Of a stretch of DNA of 37,899 bases, positions 1 through 37,899 are shown one piece after another (the stretch's first letter is position 1; every line of letters begins with the position of its first letter). The position numbers and the translations under genes are program-made. Under the pieces are notes generated by a model that searched no databases, was not told the DNA's origin, and saw only the letters and a program-made list of their open reading frames with translations. Source of the stretch: a virus (Duplodnaviria > Caudoviricetes); IMG/VR virus record IMGVR_UViG_3300005259_000075, positions 1 to 37,899 of that record. The stretch is one strand, 5' to 3'.

Positions 1-1272
1 ATGGCAAGGTCAAGTAAGGGCAGGATATTCAAGCGCGGAAAATTCTGGCAAATTCAATTTTATATCGACGGCAAGGAATTTAAACGCGCGTTGCGCGATG
101 ATGCAGGAAATCCTATTACCGACAAGCGCGAGGCCGAGAAAGTCCGCGATAAAATCATGGCACCGCTGGCCGCCCAAGATGAGGTAATTCGCCGTCAGCA
201 GGTGCAAACGGCGCTGGCTGCGGCGCAGGACATCGTCAAAGAAGCCGACCGGATTGCAAACAGGATTGCCATTATTGACGCATGGGCGCTATTCAAGCGC
301 AGCCCGAACCGTCCGCAGTGCGGTCCGGCAATGCTGACCGATTATGAATCCCGATGGAAAAAATTTTGCGACTGGCAACGGGAACAATTGCCGGGCCTGT
401 GCTGGATGAACGACATCACGCCCCAACACACCGATGAGTTTGCGGTATGGCTCACGGAAAGCGGTCTATCCGCCAATCGGTATAATAAAATTATCCAGGC
501 GTGTCGTTTGCTTTTTTCCGTGCTGAAAATAGCGGGTAATCCATTTCAGGAGATCAAAAGCAAGGCGCTGACCACGCACGGCCACCGGGAGCTGTCCGAG
601 GGCGAATTACGCGCCATATGCGCCGCCGCATCCGGCGAACTGCGGCTAATGCTGGCCATTGGACTCTATACGGCACTGAGATTAAAAGACGTGGCCCTGC
701 TGCGGTGGGAAAGCGTCGATTTGCAGAATAAAAAAATCGCGGTAATCCCGGCCAAAACAGTGCGCCGCGGCAAGGCCATTGTCATACCACTCCACCCCGT
801 ACTTGCGTTAATGCTGGAGGAAACACCACCGGAAAACCGGCGAGATTATGTTTTGCCGGATATGGCCAGACGATATCTAAACGACAACGCCAAAGTAACC
901 GATCTGATCCAGCGCCATTTTCGCGCCTGCGGGATCGAAACCAAAGAAAAGCACGACAATCAACTACTGGCTACCTGCCGCTGCGGTTTTCACAGCCTGC
1001 GCCACAGTTTTGTCAGTGTCTGCGCCAGCAAGGGCGTCCCATTGGCATTTGTGCAGGAATTATGCGGACACAGCAACCCGGCAATCCAGCGTCATTATCT
1101 GCATCTCGGTGCCACCGAAACCGCCGCCGCGATCAATGCGCTGCCGGATATATCAACCGAGGTGGCCGCACCAGCAGAGCCGGAGCGGGAACGGCTGGCC
1201 GAATTTGCCCGCATCGGCGATATTGCAAAAATCAGAAAATGTCTGAAAATTGCCGGACTGACAATATTATAA
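1..1272 (+). CDS. int: Tyrosine recombinase, phage integrase
   Basis: N-terminal arm-binding-like GRIFKRGKFWQIQF; catalytic motifs TALRLKD (R), HSLRHSF (HxxR), LCGHSNPAIQRHY (H...Y). Confidence 0.95.
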   Translation: MARSSKGRIFKRGKFWQIQFYIDGKEFKRALRDDAGNPITDKREAEKVRDKIMAPLAAQDEVIRRQQVQTALAAAQDIVKEADRIANRIAIIDAWALFKRSPNRPQCGPAMLTDYESRWKKFCDWQREQLPGLCWMNDITPQHTDEFAVWLTESGLSANRYNKIIQACRLLFSVLKIAGNPFQEIKSKALTTHGHRELSEGELRAICAAASGELRLMLAIGLYTALRLKDVALLRWESVDLQNKKIAVIPAKTVRRGKAIVIPLHPVLALMLEETPPENRRDYVLPDMARRYLNDNAKVTDLIQRHFRACGIETKEKHDNQLLATCRCGFHSLRHSFVSVCASKGVPLAFVQELCGHSNPAIQRHYLHLGATETAAAINALPDISTEVAAPAEPERERLAEFARIGDIAKIRKCLKIAGLTIL

Positions 1273-1374
1273 CGCCGAACTGTGCGAGCGCCTGGCGGCG
1301 ATGACGGCCAAAACGTGGAAAAAAATACGCGATGAGTTATTATCTGACTAATGATAGACACCGCGCGGCAGCGC

Positions 1375-1632
1375 CTACCTAACCCTCATCCCGCATTGCG
1401 GGCAAATGACCTGCTGCTGGATCGGCCAGAACAGATAAATGATGCCGGGAACAAGGAAAAAGCACAGCAAAAGCAATAGGACAATGAGCGATTTACCGCC
1501 GACAGCTTTGCCCACTCCCTTAAAGTTGCAATTCTGGTTGGGGCAAATAATTTGCAATTGTTTGGCGCGTGATCCGCGATAAGCGATCCAAAGCACGATT
1601 AAAAAAAATATTAAAAACAGTGCAGTTCCCAT
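1375..1632 (-). CDS. Small membrane protein with split zinc ribbon (LITAF-like architecture)
   Basis: N-terminal TM helix; CPNQNC and CPQCG flank a second hydrophobic segment. Confidence 0.7.
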   Translation of the reverse strand: MGTALFLIFFLIVLWIAYRGSRAKQLQIICPNQNCNFKGVGKAVGGKSLIVLLLLLCFFLVPGIIYLFWPIQQQVICPQCGMRVR

Positions 1633-1635
1633 TGC

Positions 1636-2175
1636 TTAAATCCCCTCAGTATTTACGCCGGAGTTGGCTTTTTCAATGCGTTCTTTCTTGGCAAGTTCCT
1701 CGTTTTCCCGGTTGTAATAACGAATGTCAATTGACGCTGCTTTGTGGTCCGACGAATATTTGATCAATATGGAGGAGCCAGCAGGATAAAAAAAGGTTGT
1801 CCTGCTTCCAATTGACAAGTCGGATTTGCCCTTGCCATATTTCTTTTCGTACAGCGCCACTACCTGCTCATAAAAATTCAATCCATTCGCTCGCGGCACT
1901 TCGGCACAGGCCCAAATCGAATAGACTTTATGTGTTATCGGCGTAATCATCACATAATAATCAGAAAAACCAGAAAGCCCCGGCTTGGGGGTAAACGCAT
2001 ACATCGTCTCGCCATCTTGTAGCTGGCTGTTGTCTTGAGATTCCCGTGGTTGCCATATCGTGTTAAATTTTACACCAAAAGCGCCGAGCAGAGGTTTAGC
2101 AGCAGCGGGCGCGGGAGTTTGCGCACAACAATAAATGTTGATAACAAACGTTAATACAAATGCAATAATCCTCAT
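1636..2175 (-). CDS. Exported protein of unknown function (lysogenic conversion candidate)
   Basis: Signal peptide MRIIAFVLTFVINIYCCA; GAGGGG SD; own consensus promoter. Confidence 0.75.
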   Translation of the reverse strand: MRIIAFVLTFVINIYCCAQTPAPAAAKPLLGAFGVKFNTIWQPRESQDNSQLQDGETMYAFTPKPGLSGFSDYYVMITPITHKVYSIWACAEVPRANGLNFYEQVVALYEKKYGKGKSDLSIGSRTTFFYPAGSSILIKYSSDHKAASIDIRYYNRENEELAKKERIEKANSGVNTEGI

Positions 2176-2204
2176 TTATTCCCCTCGTAATTGTGATGCT
2201 AATA

Positions 2205-2233
2205 ATTGTACCACCGGGGATAATAATTGTCAA
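2205..2233 (-). promoter_or_regulatory. Sigma70-type promoter for 1636..2175 and 1375..1632
   Basis: Minus strand TTGACA-17 nt-TACAAT; TAATAATTGT occurs twice (2200..2209, 2221..2230). Confidence 0.75.
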
Positions 2234-2245
2234 ATACTTATCGGA

Positions 2246-2593
2246 CTATGCTTTGTTTTTGATTCTGGCAATATAGGCAAGCACTTTTCGCTTGCGGTCG
2301 GGGGAAAGCTCCTGCAGGTCGGTCATAATCTGGGCACCGATGTGATCGATGACGCCGCCGGAGAAACATGGACAGTGATCTTCCAGCGGGCAGCCCGGCG
2401 TCGGCTTGTATCCCGTCAGACGTTCGATCGCGCGGTAAAACTCCACTGATATCTGCGTGGGATCGACGCTCCGCAGCCAGCGCGATACAGTGGTCTGCGA
2501 TACACCGAGCGCCTGGGCAATTGCTTCGTCGCTGGTTCTGGTCTGATGCTTGTACTGTAATAGCAGCACTGCGTGATATGATCTTTTTTCCAT
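2246..2593 (-). CDS. XRE-like helix-turn-helix regulator
   Basis: SDEAIAQALGVSQTTVSRWL HTH signature; central CPLEDHCPC. Confidence 0.75.
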   Translation of the reverse strand: MEKRSYHAVLLLQYKHQTRTSDEAIAQALGVSQTTVSRWLRSVDPTQISVEFYRAIERLTGYKPTPGCPLEDHCPCFSGGVIDHIGAQIMTDLQELSPDRKRKVLAYIARIKNKA

Positions 2594-2755
2594 GCTTTAA
2601 AATAACCAGTTGCCGGTGGCATTTCCTGCAGGGCTGGTCATTTCAGGCAAATCAGGCATATGCAGCCTTGATGATGCACAAATAATTACAATGTCCACGC
2701 CGAATACATGCACATGGCTGTAGTTTTTTGCTATATATATATTTCCGACATGATT

Positions 2756-2784
2756 AAAGTACAATTTTTTTAAGTTATTTTCAA
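2756..2784 (-). promoter_or_regulatory. Putative sigma70 promoter for the second HTH gene
   Basis: Minus strand TTGAAA-17 nt-TACTTT in an AT-rich intergenic region. Confidence 0.5.
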
Positions 2785-2897
2785 TACGTATTAGCCGAAT
2801 AAAACAATAAAACGCGCTTTTTAAACACTTATTTTCAAGATCGGAAAGTTGGCATGATTTTAGCAGCTAGGAATTTTTTGCCGACACACAAAGCAAC

Positions 2898-2925
2898 AAA
2901 AAAATACCCGGCGTGGGGCCGGGTA
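2898..2925 (-). terminator. Rho-independent terminator of the repressor gene
   Basis: TACCCGGC-GTGGG-GCCGGGTA 8-bp stem, followed on the minus strand by a T run. Confidence 0.8.
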
Positions 2926-2942
2926 GGGAGTAGAGGGAATGA

Positions 2943-3416
2943 TTAACTGGTTTTATCGTCAATCTTTGTTTTGGGAACGGTTCGATAGACATTTGCAGAT
3001 TCGCGCACACCGGCGTGTTGTGCCATTATATCCTGATTCGCCGCCATTCCTCGTTCAATAAATAGAATTGTTTTTAACTGCTGATCTTCGGTTAATTGCC
3101 GAAATTTAGTCAACAACAATTTTTCCAACGTTCCAACAGCGTAATATTCATTTTGTGCCGAGAATTTCTGTTCCTGGACATTTTCGACTTCATCATCGAA
3201 TTCCGGATTTAAATGCAACGCGCTCACATCTAGATAAAAGGCAATAGTTTTCAGTTGCTTGATAGGGGGATTGCGTTGATTGCTTTCGTACAACGCAATA
3301 CTATTGCGCGAAATTCCGGTTTCATCTGCCAACCGCTGTTGCGATAAATTGGCTTGTTCGCGAAAAAACTTTATCCGTGAACCCGTAGTTGGGAGGGTCT
3401 TCCAATCGATATTCAT
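2943..3416 (-). CDS. CI-like immunity repressor (HTH_XRE), no peptidase S24 domain seen
   Basis: RIKFFREQANLSQQRLADETGISRNSIALYESNQRNP; start moved to ATG 3416 behind an AGGAG SD; divergent from the early operon. Confidence 0.85.
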   Translation of the reverse strand: MNIDWKTLPTTGSRIKFFREQANLSQQRLADETGISRNSIALYESNQRNPPIKQLKTIAFYLDVSALHLNPEFDDEVENVQEQKFSAQNEYYAVGTLEKLLLTKFRQLTEDQQLKTILFIERGMAANQDIMAQHAGVRESANVYRTVPKTKIDDKTS

Positions 3417-3464
3417 ATTTTTATCTCCTAAATAATATACAAATGTTTCTGTTTGTGTATTAAT

Positions 3465-3493
3465 AATGTAAACCACAAAACAAAATTTGTCAA
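3465..3493 (-). promoter_or_regulatory. Leftward (repressor) promoter
   Basis: Minus strand TTGACA-17 nt-TACATT. Confidence 0.7.
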
Positions 3494-3512
3494 CAAAAAA
3501 CAGTAATTTTGC

Positions 3513-3541
3513 TTGACATGTTTCTCTTTGTGTATTAAAAT
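3513..3541 (+). promoter_or_regulatory. Rightward early lytic promoter
   Basis: TTGACA-17 nt-TAAAAT. Confidence 0.75.
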
Positions 3542-3584
3542 TAACTTATCCACAATCAATATTGCACACAGGAGGAAACACAGC

Positions 3585-3806
3585 ATGAAAGATGTAAAAA
3601 GTGTTACCATTCGCGGCGAAAAAGTAACTCAGCTCAAAGAATTGGCCAAGTTAAATGATATTCCTGCGGCGGTAATAGCCAGAAAGCTTACAACGGCCTT
3701 GTTGTATGGCACCAAAAAATTAAAGGCAGCAGATTTACAGGCCGCCTTGGGATTGACCGAAATAAAAATTTTCCACCCGATTGATGATCCCCCTACTGTT
3801 GTTTAA
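3585..3806 (+). CDS. Small DNA-binding protein in the Cro position, ribbon-helix-helix-like
   Basis: AGGAGG SD before ATG 3585; KSVTIRGEKVTQLKELAK...AAVIARKL strand-helix-helix pattern. Confidence 0.6.
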   Translation: MKDVKSVTIRGEKVTQLKELAKLNDIPAAVIARKLTTALLYGTKKLKAADLQAALGLTEIKIFHPIDDPPTVV

Positions 3807-3922
3807 TCCCCCATCCCCCGGCGGCCTCGCGGGGTGCCGCCAGAGCAAATAACCCCGATCATGCCGAGCCCGGCGGCAGAATATCCGGGCACCAATAATC
3901 AACAACATGAGAGGCTTAATAG

Positions 3923-4654
3923 ATGGGCAATGCAAGCATAATTGAGTTTCACGAGGCGGCAAACTTGTTTCCGATGATGTCGGAAGATGAGTTCAGCGCC
4001 TTAAAAAAGGATATTGCCACCAACGGTCTGGTTGAGCCGATTTGGATGTATGATGGAAAAATTATTGACGGGCGCAACCGTTATCGGGCCTGTCTGGAAA
4101 CCAACGTTGTACCACGCTTTCGGCAATGGAACGGCGATGGTTCACTGGTGGCATTCGTAATCAGTTTAAATTTACAACGTCGCAGCCTGACCAGCAGCCA
4201 GAAGGCAACTATCGCCGTGCAATCCCTGCCGATGATCGAAGCCGAAGCCAAGGAACGGCAGCTATCAGGATTAAAACAGGGAGCAAAAATGCCCGTTGTT
4301 CAAAAAGTTGAACAACGGACAGAACCAGCTAAAAAGTCTATCGAAATTGCCGCCGAGATAACGGGAACCAATCACGAATATGTTGCCAGTGCCAAGAACA
4401 TCCAGAAAAGCGATCCGGCAATGTTCAAACGAATTCAGAACGGGGAGATTTCAATCAAGAGAGCCAAGGAGGAAATCAAAAAAAAAGACAGAAAAGAAAA
4501 TCCGTCAATCACCTGCCGGAACGAATGCACTGAGGCGTTGCAATTTTCCGCTATCGCCATCAATCAACTCCGGCGCATCCGTCAAGACGATCCGCGCCGG
4601 ATCGAAGCACTGAATAAAGTATTAACTTACATCAACAAGGAACTTGTACAATGA
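3923..4654 (+). CDS. ParB/Srx N-terminal domain protein
   Basis: FHEAANLFPMM...LKKDIATNGLVEPI...IIDGRNRYRAC...NLQRR. Confidence 0.85.
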   Translation: MGNASIIEFHEAANLFPMMSEDEFSALKKDIATNGLVEPIWMYDGKIIDGRNRYRACLETNVVPRFRQWNGDGSLVAFVISLNLQRRSLTSSQKATIAVQSLPMIEAEAKERQLSGLKQGAKMPVVQKVEQRTEPAKKSIEIAAEITGTNHEYVASAKNIQKSDPAMFKRIQNGEISIKRAKEEIKKKDRKENPSITCRNECTEALQFSAIAINQLRRIRQDDPRRIEALNKVLTYINKELVQ

Positions 4655-5415
4655 ACCTGTTAAACACGACCAACTACAAAATGTTTCAACTGCTCGAATT
4701 CAACCGGTCTGTGACAAAAACACAGAAATTGGAACAATCCATGATGAAATATGGTTTTATTCCGGCCTATCCGCTACACGTTGTTAAATGCGGCAGGTGG
4801 TTAAAAATCAAAGCCGGGCACCATCGCTTTACGGTGGCAAGAAAGCTTGGATTACCGATTTATTATGTGATTTGTGATGACGATGCTTCCATTCACGAGC
4901 TGGAAAGCGCAACCGTGTCATGGAGCATGCAGGACTATCTTGATTCGTTCGTCCGTTGCGGCAACCCCAATTACATCGCAATACAGGAATATCACGAAAG
5001 AACAGGGATTGCGCTGGGGCTGTGTGCCTCAATGCTTTTTGGGCAGTCCGCCAATAGTGGAAATTGTAACCAAAGTTTCAAAACCGGTGAATATAAAGTC
5101 AAAGACACTACACACGCCGAGCGGGTTGAAGATCTGGTTAGTCTGTTAAAAACATGCGGAATAGCATGGGCGAGCGACCGAGCCTTGGTAATTTCTCTCT
5201 CACAAATCGTGTTGGCGAAAATTATTGATATTGGTCGGCTGAAAAATAAAATCCGCGCCCATTGTTTTCTGATTCGAAAATACGCCACCGCCGAACAATA
5301 TCTCGATATGTGGGAAGATGTTTACAACCGTCAGCACAAGGGCGAAAAAACACCTCTGACTATTTTGGTAAAGCAGGAAGCCAAAAAACGCAGCGCGGTA
5401 CCTCACCAAGGATAA
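4651..5415 (+). CDS. Second ParB-like domain protein
   Basis: TTNYKMF...NR...SMMKYG...IKAGHHRFTVARKLGLPIYY; ATGA-coupled to the upstream gene. Confidence 0.7.
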   Translation: MNLLNTTNYKMFQLLEFNRSVTKTQKLEQSMMKYGFIPAYPLHVVKCGRWLKIKAGHHRFTVARKLGLPIYYVICDDDASIHELESATVSWSMQDYLDSFVRCGNPNYIAIQEYHERTGIALGLCASMLFGQSANSGNCNQSFKTGEYKVKDTTHAERVEDLVSLLKTCGIAWASDRALVISLSQIVLAKIIDIGRLKNKIRAHCFLIRKYATAEQYLDMWEDVYNRQHKGEKTPLTILVKQEAKKRSAVPHQG

Positions 5416-5431
5416 ATACGGGAGGCGAATC

Positions 5432-5653
5432 ATGTGCTACAGAATAATCTTTGGTCAACCACATGTTTACCGGCGGCCCCGGCAGCCGTCATTGCTGCCA
5501 GCCCGGCAGCGGCAAATGATCGACGTGGCGGTGCTGTTTGCACTGGTAGGGCTGGTAGTCGGTATGTTACTGTGCACGGTAATCAATAACACAATCCGGC
5601 ACCACGTCAGCGCGGAGGATGCGGCGGGGCAAAGAATAGAGGTGAAGAAATGA
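5432..5653 (+). CDS. Small membrane protein
   Basis: One hydrophobic helix; GGAGG SD; stop overlaps the next start. Confidence 0.6.
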   Translation: MCYRIIFGQPHVYRRPRQPSLLPARQRQMIDVAVLFALVGLVVGMLLCTVINNTIRHHVSAEDAAGQRIEVKK

Positions 5654-5970
5654 AAATCAATCCGCAGGTTTTGGCCGCCGCCGTCGCCGTATTGCGTACC
5701 GCCAACCCGGAAATTACCGCCGCCGCGCTGGAACAGGCGCTCGACGCTCCGCCACCGGTTGCCGCGAGTCCGTCCGCGCCGCGCCGAATGTTTACCCTGG
5801 GAGAATTCGCCAAATTGATCGGCGTTAGCCTGCCGACCGTTTTTCGCATGATGAAGAGCGGCGAACTGCAAACAGTTAAAATCGGCCAGCGTAATACCCG
5901 GATCACGGCGGCAGAGGTGGACCGCTATGTAAATGGTACTTTGCATACAGCAAAAACCGAGGGGTGCTAA
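5650..5970 (+). CDS. Excisionase-like HTH_17 DNA-binding protein
   Basis: MFTLGEFAKLIGVSLPTVFRMMKSGELQTVKIGQRNTRITAAEVDRYV. Confidence 0.85.
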   Translation: MKINPQVLAAAVAVLRTANPEITAAALEQALDAPPPVAASPSAPRRMFTLGEFAKLIGVSLPTVFRMMKSGELQTVKIGQRNTRITAAEVDRYVNGTLHTAKTEGC

Positions 5971-5971
5971 A

Positions 5972-6343
5972 ATGCTGATCAGCGGATATATGGCGTGGCG
6001 GATATACCGCCTGGCGTTTGAATCGCTGCAACGGCTGACCGTGCGGCAGGTGGTGATCCGGCGCGGGAAAAAGGTTAGCCTCTACGATGATGCCGAAGCG
6101 GCGGCGGAGCGGGCGCGGATCGATGCGCCGAAACCGTTGCTTTGTCCGCGCTGTCATGGTCTGAACGATACGAAATTTTCCTACTGTGACAGCTGCCGCA
6201 GGGAATTACAGGCATTGCGGGCGAAACCCAAAAATCGGGCAATGACGCACGCCGAAATCGTGGCCTGGAACGCGGCGCATCCCTGGGATTTGAGCCGCGA
6301 GGGGCTGGCGGCGACGCTGAAAAAGAGGGGGAACGAAGGATAG
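5972..6343 (+). CDS. Hypothetical zinc-ribbon protein
   Basis: CPRC...CDSC; GAGGGG SD before ATG 5972. Confidence 0.6.
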   Translation: MLISGYMAWRIYRLAFESLQRLTVRQVVIRRGKKVSLYDDAEAAAERARIDAPKPLLCPRCHGLNDTKFSYCDSCRRELQALRAKPKNRAMTHAEIVAWNAAHPWDLSREGLAATLKKRGNEG

Positions 6344-6396
6344 CATTTAGCATTTAGAAGATAGCATTTAGCATTTAGAAGATAGCATTTAGCATA
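6341..6396 (+). repeat. TAGCATT heptamer array 1 (8 units, 21-bp higher-order period)
   Basis: (TAGCATT TAGCATT TAGAAGA)x2 TAGCATT TAGCATA. Confidence 0.95.
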
Positions 6397-6425
6397 AAAA
6401 AACAAACAAAGAAACAGGGGAAATT

Positions 6426-7145
6426 ATGAAAGTACAGATCAATTTTTGGAATGGAAAAACGGCACTGGAGTATGAGGCGGAGAATATTGCCAAGGCGCTT
6501 GAGATGGCAGTAAAAGACGGAGCCGACCTCACCAGAGCCAACCTCTACGGAGCCGACCTCACCAGAGCCAACCTCACCAGAGCCAACCTCTACGGAGCCG
6601 ACCTCACCAGAGCCAACCTCACCAGAGCCGACCTCTACGGAGCCGACCTCACCAGAGCCAACCTCTACGGAGCCAACCTCTACGGAGCCGACCTCACCAG
6701 AGCCAACCTCACCAGAGCCAACCTCACCGGAGCCGACCTCACCAGAACCGACCTCACCAGAGCCAACCTCACCAGAGCCAACCTCACCGGAGCCGACCTC
6801 ACCAGAGCCAACCTCACCGGAGCCGACCTCACCGGAGCCGACCTCACCAGAGCCAACCTCACCGGAGCCGACCTAGAAGTTAACGGCAAAAAGCTCTGGG
6901 CAACACGTCCAATCCTACAACTCGGGCCATGCGGCGGTGTTAATCGTACCACGATTGTTTATCTGTTTGATGACAAATCTGATCCTGAAATCCGTTGCGG
7001 ATGTTTTACTGGTGATCTGGCACAGTTCCGCGCGAAAATCAAAGAAACCCACGGTGGTGCTTTTCACGAGCGGGAATACAACGCGATGGCGGATCATATC
7101 GAAGCGATCTACAAAATCCAGCAGTCAGAAGTAAACGCGGAATAA
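6426..7145 (+). CDS. Pentapeptide-repeat protein with C-terminal CGCFxG domain
   Basis: 24 consecutive A(D/N)Lxx-type repeats; C-terminal IRCGCFTGDLAQFRAKIKETH. Confidence 0.92.
   Translation: MKVQINFWNGKTALEYEAENIAKALEMAVKDGADLTRANLYGADLTRANLTRANLYGADLTRANLTRADLYGADLTRANLYGANLYGADLTRANLTRANLTGADLTRTDLTRANLTRANLTGADLTRANLTGADLTGADLTRANLTGADLEVNGKKLWATRPILQLGPCGGVNRTTIVYLFDDKSDPEIRCGCFTGDLAQFRAKIKETHGGAFHEREYNAMADHIEAIYKIQQSEVNAE
6519..6874 (+). repeat. 15-bp coding tandem repeat, about 24 units
   Basis: (G/A)GAGCC(G/A)ACCTC(ACC/TAC) units with almost no synonymous variation. Confidence 0.95.
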
Positions 7146-7251
7146 AATTTATGTCGGAATATGGTTGTGGAAGACTGAACCGACACAAAACAAATAGGAA
7201 ACCCGATGACGCCCCGGAAAGACGGGGAATAATCAACAAAAGAGGCGAGAA

Positions 7252-7923
7252 ATGGAAACGATTAAGAAAATGATGGATGCGGCGATTGATCGGATGAACA
7301 CTTCCGGGGAACTGGAAAAGATGATCCAGAAGAAAATTACCGAATGCGTTGACAATGCAATCGGTAGTTATTTCGGATATAAGATGTCACAACAGATTGC
7401 CGAAGCGTTACAAGCGGCGTTGGTGTTTGATCCGAAACGGATCGGGTTTGAGCAGTTTACCGACAGCATTATCAAAACGGTTCAGTCACGGTTACAGGTA
7501 TTGACCGCCGAGCAGGTGCAGAAAATTGACGAGGTTATCAAGGCTCAACTCGAACAGCCGCCGGACGAAATCAAACTTTCCGATCTGATGAATCGTTTTC
7601 GCCATGATCGTCGCGATGATATCAAGGGGCTTTATACCCTGCATATCGAACCGGAAACATACGGCGACGGATACATGATACGGTTCGACACCAAAGCCGC
7701 CGCCGGGAAGTGGGAATGTGCCTATACGATTCGCGTTGACCGCGAGCAAAAGGTTTGGCTGGTGGAAATCGGCAACAAAAAAGGGGAAGATATTTTCCTG
7801 CGGCGACTCTGGGGCTTTGACATGTTGGTTTATCGGCTCTGGATGCACAAGTCAAAGCTGATTGTCGATACCCGCGATATTGATACATCATCGGAAGAAA
7901 ATGACGACGAAAACGAAGATTAA
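7252..7923 (+). CDS. Hypothetical phage protein
   Basis: 223-aa ORF with GAGG SD, co-oriented in the early operon. Confidence 0.8.
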   Translation: METIKKMMDAAIDRMNTSGELEKMIQKKITECVDNAIGSYFGYKMSQQIAEALQAALVFDPKRIGFEQFTDSIIKTVQSRLQVLTAEQVQKIDEVIKAQLEQPPDEIKLSDLMNRFRHDRRDDIKGLYTLHIEPETYGDGYMIRFDTKAAAGKWECAYTIRVDREQKVWLVEIGNKKGEDIFLRRLWGFDMLVYRLWMHKSKLIVDTRDIDTSSEENDDENED

Positions 7924-7935
7924 GCGAGGCGAGAA

Positions 7936-8673
7936 ATGATGGAAGAAAAGCAAGCGGCTCCGATTGATAAAATCAAAAAGCTGCTGGCATTGAGCCAGAG
8001 CAACAATGAAAATGAGGCGGCGGTAGCACTGGCGCAGGCAATGAAGCTGGCGGCGGCACATGGGCTGGAAATCAAGGATATTGAGGCCAGCGGAAGCGAA
8101 CAGATTGAACGCGAAGATATCGGCAAATTCAAGTCGTCAATTCCGCAATGGGAAAAGATTCTGGCTGCAAATCTGGCTCACGTCTTTGGTTGTCGGCTGA
8201 TCCATTCATACAGCCGGGTGTGGCTGACCGGACGCAGGGTAAGCAAGATGGTAGCGGTGGGCTTTGCCACGGATGTAAAGATTTTTACTTATGTCCACGC
8301 CTATCTGTTACAGACGTTGAAACGACTGACCAAAGAAAAACTTGCCCGGCATATGCACGGACGTTCCGCCAAAATTCAACGATCATTTTTGCTCGGCGGA
8401 ACCTGGGCGGTATTGGAAAATGCCGAAAAGGTTTTTCGGCGTGAAGCTACCCCTGAGGAAAATCAACTTTACGCACTGGTTTTAAAACGCGGCGGATTGG
8501 TTGATAAACATCTGGCGGGTATGCAGACGGCCAGAACAAAAAAAGTCGGTGATGTTGACGGTCTGGCCTTTGCCGCCGGATATGAATTTGGAAAAAGAAT
8601 TCCGCTCAATAAGGGTATTGAAGCGGCAGAAGCGGAAAAACAAGCGCTGAAAAGTACGGCGCTGCTGAGTTAA
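7936..8673 (+). CDS. DUF2786-type phage protein
   Basis: IDKIKKLLALSQSNNENEAAVALAQAMKLAAAHGL N-terminus; RSFLLG; AFAAGYEFGKRIPLN C-terminus. Confidence 0.85.
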   Translation: MMEEKQAAPIDKIKKLLALSQSNNENEAAVALAQAMKLAAAHGLEIKDIEASGSEQIEREDIGKFKSSIPQWEKILAANLAHVFGCRLIHSYSRVWLTGRRVSKMVAVGFATDVKIFTYVHAYLLQTLKRLTKEKLARHMHGRSAKIQRSFLLGGTWAVLENAEKVFRREATPEENQLYALVLKRGGLVDKHLAGMQTARTKKVGDVDGLAFAAGYEFGKRIPLNKGIEAAEAEKQALKSTALLS

Positions 8674-8685
8674 TGAGGCGAAATA

Positions 8686-8880
8686 ATGAAAATTATTGAG
8701 GTTACGGGCAATGGCGATACCGGGACAAAATACAGCGTTCCGGTGGAACAGATTGCCTATATCCGCGATCATGACGGGATTACGCCGACCACGATTCACT
8801 TGTTGCACGGTCAGCGGATTCAGACGCGGGAAACCGCCGGGATGATCCGGGCGCTGATGGCAAAAGCAGTTAGCATTTAG
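8686..8880 (+). CDS. Small protein resembling the FlbD/SwrD-like family
   Basis: VPVEQIAYI...TTIHLLHGQRIQTRET pattern. Confidence 0.5.
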   Translation: MKIIEVTGNGDTGTKYSVPVEQIAYIRDHDGITPTTIHLLHGQRIQTRETAGMIRALMAKAVSI

Positions 8881-8947
8881 CAGATAGCATTTAGCATTTA
8901 GGAAAGTTTACAGTTCACAGTTCACAGTTCACAGTTCACAGTTCACG
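8871..8947 (+). repeat. TAGCATT heptamer array 2 fused to a GTTCACA heptamer array
   Basis: 5 TAG-initiated heptamers (8871..8905), then 6 GTTCACA-type heptamers (8906..8947). Confidence 0.95.
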
Positions 8948-8971
8948 GCAAAAAACAGAGGATAGCGCGAA

Positions 8972-9283
8972 ATGAAACGGAAATGGGCAATCTATACGCG
9001 GAAAACGTTAACGGTGATGTTCGGGCCGGTCGGGCAGCGTCCGGCAGCGGCAAGCCGTCTGGCGGCGCTTAACGGCGGCGGCGCGAAACAGTACGCGCTG
9101 GCGGTGGCAAAAGTCGATGAGGCGGGCAAGATGGTGCATTGTCATCCGGCCCGAATGGCGGCGCGGATTATGCCGCTGGTGACGGGACGGCGCAAAAAAA
9201 GCAAGCCCGTGATTCGGGTTAAAAAGCCGGAGCCGAAGCCGTCCAGGGAGTGCGTAAGGCTGTTGCAGATGGAGTTGTTTTGA
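8972..9283 (+). CDS. Hypothetical basic protein
   Basis: 103-aa ORF between two heptamer arrays; ends in QMELF, resembling a beta-clamp-binding motif. Confidence 0.6.
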   Translation: MKRKWAIYTRKTLTVMFGPVGQRPAAASRLAALNGGGAKQYALAVAKVDEAGKMVHCHPARMAARIMPLVTGRRKKSKPVIRVKKPEPKPSRECVRLLQMELF

Positions 9284-9285
9284 GG

Positions 9286-9323
9286 GAGCATTTAGCATTT
9301 AGCAGATAGCATTTAGCATTTAG
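9286..9323 (+). repeat. TAGCATT heptamer array 3
   Basis: GAGCATT TAGCATT TAGCAGA TAGCATT TAGCATT TAG. Confidence 0.95.
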
Positions 9324-9335
9324 AGAGGCGCAAAT

Positions 9336-9914
9336 ATGGCAATCTGGAACAACGGCAAAATGACCGTAATTGCGGCAAGCCGGGAACGGGCGGCGGCGGA
9401 ATATCTGCGCCGGACCGGCAGCGAGAGCCAGGCCGGGGAATGGTCGGAACTCGCCACCTGGCCCGCGTATCCGATCAGATTAAAAGGGAAGCTCAAGGAG
9501 GACTTAAAAAAGGCGGCGGCGATTTTTGATCTGTCGGAGTCGGAAATCATCGGCAAGGCCGTCCGCAAAGCCAGACGGATAAAACCGGCTGTAGTCGTTG
9601 ATAAAAACAATCAGGACGACCACAAAAGCGATTACGGCGATCCGGTAAAAGTTTATGATTTCGACCCGGAGCCGGAAAACGATCCGGCGCTTTTCCGGGC
9701 TTATCTGGCCTGGTATCTGGCACAGTATGATCTGACCGCGCCGCCCAGCCGCGCGAGATTCGACCGGATCAGGGAGGAGGCGTATCACAGCGAATGCACC
9801 ATGAAAACCGCCGTTGCCAGCGCGGTAATCCAGCAGGAAGAGCTGGCGGTATCGTTTGAGCAACGGATAACCAGATGGCAGGGATGGAAAGAAAAAGAGG
9901 AAAACAAAGAATGA
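9336..9914 (+). CDS. Mosaic gene A: RHH-like N-half + shared core + C1 half
   Basis: YPIRLKGKLKEDLKKAAAIFDLSESEIIGKAVR is RHH-like; the last ~70 aa nearly match the end of 13253..13654. Confidence 0.8.
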   Translation: MAIWNNGKMTVIAASRERAAAEYLRRTGSESQAGEWSELATWPAYPIRLKGKLKEDLKKAAAIFDLSESEIIGKAVRKARRIKPAVVVDKNNQDDHKSDYGDPVKVYDFDPEPENDPALFRAYLAWYLAQYDLTAPPSRARFDRIREEAYHSECTMKTAVASAVIQQEELAVSFEQRITRWQGWKEKEENKE

Positions 9915-9917
9915 AAA
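9703..9917 (+). repeat. Direct repeat C1, copy 1 (partner 13443..13657, offset 3740)
   Basis: Manual alignment: 14 mismatches in 215 bp, no indels. Confidence 0.95.
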
Positions 9918-10516
9918 ACATCAATGAATTTGAACAGGTGAGTGAAACGGAAGCTCGGGAAATTGTGCGGCGGACAATGCGCAATGCACATTTGTATCCC
10001 GAATATATCGAGCGGTATATCGCCAAGGATTTTCTGTGCGACGCGGCAACCGGAATCAAAAAAATAGAGGAAGAAAGTAAGGAACTGCTCGAGGCGCTGA
10101 AACGCTTGCAAAAAGAGATGACAACTTGCATGACCGGCTATCAACAGGCAGTAAGAATTCCCGGAGATATTGCCAATTCGGTATTATTTCAGTGCTTTCG
10201 CGATGCAATGGAACAAGCCACAAATGCCATTGCCAAGACCGCAAGGGAAACAAACGTAAGCAACACAACAAAACCGAGCAATAATATTGTGATTTATAAT
10301 CAACGTGGCCATATGATGGCCATGTGTGGTATAAACAAAGAAGGCAAAGGGGAATTGCTTTATATCGCGCCTGATATGCTGGTTTGGCAATTGAGAAAAT
10401 ATTGCGGCGAAATCCTTGGAGGAGATACTTGCCGCTGTATGTCTTACCGAACAGAAAACGGCCATTGCACATCAAAAGAACACTGCAAAATCTATCAGGC
10501 GCTTAAGAATAATTGA
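9911..10516 (+). CDS. Hypothetical phage protein
   Basis: ATGA overlap with gene A; ELLEALK motif; Cys-rich C-terminus. Confidence 0.65.
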   Translation: MKNINEFEQVSETEAREIVRRTMRNAHLYPEYIERYIAKDFLCDAATGIKKIEEESKELLEALKRLQKEMTTCMTGYQQAVRIPGDIANSVLFQCFRDAMEQATNAIAKTARETNVSNTTKPSNNIVIYNQRGHMMAMCGINKEGKGELLYIAPDMLVWQLRKYCGEILGGDTCRCMSYRTENGHCTSKEHCKIYQALKNN

Positions 10517-10528
10517 GGAAAATAAAGA

Positions 10529-11377
10529 ATGAGCAAGGCAAAATATTGGACAAAAGCCTGGAATCCGGTCGTTGGATGTCGCAAGGCGAGCGAGGGGTGC
10601 CAGAATTGCTACGCGGAGCGCATAACGGAGCGTTTCGGCATTAACGGCGGCGATTTTACGCCGAGGCAAATGAGCAACAGCAACCCGCCGAAATCAGGCG
10701 TGGTTTTTGTCGGCAACATGACCGATCTGTTTGGCGATTGGAATAGCCGGGAACAGATTCGGGACTGGCTGGCGCAGTTGTCGCGATCGGCAATTAACAT
10801 GGTGCTCACTAAACGCGCCGAACGCATGGCCGAAGTAATTTATCCGGGCGCGGAACTGCCCCATGTCTGGTGGGGCGTTACTGCCGAGAATCAGACGCGA
10901 GCGGATGAGCGGATACCTCATCTGTTATCGGTTAAACCATTGGAATCGAGTTTCAATTCAAATGATTTGCGAATTAACCGCTGGCTGTCATTAGAGCCGC
11001 TTTTGGGGTCGCTTGATATCATTCGCTATATTGGTTTTAATGCCTATAAGTGTGCTTGCGGATGGCACGAAACCGAGCGTAATTTGATCCTTTCCAATCC
11101 CAAAAACAACGGATTGTGGGGCTGGTGTCAATGCCGCATATGTGGGGAACGCGCTTTTCAGTCCAGCTCTGCGTCTTGGGTGGTCGTCGGGGCCGAATCC
11201 GGTCCCAATCGCCGCCCCTGCCAAATAGAATGGGTGCGTTCGATTGTTGCACAGTGCCAGGCCGCCGGGGTGCCGGTATTTGTCAAGCAACTCGACCTCG
11301 ACGGCAAACTCGTAACCGATATTAATCAATTCCCGGAAGATTTACGCATCCGGGAAATTCCGTGGAGTAAACAATGA
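10529..11377 (+). CDS. DUF5131 / phage Gp37Gp68 family (radical-SAM-like Cys motif)
   Basis: WNPVVGCRKASEGCQNCYA, FVGNMTDLF, LTKRAER, SLEPLLG, WVVVGAESGP, GVPVFVKQL. Confidence 0.92.
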   Translation: MSKAKYWTKAWNPVVGCRKASEGCQNCYAERITERFGINGGDFTPRQMSNSNPPKSGVVFVGNMTDLFGDWNSREQIRDWLAQLSRSAINMVLTKRAERMAEVIYPGAELPHVWWGVTAENQTRADERIPHLLSVKPLESSFNSNDLRINRWLSLEPLLGSLDIIRYIGFNAYKCACGWHETERNLILSNPKNNGLWGWCQCRICGERAFQSSSASWVVVGAESGPNRRPCQIEWVRSIVAQCQAAGVPVFVKQLDLDGKLVTDINQFPEDLRIREIPWSKQ

Positions 11378-11604
11378 TCACTAAGCACGTAATTAAAGAT
11401 TCAACTTGGGATTGCGGTATATCAAAGTTCAATCAAATAAAAAACATGCTGCAACACGATGGTTTTGCGATAGTTGATTACACCATTGATTACAATCACG
11501 GGGCAACGTTGCGGCACGAATTCGCGGCAACAATTACGAGCCGTCCGGCCAAAGTGATAGGCATTGAACAAGTGATGATCAGAAAAACGGAGGAAAAACA
11601 ATGA
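11374..11604 (+). CDS. Hypothetical protein
   Basis: ATGA-coupled on both sides. Confidence 0.65.
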   Translation: MITKHVIKDSTWDCGISKFNQIKNMLQHDGFAIVDYTIDYNHGATLRHEFAATITSRPAKVIGIEQVMIRKTEEKQ

Positions 11605-11936
11605 ACGGTAAAATCGGCTGTGCCCTAGTGGCGGGATGTTTTTTTGCTATTGCTATTGGCCTTGACATTCTTGTGGTTACACATACCGAATATCTCAGCG
11701 CTACAGTGACGGATAAACAGGTAGTGGTTAGCGATAACAACAGCAAATATCTGATCTTCACCACAAATGAGGTTTTTGAGAACTGTGACAGCTATTTCTT
11801 TGCAAAATTCGACAGCTCTGATTTTGAAAACCGCATTGAGAAAAACAAAACCTACCGTTTCAGGGTATCCGGTTATCGCATCCCGTTTTTTAGCATGTAT
11901 CGGAATATCATTGAAGTAAAAGAGGAGAAACCATGA
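11601..11936 (+). CDS. Membrane-anchored protein (DUF1523-like)
   Basis: N-terminal TM helix; VFENCDSYFFAKFDSSD...GYRIPFFSMYRNII. Confidence 0.65.
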   Translation: MNGKIGCALVAGCFFAIAIGLDILVVTHTEYLSATVTDKQVVVSDNNSKYLIFTTNEVFENCDSYFFAKFDSSDFENRIEKNKTYRFRVSGYRIPFFSMYRNIIEVKEEKP

Positions 11937-12157
11937 AAGCTAAAATCAGGTTTGCAAAAATCAGGAGTACCCAGGCGGATCATGACAACAAGCTGGCAAT
12001 TGAGTTGATGAACGATCAGGGGAACATGATTGCGGACATTACTATCAGCACCGAGGATTTTGCCCGGATCGTGTTTACCGGCGGCGAAATTCCGGCGGAA
12101 ATCATTCGCGGCTGGTCGGCTAATCTGGCCTGGTATCTGGCGCAGTATGATCTGACC
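11923..12157 (+). repeat. Direct repeat N2, copy 1 (partner 13243..13477, offset 1320)
   Basis: Manual alignment: 8 mismatches in 235 bp; includes the RBS and start codon. Confidence 0.95.
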
Positions 12158-12259
12158 CAAAAACCGCAAACAGTACCCTATAGCGAGGAAACCAAGCGCG
12201 AAATAAAAAAATATGCGGCGGCAGAATTAGAAGCAAAACAAAGAGAGGCGAGGAATTAA
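11933..12259 (+). CDS. Mosaic gene B: N2 half + shared core + unique C2 half
   Basis: First 75 aa nearly identical to 13253..13654. Confidence 0.8.
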   Translation: MKAKIRFAKIRSTQADHDNKLAIELMNDQGNMIADITISTEDFARIVFTGGEIPAEIIRGWSANLAWYLAQYDLTQKPQTVPYSEETKREIKKYAAAELEAKQREARN

Positions 12260-12263
12260 AGCA

Positions 12264-13205
12264 ATGATTGACCAACAAACATTAACCGAGCGCACATATT
12301 TACTGGGGCTTAGGCAAAAAATGCCGCTTGATTTAAAAATCCAATATACTGTAAATCGTATCAAGTGGTTTTTGCAACAACAAACCATGTCCTCATCAAT
12401 TATGTTTTCAGGTGGCATTGATAGTATGGTATTGTTGCATATTGCACGAAAATATGTTGATCCCAACATCCCCGCGGTGTTTTCCAATACTGGAGTGGAG
12501 TTTCCAGAAATAGTAAAATTTGTTAAAACAACACCCAATGTAAAAATTTTAAAGCCCCAAATGTCATATCGTGACGTGTTACTAAAGCACGGATATCCGG
12601 TTGTATCAAAACAAGTCGCTCGTTTTTTATGGGACATCCGCAATGCCAGCGACCGCAACAAAAATACTGTAAAATTGCGCATGGAGGGAGTTAACAGCAA
12701 AGGTGAAATTTCCAACACCATGAAATTGCCCCAAAAATGGCACTATCTCATCAGAGCTCCATTTAAAATATCGCACAGGTGCTGTGACTGTTTAAAAAAG
12801 CAGGTTATGGCCAGAATAACAATGTTACCAATAATTGGCACAATGGCCAGTGATAGCCAAAATCGACGGCGCGATTATCTAATTAACGGGTGCAATATCT
12901 ATGACGGTCAACATGTTCAATGCCGACCGCTATCATTTTGGACGACTAGCAATGTTTGGGATTATATCCACTCAGAAAATATTCCGTATTGTGAAATTTA
13001 CGATGCGGGATATATGCACACGGGATGTGTTTCTTGTGGTTTCGGGGTTCATCTGGAAAAAGGCGAAAACAGATTTCAAATGCTTTATAGGACACATCCA
13101 TCGCTATGGGATGCACATATTAATCACTATGGATGGGGAAATGTTTTGAGCTATATGAATATTCCCTTTATTCCTGGTCCCCAGCAAAAGTTGTTTAATT
13201 TTTAA
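12264..13205 (+). CDS. PAPS-reductase family protein (phage type)
   Basis: PP-loop FSGGIDS, NTGVEFPE, GYPVVSK, ISHRCCDCLKK, PLSFWT, TGCVSCGFG; visibly AT-richer than its flanks. Confidence 0.9.
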   Translation: MIDQQTLTERTYLLGLRQKMPLDLKIQYTVNRIKWFLQQQTMSSSIMFSGGIDSMVLLHIARKYVDPNIPAVFSNTGVEFPEIVKFVKTTPNVKILKPQMSYRDVLLKHGYPVVSKQVARFLWDIRNASDRNKNTVKLRMEGVNSKGEISNTMKLPQKWHYLIRAPFKISHRCCDCLKKQVMARITMLPIIGTMASDSQNRRRDYLINGCNIYDGQHVQCRPLSFWTTSNVWDYIHSENIPYCEIYDAGYMHTGCVSCGFGVHLEKGENRFQMLYRTHPSLWDAHINHYGWGNVLSYMNIPFIPGPQQKLFNF

Positions 13206-13242
13206 TAATCAAGCTGAAAAATGAGCAGACAAACACAAATAA

Positions 13243-13657
13243 AGGAGAAACCATGAAAGCAAAAATCAGGTTTGCAAAAATCAGGAGCACCCACGCGGAT
13301 CATGACAACAAGCTGGCAATTGAGTTGATGAACGATCAGGGAAACATGATTGCGGACATTGCTATCAGCACCGAGGATTTTGCCCGGATCGTGTTTACCG
13401 GCGGCGAAATTCCGGCGGAAATCATTCGCGGCTGGTCGGCGAATCTGGCCTGGTATCTGGCGCAGCACGATCTGACCGCGCCGACCAGCCGCGCAAAATT
13501 CGACCGGATCAGGGAGGAGGCGTATCACAGCGAATGCGCCATGAAAACCGCTGTTGCCAGCGCGGCAATCCAGCAGGAAGAGCTGGCGGTGTCGCTTGAG
13601 CAACGGATAACCAGATGGCAGGGATGGAAAGAAAAAGAGGAAAATAAAATATGAAAA
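13243..13657 (+). repeat. Composite second copy: N2' (13243..13477) overlapping C1' (13443..13657) in the 35-bp core
   Basis: Left part matches 11923..12157, right part matches 9703..9917. Confidence 0.95.
13253..13654 (+). CDS. Mosaic gene C: N-half of gene B + core + C-half of gene A
   Basis: Direct protein comparison with genes A and B. Confidence 0.85.
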   Translation: MKAKIRFAKIRSTHADHDNKLAIELMNDQGNMIADIAISTEDFARIVFTGGEIPAEIIRGWSANLAWYLAQHDLTAPTSRAKFDRIREEAYHSECAMKTAVASAAIQQEELAVSLEQRITRWQGWKEKEENKI

Positions 13658-14043
13658 TATGTCCAGAATGCGGTAGTCATGATGTAATCATTTTTACTTG
13701 TGATTATGATTTTTGTCGAAAATGCGGTCGTAATTTTCCGGCTGTTAAGGAAATTCCCGATGGCATTGACCGCATCGCCGCCGAGCGCAAGCGCCAGATT
13801 GAAAAGGAGGGGTACACGGCGGAACACGATAAACAACATTCGGCAAATGCTCTGATAGAGGCAGCATTGTGTTATGTTGGAATAGTAATCCGACCGTTGC
13901 CGGACAGCGAAGTTCCGCTAATCTGGCCATGGGATAACGAATTTTGGAAGCCATCGCCCAATCCGATCAGAAATCTGGAGAAAGCCGGAGCGCTGATCGC
14001 GGCAGCGATTGACCGGATTCAGATGGAGGATAAACAGTCATGA
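13651..14043 (+). CDS. Conserved phage hypothetical protein with N-terminal zinc ribbon
   Basis: CPEC...CRKC; IAAERKRQIEKEGYTAEHD...WPW...RNLEKAGALIAAAIDR. Confidence 0.8.
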   Translation: MKICPECGSHDVIIFTCDYDFCRKCGRNFPAVKEIPDGIDRIAAERKRQIEKEGYTAEHDKQHSANALIEAALCYVGIVIRPLPDSEVPLIWPWDNEFWKPSPNPIRNLEKAGALIAAAIDRIQMEDKQS

Positions 14044-14678
14044 TCAAAGAAATTCCGATGATTTTTAACAGCGCTATGGTCCGGGCAATTCTGAGCGGAC
14101 AAAAGACCCAGACGCGGCGCATCGCGAAACCGTTTCCGCCCGCCGGACAATCGACTATTGACGAGGGATTTAAACCAACCGTGTTTATCAACAACGCTTG
14201 CAATAAAAAATGGCAGTGGCAAAAAGGCGCATGGTTTTCCGGTCACATTCACAATCTTCCCTGCCAGCCCGGCGACCGCATTTATGTGCGGGAAGCTTGG
14301 TCAAATTGGTATTATGACGATGCCGCAAAAGCGCAAAAATATTGGTATCGTGCCGATTATGCCGATGACCATGATCCGGATGGATGGGATAACTCGCCGT
14401 CAACCAAAGATCGCTGGTATCCCTCCATCCACATGCCCAAAACGGCGGCGCGGATCTGGTTGGAGGTGGTCAGCGTTAGTGCACAACGAATACAGGAAAT
14501 TACGCCGGAAGATGCTTGGAATGAAGGGTTTTCCTGTTCATGTTTACATCCCATCCCTCAATGCGCCGGTAATGTTTCTGCCTTCGCTGCCACTTGGGAA
14601 AATACCTATCACAACTGGTTAGCCAATCCGTGGGTATGGCGGATTGAGTTCAAAAAATTTAAACTGATGGAATCATAA
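14040..14678 (+). CDS. ASCH/PUA-like phage protein
   Basis: PMIFNSAMVRAILSGQKTQTRR, GDRIYVRE, WYPSIHMP, NPWVWRIEF. Confidence 0.8.
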   Translation: MIKEIPMIFNSAMVRAILSGQKTQTRRIAKPFPPAGQSTIDEGFKPTVFINNACNKKWQWQKGAWFSGHIHNLPCQPGDRIYVREAWSNWYYDDAAKAQKYWYRADYADDHDPDGWDNSPSTKDRWYPSIHMPKTAARIWLEVVSVSAQRIQEITPEDAWNEGFSCSCLHPIPQCAGNVSAFAATWENTYHNWLANPWVWRIEFKKFKLMES

Positions 14679-14687
14679 GGCGTAAAT

Positions 14688-15611
14688 ATGGATCAGGACG
14701 CGGGATATATCCGGCTGTACCGGAAAGCGTTTAAAAATTTCCTGTGGACGGAAAAGCGGCAACTGTCACGCTTCGAGGCGTGGCTTGATCTGCTGGCGGA
14801 AGCCTGGTATGGCGATCAGCCCGGAAAAATGACGGTTTGCGGACGGGTATTGACCGTTAACCGGGGCGAAGTATTGCGCAGTCTGGAAGGCTGGGCGGAG
14901 CGTTGGGGATGGAGTAAGACAACAGTAACCCGGTTTATTCTTTTGCTGGAAAATGAGCAGATGATTGTGCACGTCAATGAGTGTCGCACCAGCCGCATTT
15001 TAATCGTCAATTACGACCTTTTTAACCTCGACGAAAATGAGGCGTTAAAAAATCGTAACGAAAACGGAACGCTCACGGAACGACAAGCGGAACGACCAAA
15101 GCACGGCAAATCAACCGTTTGCAATAATTGCCGGAACGGTGGCGGAACGACAGGCGGAACGCTCGCGGAACGCTCGCGGAACGCTCGCGGAACGCCAATA
15201 AAAGAAGAAGGAAAGAAAGAAAGAATAAATAACGCGGGCGATGATCTTTTTAATCACGGATCAGGGAGGAAGAAAAAAAGAACAGTCAGCCATCCGGCGG
15301 AACTAATACCCGCAGCGCTTCGCCGCATGGTTTTTTATCGGGCCTGGATCAGCTGGCACCAGGAGCGCCGGAAAAGAGGCAAACCGATGACGGACCGCGC
15401 CGCAAAGGAGCAACTGAAAGAGTTATCCAAGTGGTCGCCGGAGGACGCGGCGGCAATGATCAGGCAGAGCATAAAAAACAGCTGGACGGGAATATTTGAA
15501 CTTAAAAAAAACAACAACCAGGGAGCAAAACGAAATGAACAGTATCGGAACGCTGTTAAACCCAACACCTACCACGCCCCCGGCGTCACTCACGCCCTGC
15601 CGGAAGATTGA
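14688..15611 (+). CDS. Phage replication initiator
   Basis: GYIRLYRK N-terminal winged-helix region, central iteron-encoded repeats, C-terminal SIKNSWTGIF; upstream of a DnaC-like gene. Confidence 0.85.
   Translation: MDQDAGYIRLYRKAFKNFLWTEKRQLSRFEAWLDLLAEAWYGDQPGKMTVCGRVLTVNRGEVLRSLEGWAERWGWSKTTVTRFILLLENEQMIVHVNECRTSRILIVNYDLFNLDENEALKNRNENGTLTERQAERPKHGKSTVCNNCRNGGGTTGGTLAERSRNARGTPIKEEGKKERINNAGDDLFNHGSGRKKKRTVSHPAELIPAALRRMVFYRAWISWHQERRKRGKPMTDRAAKEQLKELSKWSPEDAAAMIRQSIKNSWTGIFELKKNNNQGAKRNEQYRNAVKPNTYHAPGVTHALPED
15065..15232 (+). repeat. Putative replication origin: iterons plus A-rich tract
   Basis: Nine CGGAACG copies in clusters of 3 and 6, spaced 11-12 bp, then a purine/A-rich stretch inside the initiator gene. 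Confidence 0.8.
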
Positions 15612-16230
15612 GCCGGAAACGGAACAAGAAAAAATCGAGGCATGGCAGGATAAAATAGCGGGCATGATGCGGCGGAGTGGTCAGGCTATACTGGACGCTC
15701 GCGGCACGGGCGAGCAATGGCAGAATTACCGGGCAGTGATTAACTATGTAGCCCGCTATCGGCTGGGGCTGGCAAAAAAGGGGCTGCTGCTGATGGGCGG
15801 CACCGGAACGGGAAAAACCACGCTGTTGCGGGTGATGGTGGATTTGATCAAAATCGAATGGCGGCAAGCGGATCAGATTGCGGAGTTTGCCCAGGACGAT
15901 GCGGAGGAGTTCCGCCGCGCCCTGCGGCTGAAATGGTATGATGACGCCCGGCGGCGTCATTTCGACGCGCTGGAGGCCGATATGGTGATCGACGACATTG
16001 GCACCGAACCGGCGGAAATCATGGTATTCGGGACGCGGAAAAATCCGTTATCCGAGGCGATCCACCTGCGGCATATCGAATGGCAGAACCATGGGATTAA
16101 AACGCATTTTTCCACCAATTTGAGCCCGGACGAAATCGTCAGCCGCTATTCGGCGCGGACGTGGTCGAGGCTCAATGAAATGTGCGAACTGGTGGAGATC
16201 GGCGGGGCGGACCGGAGAATCAGGGCATGA
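15535..16230 (+). CDS. DnaC/IstB-like AAA+ ATPase (helicase loader)
   Basis: Walker A GGTGTGKT, Walker B MVIDDIGTE, STNL, SRLNEM; GGAG SD before ATG 15535. Confidence 0.88.
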   Translation: MNSIGTLLNPTPTTPPASLTPCRKIEPETEQEKIEAWQDKIAGMMRRSGQAILDARGTGEQWQNYRAVINYVARYRLGLAKKGLLLMGGTGTGKTTLLRVMVDLIKIEWRQADQIAEFAQDDAEEFRRALRLKWYDDARRRHFDALEADMVIDDIGTEPAEIMVFGTRKNPLSEAIHLRHIEWQNHGIKTHFSTNLSPDEIVSRYSARTWSRLNEMCELVEIGGADRRIRA

Positions 16231-16400
16231 CCGCCGAGGTTAGAAAATGTCCGGTACACGGGACGGAGCACGATTATCCGAGCCCGCACGTTGACGACAA
16301 GCCAGCGCCCGGCGGCGTCTGTCAGGTATGCTGGTTTCGCCATGGGCGGTTTATGCCGCTGTCGGCAAGCAACAATCAATCAAACCAAGGTAAAAAATGA
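16227..16400 (+). CDS. Small zinc-binding hypothetical protein
   Basis: CPVH...CQVC; ATGA overlaps at both ends. Confidence 0.55.
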   Translation: MTAEVRKCPVHGTEHDYPSPHVDDKPAPGGVCQVCWFRHGRFMPLSASNNQSNQGKK

Positions 16401-16597
16401 CAAAAATAAGCACAAGCACCGTAAATTTTCTGACGCCCAAGCCGGGCGAATTGGCAAATCTGCGCGAGATGACATCGACGGAACTGGGCGAGATTTATAC
16501 CAGGGCAATCGTCCAGGAACGTTATTGCATCGAAATGGGAAACGCAGCAAAAGACATCCGCGATGCGGCGGATCAAATCATCATGGGGCGAAAATAA
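16397..16597 (+). CDS. Hypothetical protein
   Basis: Coupled 66-aa ORF. Confidence 0.6.
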   Translation: MTKISTSTVNFLTPKPGELANLREMTSTELGEIYTRAIVQERYCIEMGNAAKDIRDAADQIIMGRK

Positions 16598-16686
16598 TGC
16601 GCTGGTTAATCATCATTGAAATTATTCGCGCCTGGCGGCGAAGATATCGCCGGAAACAAGGAGGAAAACGCCATGCCCGCCCGTGA
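16597..16686 (+). CDS. Putative 29-aa hydrophobic/basic peptide
   Basis: TAATG overlap; MRWLIIIEIIRAWRRRYRRKQGGKRHARP. Confidence 0.4.
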   Translation: MRWLIIIEIIRAWRRRYRRKQGGKRHARP

Positions 16687-17404
16687 TCCGTTGAGTGACG
16701 AGCAGATTGTATCCATGCTCAAAAGTAAGGCGTTCGGGACCGGCTGCCGGTTGCGCAATCAAGCGATGTTTCTTGCTCAACTGGCGTTCGGCGTCAGGAT
16801 CGCGGAACTGTTGCGACTGCTGCGCGGCGAGGTGCTGGACCGCAACGGGGAACTGCGCGAACGAGTGACGTTTACCAAAACCAAAAACGGGAGATCGCGC
16901 ACGGTTGATTTTGTCCATCGGCTGGGGCGCGAATACATGTTGCGCTGGCTGCAATACTCCGAGCGGTTCGGTTACATGCTGGATATCAACCACGTGTTTC
17001 CGGGGCGGGTGATGGGTAAAAGTTTGAGCTCTCGGCAGTTTAACAACGTGCTTTACGCTGCCGCCGCCGAGATCGGTTTTACTGGTTGGTGCAGTTCGCA
17101 CAGTTGCCGCAAGACCTGGGCGATTGGCACATATCAACACTACCTGAAACGTTACCGAATGGGCGAGAATATCGACCCGCTTTTGCAGTTGAAAGAGGCG
17201 GGCGGATGGGAGACGATGGACGCGGCCAGCAAATATATCCGGTCGATGCTGGTGGATTGGCGCGAGAGTCAGGCGAGTTTATATCCGGGATTGGAAACAG
17301 CGATGGGTGAAACGGATTTTGAGGAGGAAAACGAGAAAAATAAAACTTCCGAAAATTGTAAAAGCGGAAATCGGGAGTATTTCAGCGTAAAAGATTACGC
17401 GTAA
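16673..17404 (+). CDS. Second tyrosine recombinase, catalytic domain only
   Basis: AAGGAGG SD; RNQAMF...GVRIAELL, KTKNG, HSCRKTWA, GGW...KYI. Confidence 0.88.
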   Translation: MPARDPLSDEQIVSMLKSKAFGTGCRLRNQAMFLAQLAFGVRIAELLRLLRGEVLDRNGELRERVTFTKTKNGRSRTVDFVHRLGREYMLRWLQYSERFGYMLDINHVFPGRVMGKSLSSRQFNNVLYAAAAEIGFTGWCSSHSCRKTWAIGTYQHYLKRYRMGENIDPLLQLKEAGGWETMDAASKYIRSMLVDWRESQASLYPGLETAMGETDFEEENEKNKTSENCKSGNREYFSVKDYA

Positions 17405-17432
17405 ATAACGTTTGTTATCGCACAAATCAAAG

Positions 17433-17460
17433 TTGCCATTTTTAAAATAGTGTTTATAAT
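17433..17460 (+). promoter_or_regulatory. Conserved late-module promoter, copy 1
   Basis: TTGCCA-TTTTTAAAATAGTGTT-TATAAT. Confidence 0.75.
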
Positions 17461-17470
17461 CTGCCGCATC

Positions 17471-17857
17471 ATGAAAATAATCAGACAACCCAAGAACTCA
17501 AAAAAGACACGCGGTCCGGCCAAGAAGCGGACGCGGAAAGTCATCACCATCGACAACGCCCGCGTCTATTTCGCGGATGAGATCGCGGAGATGTTGGGTT
17601 GTTCCGAACAGATGATCAGACACTACATCACCAGCGGCGAGTTAATCGGTCGCAAGGTGGCAAATTCTTATTGCATCCTCGGCGAGTCGGCCCGCGCCTT
17701 TATCACGCGGACGGCACTGGTCGGCGTCAGCATGGCACCGACCCCGCCGCCAGCGTCAGACCGCGCTTCTATCGCGTTGCCCACCGCCAAGCCGCCGCCC
17801 GTCCCGATGGTGTCGGAAAATGCGACCGGGGGCGGGAAAGTGGGTGGGGCGGGGTGA
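17471..17857 (+). CDS. HTH_17/MerR-like DNA-binding protein
   Basis: YFADEIAEMLGCSEQMIRHYITSGELIGRKVANSYCI; basic N-terminus and Pro-rich tail. Confidence 0.75.
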   Translation: MKIIRQPKNSKKTRGPAKKRTRKVITIDNARVYFADEIAEMLGCSEQMIRHYITSGELIGRKVANSYCILGESARAFITRTALVGVSMAPTPPPASDRASIALPTAKPPPVPMVSENATGGGKVGGAG

Positions 17858-17939
17858 GTCTCAAAAACGTTTTCACTCACGACCGTATTGCAATCCTCTC
17901 TCTTATATTTTGCCCGAAATGAATAAACCCAGGTCTCAC

Positions 17940-18410
17940 ATGACAAAAGGCCGCAAAAAGACCCCCACCGCGATCCTGGAACGACGCGGCAGCAACAAAG
18001 TGCGCTATCGTGCGCCGGAACCGCAGGCGGTAATCGGACAGATCATCGCGCCGAAGAACCTGGACGACCTGGAAAGCCAGGTATTTGATTACTATGCGGG
18101 GATATTGACGCAGATGGGCGTTGCCTCGACCGGCGACTCGATGGCGATTGAACTGCTGGCTAGAACATATGCAGAATACTATCGTTTGGATGAGTTCATT
18201 AAGCGGAACGGGCGGACCGTGTCGGGCATGACCGAGGACGGCAAACCGTATGAGTACACCAGACCTGAGGTAAAAATGATGAACGATGCGCGGAATTTTC
18301 TGGCGAAACTTTTGCCGCAGCTGGGATTGACCCCGGCCAGCCGTCCCAATATCCACCCGGCGGATAGCGGAACGAAAAAAGTTGAAATGCCGATGAAGAA
18401 ACTTACTTGA
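17940..18410 (+). CDS. terS: Terminase small subunit, P27 family
   Basis: GRKKTPTAILERRG N-terminus; APKNLDD; LGLTPASR. Confidence 0.9.
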   Translation: MTKGRKKTPTAILERRGSNKVRYRAPEPQAVIGQIIAPKNLDDLESQVFDYYAGILTQMGVASTGDSMAIELLARTYAEYYRLDEFIKRNGRTVSGMTEDGKPYEYTRPEVKMMNDARNFLAKLLPQLGLTPASRPNIHPADSGTKKVEMPMKKLT

Positions 18411-18426
18411 TATTGAGGTTATTATT

Positions 18427-18804
18427 ATGGAGCGCAAAGTTTTTCGATATCATCGCCAGGCGGCGCAAAAACAATACGTGCCGCCGGAACTTTTAACTAA
18501 GCCGGAGGTCAAGGAAACGGCGCAATATCAGCGAGCGTCTAAACTGCGGTCATCCGACGCCTGGAAGAAACTGCGGGCGGCGGTCTTGAGTCGTTACCCG
18601 GTCTGTTGCGCCTGCGGCAGCGCGGCAGCGGTCGAGGTCCATCATCGACAACCCGCCTCCCGCCGCCCGGAGCTATTTTACACTCCCGCGAATCTCGCCC
18701 CCCTGTGCTCCGAATGCCATAACGCGATCCATTCCGCCGAGGCGCGGCGCATTTCCGCCGATCTGTTTATTCCCGCCGGTTTTATCGTGGAGATTACGCG
18801 CTGA
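18427..18804 (+). CDS. HNH endonuclease (packaging-associated)
   Basis: WKKLRAAVLSRYPVCCAC...EVHH...NLAPLCSECHNAIH. Confidence 0.92.
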   Translation: MERKVFRYHRQAAQKQYVPPELLTKPEVKETAQYQRASKLRSSDAWKKLRAAVLSRYPVCCACGSAAAVEVHHRQPASRRPELFYTPANLAPLCSECHNAIHSAEARRISADLFIPAGFIVEITR

Positions 18805-19772
18805 TGGTGAAGATTCCAAAAAAATGGTATGAACCTGTTGCCGGATTTGACCCCTGGGCGTGTCCCGGCGATGCTAAATTCGACCTTAATGTTGCCCGGC
18901 AAGTGACCGCCTTTTTTCCTGAGTACCTGACTTTTTACAAAGGTGAGTGGGACGGCAAACCATTTGAGCTTGAACCGTGGCAAGAGCTGCTGATCGGCCA
19001 TCTTTTCGCCTGGAAAAACCCGGACGGCACCCGCCGTTTTCGCGAAATTTTTTTGTATGTCCCGCGCAAAAACGGCAAAACCCAACTCGAAGCCGGGATC
19101 ATGATTATCTGTTGCTATTTCGACGGCGAAGCGGTCCCCGAAGGTTATTTGTTGGCGACCGACCGCAACCAGGCCTCTATTGCTTATGATTTTCTGAAAG
19201 CCTCCATCGACCGCAACGACTATCTGAGCCGGATTTCCACCGCGCATAACTCGCTGAAATCCATCGAAATCGACGGTAATTCCGGCGTTATCCGCATCCT
19301 GTCCGGCGAAAACAAGGGCAAACATGGTTACATGCCGCATTGTTACGGTATCGACGAATTGCACGAACAGACCAACCCCTATTTGATTGATGCCATGGAA
19401 ACGGGCGTAGGGCCGCGCAAATCGCCGCTTGGTATCTACACGTCAACCGCCGACGAATTCGGCGACGAGCGCCCTTGCAACGTAAAATTAGCCTATGCCA
19501 AAAATGTTCGCGACGGCGTTGTCCTCGATCCGACTTTTTTCCCGGCCGTCTGGGAGACGATCGAAGATAAAGACGATTGGACCAGCCCGGACACCTGGCG
19601 CAAGGCCAACCCCAATTTTTTTATCAACGGTTTGCAGTTTTATCAAAGCCAATATCTCAAGGCGTCCGTCGATCCGGTCAAAGAGATCGCGTTTAAACGT
19701 TTTTACCTCAATATGCAGACCAAAAAACAAGCCAAATGGCTGGATATGACCCATTGGAAGGCGTGTAAATGA
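18804..19772 (+). CDS. terL: Terminase large subunit, ATPase part
   Basis: LEPWQ Q-motif, Walker A VPRKNGKT, Walker B GIDELH, WRKANP. Confidence 0.92.
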   Translation: MVKIPKKWYEPVAGFDPWACPGDAKFDLNVARQVTAFFPEYLTFYKGEWDGKPFELEPWQELLIGHLFAWKNPDGTRRFREIFLYVPRKNGKTQLEAGIMIICCYFDGEAVPEGYLLATDRNQASIAYDFLKASIDRNDYLSRISTAHNSLKSIEIDGNSGVIRILSGENKGKHGYMPHCYGIDELHEQTNPYLIDAMETGVGPRKSPLGIYTSTADEFGDERPCNVKLAYAKNVRDGVVLDPTFFPAVWETIEDKDDWTSPDTWRKANPNFFINGLQFYQSQYLKASVDPVKEIAFKRFYLNMQTKKQAKWLDMTHWKACK

Positions 19773-20524
19773 GCACAAACGATGCAAAAAACAGCGAAAC
19801 TTCCCCCATAATCGCCGCCCCCCGGCCCATTGTGACGCCGGAAATGTTGCTCGGACAGCGCTGTTTCGGCGGCCTCGACCTCTCCAGCGTCGGCGATATC
19901 ACCGCGTTCGACCTCTATTTTCCCGATTTTTACGCCCTTTTGTGCTGGTTTTGGGTGCCCCAGGAGACCGCCGCCCGCCGCAAGGAATACCAGATATGGG
20001 AAAAACAGGGACATATCGAGATTTCCCAGGGCCGCACGATTGATTATGACCACATCCGGCGGCGGATTTCCGGCTGGTATCTCGATTCCGGCGTTGTCAA
20101 ACATGACCCCGCTTGCCTCAGCGATCTGTACGACATCAAGGCTATCGGTTATGACCCCTATAACGCCCCGCAAATCTGCCCCAAACTGGCCGACGACGAC
20201 GGCCTCAATATGATCGAGTTCCGGCAGGGCTTTCTGTCGATGAACGCCGCCTCGAAAGAGTTCGAGCGCCTGGTCAACGCGGAACTGCTGCACCACTTTA
20301 ATAATCCTGTCCTTACCTGGATGGCGGCAAACTGCGAGGTGGTGGAAAAGGACGGCAACAAAAAACCGGTCAAGCCTTCCGCTACATCCCCACTCAAAAT
20401 TGACGGTATCGTCTGCGCTGTGATGGCGGTCGGCCTCAGCATGACGCAGCCCGGCGACGATGCCAAATCCGGCAGCCTAAACCGCCCGGAAATTCGCAGC
20501 GTTATTGATGAGTTTTATTCGTAA
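19769..20524 (+). CDS. terL: Terminase large subunit, nuclease part (separate ORF)
   Basis: GGLDLSSVGDITA, IGYDPYNA, EFRQG, NPVLTW, KIDG. Confidence 0.9.
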   Translation: MSTNDAKNSETSPIIAAPRPIVTPEMLLGQRCFGGLDLSSVGDITAFDLYFPDFYALLCWFWVPQETAARRKEYQIWEKQGHIEISQGRTIDYDHIRRRISGWYLDSGVVKHDPACLSDLYDIKAIGYDPYNAPQICPKLADDDGLNMIEFRQGFLSMNAASKEFERLVNAELLHHFNNPVLTWMAANCEVVEKDGNKKPVKPSATSPLKIDGIVCAVMAVGLSMTQPGDDAKSGSLNRPEIRSVIDEFYS

Positions 20525-20531
20525 TTCCTCC

Positions 20532-20567
20532 TTGTGGTCGTCGGCAAAAATCAACCGACGACCACAA
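20532..20567. other. 13-bp perfect inverted repeat between terminase and portal
   Basis: TTGTGGTCGTCGG-10 nt-CCGACGACCACAA; no immediate U tail on the plus strand. Confidence 0.7.
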
Positions 20568-20610
20568 AAAAATACTTGCCGATTTTTTTTCTGATCCCCT
20601 CTGAAATCTT

Positions 20611-20638
20611 TTGCCATTTTTTATATAGTGTTTACTTT
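20611..20638 (+). promoter_or_regulatory. Conserved late-module promoter, copy 2
   Basis: TTGCCA-TTTTTTATATAGTGTT-TACTTT. Confidence 0.7.
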
Positions 20639-20665
20639 TGCGCCAACAAGACCAAAAGGTGGACA

Positions 20666-21898
20666 ATGTTCGACTGGTTTAAACGGCGTAATAATCAAAT
20701 GCGCGAAATCTCCCTGACTTCTGCGGAAGGCTGGTCGGAGTTTTTTGGCGGTCTGGAAACCTTGTCCGGCGTCGCCGTCAATGCGGAAACCGCCGCGCGT
20801 TTTTCAACTGTGTTTTCCTGCGTTCGTATTTTGTCCGATGCCGTCGCAATGCTGCCTTGCAAGATTTATCGCTACAAAGACGATATGACGCTCCCGGCGG
20901 TTGATCTGCCGCTGTACAATCTACTGCTCCGCAAACCCAATAGCTGGATGACTAGCTTTGATTTCTGGAAATTCTGCGTTACGGATATGTTGCTGCGCGG
21001 TGCTTTTCTGGCGCACGTTGTCGGCTTTGGCAAATACCAGCAACTTATCCCGGTGCCCTTTGCCTGTGTTTCAAAGATTGCCCGCAACCCCAATGATGGC
21101 AAGCTTTATTTTACCTACAATGCCATGTATGAAGGAAGTTACGGCACTATTACCATTGCCGCCCCGGAGGCTTTTTATTGTTACTACGCTTCTACCGATA
21201 CCGTCAACCCGCTTTCTCCTATCGCCTATAATCGCGAGACTATTGGCCGGGCCATGGCGGCGGAACAGCACGGCGCTAATTTGTTCCGCAATGATGCCAC
21301 CCCGCCGTTTGTGCTTAAATTGCCGGAAAAGATCACCCCGGAAGGGCTTAAGACCATGCTAAAAACGTGGATGGAAACCGGCTCCGGGCGCAATTACGGC
21401 AAGCCCCGCATTCTTGAAGCCGGTTGCGGTCTGGAAAAAGTGCAGATGTCCAATCAGGATGCCCAATATCTGGAGTCGCGCAAGTTCGAGATGGAGGGGA
21501 TTTGTGGTATTTTCGGCGTTCCGCCCCGTATGGTCGGCAACGCCAGCCAGGCAAAAGGATGGAGCACCCAGGAGCAGGAGATGGCCGAGTTTGTCAAGCT
21601 GTCCCTTAACCCGTACATCATTCGCATCGAACGCTCTGCCGACGCCTGGCTGCTGTCTGATTCTGCCGCCTTCTGCAAATTTACCGTTAACGCTCTGCTG
21701 CGCGGCGATATCAAAACGCAGACCGAGCACTGTAACGCTTTTCTTGATCGCGGCGTTTACAATCCGAATGAAGTCCGCACCCTGTTTGATCTTAACCCGC
21801 GCCCCGGCGGCGACGAATACCGCGTTGCGCTGAATACCACCGCCTCCGGCGCGGATAAATCACCCACCGAAAACAAAGGAGATAACGCCAATGCCTGA
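20666..21898 (+). CDS. Portal protein, HK97 family
   Basis: VFSCVRILSDAVAMLP, LLLRKPN, DAQYLESRKF...ICGIFGVPP, LLRGD, NEVR. Confidence 0.95.
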   Translation: MFDWFKRRNNQMREISLTSAEGWSEFFGGLETLSGVAVNAETAARFSTVFSCVRILSDAVAMLPCKIYRYKDDMTLPAVDLPLYNLLLRKPNSWMTSFDFWKFCVTDMLLRGAFLAHVVGFGKYQQLIPVPFACVSKIARNPNDGKLYFTYNAMYEGSYGTITIAAPEAFYCYYASTDTVNPLSPIAYNRETIGRAMAAEQHGANLFRNDATPPFVLKLPEKITPEGLKTMLKTWMETGSGRNYGKPRILEAGCGLEKVQMSNQDAQYLESRKFEMEGICGIFGVPPRMVGNASQAKGWSTQEQEMAEFVKLSLNPYIIRIERSADAWLLSDSAAFCKFTVNALLRGDIKTQTEHCNAFLDRGVYNPNEVRTLFDLNPRPGGDEYRVALNTTASGADKSPTENKGDNANA

Positions 21899-22652
21899 TA
21901 CTAAAACCGTGAAAATGCTGCGCCGCGCCATGTGTACGCCGCGCCCGTGGTTCAAGGTTAATTCTGCCTTGGATAAAAACACCGATGATGAGGCGGCTGA
22001 TGTTTATATTTATGACGTGATCGGCGCTGACTTCTGGGGCGACGCCTTGAGCGCCAAAGCCTTTATTGCCGATGTCCGCCGGATCGACAATAAAAAAATC
22101 AATCTGCATATCAATTCGCCCGGCGGTTCGGTTTATGACGGCTTCGCTATTTATCACTTTCTCGCGTCGCTTAAGGATATGACGATTACCGCCTACATTG
22201 ACGGCATTGCCGCCAGTATTGCCTCGGTTATTGCCATGGCTGCGGATAAAATTATCATCCCCGAAGCCGCCACCATGATGATTCATGATCCCTGGGGCAT
22301 TGTCATGGGCAACGCCGCCGATCTGCGCAAGGAGGCCGAGGTTTTGGACGGCATGGCCGCGCAGATTGCCGGTATCTATGTCGCCCGCACCGGACAGGAT
22401 GAAAACCAGGTAAAGAAATGGATGGCGGAGGAAACTTATTTTGTCGGCAATGACGCCGTTGCCAACGGTTTTGCCGAGGAACTGGTGGCGAATAAACAAC
22501 TGGCTGCCTGTGCGTTTAATCTGAACCTGTTGCCCGGCTTGCCGCCAGCCACGTCCGGGGCGCTGAATCAATTCCCCGCGCCGATCAATATGGATAACGT
22601 CGGCATTGCCGCCGCCTTGCGTAATAATATCAATTTTTTGCAGACTGCATAA
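21891..22652 (+). CDS. ClpP-type head maturation protease
   Basis: INSPGGSV, DGIAASIASVI, MMIHDP, MAEETYF. Confidence 0.93.
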   Translation: MPDTKTVKMLRRAMCTPRPWFKVNSALDKNTDDEAADVYIYDVIGADFWGDALSAKAFIADVRRIDNKKINLHINSPGGSVYDGFAIYHFLASLKDMTITAYIDGIAASIASVIAMAADKIIIPEAATMMIHDPWGIVMGNAADLRKEAEVLDGMAAQIAGIYVARTGQDENQVKKWMAEETYFVGNDAVANGFAEELVANKQLAACAFNLNLLPGLPPATSGALNQFPAPINMDNVGIAAALRNNINFLQTA

Positions 22653-22674
22653 CCCAACAAAAGGAGATTGTATT

Positions 22675-23928
22675 ATGCCGGATGATATCAAAGACCTCAT
22701 CGTCAAACAGGGCGAAGCCTTCAGCGAATTTAAGGACGCCCAGACCAAACGCCTTGACACCTTGGAAAAAAAGCTTGGCGATGCCGCCGAGGCCACCGAA
22801 AAGGCCACCAAGGCGCTCGAAGCTTACGACCAGTTCAAGGATCGCCTCGATGAAATCGCCACCAACCAACAGAAAGCCCAGGCCTTGGCCGTGCTGGGCA
22901 ATGGCATGACCGCCGCCGACCATAAGATCGAACAGGCCTTTGCCAAGTTCGCCCGGACCGGCAAGGCCAGCGATTACCAGGAAATTGCCGCTCAGAATTC
23001 CATGCAGGTCAAGAACGACCCTGATGGCGGTTTTACCGTGCCGGAAAGCACCGCCAAGCGCATTATTACCGCTTCAATGGGCTCTAATCCGATGCGCAAG
23101 CTGGCGCGCCAGGAAACTATCACCCTTGGCGATAATTATACGTATATTGTCGATGCCGACGATCTGTCCACCGAGGAGCACGGCGAAGGTTTTGCCGCCG
23201 CCGACACCGATACCCCGAAAATCCTGCTCGGAAAAATCGAACTCCACAAAATGGATGCGGAACCGAAAGTTTCCATTACTCTGCTGGAAGATTCCGGCTG
23301 GGATATCGCCGCCTATCTCGAAAACAAGGCGGTGCGCCGGTTTACCAAACAGGAGAACTCCTGGTTCACCAGCGGCAACGGTTCTAAGCAGGCACGCGGC
23401 CTCTGCACTTACGGCGTCATCGACAACGATGCGTTTGAAGCCAATGTCTGCGGTAAGTGGGGCAGCTTCGGCGGTGTGGTCAGCGGCAATGCCGGTTTGA
23501 TTCCGAACGCCGATTGTCTGTTGACTCTGATCGACGCGCTCCAGGCGGACTATCTGCCGAACGCCGCGTTTCAGACCTCCCGCAAGGCGTTTACCGCGAT
23601 CCGCCTGCTCAAGGCGACCAAATCCCTCGCGGGCGACCAGCTCTATCAGCTCTGGCAGCCGTCGCTGCAACCCGGCCAGCCTGACCAGTTGTTCGGTTAT
23701 CCGGTCTACAAAAACGACGCGTTCGACTCCGTTGCCGCCGGTAAGATTCCGGTTGCCTTCGGCGATTTCGCAGAAACCTATACCATCGTCGACAAGCTTG
23801 GTATGACCGCCCTGCGCAATCCGTACAAATCCAACGCGTTTATCTACTTCTATTTCCGCCGTCGCACCGGCGGCGACGTGGTAAACTTCGAGTCCTGCAA
23901 GTTCTTGAAGATTGCCGCCAATTTCTAA
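22675..23928 (+). CDS. Major capsid protein, HK97 family
   Basis: Coiled-coil delta domain, DGGFTVPE, LLEDS, GNGSKQARG, AFGDF, RRTGG. Confidence 0.95.
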   Translation: MPDDIKDLIVKQGEAFSEFKDAQTKRLDTLEKKLGDAAEATEKATKALEAYDQFKDRLDEIATNQQKAQALAVLGNGMTAADHKIEQAFAKFARTGKASDYQEIAAQNSMQVKNDPDGGFTVPESTAKRIITASMGSNPMRKLARQETITLGDNYTYIVDADDLSTEEHGEGFAAADTDTPKILLGKIELHKMDAEPKVSITLLEDSGWDIAAYLENKAVRRFTKQENSWFTSGNGSKQARGLCTYGVIDNDAFEANVCGKWGSFGGVVSGNAGLIPNADCLLTLIDALQADYLPNAAFQTSRKAFTAIRLLKATKSLAGDQLYQLWQPSLQPGQPDQLFGYPVYKNDAFDSVAAGKIPVAFGDFAETYTIVDKLGMTALRNPYKSNAFIYFYFRRRTGGDVVNFESCKFLKIAANF

Positions 23929-23936
23929 ACTCAACC

Positions 23937-23956
23937 GCCCGGCGGCAACGCCGGGC
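23937..23956 (+). other. GNRA hairpin after the capsid gene (stabiliser or partial terminator)
   Basis: GCCCGGCG-GCAA-CGCCGGGC. Confidence 0.6.
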
Positions 23957-23973
23957 CATAAAGGAATATCATC

Positions 23974-24396
23974 ATGAAAGATATGGTTCATTCGCTTGAT
24001 CTGAAAGATACCATCCTGCCGCAGGTTGCCAAAGCGTCGATCAATGGCGCGGCGGTTGATCTCCAGGGCGCGGACAAGGCCGCCCTGATCGTGGCGGTCG
24101 GCGCTTCCGGCGACACGCTTTCCGACACCGTCAAGCTGGCGGTTGCCATCCAGGAGTCGGATGACGGCACCACGTTTACCGCCGCTCCGGCGGAAGCGAT
24201 CCAGAACGCCACCCCGGACAGTGACAACAATGTGCTTGTTATTGCCGCCGCCGCTGCTGCCTCCCAGTCCTATCGCTTCGGCTACGTCGGCGAAAAGCGC
24301 TATATCCGCGCCGTGCTGACCGCCACCGGCACCCATACCAATGGTATGCCGGTTGCCGCCGTCGTGGTTCGCGCTCCGCTGCTGCGCGGCCTGTAA
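23974..24396 (+). CDS. Probable capsid decoration / head protein
   Basis: Directly after the capsid gene; IQESDDG...GYVGEKRYIR beta-rich pattern. Confidence 0.65.
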   Translation: MKDMVHSLDLKDTILPQVAKASINGAAVDLQGADKAALIVAVGASGDTLSDTVKLAVAIQESDDGTTFTAAPAEAIQNATPDSDNNVLVIAAAAAASQSYRFGYVGEKRYIRAVLTATGTHTNGMPVAAVVVRAPLLRGL

Positions 24397-24410
24397 AAAA
24401 TCGCGCCTCA

Positions 24411-24458
24411 CCGGGCGGCGGGTCTCCGCCTCTCTCCCGCCGCCCGGCCTTAACTTTA
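24411..24458 (+). terminator. Probable terminator after the head genes
   Basis: CCGGGCGGCGGG/CCCGCCGCCCGG 12-bp stem with a weak T-rich tail. Confidence 0.55.
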
Positions 24459-24471
24459 ATCGGATACCAGT

Positions 24472-25053
24472 ATGGAATATATCGGATACAACATTACGGA
24501 TGACGCCGCCGCCGAACCGGTCACGCTTTCCGCGCTCAAGGATTATCTGAAAATCGTTGATGACGATACGCAGGATAATCTGCTGAACGCTCTTTTGTCC
24601 GCCGCCCGCGAGGCTGTGGAAAAATATTCCGGCATTTGGCTCAAGCAGCGCACTGTAACGGCCACCTTACCGCTGCCGGGATATCATCAGCGGTGTAATT
24701 CCATGGGCGGGCTGGAATTGCCGTTTCCGCCTGTTTTATCCGTATCCGCCGTGACTTGCCGCCGGGTATCCGGCAATGTTGCCCTTGATTCGAGCGAATA
24801 TGAAGTTGAATTGACCGCTAAACCTTGGGCATTACTGCGCCCCGCCCCAGGCTGCGCCTGGCCGGATTGCATTGCGCTCGATGTGAATATGATCGCCGGT
24901 TATGCCGCCGGAACCGCACCGCAGGCGGCGCAGCTGGTAATCATGATGCTGGTTGCGGAAATCTTGAAAAATCCCGAAATTACCGCCGACCGCGCGGCGG
25001 AAATGCCGAATTTTAAATTTTTATTCAATTCGTTTGCCATAAGGAGCTTTTAA
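24472..25053 (+). CDS. Head-tail connector (gp6-like)
   Basis: EPVTLSALKDYLKI...LLSAAREAVEKY. Confidence 0.88.
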   Translation: MEYIGYNITDDAAAEPVTLSALKDYLKIVDDDTQDNLLNALLSAAREAVEKYSGIWLKQRTVTATLPLPGYHQRCNSMGGLELPFPPVLSVSAVTCRRVSGNVALDSSEYEVELTAKPWALLRPAPGCAWPDCIALDVNMIAGYAAGTAPQAAQLVIMMLVAEILKNPEITADRAAEMPNFKFLFNSFAIRSF

Positions 25054-25054
25054 A

Positions 25055-25381
25055 ATGTCCGTCAGCGCCGGAGAACTTCGCCACCTGATCACCATCGAAC
25101 AGCCGACCACGGAAATCCGCCCGGACGGCAGCGCGGTCGTCACCTGGTCCGCGCTGGCCCGGCGCTATGCGTCGATTACTCCGGTCGGCGGCGAGGAACG
25201 CTATCAGGCGGCCACGGTCAAAGCCTCCCTGACCCACCATGTCAAAATTCGCCGCCTCGACGGCCTAACCTCGAAAATGCGCATCCGCTACGGCTCCCGT
25301 CTCTTTTATCTGACCTGCCCGCCGCTGGAAGATCCATCCCTGCGCCTTGACATGATCTTAAAAGTATGTGAGGAGGTATAA
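25055..25381 (+). CDS. Head closure / head-tail adaptor
   Basis: AGELRHLITIEQP...KIRR...MRI. Confidence 0.88.
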   Translation: MSVSAGELRHLITIEQPTTEIRPDGSAVVTWSALARRYASITPVGGEERYQAATVKASLTHHVKIRRLDGLTSKMRIRYGSRLFYLTCPPLEDPSLRLDMILKVCEEV

Positions 25382-25383
25382 CC

Positions 25384-25884
25384 ATGGCAACGCTTAACCA
25401 GACTATTTCCCTGGCGGGCGATCAGGATTTGATTAAGGTTCTGCGTCAGCTCAAGGGCGGCGCGGTACGCGCCATTATGCGCCCGGCGATCCGCCGGGGC
25501 GTTAAAATGATTGCCGCCGAAGCCAAAAAGAACGCTCAGGCCCAATTTAAAAACAGCGATCTGGCTGACATTATCGACTACAAGGCCTATAAATCCCGGC
25601 GCGGCGCGGGCGTGATCGGCAAGGTCTTTTGCAGCGATAAAAAATGCAAGGACAAAACCATTCAGCTGCAGGGCCGCACCGTGCCGCTCTCCGCCGCCGC
25701 CAATATCCAGGAGTTCGGACGCCACAAGGGCGACCTGAAACCTCATCCCTTTATGCGCCCCGCCGTCGCCTCCAAAACCTCCGCCGCCATGGACGCGGTC
25801 AAAACCGAAGCCGCCGCCGCGCTGGAACGGCTGCGCAATAAACTGCATCAGTCCGGCAAAAATCTCGGCGGGGTGATGAAATGA
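25384..25884 (+). CDS. HK97 gp10-like neck protein
   Basis: EFG...PHPFMRPA. Confidence 0.85.
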   Translation: MATLNQTISLAGDQDLIKVLRQLKGGAVRAIMRPAIRRGVKMIAAEAKKNAQAQFKNSDLADIIDYKAYKSRRGAGVIGKVFCSDKKCKDKTIQLQGRTVPLSAAANIQEFGRHKGDLKPHPFMRPAVASKTSAAMDAVKTEAAAALERLRNKLHQSGKNLGGVMK

Positions 25885-26309
25885 CTACGGTTTCGTTTGC
25901 CGCCGCCCTGCGCTCATATCTGCTGGCCGATGCCGATCTTAAAACGGCGTCCGGCGACCGGATATATCCCGATTCCGCCCCGGCGGGAACCCAAACGCCG
26001 CACGTGATCATGACGCAACTGTCCGCCGTGCCCGATTTCGGTCTGGATGACGCCGACGAAATTGCCGAGGAATGGCAACTCGATGTCTATGCGCTCGACT
26101 ATACCGCCGCCGAACAGCTTAAAACTTTGCTTTGTCGCCGCCTGCGGGCGGTGAATCTGGACACCTGGTCCGGCTGGCCGGTATCGTCCTGTCGCCAGTC
26201 CAACGTGATCCAGAGCACGGAGCCGACTGCGAACGGACAGGAGCGCGTCTGGACCCGGTTTATGTGCCAGTTTTCCATTATCCATAATATCGACGCAACC
26301 GAAACCTAA
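25881..26309 (+). CDS. Tail completion/terminator protein (DUF3168-like)
   Basis: RIYPDSAP...WQLDVYA; position in the tail module. Confidence 0.8.
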   Translation: MTTVSFAAALRSYLLADADLKTASGDRIYPDSAPAGTQTPHVIMTQLSAVPDFGLDDADEIAEEWQLDVYALDYTAAEQLKTLLCRRLRAVNLDTWSGWPVSSCRQSNVIQSTEPTANGQERVWTRFMCQFSIIHNIDATET

Positions 26310-26321
26310 GGAGATTGCACC

Positions 26322-26768
26322 ATGTATATCAAAAGCGGCAGCAAAACGGTTATCAAAATCAACGACGCCAACCCGTTCGCCGTGGCCTCCGGCCCTTACA
26401 AAAGCTTGATCAAAAGCGTGGCTTTTGACCTGCTCGGACACTGCAAAAGCGAGCTCGATATGGGCGGCGGGATTGATGATGAGGGCGCGGAAATGTCCGA
26501 CCTGTCCGCCGCCATTATCTACGATCCGCTCAAAATCAAAATGCGCACCGATCTGGCCGTGCTGGCCGGACTCTCCCGCGACCATGTCAAAATTCAGGTG
26601 TTCCCCAACGGCGGCACCGATTCGATCACCTATTACGGCAAGTTGAACAAATCCGGCGATACGTCGCTGGAGGGCAGCAAACAGCCGGAAATCGAGCTGG
26701 AATATAAGATCACCAACCAGGACAAAGACGGCGCGTATCACGCCCCCGTCATCAGCGCCACCGCGTAA
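26322..26768 (+). CDS. Probable tail tube protein
   Basis: Position between tail terminator and chaperone; size and beta-rich composition; no strong motif. Confidence 0.6.
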   Translation: MYIKSGSKTVIKINDANPFAVASGPYKSLIKSVAFDLLGHCKSELDMGGGIDDEGAEMSDLSAAIIYDPLKIKMRTDLAVLAGLSRDHVKIQVFPNGGTDSITYYGKLNKSGDTSLEGSKQPEIELEYKITNQDKDGAYHAPVISATA

Positions 26769-26780
26769 AGGACTATCATC

Positions 26781-27101
26781 ATGGGAAAACTCAAGGAAAA
26801 ATTGGCGACGCATAAATTCGCCCGCGCCGAATTTACCATCGACGGCGAAGCTATTCCGCTGCTGGTCAAAATCCTGCCGGAAAAAGAATACGCCGCCGCC
26901 ATATCGCTGTGGCAAAATGCTGCGGTCGAAAATGACCGTTGCCGCGCCGAGCTGCTGGCGTCCCTGTTTGTCGAACCCGACCAGCCCGGCGAACCGGCGT
27001 TTACGGCGGATGATATTTTGTCCGACACCTTCACCCGCGCCGATGTCGGTCGCCTGATCAATCTGTTTGTCAAGGTCAATAACGGCATTGAGGGAAACTG
27101 A
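26781..27101 (+). CDS. Tail assembly chaperone (gpG-like)
   Basis: Position; ends in the slippery heptamer G GGA AAC. Confidence 0.75.
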   Translation: MGKLKEKLATHKFARAEFTIDGEAIPLLVKILPEKEYAAAISLWQNAAVENDRCRAELLASLFVEPDQPGEPAFTADDILSDTFTRADVGRLINLFVKVNNGIEGN

Positions 27102-27442
27102 CCGACTGCCCCGAGGATTTGCTTTTGCATCGCATCAGCGCCCGCATCGGCGGCAGTATCGAAAAGAACCGGCGGGCGCTGTCCCGGCGCGAAAAAGTGC
27201 GCTGGGCTCAGTTTTTCGATTGGGAATTTGAGCATCGCGAAAAATGGGAGCTGTATCTGGCGGAGATTACTTACTGGCTGCGGACTGCCTGCGGTTATTC
27301 CGGCGATCTGGCAACCTGCTATCATCCGCCGTTGACGGAAAAAATTGCCGACGACGACGATTTAACCCCGGAAAACGAAGTCAGCGCCGCCCTCAAGGCG
27401 GCCTATCTGCGACAGGAACAGGAAAAAGAAAAGGAGAACTGA
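27092..27442 (+). CDS. gpT-like extension expressed by -1 programmed frameshift
   Basis: GGGAAAC at 27092..27098; the -1 frame is open from there to 27442 and has no ATG start. Confidence 0.8.
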   Translation, partial: GKLTDCPEDLLLHRISARIGGSIEKNRRALSRREKVRWAQFFDWEFEHREKWELYLAEITYWLRTACGYSGDLATCYHPPLTEKIADDDDLTPENEVSAALKAAYLRQEQEKEKEN

Positions 27443-27445
27443 AAA

Positions 27446-29062
27446 ATGGCGTCCAGTCTGGCCAGCCTGGTAGTGTATCTCACCGGCAATACCGCTCAAT
27501 TTGAGACGGCAATGGCGTCGGCGGAGCGCACTATATTATCCATCGGCAAAAAGATGCTGGCCCTCGCCGGGATCGGCAGCGCCGGACTTTTTATTAAAGC
27601 CGGAATGGATTCCGCCATGGCGGCGGAGCAGCTGGAAAAAAAGCTTGGCGCGGTGCTCAAATCCACACAATACGCCGCCGGGCTCAGTCTGTCCGCCATG
27701 AAGCAGCAGGCGGACGCATTGCGCACCGCCACCAATACCAGCGGCGCGGATATTACCCGCGCTCAAACCGTCATGGCTACCTTTACCAGCATCCAGGGCC
27801 GCGTCTTTAAGGATGCCATGAAATCGGCGGTTGATCTGTCGTCGGTCATGGGGCAGGATTTGCAATCCTCGGTTGTCCAGCTCGGTAAGGCGCTCAATGA
27901 TCCGCTGACCGGTCTGAATTCCCTGCGCCGCGTCGGCGTCAGTTTCTCCGAAGAGCAGAAAAGCCAGATTAAAGACCTGGTCAACGCCGGAAAACTGGAG
28001 GCCGCACAGCTGATTATCCTGACCGAATTGCAACGCGAGTTCGGCGGCTCGGCGGCGGCGGCAGCCGATACCGTCGCGGGCAAGATGCAACGTGCCGAAA
28101 TGGCGCTGGGCAGCATCCGCAAAACCATCGGTCAGCTGGTGATTGAAGCTTTTGACATGGGCGGCAGCGCCGGAAAAAAAGGCGCTATGCTGGAAGGTTT
28201 TTCCTCCGATCTGAAACAGAATTTCTATGAACTAAAATACGGCATTCAATCCATAATGATAGATATCGAAGCCGCGATCAAAACCGTAGGAGTGTGGCTG
28301 GAGCCAGTCGGGTCACTGTTGCTCAATATACCAAGTGTGCTAACTGGCAATTTGGCCGGGCTTTTCAACTGGATAGTAGATAACGCTGGGCGGACGTGGG
28401 ATAACCTGCTTGATCTGGCCGTGGCCGGGGCGCAGGATTGGCTTGACGCCATGTTGCTTGTGCCGCGCACCCTGATCGATCAGGCCCCGATTTTAGGCAA
28501 GGCGTTTTTTCAGGCCTTTTTACATCCCGGCAGCATCGGCCAGACCATCGACAAGCTGATGGATGATACTGTTGCCAATGTCGCCGGAAAATTCGCCGGG
28601 ATCGGCAAAAATCTTGAACGCTCTATGGGCGCAGCTGGGTTTACCGCGTTGGAAATGAAAAATCCAGGATATACCCGCCTGCTTGAATATTTTAATGGTG
28701 CCGTGCTGGATCGAAGCGCTCTAGTTGAGGCAGAAAAAAAATATAAGCACGATAATCTGGACAAAAACGACAAAGACAACCTCGGCAAAAAGATCGATCC
28801 GCTCAAAAAGAATAAGCCGCCGGAAGTCATTGCGGCGGACGCCATTGCCAAAGCGGTAGAACAGAAAATCAGTCAATCGCTGGTGCGCGGCAGCATGGAG
28901 GCCGCCAAGATGGAGCAGCAGCAGCGCCACGACGCCCAACTGATGGAGATCAATCGCCAGCAGCTCGGTTATCTGCGCACTATCGCTGAAAACAGCAAAC
29001 GTCCCGCCGCTCCGGCCAAACCCCGCGACTATGAGCCGCTGGAACCGGTAACGGCGTTATAG
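27446..29062 (+). CDS. Tail tape measure protein (538 aa)
   Basis: LASLVVYLTGNTAQF N-terminus; QLGKALNDPLTGLNSLRRVGVSF; helical and Ala-rich; follows the G/T pair. Confidence 0.9.
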   Translation: MASSLASLVVYLTGNTAQFETAMASAERTILSIGKKMLALAGIGSAGLFIKAGMDSAMAAEQLEKKLGAVLKSTQYAAGLSLSAMKQQADALRTATNTSGADITRAQTVMATFTSIQGRVFKDAMKSAVDLSSVMGQDLQSSVVQLGKALNDPLTGLNSLRRVGVSFSEEQKSQIKDLVNAGKLEAAQLIILTELQREFGGSAAAAADTVAGKMQRAEMALGSIRKTIGQLVIEAFDMGGSAGKKGAMLEGFSSDLKQNFYELKYGIQSIMIDIEAAIKTVGVWLEPVGSLLLNIPSVLTGNLAGLFNWIVDNAGRTWDNLLDLAVAGAQDWLDAMLLVPRTLIDQAPILGKAFFQAFLHPGSIGQTIDKLMDDTVANVAGKFAGIGKNLERSMGAAGFTALEMKNPGYTRLLEYFNGAVLDRSALVEAEKKYKHDNLDKNDKDNLGKKIDPLKKNKPPEVIAADAIAKAVEQKISQSLVRGSMEAAKMEQQQRHDAQLMEINRQQLGYLRTIAENSKRPAAPAKPRDYEPLEPVTAL

Positions 29063-29073
29063 GAGTTTAAAAA

Positions 29074-30030
29074 ATGTCGATCACCTACATCAAAGAACTT
29101 CCCGGCGGCAGCGAACGCAGCGACGGCAAGACCATTCTGATCCGCCACATGCTCTATCAGGTGGACGGCGGCAGCGATCCGCGCGATATCCTTTTTTCGA
29201 CTGAAATCCCCGGCGACGGCATGACTCACCCGGATTATTCCGGTTATTATGCTATCGGCGTCAGTTCCCCGTCGCTCAAAAGCGGCGACAGTTCCAAGGG
29301 CATGTATGACGTGGCGGTCAAATATGGCCCGGCTTCGCTGGTGCCGTTTGAAAACAAGGACAAGGCCGACAAGGGTTTGACCGAACAGGGCGCGCGCGAC
29401 CTCACTTTTACCGCTCGCGAAGTGGTGGTACCGCAGCTTTTCGCCTACAAGGAAAATGATGTTCAGTTCAAGCCGACCAAACCGCTGATTCACCCGCTCA
29501 CCGGTGAGCAGCTGGTGGCCGATACCGTAGAGAAACACGGCATAATCAGCTTCAATTACGTCGTAAAAACGTTCAAATATTCCTGGATTCGCCGCTTTAC
29601 CGGCACCTGCAACGCCGCCGCAATCACTATTGCCGGAATCCCGATCCCCCAATATCACGCGCAGCTGATTGAGCTGTCGGCCTCGCGCAAAGCCATTGCC
29701 ACCACCAAATCGGGGACACAATACGTTTGGGGCGTCAACGTCAAGATCGAGGACTATTACCGAGAGATTACCAAGCAGCTGGCACTGATGGGCTATCTGA
29801 TGTGCAAAGGCGGAAAAAATTATCCGATTCAGCTGAAAAATGGCGGCTATGATTTCTTCGACGCCGCCCACCCGGAATATAACATCACCACGCCCCGGCT
29901 GGTGTCGAAAACCTCCGGCCTGCCGATGGCCGCCGGATACTCCGGCAGCTTTGACGATTACTATGATACGTTTGACGATGTATTTACCGCCGACTGGTCT
30001 GCGTTGTGTTTACCGGCAACGGAGGCGTAA
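29074..30030 (+). CDS. Putative tail tip/baseplate protein
   Basis: First gene after the tape measure gene; family not recognised. Confidence 0.65.
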   Translation: MSITYIKELPGGSERSDGKTILIRHMLYQVDGGSDPRDILFSTEIPGDGMTHPDYSGYYAIGVSSPSLKSGDSSKGMYDVAVKYGPASLVPFENKDKADKGLTEQGARDLTFTAREVVVPQLFAYKENDVQFKPTKPLIHPLTGEQLVADTVEKHGIISFNYVVKTFKYSWIRRFTGTCNAAAITIAGIPIPQYHAQLIELSASRKAIATTKSGTQYVWGVNVKIEDYYREITKQLALMGYLMCKGGKNYPIQLKNGGYDFFDAAHPEYNITTPRLVSKTSGLPMAAGYSGSFDDYYDTFDDVFTADWSALCLPATEA

Positions 30031-30032
30031 CC

Positions 30033-30563
30033 ATGACCAAAGTTATTGCCTATAGCCCTGCCGCCGCCCAGGCCTTGCGGAATGCCGCGCAAATGCCGCT
30101 GCAGGCCAATCGCCGCGCCGCCGGGCCGCGCCCCGCCGGATATTCGGCGGGCAGTGCCTACGAGGGGCAATTCAAGATTCAGAGCGGCAGCACTACCAAC
30201 AGCCCTTGGATTGAGGTGGTAAACGGCACCCTGACGGAGGATGACCGCGAGGATAGCCCCGCCGGACAGGTCAACGTCGGCGGCAGCTGGCACGATGTAG
30301 ACTATTTTTTATCCTCAGTCACGGGATCCGGCTATGTTTATGTTATCGTGAGCTACGAGTATGAGGGCGACGCCTCTACGCCTACCTACAGCGCGGAAAT
30401 CAAGACCGCCGCAAACCTGCCGAATGAGCTTGTTGACGGGGTGTACAGTTACGTGGTTCAGCTCGGCACCTATACCGTGACCGGCACCGGCGAGGATGCC
30501 GCCATTACCACCGTGCAGACATGGCAAAATGGCAGCATTGCTGTAACCGGGGTGGCGCAATGA
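30033..30563 (+). CDS. Putative tail protein
   Basis: GGAGG SD; beta-rich; position. Confidence 0.6.
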   Translation: MTKVIAYSPAAAQALRNAAQMPLQANRRAAGPRPAGYSAGSAYEGQFKIQSGSTTNSPWIEVVNGTLTEDDREDSPAGQVNVGGSWHDVDYFLSSVTGSGYVYVIVSYEYEGDASTPTYSAEIKTAANLPNELVDGVYSYVVQLGTYTVTGTGEDAAITTVQTWQNGSIAVTGVAQ

Positions 30564-31579
30564 GTTGGGCTGATTATGGGTTCCCCGGCAAGCTGCCGCT
30601 TGCCACCCCGTGGCCGATCCTGACCGGCTTGACGGCGGCGCTGAATGAGCGCCGCAAGGCTGTCGATCTTGCGGCAATTGCAAATCCCGCCCCACTGGCC
30701 CCGGTAAAAAAGGACTGGTTTACAGGCTTCGAGAGTTACCGCGACGCGACACTTGCCCTGTACGTCGATCACACTAAAAATAACGGCGACTTTACCGGAC
30801 TGGCAACCATCCCCATGATGACCACAGAGCGCATTTTTGAGCTATTGGGCGAGGATGAACTTGTCTACGCCGACCATCCTCTCGCGCCGGAGTTGTGGTT
30901 GAAATGGATTGTCCAACAATATCGCATAATCAATCTGCTGCGGTGGACAAAACAACGACTATCTGATTCCGCCATGTATAACAAAGAAATAAAAAAAATT
31001 AATGTAAGCAACTCAAGCGATAATCCGGTCAGTAGTTGGTCTGATGCGATTTCACGATGGAACAGCCAAGAATGGAAATCATCAACCAATGAATCATTTC
31101 CAGGTTATAGTGGCGCAATGTTTCTTTCTGAAGAACTCAGTAAAACAGATTCCAATTATTATTGTGCGTTCATTTCTGTTACAAGATTCGTTATCGCTTT
31201 TGATATCAGTGACTACCCGATGGATCTCTATATATATCCACAACGCACCGAAGGCTCCAGTTTTGGACCTATTGGCAATTCTAAGTTTAATTCTAAATAC
31301 AATAAAATAGCAACCGCTGAAACGGCCAGAAATTTTTCAATGGAATGGCCAAATTATGACGAAATTGCCGTCTCTATTGCATCCTCGCCGTCCTCTGCAC
31401 TCGCTGAGCCAACCATACTAAATGATTATTTTGAATATTATAATTTGGTTAATGAAGCTGGATCATGCTCATGGGGCGGCAGCGATATCACACAAAATGT
31501 TGTTGACTACGGTCAGACCATTGTACTCAAATTCGACAGCCCCAACGGCTTCAAATTTCGCGGCGAGGATTGGCAATAG
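30560..31579 (+). CDS. Putative tail protein with AT-rich internal segment
   Basis: ATGA-coupled; composition shifts at about 30905 and back at about 31510. Confidence 0.65.
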   Translation: MSWADYGFPGKLPLATPWPILTGLTAALNERRKAVDLAAIANPAPLAPVKKDWFTGFESYRDATLALYVDHTKNNGDFTGLATIPMMTTERIFELLGEDELVYADHPLAPELWLKWIVQQYRIINLLRWTKQRLSDSAMYNKEIKKINVSNSSDNPVSSWSDAISRWNSQEWKSSTNESFPGYSGAMFLSEELSKTDSNYYCAFISVTRFVIAFDISDYPMDLYIYPQRTEGSSFGPIGNSKFNSKYNKIATAETARNFSMEWPNYDEIAVSIASSPSSALAEPTILNDYFEYYNLVNEAGSCSWGGSDITQNVVDYGQTIVLKFDSPNGFKFRGEDWQ

Positions 31580-31582
31580 CTT

Positions 31583-31610
31583 TTGCCATTTTTTATATAG
31601 TGTTTATAAT
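31583..31610 (+). promoter_or_regulatory. Conserved late-module promoter, copy 3
   Basis: TTGCCA-TTTTTTATATAGTGTT-TATAAT. Confidence 0.75.
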
Positions 31611-31636
31611 TCCGGCGTAACAGGAGACCCACGGCC

Positions 31637-34600
31637 ATGAGTTACCGAACCACTAAAATTTATCAAAACATCGTTTCCGGCAGCATACTTGATGCCGCCG
31701 GAAATCCGCTGGAAAACACCGCGCAGCCCTTTATCCGCCTCGGCGAAACCGCCGTTTACGATATCCAGTATCTTAACTCCGATACCGTCAGCGATGTTTA
31801 TACCGGCCTTGCCGGAACCGCCATCTCGGCCACCGCCTCGGTGGACAATGACTGGATACATTTTTTTGACGGCAAACTTACCGCCGCCGCATCCGGCGCA
31901 ATTACTCAGTTGGCGGTCGGTTATTCCGGCGACGGCTATATCAACCCGACCGGACAGTTGCAGCTGGAAAACGCCGCCGGAGATCAGGAGACCGTCGAAT
32001 ACACCGCGTTTACCGTCAGTAATGGCAATTATACGTTTGCCGTTGCCGCCACGCTGGCCAACAGCTACGCGTCCGGCGCAACCTGCCGGATTGCGCAAAC
32101 CCCGCTCATTGCCGCCGCGTCGGTGGATATTACCCACAAGGACACCGGACGGCTGCTGGTGACGCTCTGCGCCGACAACAAACGCTATGTCAACGCCCTC
32201 AACAACACCAAAGAAATTACCGCCTGCGCCCTGTCCGTGCAGATTTACGGCGCTGCCGCCGATGGTGAAACCGCCCCGCTTATTCTCGCCCAGGAATTTG
32301 ATTTCCGGTGTTTAAATCTGCGCAATTATAACAGGATTGCGCCCGCCCCGATCAACAACAATTATCTGACCTCCGCCCAAATCCTCGCCCTGTTGCGCAC
32401 CGCGCCGGAGCAGCGCTACAGCGCGGACGGCACGACGTGGCACGGCGAGCAGGCCGCGAGCGATAGATTCAAGCAGTCGAGATATCCGAACGGCGAATGG
32501 GGCGCGGCATTTGAAATTATTCCCCGCGATTTTGCCGGGTTGAACGCTAAAACGGCGCTGGTTGATGCCGATGTCGTGGTCGGCAACGACTCCGCCGCCA
32601 GTAACGGTCTGATCGTGATTACACTGCTCAAGGTTTGGAATTACATAAAAGGTAAAGCGGATAGCGTTTATGCCGCCATTCCCCACGCTCACGCCATTGC
32701 GGACGTGACCAATCTGCAAACGTCGCTGGATGCTAAAGCTGACCTCGTATCGGGCAAAGTTCCGGCGGCACAATTGCCCAGTTTTGTTGACGATGTGATT
32801 GAGGCTTATATCGTGGGCGGAACCGCGTTTGCCGCAGGATGGTTATCGCTGACCGAAGGCGGCGCGGCGCTGACGCCGGAAAGCGGTAAAATCTACATCA
32901 TCCTCACCGCCGGAACCTATAACCTCCGTGAGTACAGATGGAGCGGGTCGGTTTATGCTCAGGTCAATGAGGGGTTGGCCATCGGCGAAACGTCATCGAC
33001 TGCCTATCGCGGCGACTATGGAAAAATTGCGTATGATCATAGTCAACTTACCAGCGGCAACCCGCACAATACCCCTATAACCGCGATCATCGGGGCGGGC
33101 ACCGCCGCCGCGCTCAATGCTGGCACCTCAGCCAACAATGTGGTTCAGCTCGACAGCAATGGCAAACTTCCGGCCATAGATGGATCACAGTTGATCGACG
33201 TCACCGCCAGCGGCAACGCCGTCAGTCTACAGGGCAAGGCCGTTTCCGCCGTCGCCCCCGCCAATGGACAGCAGTTGGTATGGAACGCAACAACCCAGCA
33301 ATACGAGCCATCCACCCCGGCAGGAGGCGGCGACGTTGTCGGCCCCGCCAGTTCCACCAACGGAACTATCGTATTATTCGACGGCACCACCGGCAAGGCG
33401 CTCAAAGACAGCAACGTTAAATTGAGCGACAAGGCTGCTTCCGGTGCTAACTCCGACATTACCAGCCTGACTGGGCTTGCTACCGCGCTATCAGTCACCC
33501 AGGGCGGCACGGGCGCAATTAACGCCGCCGACGCTAGAACCAACCTCGGCGCGGCCCCGGCAGTCGAATCAATCAATGCCCAGACCGGCACCAGTTACAC
33601 CCTGGCGCTGACCGATGCCAATGGGTTAATCACGATGGCCAATAGCGCGGCTAATACGACGATTATCCCGCTCAATTCCACCGTGGCGTTTGCTGTCGGC
33701 GCGTGGATCGATGTGCAGATGACCGGCGCGGGCATTACCACTATTGCCGGTGCAACCGGCGTTACCGTCAACGGCACCAGCGCGGGGACAGTGGCATTGT
33801 CGGCCAATCAGCGTGTCAGGCTGATAAAAACCGCCGCGGATGAGTGGCGGATTGGATTGCCCGGATCTGCGTCATCCGGTTCCTCCAGCGGCGGTTCGGA
33901 CGGCTCTGCAGTCAGCCTGACCGCCGATTATACGATGACGACCGCCGATATCGGCAAAAAACTCACCTATACCAGCTCCACAACCGCCTCGCGCACGGTA
34001 ACGCTGTGCACTGCCCCGGTCAATAACTCCGCGCGGACGTGGGTAATCAATAATTCGTCCTATGATATCGTTGTATCCAACGTGCGCAACTCCTCCAGCT
34101 CGACCGGCACGCTGACCCTGACGCCGGGAACGTCATTTCTGCTCGAATCGAGCGGGGCTGACTGGTTTGTGCGGATGGAGAGATGGGAGCCACAATCCGC
34201 CTCTTATACGCATACTTTTGCCGGGCTTAACGGCAATGTGGACAAACGCTATAAACTCATCAGCTCTATAATCCCAAGCGTCACCACGGCTGGTTCGGTG
34301 GTCGCTCAGATAAACGGAGACTCCAACGCCAGCAACTACATCTGTAGATGGCTAGGGTATGAGTCCAGTACGGTAGCATCGGGACAGTCAACACCTGTGG
34401 GTATCTATATAGATTATCTCGATACATACACCACCTCAGATTACGTGGAATTGAAAATGGATGCCGTTTCCGGAAAATTCAGACACGCCTCGTCAGTATC
34501 ATCCAAGTACGAGACAAATATGTCTACGTCATTTTTTTACAATAATAATATGACCTGGAAAAACAGCGCAGATAATATTACGTCGATAGTTTTAACTACC

Positions 34601-34672
34601 ACGGGCACAACCTCCACCACGTTAGCCGGCGGCTCCTGCGTTGAACTCTGGAAAACCGGCGATCAAACATAA
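31637..34672 (+). CDS. Tail fibre / receptor-binding protein (mosaic, 1011 aa)
   Basis: Fibre-type motifs HAHAIADVTNLQ, GKVPAAQLPSFVDDV, GDVVGPASST, SGANSDITSL, INAQTGTSYTL; rich in T/A/S/G. Confidence 0.85.
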   Translation: MSYRTTKIYQNIVSGSILDAAGNPLENTAQPFIRLGETAVYDIQYLNSDTVSDVYTGLAGTAISATASVDNDWIHFFDGKLTAAASGAITQLAVGYSGDGYINPTGQLQLENAAGDQETVEYTAFTVSNGNYTFAVAATLANSYASGATCRIAQTPLIAAASVDITHKDTGRLLVTLCADNKRYVNALNNTKEITACALSVQIYGAAADGETAPLILAQEFDFRCLNLRNYNRIAPAPINNNYLTSAQILALLRTAPEQRYSADGTTWHGEQAASDRFKQSRYPNGEWGAAFEIIPRDFAGLNAKTALVDADVVVGNDSAASNGLIVITLLKVWNYIKGKADSVYAAIPHAHAIADVTNLQTSLDAKADLVSGKVPAAQLPSFVDDVIEAYIVGGTAFAAGWLSLTEGGAALTPESGKIYIILTAGTYNLREYRWSGSVYAQVNEGLAIGETSSTAYRGDYGKIAYDHSQLTSGNPHNTPITAIIGAGTAAALNAGTSANNVVQLDSNGKLPAIDGSQLIDVTASGNAVSLQGKAVSAVAPANGQQLVWNATTQQYEPSTPAGGGDVVGPASSTNGTIVLFDGTTGKALKDSNVKLSDKAASGANSDITSLTGLATALSVTQGGTGAINAADARTNLGAAPAVESINAQTGTSYTLALTDANGLITMANSAANTTIIPLNSTVAFAVGAWIDVQMTGAGITTIAGATGVTVNGTSAGTVALSANQRVRLIKTAADEWRIGLPGSASSGSSSGGSDGSAVSLTADYTMTTADIGKKLTYTSSTTASRTVTLCTAPVNNSARTWVINNSSYDIVVSNVRNSSSSTGTLTLTPGTSFLLESSGADWFVRMERWEPQSASYTHTFAGLNGNVDKRYKLISSIIPSVTTAGSVVAQINGDSNASNYICRWLGYESSTVASGQSTPVGIYIDYLDTYTTSDYVELKMDAVSGKFRHASSVSSKYETNMSTSFFYNNNMTWKNSADNITSIVLTTTGTTSTTLAGGSCVELWKTGDQT

Positions 34673-34683
34673 GGATTATTGCC

Positions 34684-35103
34684 ATGATAAGATATTTTGA
34701 CACCAGGCAAAGCCCATTACCGAACGGTGAAAACGGCCCTTATCAGCTCGAATGCACGAGCGATCAGGAATGGAACAATTCCGGCTGCCCCTGCAACATC
34801 ATCTGGGAAAATGACGTGCCTCGCCTAATCACCGAGGCGGAAAAACTTGCTCAAAAAACGGCGGTCGAAAAAGCCGCCGCACTGGGAAAAACAATTTTCA
34901 CCAGGTTGCAGATTCGCCGCGCTCTCCGCGATCTGGGCATTGAATCGACGCTCGATAATCTGCTGGACACCAGCGAGACGTTTAAAAAAGACTGGTCGGA
35001 CGCCAGCGAAATCGACCTGTCGGACACTATTACCGCTGCCGCGCTTAGTTCCGTGTCGATTGACCTCGATGCGGTAAAACTAAAAATTGCCGGAATTGCA
35101 TAA
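34684..35103 (+). CDS. Probable tail-fibre-associated protein
   Basis: Directly after the fibre gene; TRLQIRRAL...W pattern. Confidence 0.55.
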   Translation: MIRYFDTRQSPLPNGENGPYQLECTSDQEWNNSGCPCNIIWENDVPRLITEAEKLAQKTAVEKAAALGKTIFTRLQIRRALRDLGIESTLDNLLDTSETFKKDWSDASEIDLSDTITAAALSSVSIDLDAVKLKIAGIA

Positions 35104-35131
35104 AATTTAACCTCAAAAAAGGAGATGATAA

Positions 35132-35449
35132 ATGCCGGAAGAAAAGCCGAAAAGCTGGTTTTTGAACAGTCTATTGCCGGGGCTGCTGGTGGTGGCGGTC
35201 ACCGCCGGGGCAACGGGATATTTCCAACTCAGAGACGAGAACATTATTCAGAGGTATGAAATCGACATGTTGAAGAACAACATGCGGGAATTTAAGTGCA
35301 CGATCGACAAGACCGCCGACGCCTTTTCCGCCGTCGCCCGCAACCTGGCCGTGTTAAATGAAAAAGTTTCGACATTGAGCGAAAACCTCAACGGCAAAAC
35401 GTTTCCGAAATCTCACAAGGCTGTCGGTAACGACGACCAGAATCAATAA
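35132..35449 (+). CDS. Single-TM coiled-coil protein (holin or spanin-like candidate)
   Basis: N-terminal TM helix plus heptad region; lysis position. Confidence 0.5.
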   Translation: MPEEKPKSWFLNSLLPGLLVVAVTAGATGYFQLRDENIIQRYEIDMLKNNMREFKCTIDKTADAFSAVARNLAVLNEKVSTLSENLNGKTFPKSHKAVGNDDQNQ

Positions 35450-35474
35450 AAAACAGCAAAAAGGAAAAACGCCC

Positions 35475-35975
35475 ATGAAAAGAAATGTTTTAATCGTCAG
35501 TATCGCCCTCGCCCTGATCGTCGCCATCGCAAGCCTATTGACCGGATGCAGCACCATCGAAACCAAGAAGCCGGACGGCACTATCATCACCGAACATCAC
35601 CAAATGATGACCGACAAGGTGATCGCCGGAGCGGGCAGTGTCCAGGGGGTCAAAATCGAACCCACCGGAGGTTCAGCCACCAGCGGAACGCCGCTGATCA
35701 ACGCCACCATCGCCGGGGCAAACTCCGCCGTGGTGGATATCCCGTCCAAGGCCGACAAGCGCGTTATCGCCTACAGTAAAAGTATGTCGTTGTGGGGCAG
35801 CATCACCAGCGCGGGCGCATCCGGCGTAAGCTGGACGTATATCGGCACCGCCGGCGAAACGGCATTGGAAACCGCCAAGGCAATCGAAGCGATGTCGAAA
35901 ATCAGCACCGACGTGACCGCCACCGGCAATGTCGACACCTCGACCGATACCGACACCACCACGACCTCGAAATAA
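35475..35975 (+). CDS. Lipoprotein
   Basis: Signal peptide with lipobox LTGC. Confidence 0.8.
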   Translation: MKRNVLIVSIALALIVAIASLLTGCSTIETKKPDGTIITEHHQMMTDKVIAGAGSVQGVKIEPTGGSATSGTPLINATIAGANSAVVDIPSKADKRVIAYSKSMSLWGSITSAGASGVSWTYIGTAGETALETAKAIEAMSKISTDVTATGNVDTSTDTDTTTTSK

Positions 35976-35989
35976 AGGAGTCCGGGAAC

Positions 35990-36448
35990 ATGTTTTGCAT
36001 AACCGATTATCGGGCGGGCGATCCGCTCAAATACCGGGGGCTGGACATGTCCCCGGCGGCGCGTGATCTGCTCAATTCAGATCCTCGGCGTTTCGCCTCA
36101 TATTGCAACGGCGTCGGCAGCAAAGTGGGATTTTGGAATAAGATACTTTATCACCTTATCCCCAATTGCATCGGGCTGATCAATATCACTCCCGCCTCTG
36201 ATATCCACGATGTCGAATACACTGTCCCCACCGTGTTCGCCACGATGGGCGAGGCGAGAAAAGCGTGGAAGGATGCCAACCTGCGCTTTTTATCCAATTG
36301 CCGCCGCCTGATCGAGCGCGGCACGTCCCGGCGCTGGCTGCGGGCGCTGCGCTACAAAATAGCCACCGAATATTATCGTCTGCTCGGCTCGGAATCGGCG
36401 TGGGGCTCGTTTCTCGCCGGGCGCACTATTAACAACTGCCGGGAGTAA
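35990..36448 (+). CDS. Phospholipase A2-like / DUF1353-like protein
   Basis: YCNGVG...IHDVEY...ANLRFLSN resembles the NGCG/HDxxY/ADxxF signature; AAGGAG SD before ATG 35990. Confidence 0.55.
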   Translation: MFCITDYRAGDPLKYRGLDMSPAARDLLNSDPRRFASYCNGVGSKVGFWNKILYHLIPNCIGLINITPASDIHDVEYTVPTVFATMGEARKAWKDANLRFLSNCRRLIERGTSRRWLRALRYKIATEYYRLLGSESAWGSFLAGRTINNCRE

Positions 36449-36450
36449 TC

Positions 36451-36582
36451 ATGAGTAAATGCACAGGCAAGACCGAGATCTACAGCCGGGTATCCGGCTA
36501 TTTTCGTCCGGTGACGAACTGGAATCGAGGCAAGCGGGAAGAATTCAAAGACCGCTGTCCGTTCAAAGTTCCCGCAAAATAA
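36451..36582 (+). CDS. 43-aa stand-alone NrdD C-terminal glycyl-radical domain peptide
   Basis: Translated by hand: MSKCTGKTEIYSRVSGYFRPVTNWNRGKREEFKDRCPFKVPAK; GGGAG SD. Confidence 0.85.
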   Translation: MSKCTGKTEIYSRVSGYFRPVTNWNRGKREEFKDRCPFKVPAK

Positions 36583-36584
36583 AT

Positions 36585-36613
36585 TTGCATTAGTGCAATG
36601 GGTTGATTATAAT
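36585..36613 (+). promoter_or_regulatory. Sigma70 promoter of the nuclease gene
   Basis: TTGCAT-17 nt-TATAAT; near-palindrome TTGCATTAGTGCAA over the -35. Confidence 0.75.
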
Positions 36614-36620
36614 ATTAATT

Positions 36621-37292
36621 ATGATTAAAATGCTTAAATTAACCGTGTTTTGTTATGCTCTGGCGGCGCAGTTTTGCGCCGTATTTGCATATGACGCGGT
36701 ATTAGATGAGTATATTCCCGCCGCCGACCGTCCCCATGTAATCGACATGGTGTATTACGCCATTGTCACCGATGATCGCGGCAATACCAAATATTCCGCG
36801 TGGCTGCTGACCGCCGAGCGCATGAGCGCCCCCGCCTGTGAACGCACCGGGCTGCGCTTTGTCGCCACCCACGGCGCGCCCCATCCGCGCAATTATGCCG
36901 CCAGCGGCTACGATACCGGACATCTCTGCCCCGCCGAAGATATGCGCTTTGCCATCGACGCGATGCGGGCGACGTTCGACACCATCAACGCGATCCCGCA
37001 AACTCCCCGTCTCAATCGGGGTGTCTGGAAATCCCTCGAAACCCAGTGCCGCAAATGGGCGTCAGCCGGTAATGAGTTGATCCTGATTGCCGGACCATTG
37101 TACCGCGCCCAACCGCCGCCCGTGATCGGACCCGATAAAATACGAGTCCCCTCGCACTGTTTTAAGCTGGTAATCAACCGCACCACCGGCGAAACCGCCG
37201 GATATATTTTCCCCAACACCCCCGATATTTCCGGCGTCCCCGCCCAATTCCGCACCGAAACGGCACAGGTAAAGCAAGTTGCCAATCTGTAG
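36621..37292 (+). CDS. Secreted DNA/RNA non-specific endonuclease (NucA/EndoG family)
   Basis: YAASGYDTGHLCPAED (DRGH-like), NAIPQTPRLNRGVWKSLE, VPSHCFK; signal peptide. Confidence 0.92.
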   Translation: MIKMLKLTVFCYALAAQFCAVFAYDAVLDEYIPAADRPHVIDMVYYAIVTDDRGNTKYSAWLLTAERMSAPACERTGLRFVATHGAPHPRNYAASGYDTGHLCPAEDMRFAIDAMRATFDTINAIPQTPRLNRGVWKSLETQCRKWASAGNELILIAGPLYRAQPPPVIGPDKIRVPSHCFKLVINRTTGETAGYIFPNTPDISGVPAQFRTETAQVKQVANL

Positions 37293-37310
37293 CATTTAGC
37301 ATGTAGCAAA
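37290..37310 (+). repeat. TAGCATT heptamer array 4 (3 degenerate units)
   Basis: TAGCATT TAGCATG TAGCAAA starting at the nuclease stop codon. Confidence 0.8.
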
Positions 37311-37421
37311 CTGGCAACCGAATAATTTCGATTTCAACGCCCGCCCCGTCTATCCATAGCACGGCTGGACCTGGGCGGAGTGATCCGCCCGTGGCTGGGC
37401 GGTTACAGTCATTAAAACATG

Positions 37422-37443
37422 TGCTCTTGTTATGCTCTTGTTA
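37422..37443. repeat. Tandem 11-bp repeat, probable integrase arm-type sites
   Basis: TGCTCTTGTTA x2, 80 bp inside the tRNA boundary. Confidence 0.55.
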
Positions 37444-37523
37444 TTTGCAGTATCAGCGCATAAAACAAACTATCACAAACATTTTTAATATTGGTGGATA
37501 GTTGTTTTTTTGAGGCTAAAAAA

Positions 37524-37611
37524 TGGCGGAGGGAGTGGGATTCGAACCCACGGGAGCCGTAGCCCCGGCGGTTTTCAAGACCGCTGCCTTAAACCACTCG
37601 ACCATCCCTCC
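37524..37611 (-). tRNA. tRNA-Ser(TGA), integration target
   Basis: GGAGGGA acceptor stem, GCGGT-CTTGAAA-ACCGC anticodon arm, long variable arm, GGTTCGAATCC T-arm, encoded CCA. Confidence 0.97.
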
Positions 37612-37621
37612 GGGAACAATC

Positions 37622-37654
37622 GCATTGGAAGGCCTTAATATGACCTTCCAATGC
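37622..37654. other. 11-bp inverted repeat between htpG and the tRNA
   Basis: GCATTGGAAGG...CCTTCCAATGC. Confidence 0.6.
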
Positions 37655-37674
37655 AATATTTCAAGCACAAGGAA

Positions 37675-37899
37675 CTACTTTGCTGCTTCCTTTTCCAAGC
37701 CGATCACCATCAGCTCGGCAATATGGCGTGTGAACTTCAGGGGATCGGCGATAGTTCCACCTTCCGTCAGAACCGCCTGATCCCACAGCATCGCGGCATA
37801 ATCCGCCAGTTTGGGATTGGCGGAATCGCGATCATAGACACCCTGCATGGCTTTGACCAGGGGATGATCAGCATTAAGCTCCAGAATCCGTTTGGATTT
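37675..37899 (-). CDS. htpG: Host chaperone HtpG (Hsp90), 3' end only
   Basis: Translated by hand: KSKRILELNADHPLVKAM...LWDQAVLTEGGTIADPLKFTRHIAELM...stop. Confidence 0.9.
   Translation of the reverse strand, partial: KSKRILELNADHPLVKAMQGVYDRDSANPKLADYAAMLWDQAVLTEGGTIADPLKFTRHIAELMVIGLEKEAAK

What the first reader, a model, noticed from the sequence alone, without database searches (positions are those of the whole stretch)
9336..13657. Combinatorial split-gene cassette system: three genes share a 35-bp core and swap halves around nested cargo
Seen: ATCTGGCCTGGTATCTGGCRCAGYAYGATCTGACC (LAWYLAQ[Y/H]DLT) occurs in frame at 9703, 12123 and 13443. Gene A = N1(RHH-like)+core+C1, gene B = N2+core+C2, gene C = N2+core+C1. 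Homology switches at the core, and the copies differ by 8/235 and 14/215 nt, which argues against an assembly duplicate. Recombination between C1 copies would remove 3740 bp, between N2 copies 1320 bp (PAPS-reductase-like gene), and between cores 1 and 2 2420 bp, creating a fourth gene N1+C2. Every outcome leaves an intact ORF with downstream coupling. The core holds three ATCTG(G/A)C sub-repeats. Inference: an intragenic recombination hub that loads or unloads accessory cargo while reshuffling protein halves. I do not recognise it as a described system.
Basis: partly seen in the sequence, partly recalled or inferred. Interest (0 to 1): 0.85.

Follow-up and report, generated by a model that had tools for sequence, protein, structure and literature searches.

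The report
Regulator-gene end as phage cassette joint
Three genes of an uncultured temperate phage share a 35-base stretch that encodes the end of a predicted DNA-binding domain, and distantly related phages carry different gene tails and neighbouring genes just after the same stretch, so it is likely an ordinary recombination joint for accessory genes rather than a dedicated gene-shuffling machine.

Summary
In detail: three in-frame cores, N2 twice (8/235 differences) and C1 twice (14/215), in the early region of a temperate siphophage.

Gene A (N1+core+C1) is a natural whole protein: an outside homologue matches it across both sides of the core (51%). The core encodes the end of a predicted tandem ribbon-helix-helix domain. 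It is conserved as peptide, not DNA (18-20/33 nt in relatives). It has no dyad symmetry, and its sub-repeats fit codon usage.

In seven Mu-like phage loci the gene is single-copy, with two tails switching 9 nt after the core and four different neighbouring cargo sets. One tail sits on two different gene bodies, which implies a crossover in or beside the core. The one record searchable whole (78% complete) has no tyrosine recombinase.

Best reading: the gene end is a boundary sequence. One non-homologous N2|core join plus homologous crossovers between related phages likely stacked two cassettes in tandem. Genes B and C lack the DNA-binding domain. No close relative or read set was found, so present-day recombination is untested. 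Precedents are mycobacteriophage Island3 genes 67/68 and T4 PeSLs.

The parts
9336..9914 (+). Gene A: whole member of a small phage protein family, predicted tandem ribbon-helix-helix (RHH) regulator (domain about 9459-9737) plus helical tail C1
   Evidence: P0004 51% over residues 43-186; model; fold matches
9698..9737 (+). Core 1 (35 nt from 9703; 40 nt of homology to core 2); encodes the end of the last predicted helix and the following loop
9738..9917 (+). C1 copy 1, including the ribosome-binding site and overlapping start of the next gene
9897..9913 (+). 17-nt RBS/start linker, repeated at 10515-10531 (16 of 17 identical); the two copies bracket the gene at 9911-10516
   Evidence: 3 matches with up to 2 mismatches, 0.03 expected
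9911..11936 (+). Cargo X: unknown 201 aa (9911-10516), DUF5131 (10529-11377), unknown 76 aa (11374-11604), phrog_301 'secreted protein' (11601-11936)
   Evidence: GC 0.467 vs 0.521 for the window
10515..10531 (+). Second copy of the 17-nt RBS/start linker
11923..12122 (+). N2 copy 1 with its ribosome-binding site; homology to copy 2 begins at the RBS
11933..12259 (+). Gene B = N2 + core + tail C2; chimaera without the RHH domain
12118..12157 (+). Core 2
12158..12259 (+). Tail C2; weakly resembles tails of the gene A family
   Evidence: 5 of 2376 background peptides, but 190 of 3000 own shuffles, reach its score
12264..13205 (+). Cargo Y: PAPS-reductase-domain gene, GC 0.392
13243..13442 (+). 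N2 copy 2 with RBS
13253..13654 (+). Gene C = N2 + core + C1; chimaera with the same N2|core junction as gene B
13443..13477 (+). Core 3
13478..13657 (+). C1 copy 2 with RBS and overlapping start of the gene at 13651

Best explanation
The core encodes the end of a predicted ribbon-helix-helix domain in a phage gene (gene A) and likely serves as a boundary sequence at which ordinary homologous recombination between related phages exchanges the gene's tail together with the accessory genes behind it. Shown: the repeats, their phase and divergence; gene A as a whole member of a family; tails and cargo that differ just after the core among relatives. Inferred: a single non-homologous join once fused N2 (a separate small early gene with its own RBS) to the core, since B and C share the same junction. 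That made a unit core-tail-cargo-N2 with homology at both ends. Allelic exchange then replaced one tail-plus-cargo by another, and an unequal crossover in the 35-40 nt core between two related phages stacked units X and Y in tandem. The tail switch likely persists because it falls at the domain boundary. B and C are likely N2 proteins with a passenger tail, not new regulators. Untested: present-day deletion or circle formation, expression, and which recombinase acts.
For:: 4 outside homologues among 6 hits; P0004 aligns through N1, core and C1 (75/147); the core residues are a conserved block of the family and tails vary beyond it; the helix at model 76-88 ends the domain; three RHH-type chains align to model residues 1-92/96; the core is residues 83-93; 7 loci, 2 tails, 4 cargo sets. 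L009 equals L006 (other tail) at 22 of 22 informative body sites but differs from L010 (same tail) at 15 of 22; L010 equals L005 (other tail) at 20 of 22; 98 of 276 site pairs fail the four-gamete test; alleles in those loci differ by 9-27 of 195 nt, similar to or above the 3.4% and 6.5% between window copies; dN/dS 0.16 (p 0.014) and 0.27 (p 0.027); other short direct repeats bracket single genes in the same early region. PMC3945230 (passage) gives 30 bp as the minimum for Red-beta recombination.
Against: The seven loci belong to a Mu-like phage group only 33-36% identical to gene A, so they show the family's behaviour, not this phage's. They are metagenome or viral contigs and could contain assembly chimaeras. 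Their tail switch is 9 nt beyond the window's. No close relative, no empty or single-cassette form and no N2 homologue was found. C2 as a native family tail is only suggestive. The fold match is weak (best RHH-type Z 5.7, below an unrelated top hit at Z 6.7; model pTM 0.42). No single-strand annealing protein was named among the window ORFs scanned.
Confidence: 0.65

Rival explanations
1. One-off history without any crossover in the core: an illegitimate N2|core fusion, a tandem duplication of N2-core-C1, and an illegitimate replacement of C1 by C2 plus cargo Y that happened to land at the core's end.
For: No alternative pairing of these halves outside this record. C2 is not significantly family-like against its own shuffles (190 of 3000). 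C2 is as GC-poor as cargo Y (0.42 vs 0.39; C1 0.56).
Against: The two repeats differ in divergence (3.4% vs 6.5%) and both show purifying selection. C2 has the Lys-Pro start seen in 4 of 8 family tails, found in 16 of 2376 background peptides (noticed after the fact). Relatives show recombination in this interval.
Confidence: 0.17
2. A selected, reusable hub: general recombination at the core and halves continually loads and unloads cassettes as circles, and the chimaeric proteins have functions of their own.
For: The geometry gives in-frame products. Both repeated parts are under purifying selection. The same N2|core junction is present twice. PeSL repeats of T4-type phages do make mini-circles (PMC2839356 abstract).
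Against: The copies are not homogenised (8/235, 14/215). All 7 related loci have one copy. B and C lack the predicted DNA-binding domain. Selection may date from the native genes.
Confidence: 0.08
3. A site-specific system: the tyrosine recombinase at 16673-17404 recognises the core and its sub-repeats.
For: The gene matches PF00589 above the cut-off and XerC/D and invertase models weakly. It lies about 3 kb from the last core and is a second integrase-family gene in this phage.
Against: The best 11-nt dyad in the cores is 5-6 of 11, against a background mode of 6 in 330 windows. Core DNA is 18-20/33 identical in relatives, third positions 4-5/11. No PF00589 match in the record of L005 (78% complete). 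The three loci with distant relatives of the recombinase have no gene A relative in the DNA fetched.
Confidence: 0.05
4. Assembly chimaera of two co-occurring related phages joined through the repeats.
For: Single record (1 member, 1 contig for each of the three proteins); no reads could be laid.
Against: The longest identical runs between copies are 79, 49 and 19 nt, shorter than usual short reads (own knowledge). The copies carry distinct substitutions along their length, and reading frames and start-stop overlaps are intact at every junction.
Confidence: 0.05

Closest known systems
Mycobacteriophage Island3 genes 67/68 vs Brujita (PMC3029335, section 13 read whole)
   Same: Neighbouring phage genes share a stretch of coding sequence (60 bp, 18 C-terminal residues). 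Recombination between copies by general enzymes inserts or removes a gene; the authors liken it to short conserved boundary sequences.
   Different: There only 3' ends are shared and a recombinant relative is known. Here both a 5' part (N2) and a 3' part (C1) are doubled around a mid-gene core, giving three pairings in one genome, and no close relative is in hand.
Boundary-sequence / relaxed homologous recombination model of temperate phage mosaicism (PMC3029335, PMC2327257, PMC3945230; passages)
   Same: Short conserved flanks let related phages exchange modules; one junction may be illegitimate and the other homologous; 30 bp suffices for Red-beta.
   Different: The anchor here is a protein-conserved domain end inside a gene. 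No Red-beta-like gene was named in this phage.
PeSL cassettes of T4-type phages (PMC2839356, abstract and outline only)
   Same: Repeats among non-essential early genes mediate insertion, deletion and replacement, and can release mini-circles.
   Different: PeSLs are intergenic promoter/stem-loop elements. This region has no excess of promoter or terminator matches (6 vs 8.1 and 5 vs 7.4 expected), and the repeats are coding.
Lambdoid Ea22 (PMC7093339, passages)
   Same: An early accessory-region gene with a shared N-terminal part and exchangeable C-terminal parts.
   Different: Ea22 tails are whole domains proposed to alter function. The passages describe alleles in different phages, not a tandem array. 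No sequence relationship was found or tested.
F-plasmid TraY, a single-chain RHH dimer (bioRxiv 10.1101/2024.12.19.629322, passages)
   Same: The model of gene A has strand-helix-helix followed by strand-helix and aligns to relaxosome chain 9f0x_E (Z 5.7, rmsd 4.1, 76 aligned) and to permuted single-chain Arc (Z 5.2, rmsd 3.4, 70 aligned).
   Different: Weak scores and 11-12% identity. That chain E is TraY is my inference (it is also present in the entry lacking TraM). A shared fold shows no function.

Membership tests
Boundary-sequence-mediated cassette exchange | Short homology shared at module edges within or between phages | tested here: met
   40, 235 and 215 nt repeats; further 13-17 nt and heptamer repeats bracket single genes
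Boundary-sequence-mediated cassette exchange | Relatives carry different cargo behind the same anchor | tested here: met
   Met for the gene family in a Mu-like group: 4 cargo sets and 2 tails in 7 loci. No close relative of this phage was available.
Boundary-sequence-mediated cassette exchange | Crossover signal in or next to the anchor | tested here: met
   Tail B on two different bodies; for L009 the switch maps between 13 nt before and 42 nt after the core start. Within the window itself the 3 variable core positions are uninformative.
Boundary-sequence-mediated cassette exchange | Dependence on general recombination enzymes | not testable with these tools
   Needs a genetic assay
Tyrosine site-specific recombination (integron, shufflon or Xer-like) | Target site with inverted arms around a short spacer (established knowledge) | tested here: not met
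   5-6 of 11 complementary, background mode 6
Tyrosine site-specific recombination (integron, shufflon or Xer-like) | Site conserved as DNA among carriers | tested here: not met
   18-20/33 nt, third positions 4-5/11, no ATCTG in 7 of 7 loci; these carriers are distant
Tyrosine site-specific recombination (integron, shufflon or Xer-like) | Cognate recombinase travels with the site | tested here: inconclusive
   Present in the window; absent from the one searchable record, 78% complete; 3 of 4 handles not held
PeSL cassettes | Intergenic early promoter plus stem-loop | tested here: not met
   Repeats are coding; no excess of promoter or terminator matches in 8800-14200
PeSL cassettes | Mini-circles formed between repeats | not testable with these tools
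   No sequencing run was listed
Ribbon-helix-helix proteins (gene A) | Strand-helix-helix fold | tested here: inconclusive
   Model shows E4-7, H10-23, H27-41; no Foldseek match at E<=0.001; VIA Z 5.2-5.7 to RHH-type chains; Arc-like PHROG E 0.04; no Pfam hit
Ribbon-helix-helix proteins (gene A) | Sequence-specific DNA binding | not testable with these tools
   Needs a binding assay

The most novel reading that the evidence does not exclude
The N2|core fusion created a reusable docking site: a recombinase-free, expandable cassette array in which each unit (core, tail, cargo, N2) is excised as a circle and re-inserted in related prophages, every junction regenerating an expressed gene with translational coupling. 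That would be an integron-like array built wholly from coding sequence and maintained across this phage lineage.
Probability: 0.12. Interest if true: 0.65.

Novelty: new variant of a known kind. Interest (0 to 1): 0.3.

Why it matters
It is a clear snapshot of how phage accessory arrays can grow without a dedicated enzyme: the end of a conserved domain becomes the anchor, and one chance fusion turns a replaceable slot into a stackable unit. It also defines a small family of predicted single-chain RHH regulators with no Pfam, and only sub-threshold PHROG, matches, which sits at a variable cargo slot in two unrelated phage types. The mechanism itself is established, so the value is as an example. 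It would matter more if circles or multi-cassette arrays turned up in close relatives.

Tried and rejected
Searches for close relatives found none.
- Core pattern in viral contigs: 0 matches. An 18-nt part gave 1 match, L001, with unrelated flanks, treated as chance.
- Gene C: 0 of 4, 0 of 226 and 0 of 173 candidate stretches confirmed in viral, metagenome and genome contigs.
- Protein search: only the record's own proteins (3 of 15 candidates; 2 of 2 for N2).
- Core peptide pattern in genome contigs: 0 of 2.
- Heptamer linker in viral contigs: 0.
- tblastn of annotated phages: one weak hit (E 0.05) for gene C, none for N2, gene A or the recombinase.
- P0004 returned L012, a match to a short stretch between stop codons on top of another long reading frame; dropped as spurious.
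- Sequencing runs: none was listed; this is no evidence either way.

Structure and family searches that gave nothing usable: Atlas searches for N2 and gene C; the single-sequence model of gene C, low confidence (pLDDT 57.6) and not searched; PDB sequence search, only E 0.34-0.55 hits. N2 has only sub-threshold PHROG matches (E 0.055-0.27).

Rejected: sub-repeats as binding sites (codon usage, absent in relatives); dyad symmetry; a link to the 16673 recombinase; N1 and C1 as independent modules.

Literature searches returned no description of this family or array. The library lacks most subscription papers, and no supplementary files were consulted.
Full report
Context. The window is a whole virus record of 37,899 bases. 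It has an integrase at 1-1272, repressor-like and ParB-like genes, a rightward early region, O-like and DnaC-like replication genes, a second integrase-family gene at 16673-17404, and terminase, portal, protease, capsid and tail genes. A tRNA-Ser lies at 37524-37611, and the three proteins come from a contig of 51,828 bases. I read it as a temperate siphophage integrated at that tRNA (inference). The host is not identified.

Observation. Confirmed. The core lies at 9703, 12123 and 13443, far above chance. N2+core is 96.6% identical over 235 nt and core+C1 93.5% over 215 nt; cores 1 and 2 match over 40 nt. All cores are in the same codon phase, so in-frame products follow automatically from any crossover between homologous coding copies. 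The longest identical runs are 79, 49 and 19 nt, which makes a collapsed or chimaeric assembly unlikely. No reads were available to exclude it.

Gene A is not a hybrid. An exhaustive phmmer search gave 6 hits: two from this record and four outside. A profile search added one more among 2716 candidates. P0004 aligns with gene A through N1, core and C1 (75 of 147 identical). In the family alignment the core residues form a conserved block and tails vary after it. The model built on that alignment (mean pLDDT 68.9, pTM 0.42) shows strand-helix-helix, then strand-helix, then long helices. The core is model residues 83-93: the end of helix 76-88 and the next loop. Foldseek found nothing at E<=0.001. 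VIA aligned residues 1-92/96 to a relaxosome chain (Z 5.7), DndE (5.5) and permuted single-chain Arc (5.2), below an unrelated top hit at Z 6.7. I take the relaxosome chain to be TraY, which is a single-chain RHH dimer (passages); that DndE is RHH-like is recalled. So the RHH reading is a prediction, but the domain boundary coincides with the C1/C2 switch. The N2|core junction cuts the last helix, so B and C keep only 11 residues of the domain.

The core is not a DNA site. Against seven related loci it is 18-20 of 33 nt identical, 4-5 of 11 at third positions, with no ATCTG unit in any. Each sub-repeat is the end of a Tyr, Asn or Asp codon plus CTG, the main Leu codon (195 of 475). The best dyad is 5-6 of 11, at or below the background mode of 6 in 330 windows. 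The record holding L005 has no PF00589 match (78% complete; three other handles not held). Loci L002-L004, with 32-36% matches to the 16673 protein, have no gene A relative in the DNA fetched.

Yet the core region is a real exchange point in the family. The core peptide pattern found L005 (1 of 19 stretches) and L006-L011 (6 of 159). L005 has Mu-like genes (transposase-like and late genes, read), and the others share long DNA homology with it. Each has one copy of the gene and no repeat at the core. Five carry one tail and two another, switching 9 nt after the position where the window's core ends. The neighbouring cargo, on the opposite strand, falls into four sets: a four-helix-bundle gene (L005, L011), a 359-aa gene (L006-L008), a 315-aa gene (L009), and 166+203-aa genes (L010). 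L009 equals L006 at all 22 informative body sites yet has the other tail. It differs from L010, which shares its tail, at 15 of 22, while L010 equals L005 at 20 of 22. 98 of 276 biallelic site pairs fail the four-gamete test (counts read from the printed matrix). One tail has therefore moved between bodies by a crossover in or beside the core (inference). These are distant relatives and assembled contigs, so the evidence is about the family and not about this phage.

The window's copies look like alleles. Alleles in those loci differ by 9-27 of 195 nt; the window's copies differ by 3.4% and 6.5%. Both repeated parts show an excess of synonymous change (dN/dS 0.16, p 0.014; 0.27, p 0.027; few changes). 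C2 weakly resembles family tails: 5 of 2376 background peptides but 190 of 3000 of its own shuffles reach its summed score, so this is suggestive only. Other short repeats bracket single genes nearby: a 17-nt RBS/start linker around 9911-10516, a 13-nt one around 7252-7923, and heptamer tracts at 6341, 8871 and 9293. In L005 and L008-L010 several early genes, of at least two unrelated kinds, end in the same short peptide followed by the same RBS.

Mechanism. The simplest history needs one non-homologous join of N2 to the core (B and C share the junction), replacement of tail plus cargo between the core and N2 anchors, and an unequal crossover in the 35-40 nt core that stacked two units. All three steps are inferred. 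Red-beta needs about 30 bp (PMC3945230 passage), but no annealase was named in this phage, so host RecA or a co-infecting phage may act. Rivals: a one-off duplication with a second illegitimate join (0.17), a selected reusable hub (0.08), site-specific recombination (0.05), mis-assembly (0.05).

Against my reading: no close relative, no N2 homologue and no alternative pairing of these halves was found.

Comparison. Island3 genes 67/68 share a 60-bp coding end, and the authors explain the insertion by general recombination akin to boundary sequences (PMC3029335, section 13 read whole; introduction passage). PMC2327257 allows one homologous and one illegitimate junction (passages). PeSLs shuffle early cassettes and make mini-circles but are intergenic (PMC2839356, abstract). 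Ea22 has shared N-terminal and variable C-terminal parts (PMC7093339, passages). Five literature searches showed no description of this family or of a three-way coding array. Supplements were not consulted. Two earlier scan notes describe similar joints in other viruses; they are unchecked and not counted as support.

Verdict. A real and tidy structure that works like a boundary-sequence cassette joint, and a new variant in that both halves are doubled around a mid-gene core. It is not shown to be a dedicated system. Interest 0.3.

Noticed in passing
window 17431-17460, 20608-20634, 31580-31610: A 27-nt motif is identical at 20608 and 31580 and 81% alike at 17430. Two copies are 11-of-12 sigma-70 promoter matches with near-identical spacers: possibly co-regulated late promoters with a shared operator.
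   Followed up: partly
window 18804-19772 and 19769-20524: The terminase large subunit is in two ORFs with overlapping stop and start, matching consecutive parts of phrog_9; the second begins with about 23 unmatched residues. It looks like a natural split rather than a frameshift.
   Followed up: partly
window 6341-6400, 8865-8943, 9287-9324: Intergenic heptamer tracts (two different units) in three places bracket the gene at 8972-9283 and the block 6426-8880; no exact match in viral contigs.
   Followed up: partly
window 7242-7254 and 7926-7938: An identical 13-nt RBS/start sequence brackets the gene at 7252-7923.
   Followed up: partly
window 16673-17404: A second, short integrase-family gene sits just before the packaging genes; target unknown; only 32-36% relatives found.
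   Followed up: partly
window 9336-9458: Gene A has about 41 N-terminal residues that homologues P0004 and P0006 lack; possibly another fusion or a mis-called start.
   Followed up: no
L005:12367, L008:12552 and 13093, L009:2452 and 2847, L010:12842: Several early genes of the Mu-like group, helix-turn-helix-like and cysteine-containing by eye, end in the same short peptide followed by a shared RBS linker, and parts of these genes are duplicated.
   Followed up: partly
L005:10291-10884 (-), L006:10309-11388 (-), L009:357-1304 (-), L010:10291-11399 (-): A variable slot between the RHH-like gene and a repressor-like gene holds four different cargo sets; these could be defence or other moron genes; not scanned against PADLOC.
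   Followed up: partly
window 6426-7145: Pentapeptide-repeat protein with a 15-nt tandem array.
   Followed up: no
window 37524-37899: tRNA-Ser(TGA) on the minus strand, preceded by the end of an ORF that looks by recall like the HtpG chaperone; probably host DNA at the prophage edge.
   Followed up: no
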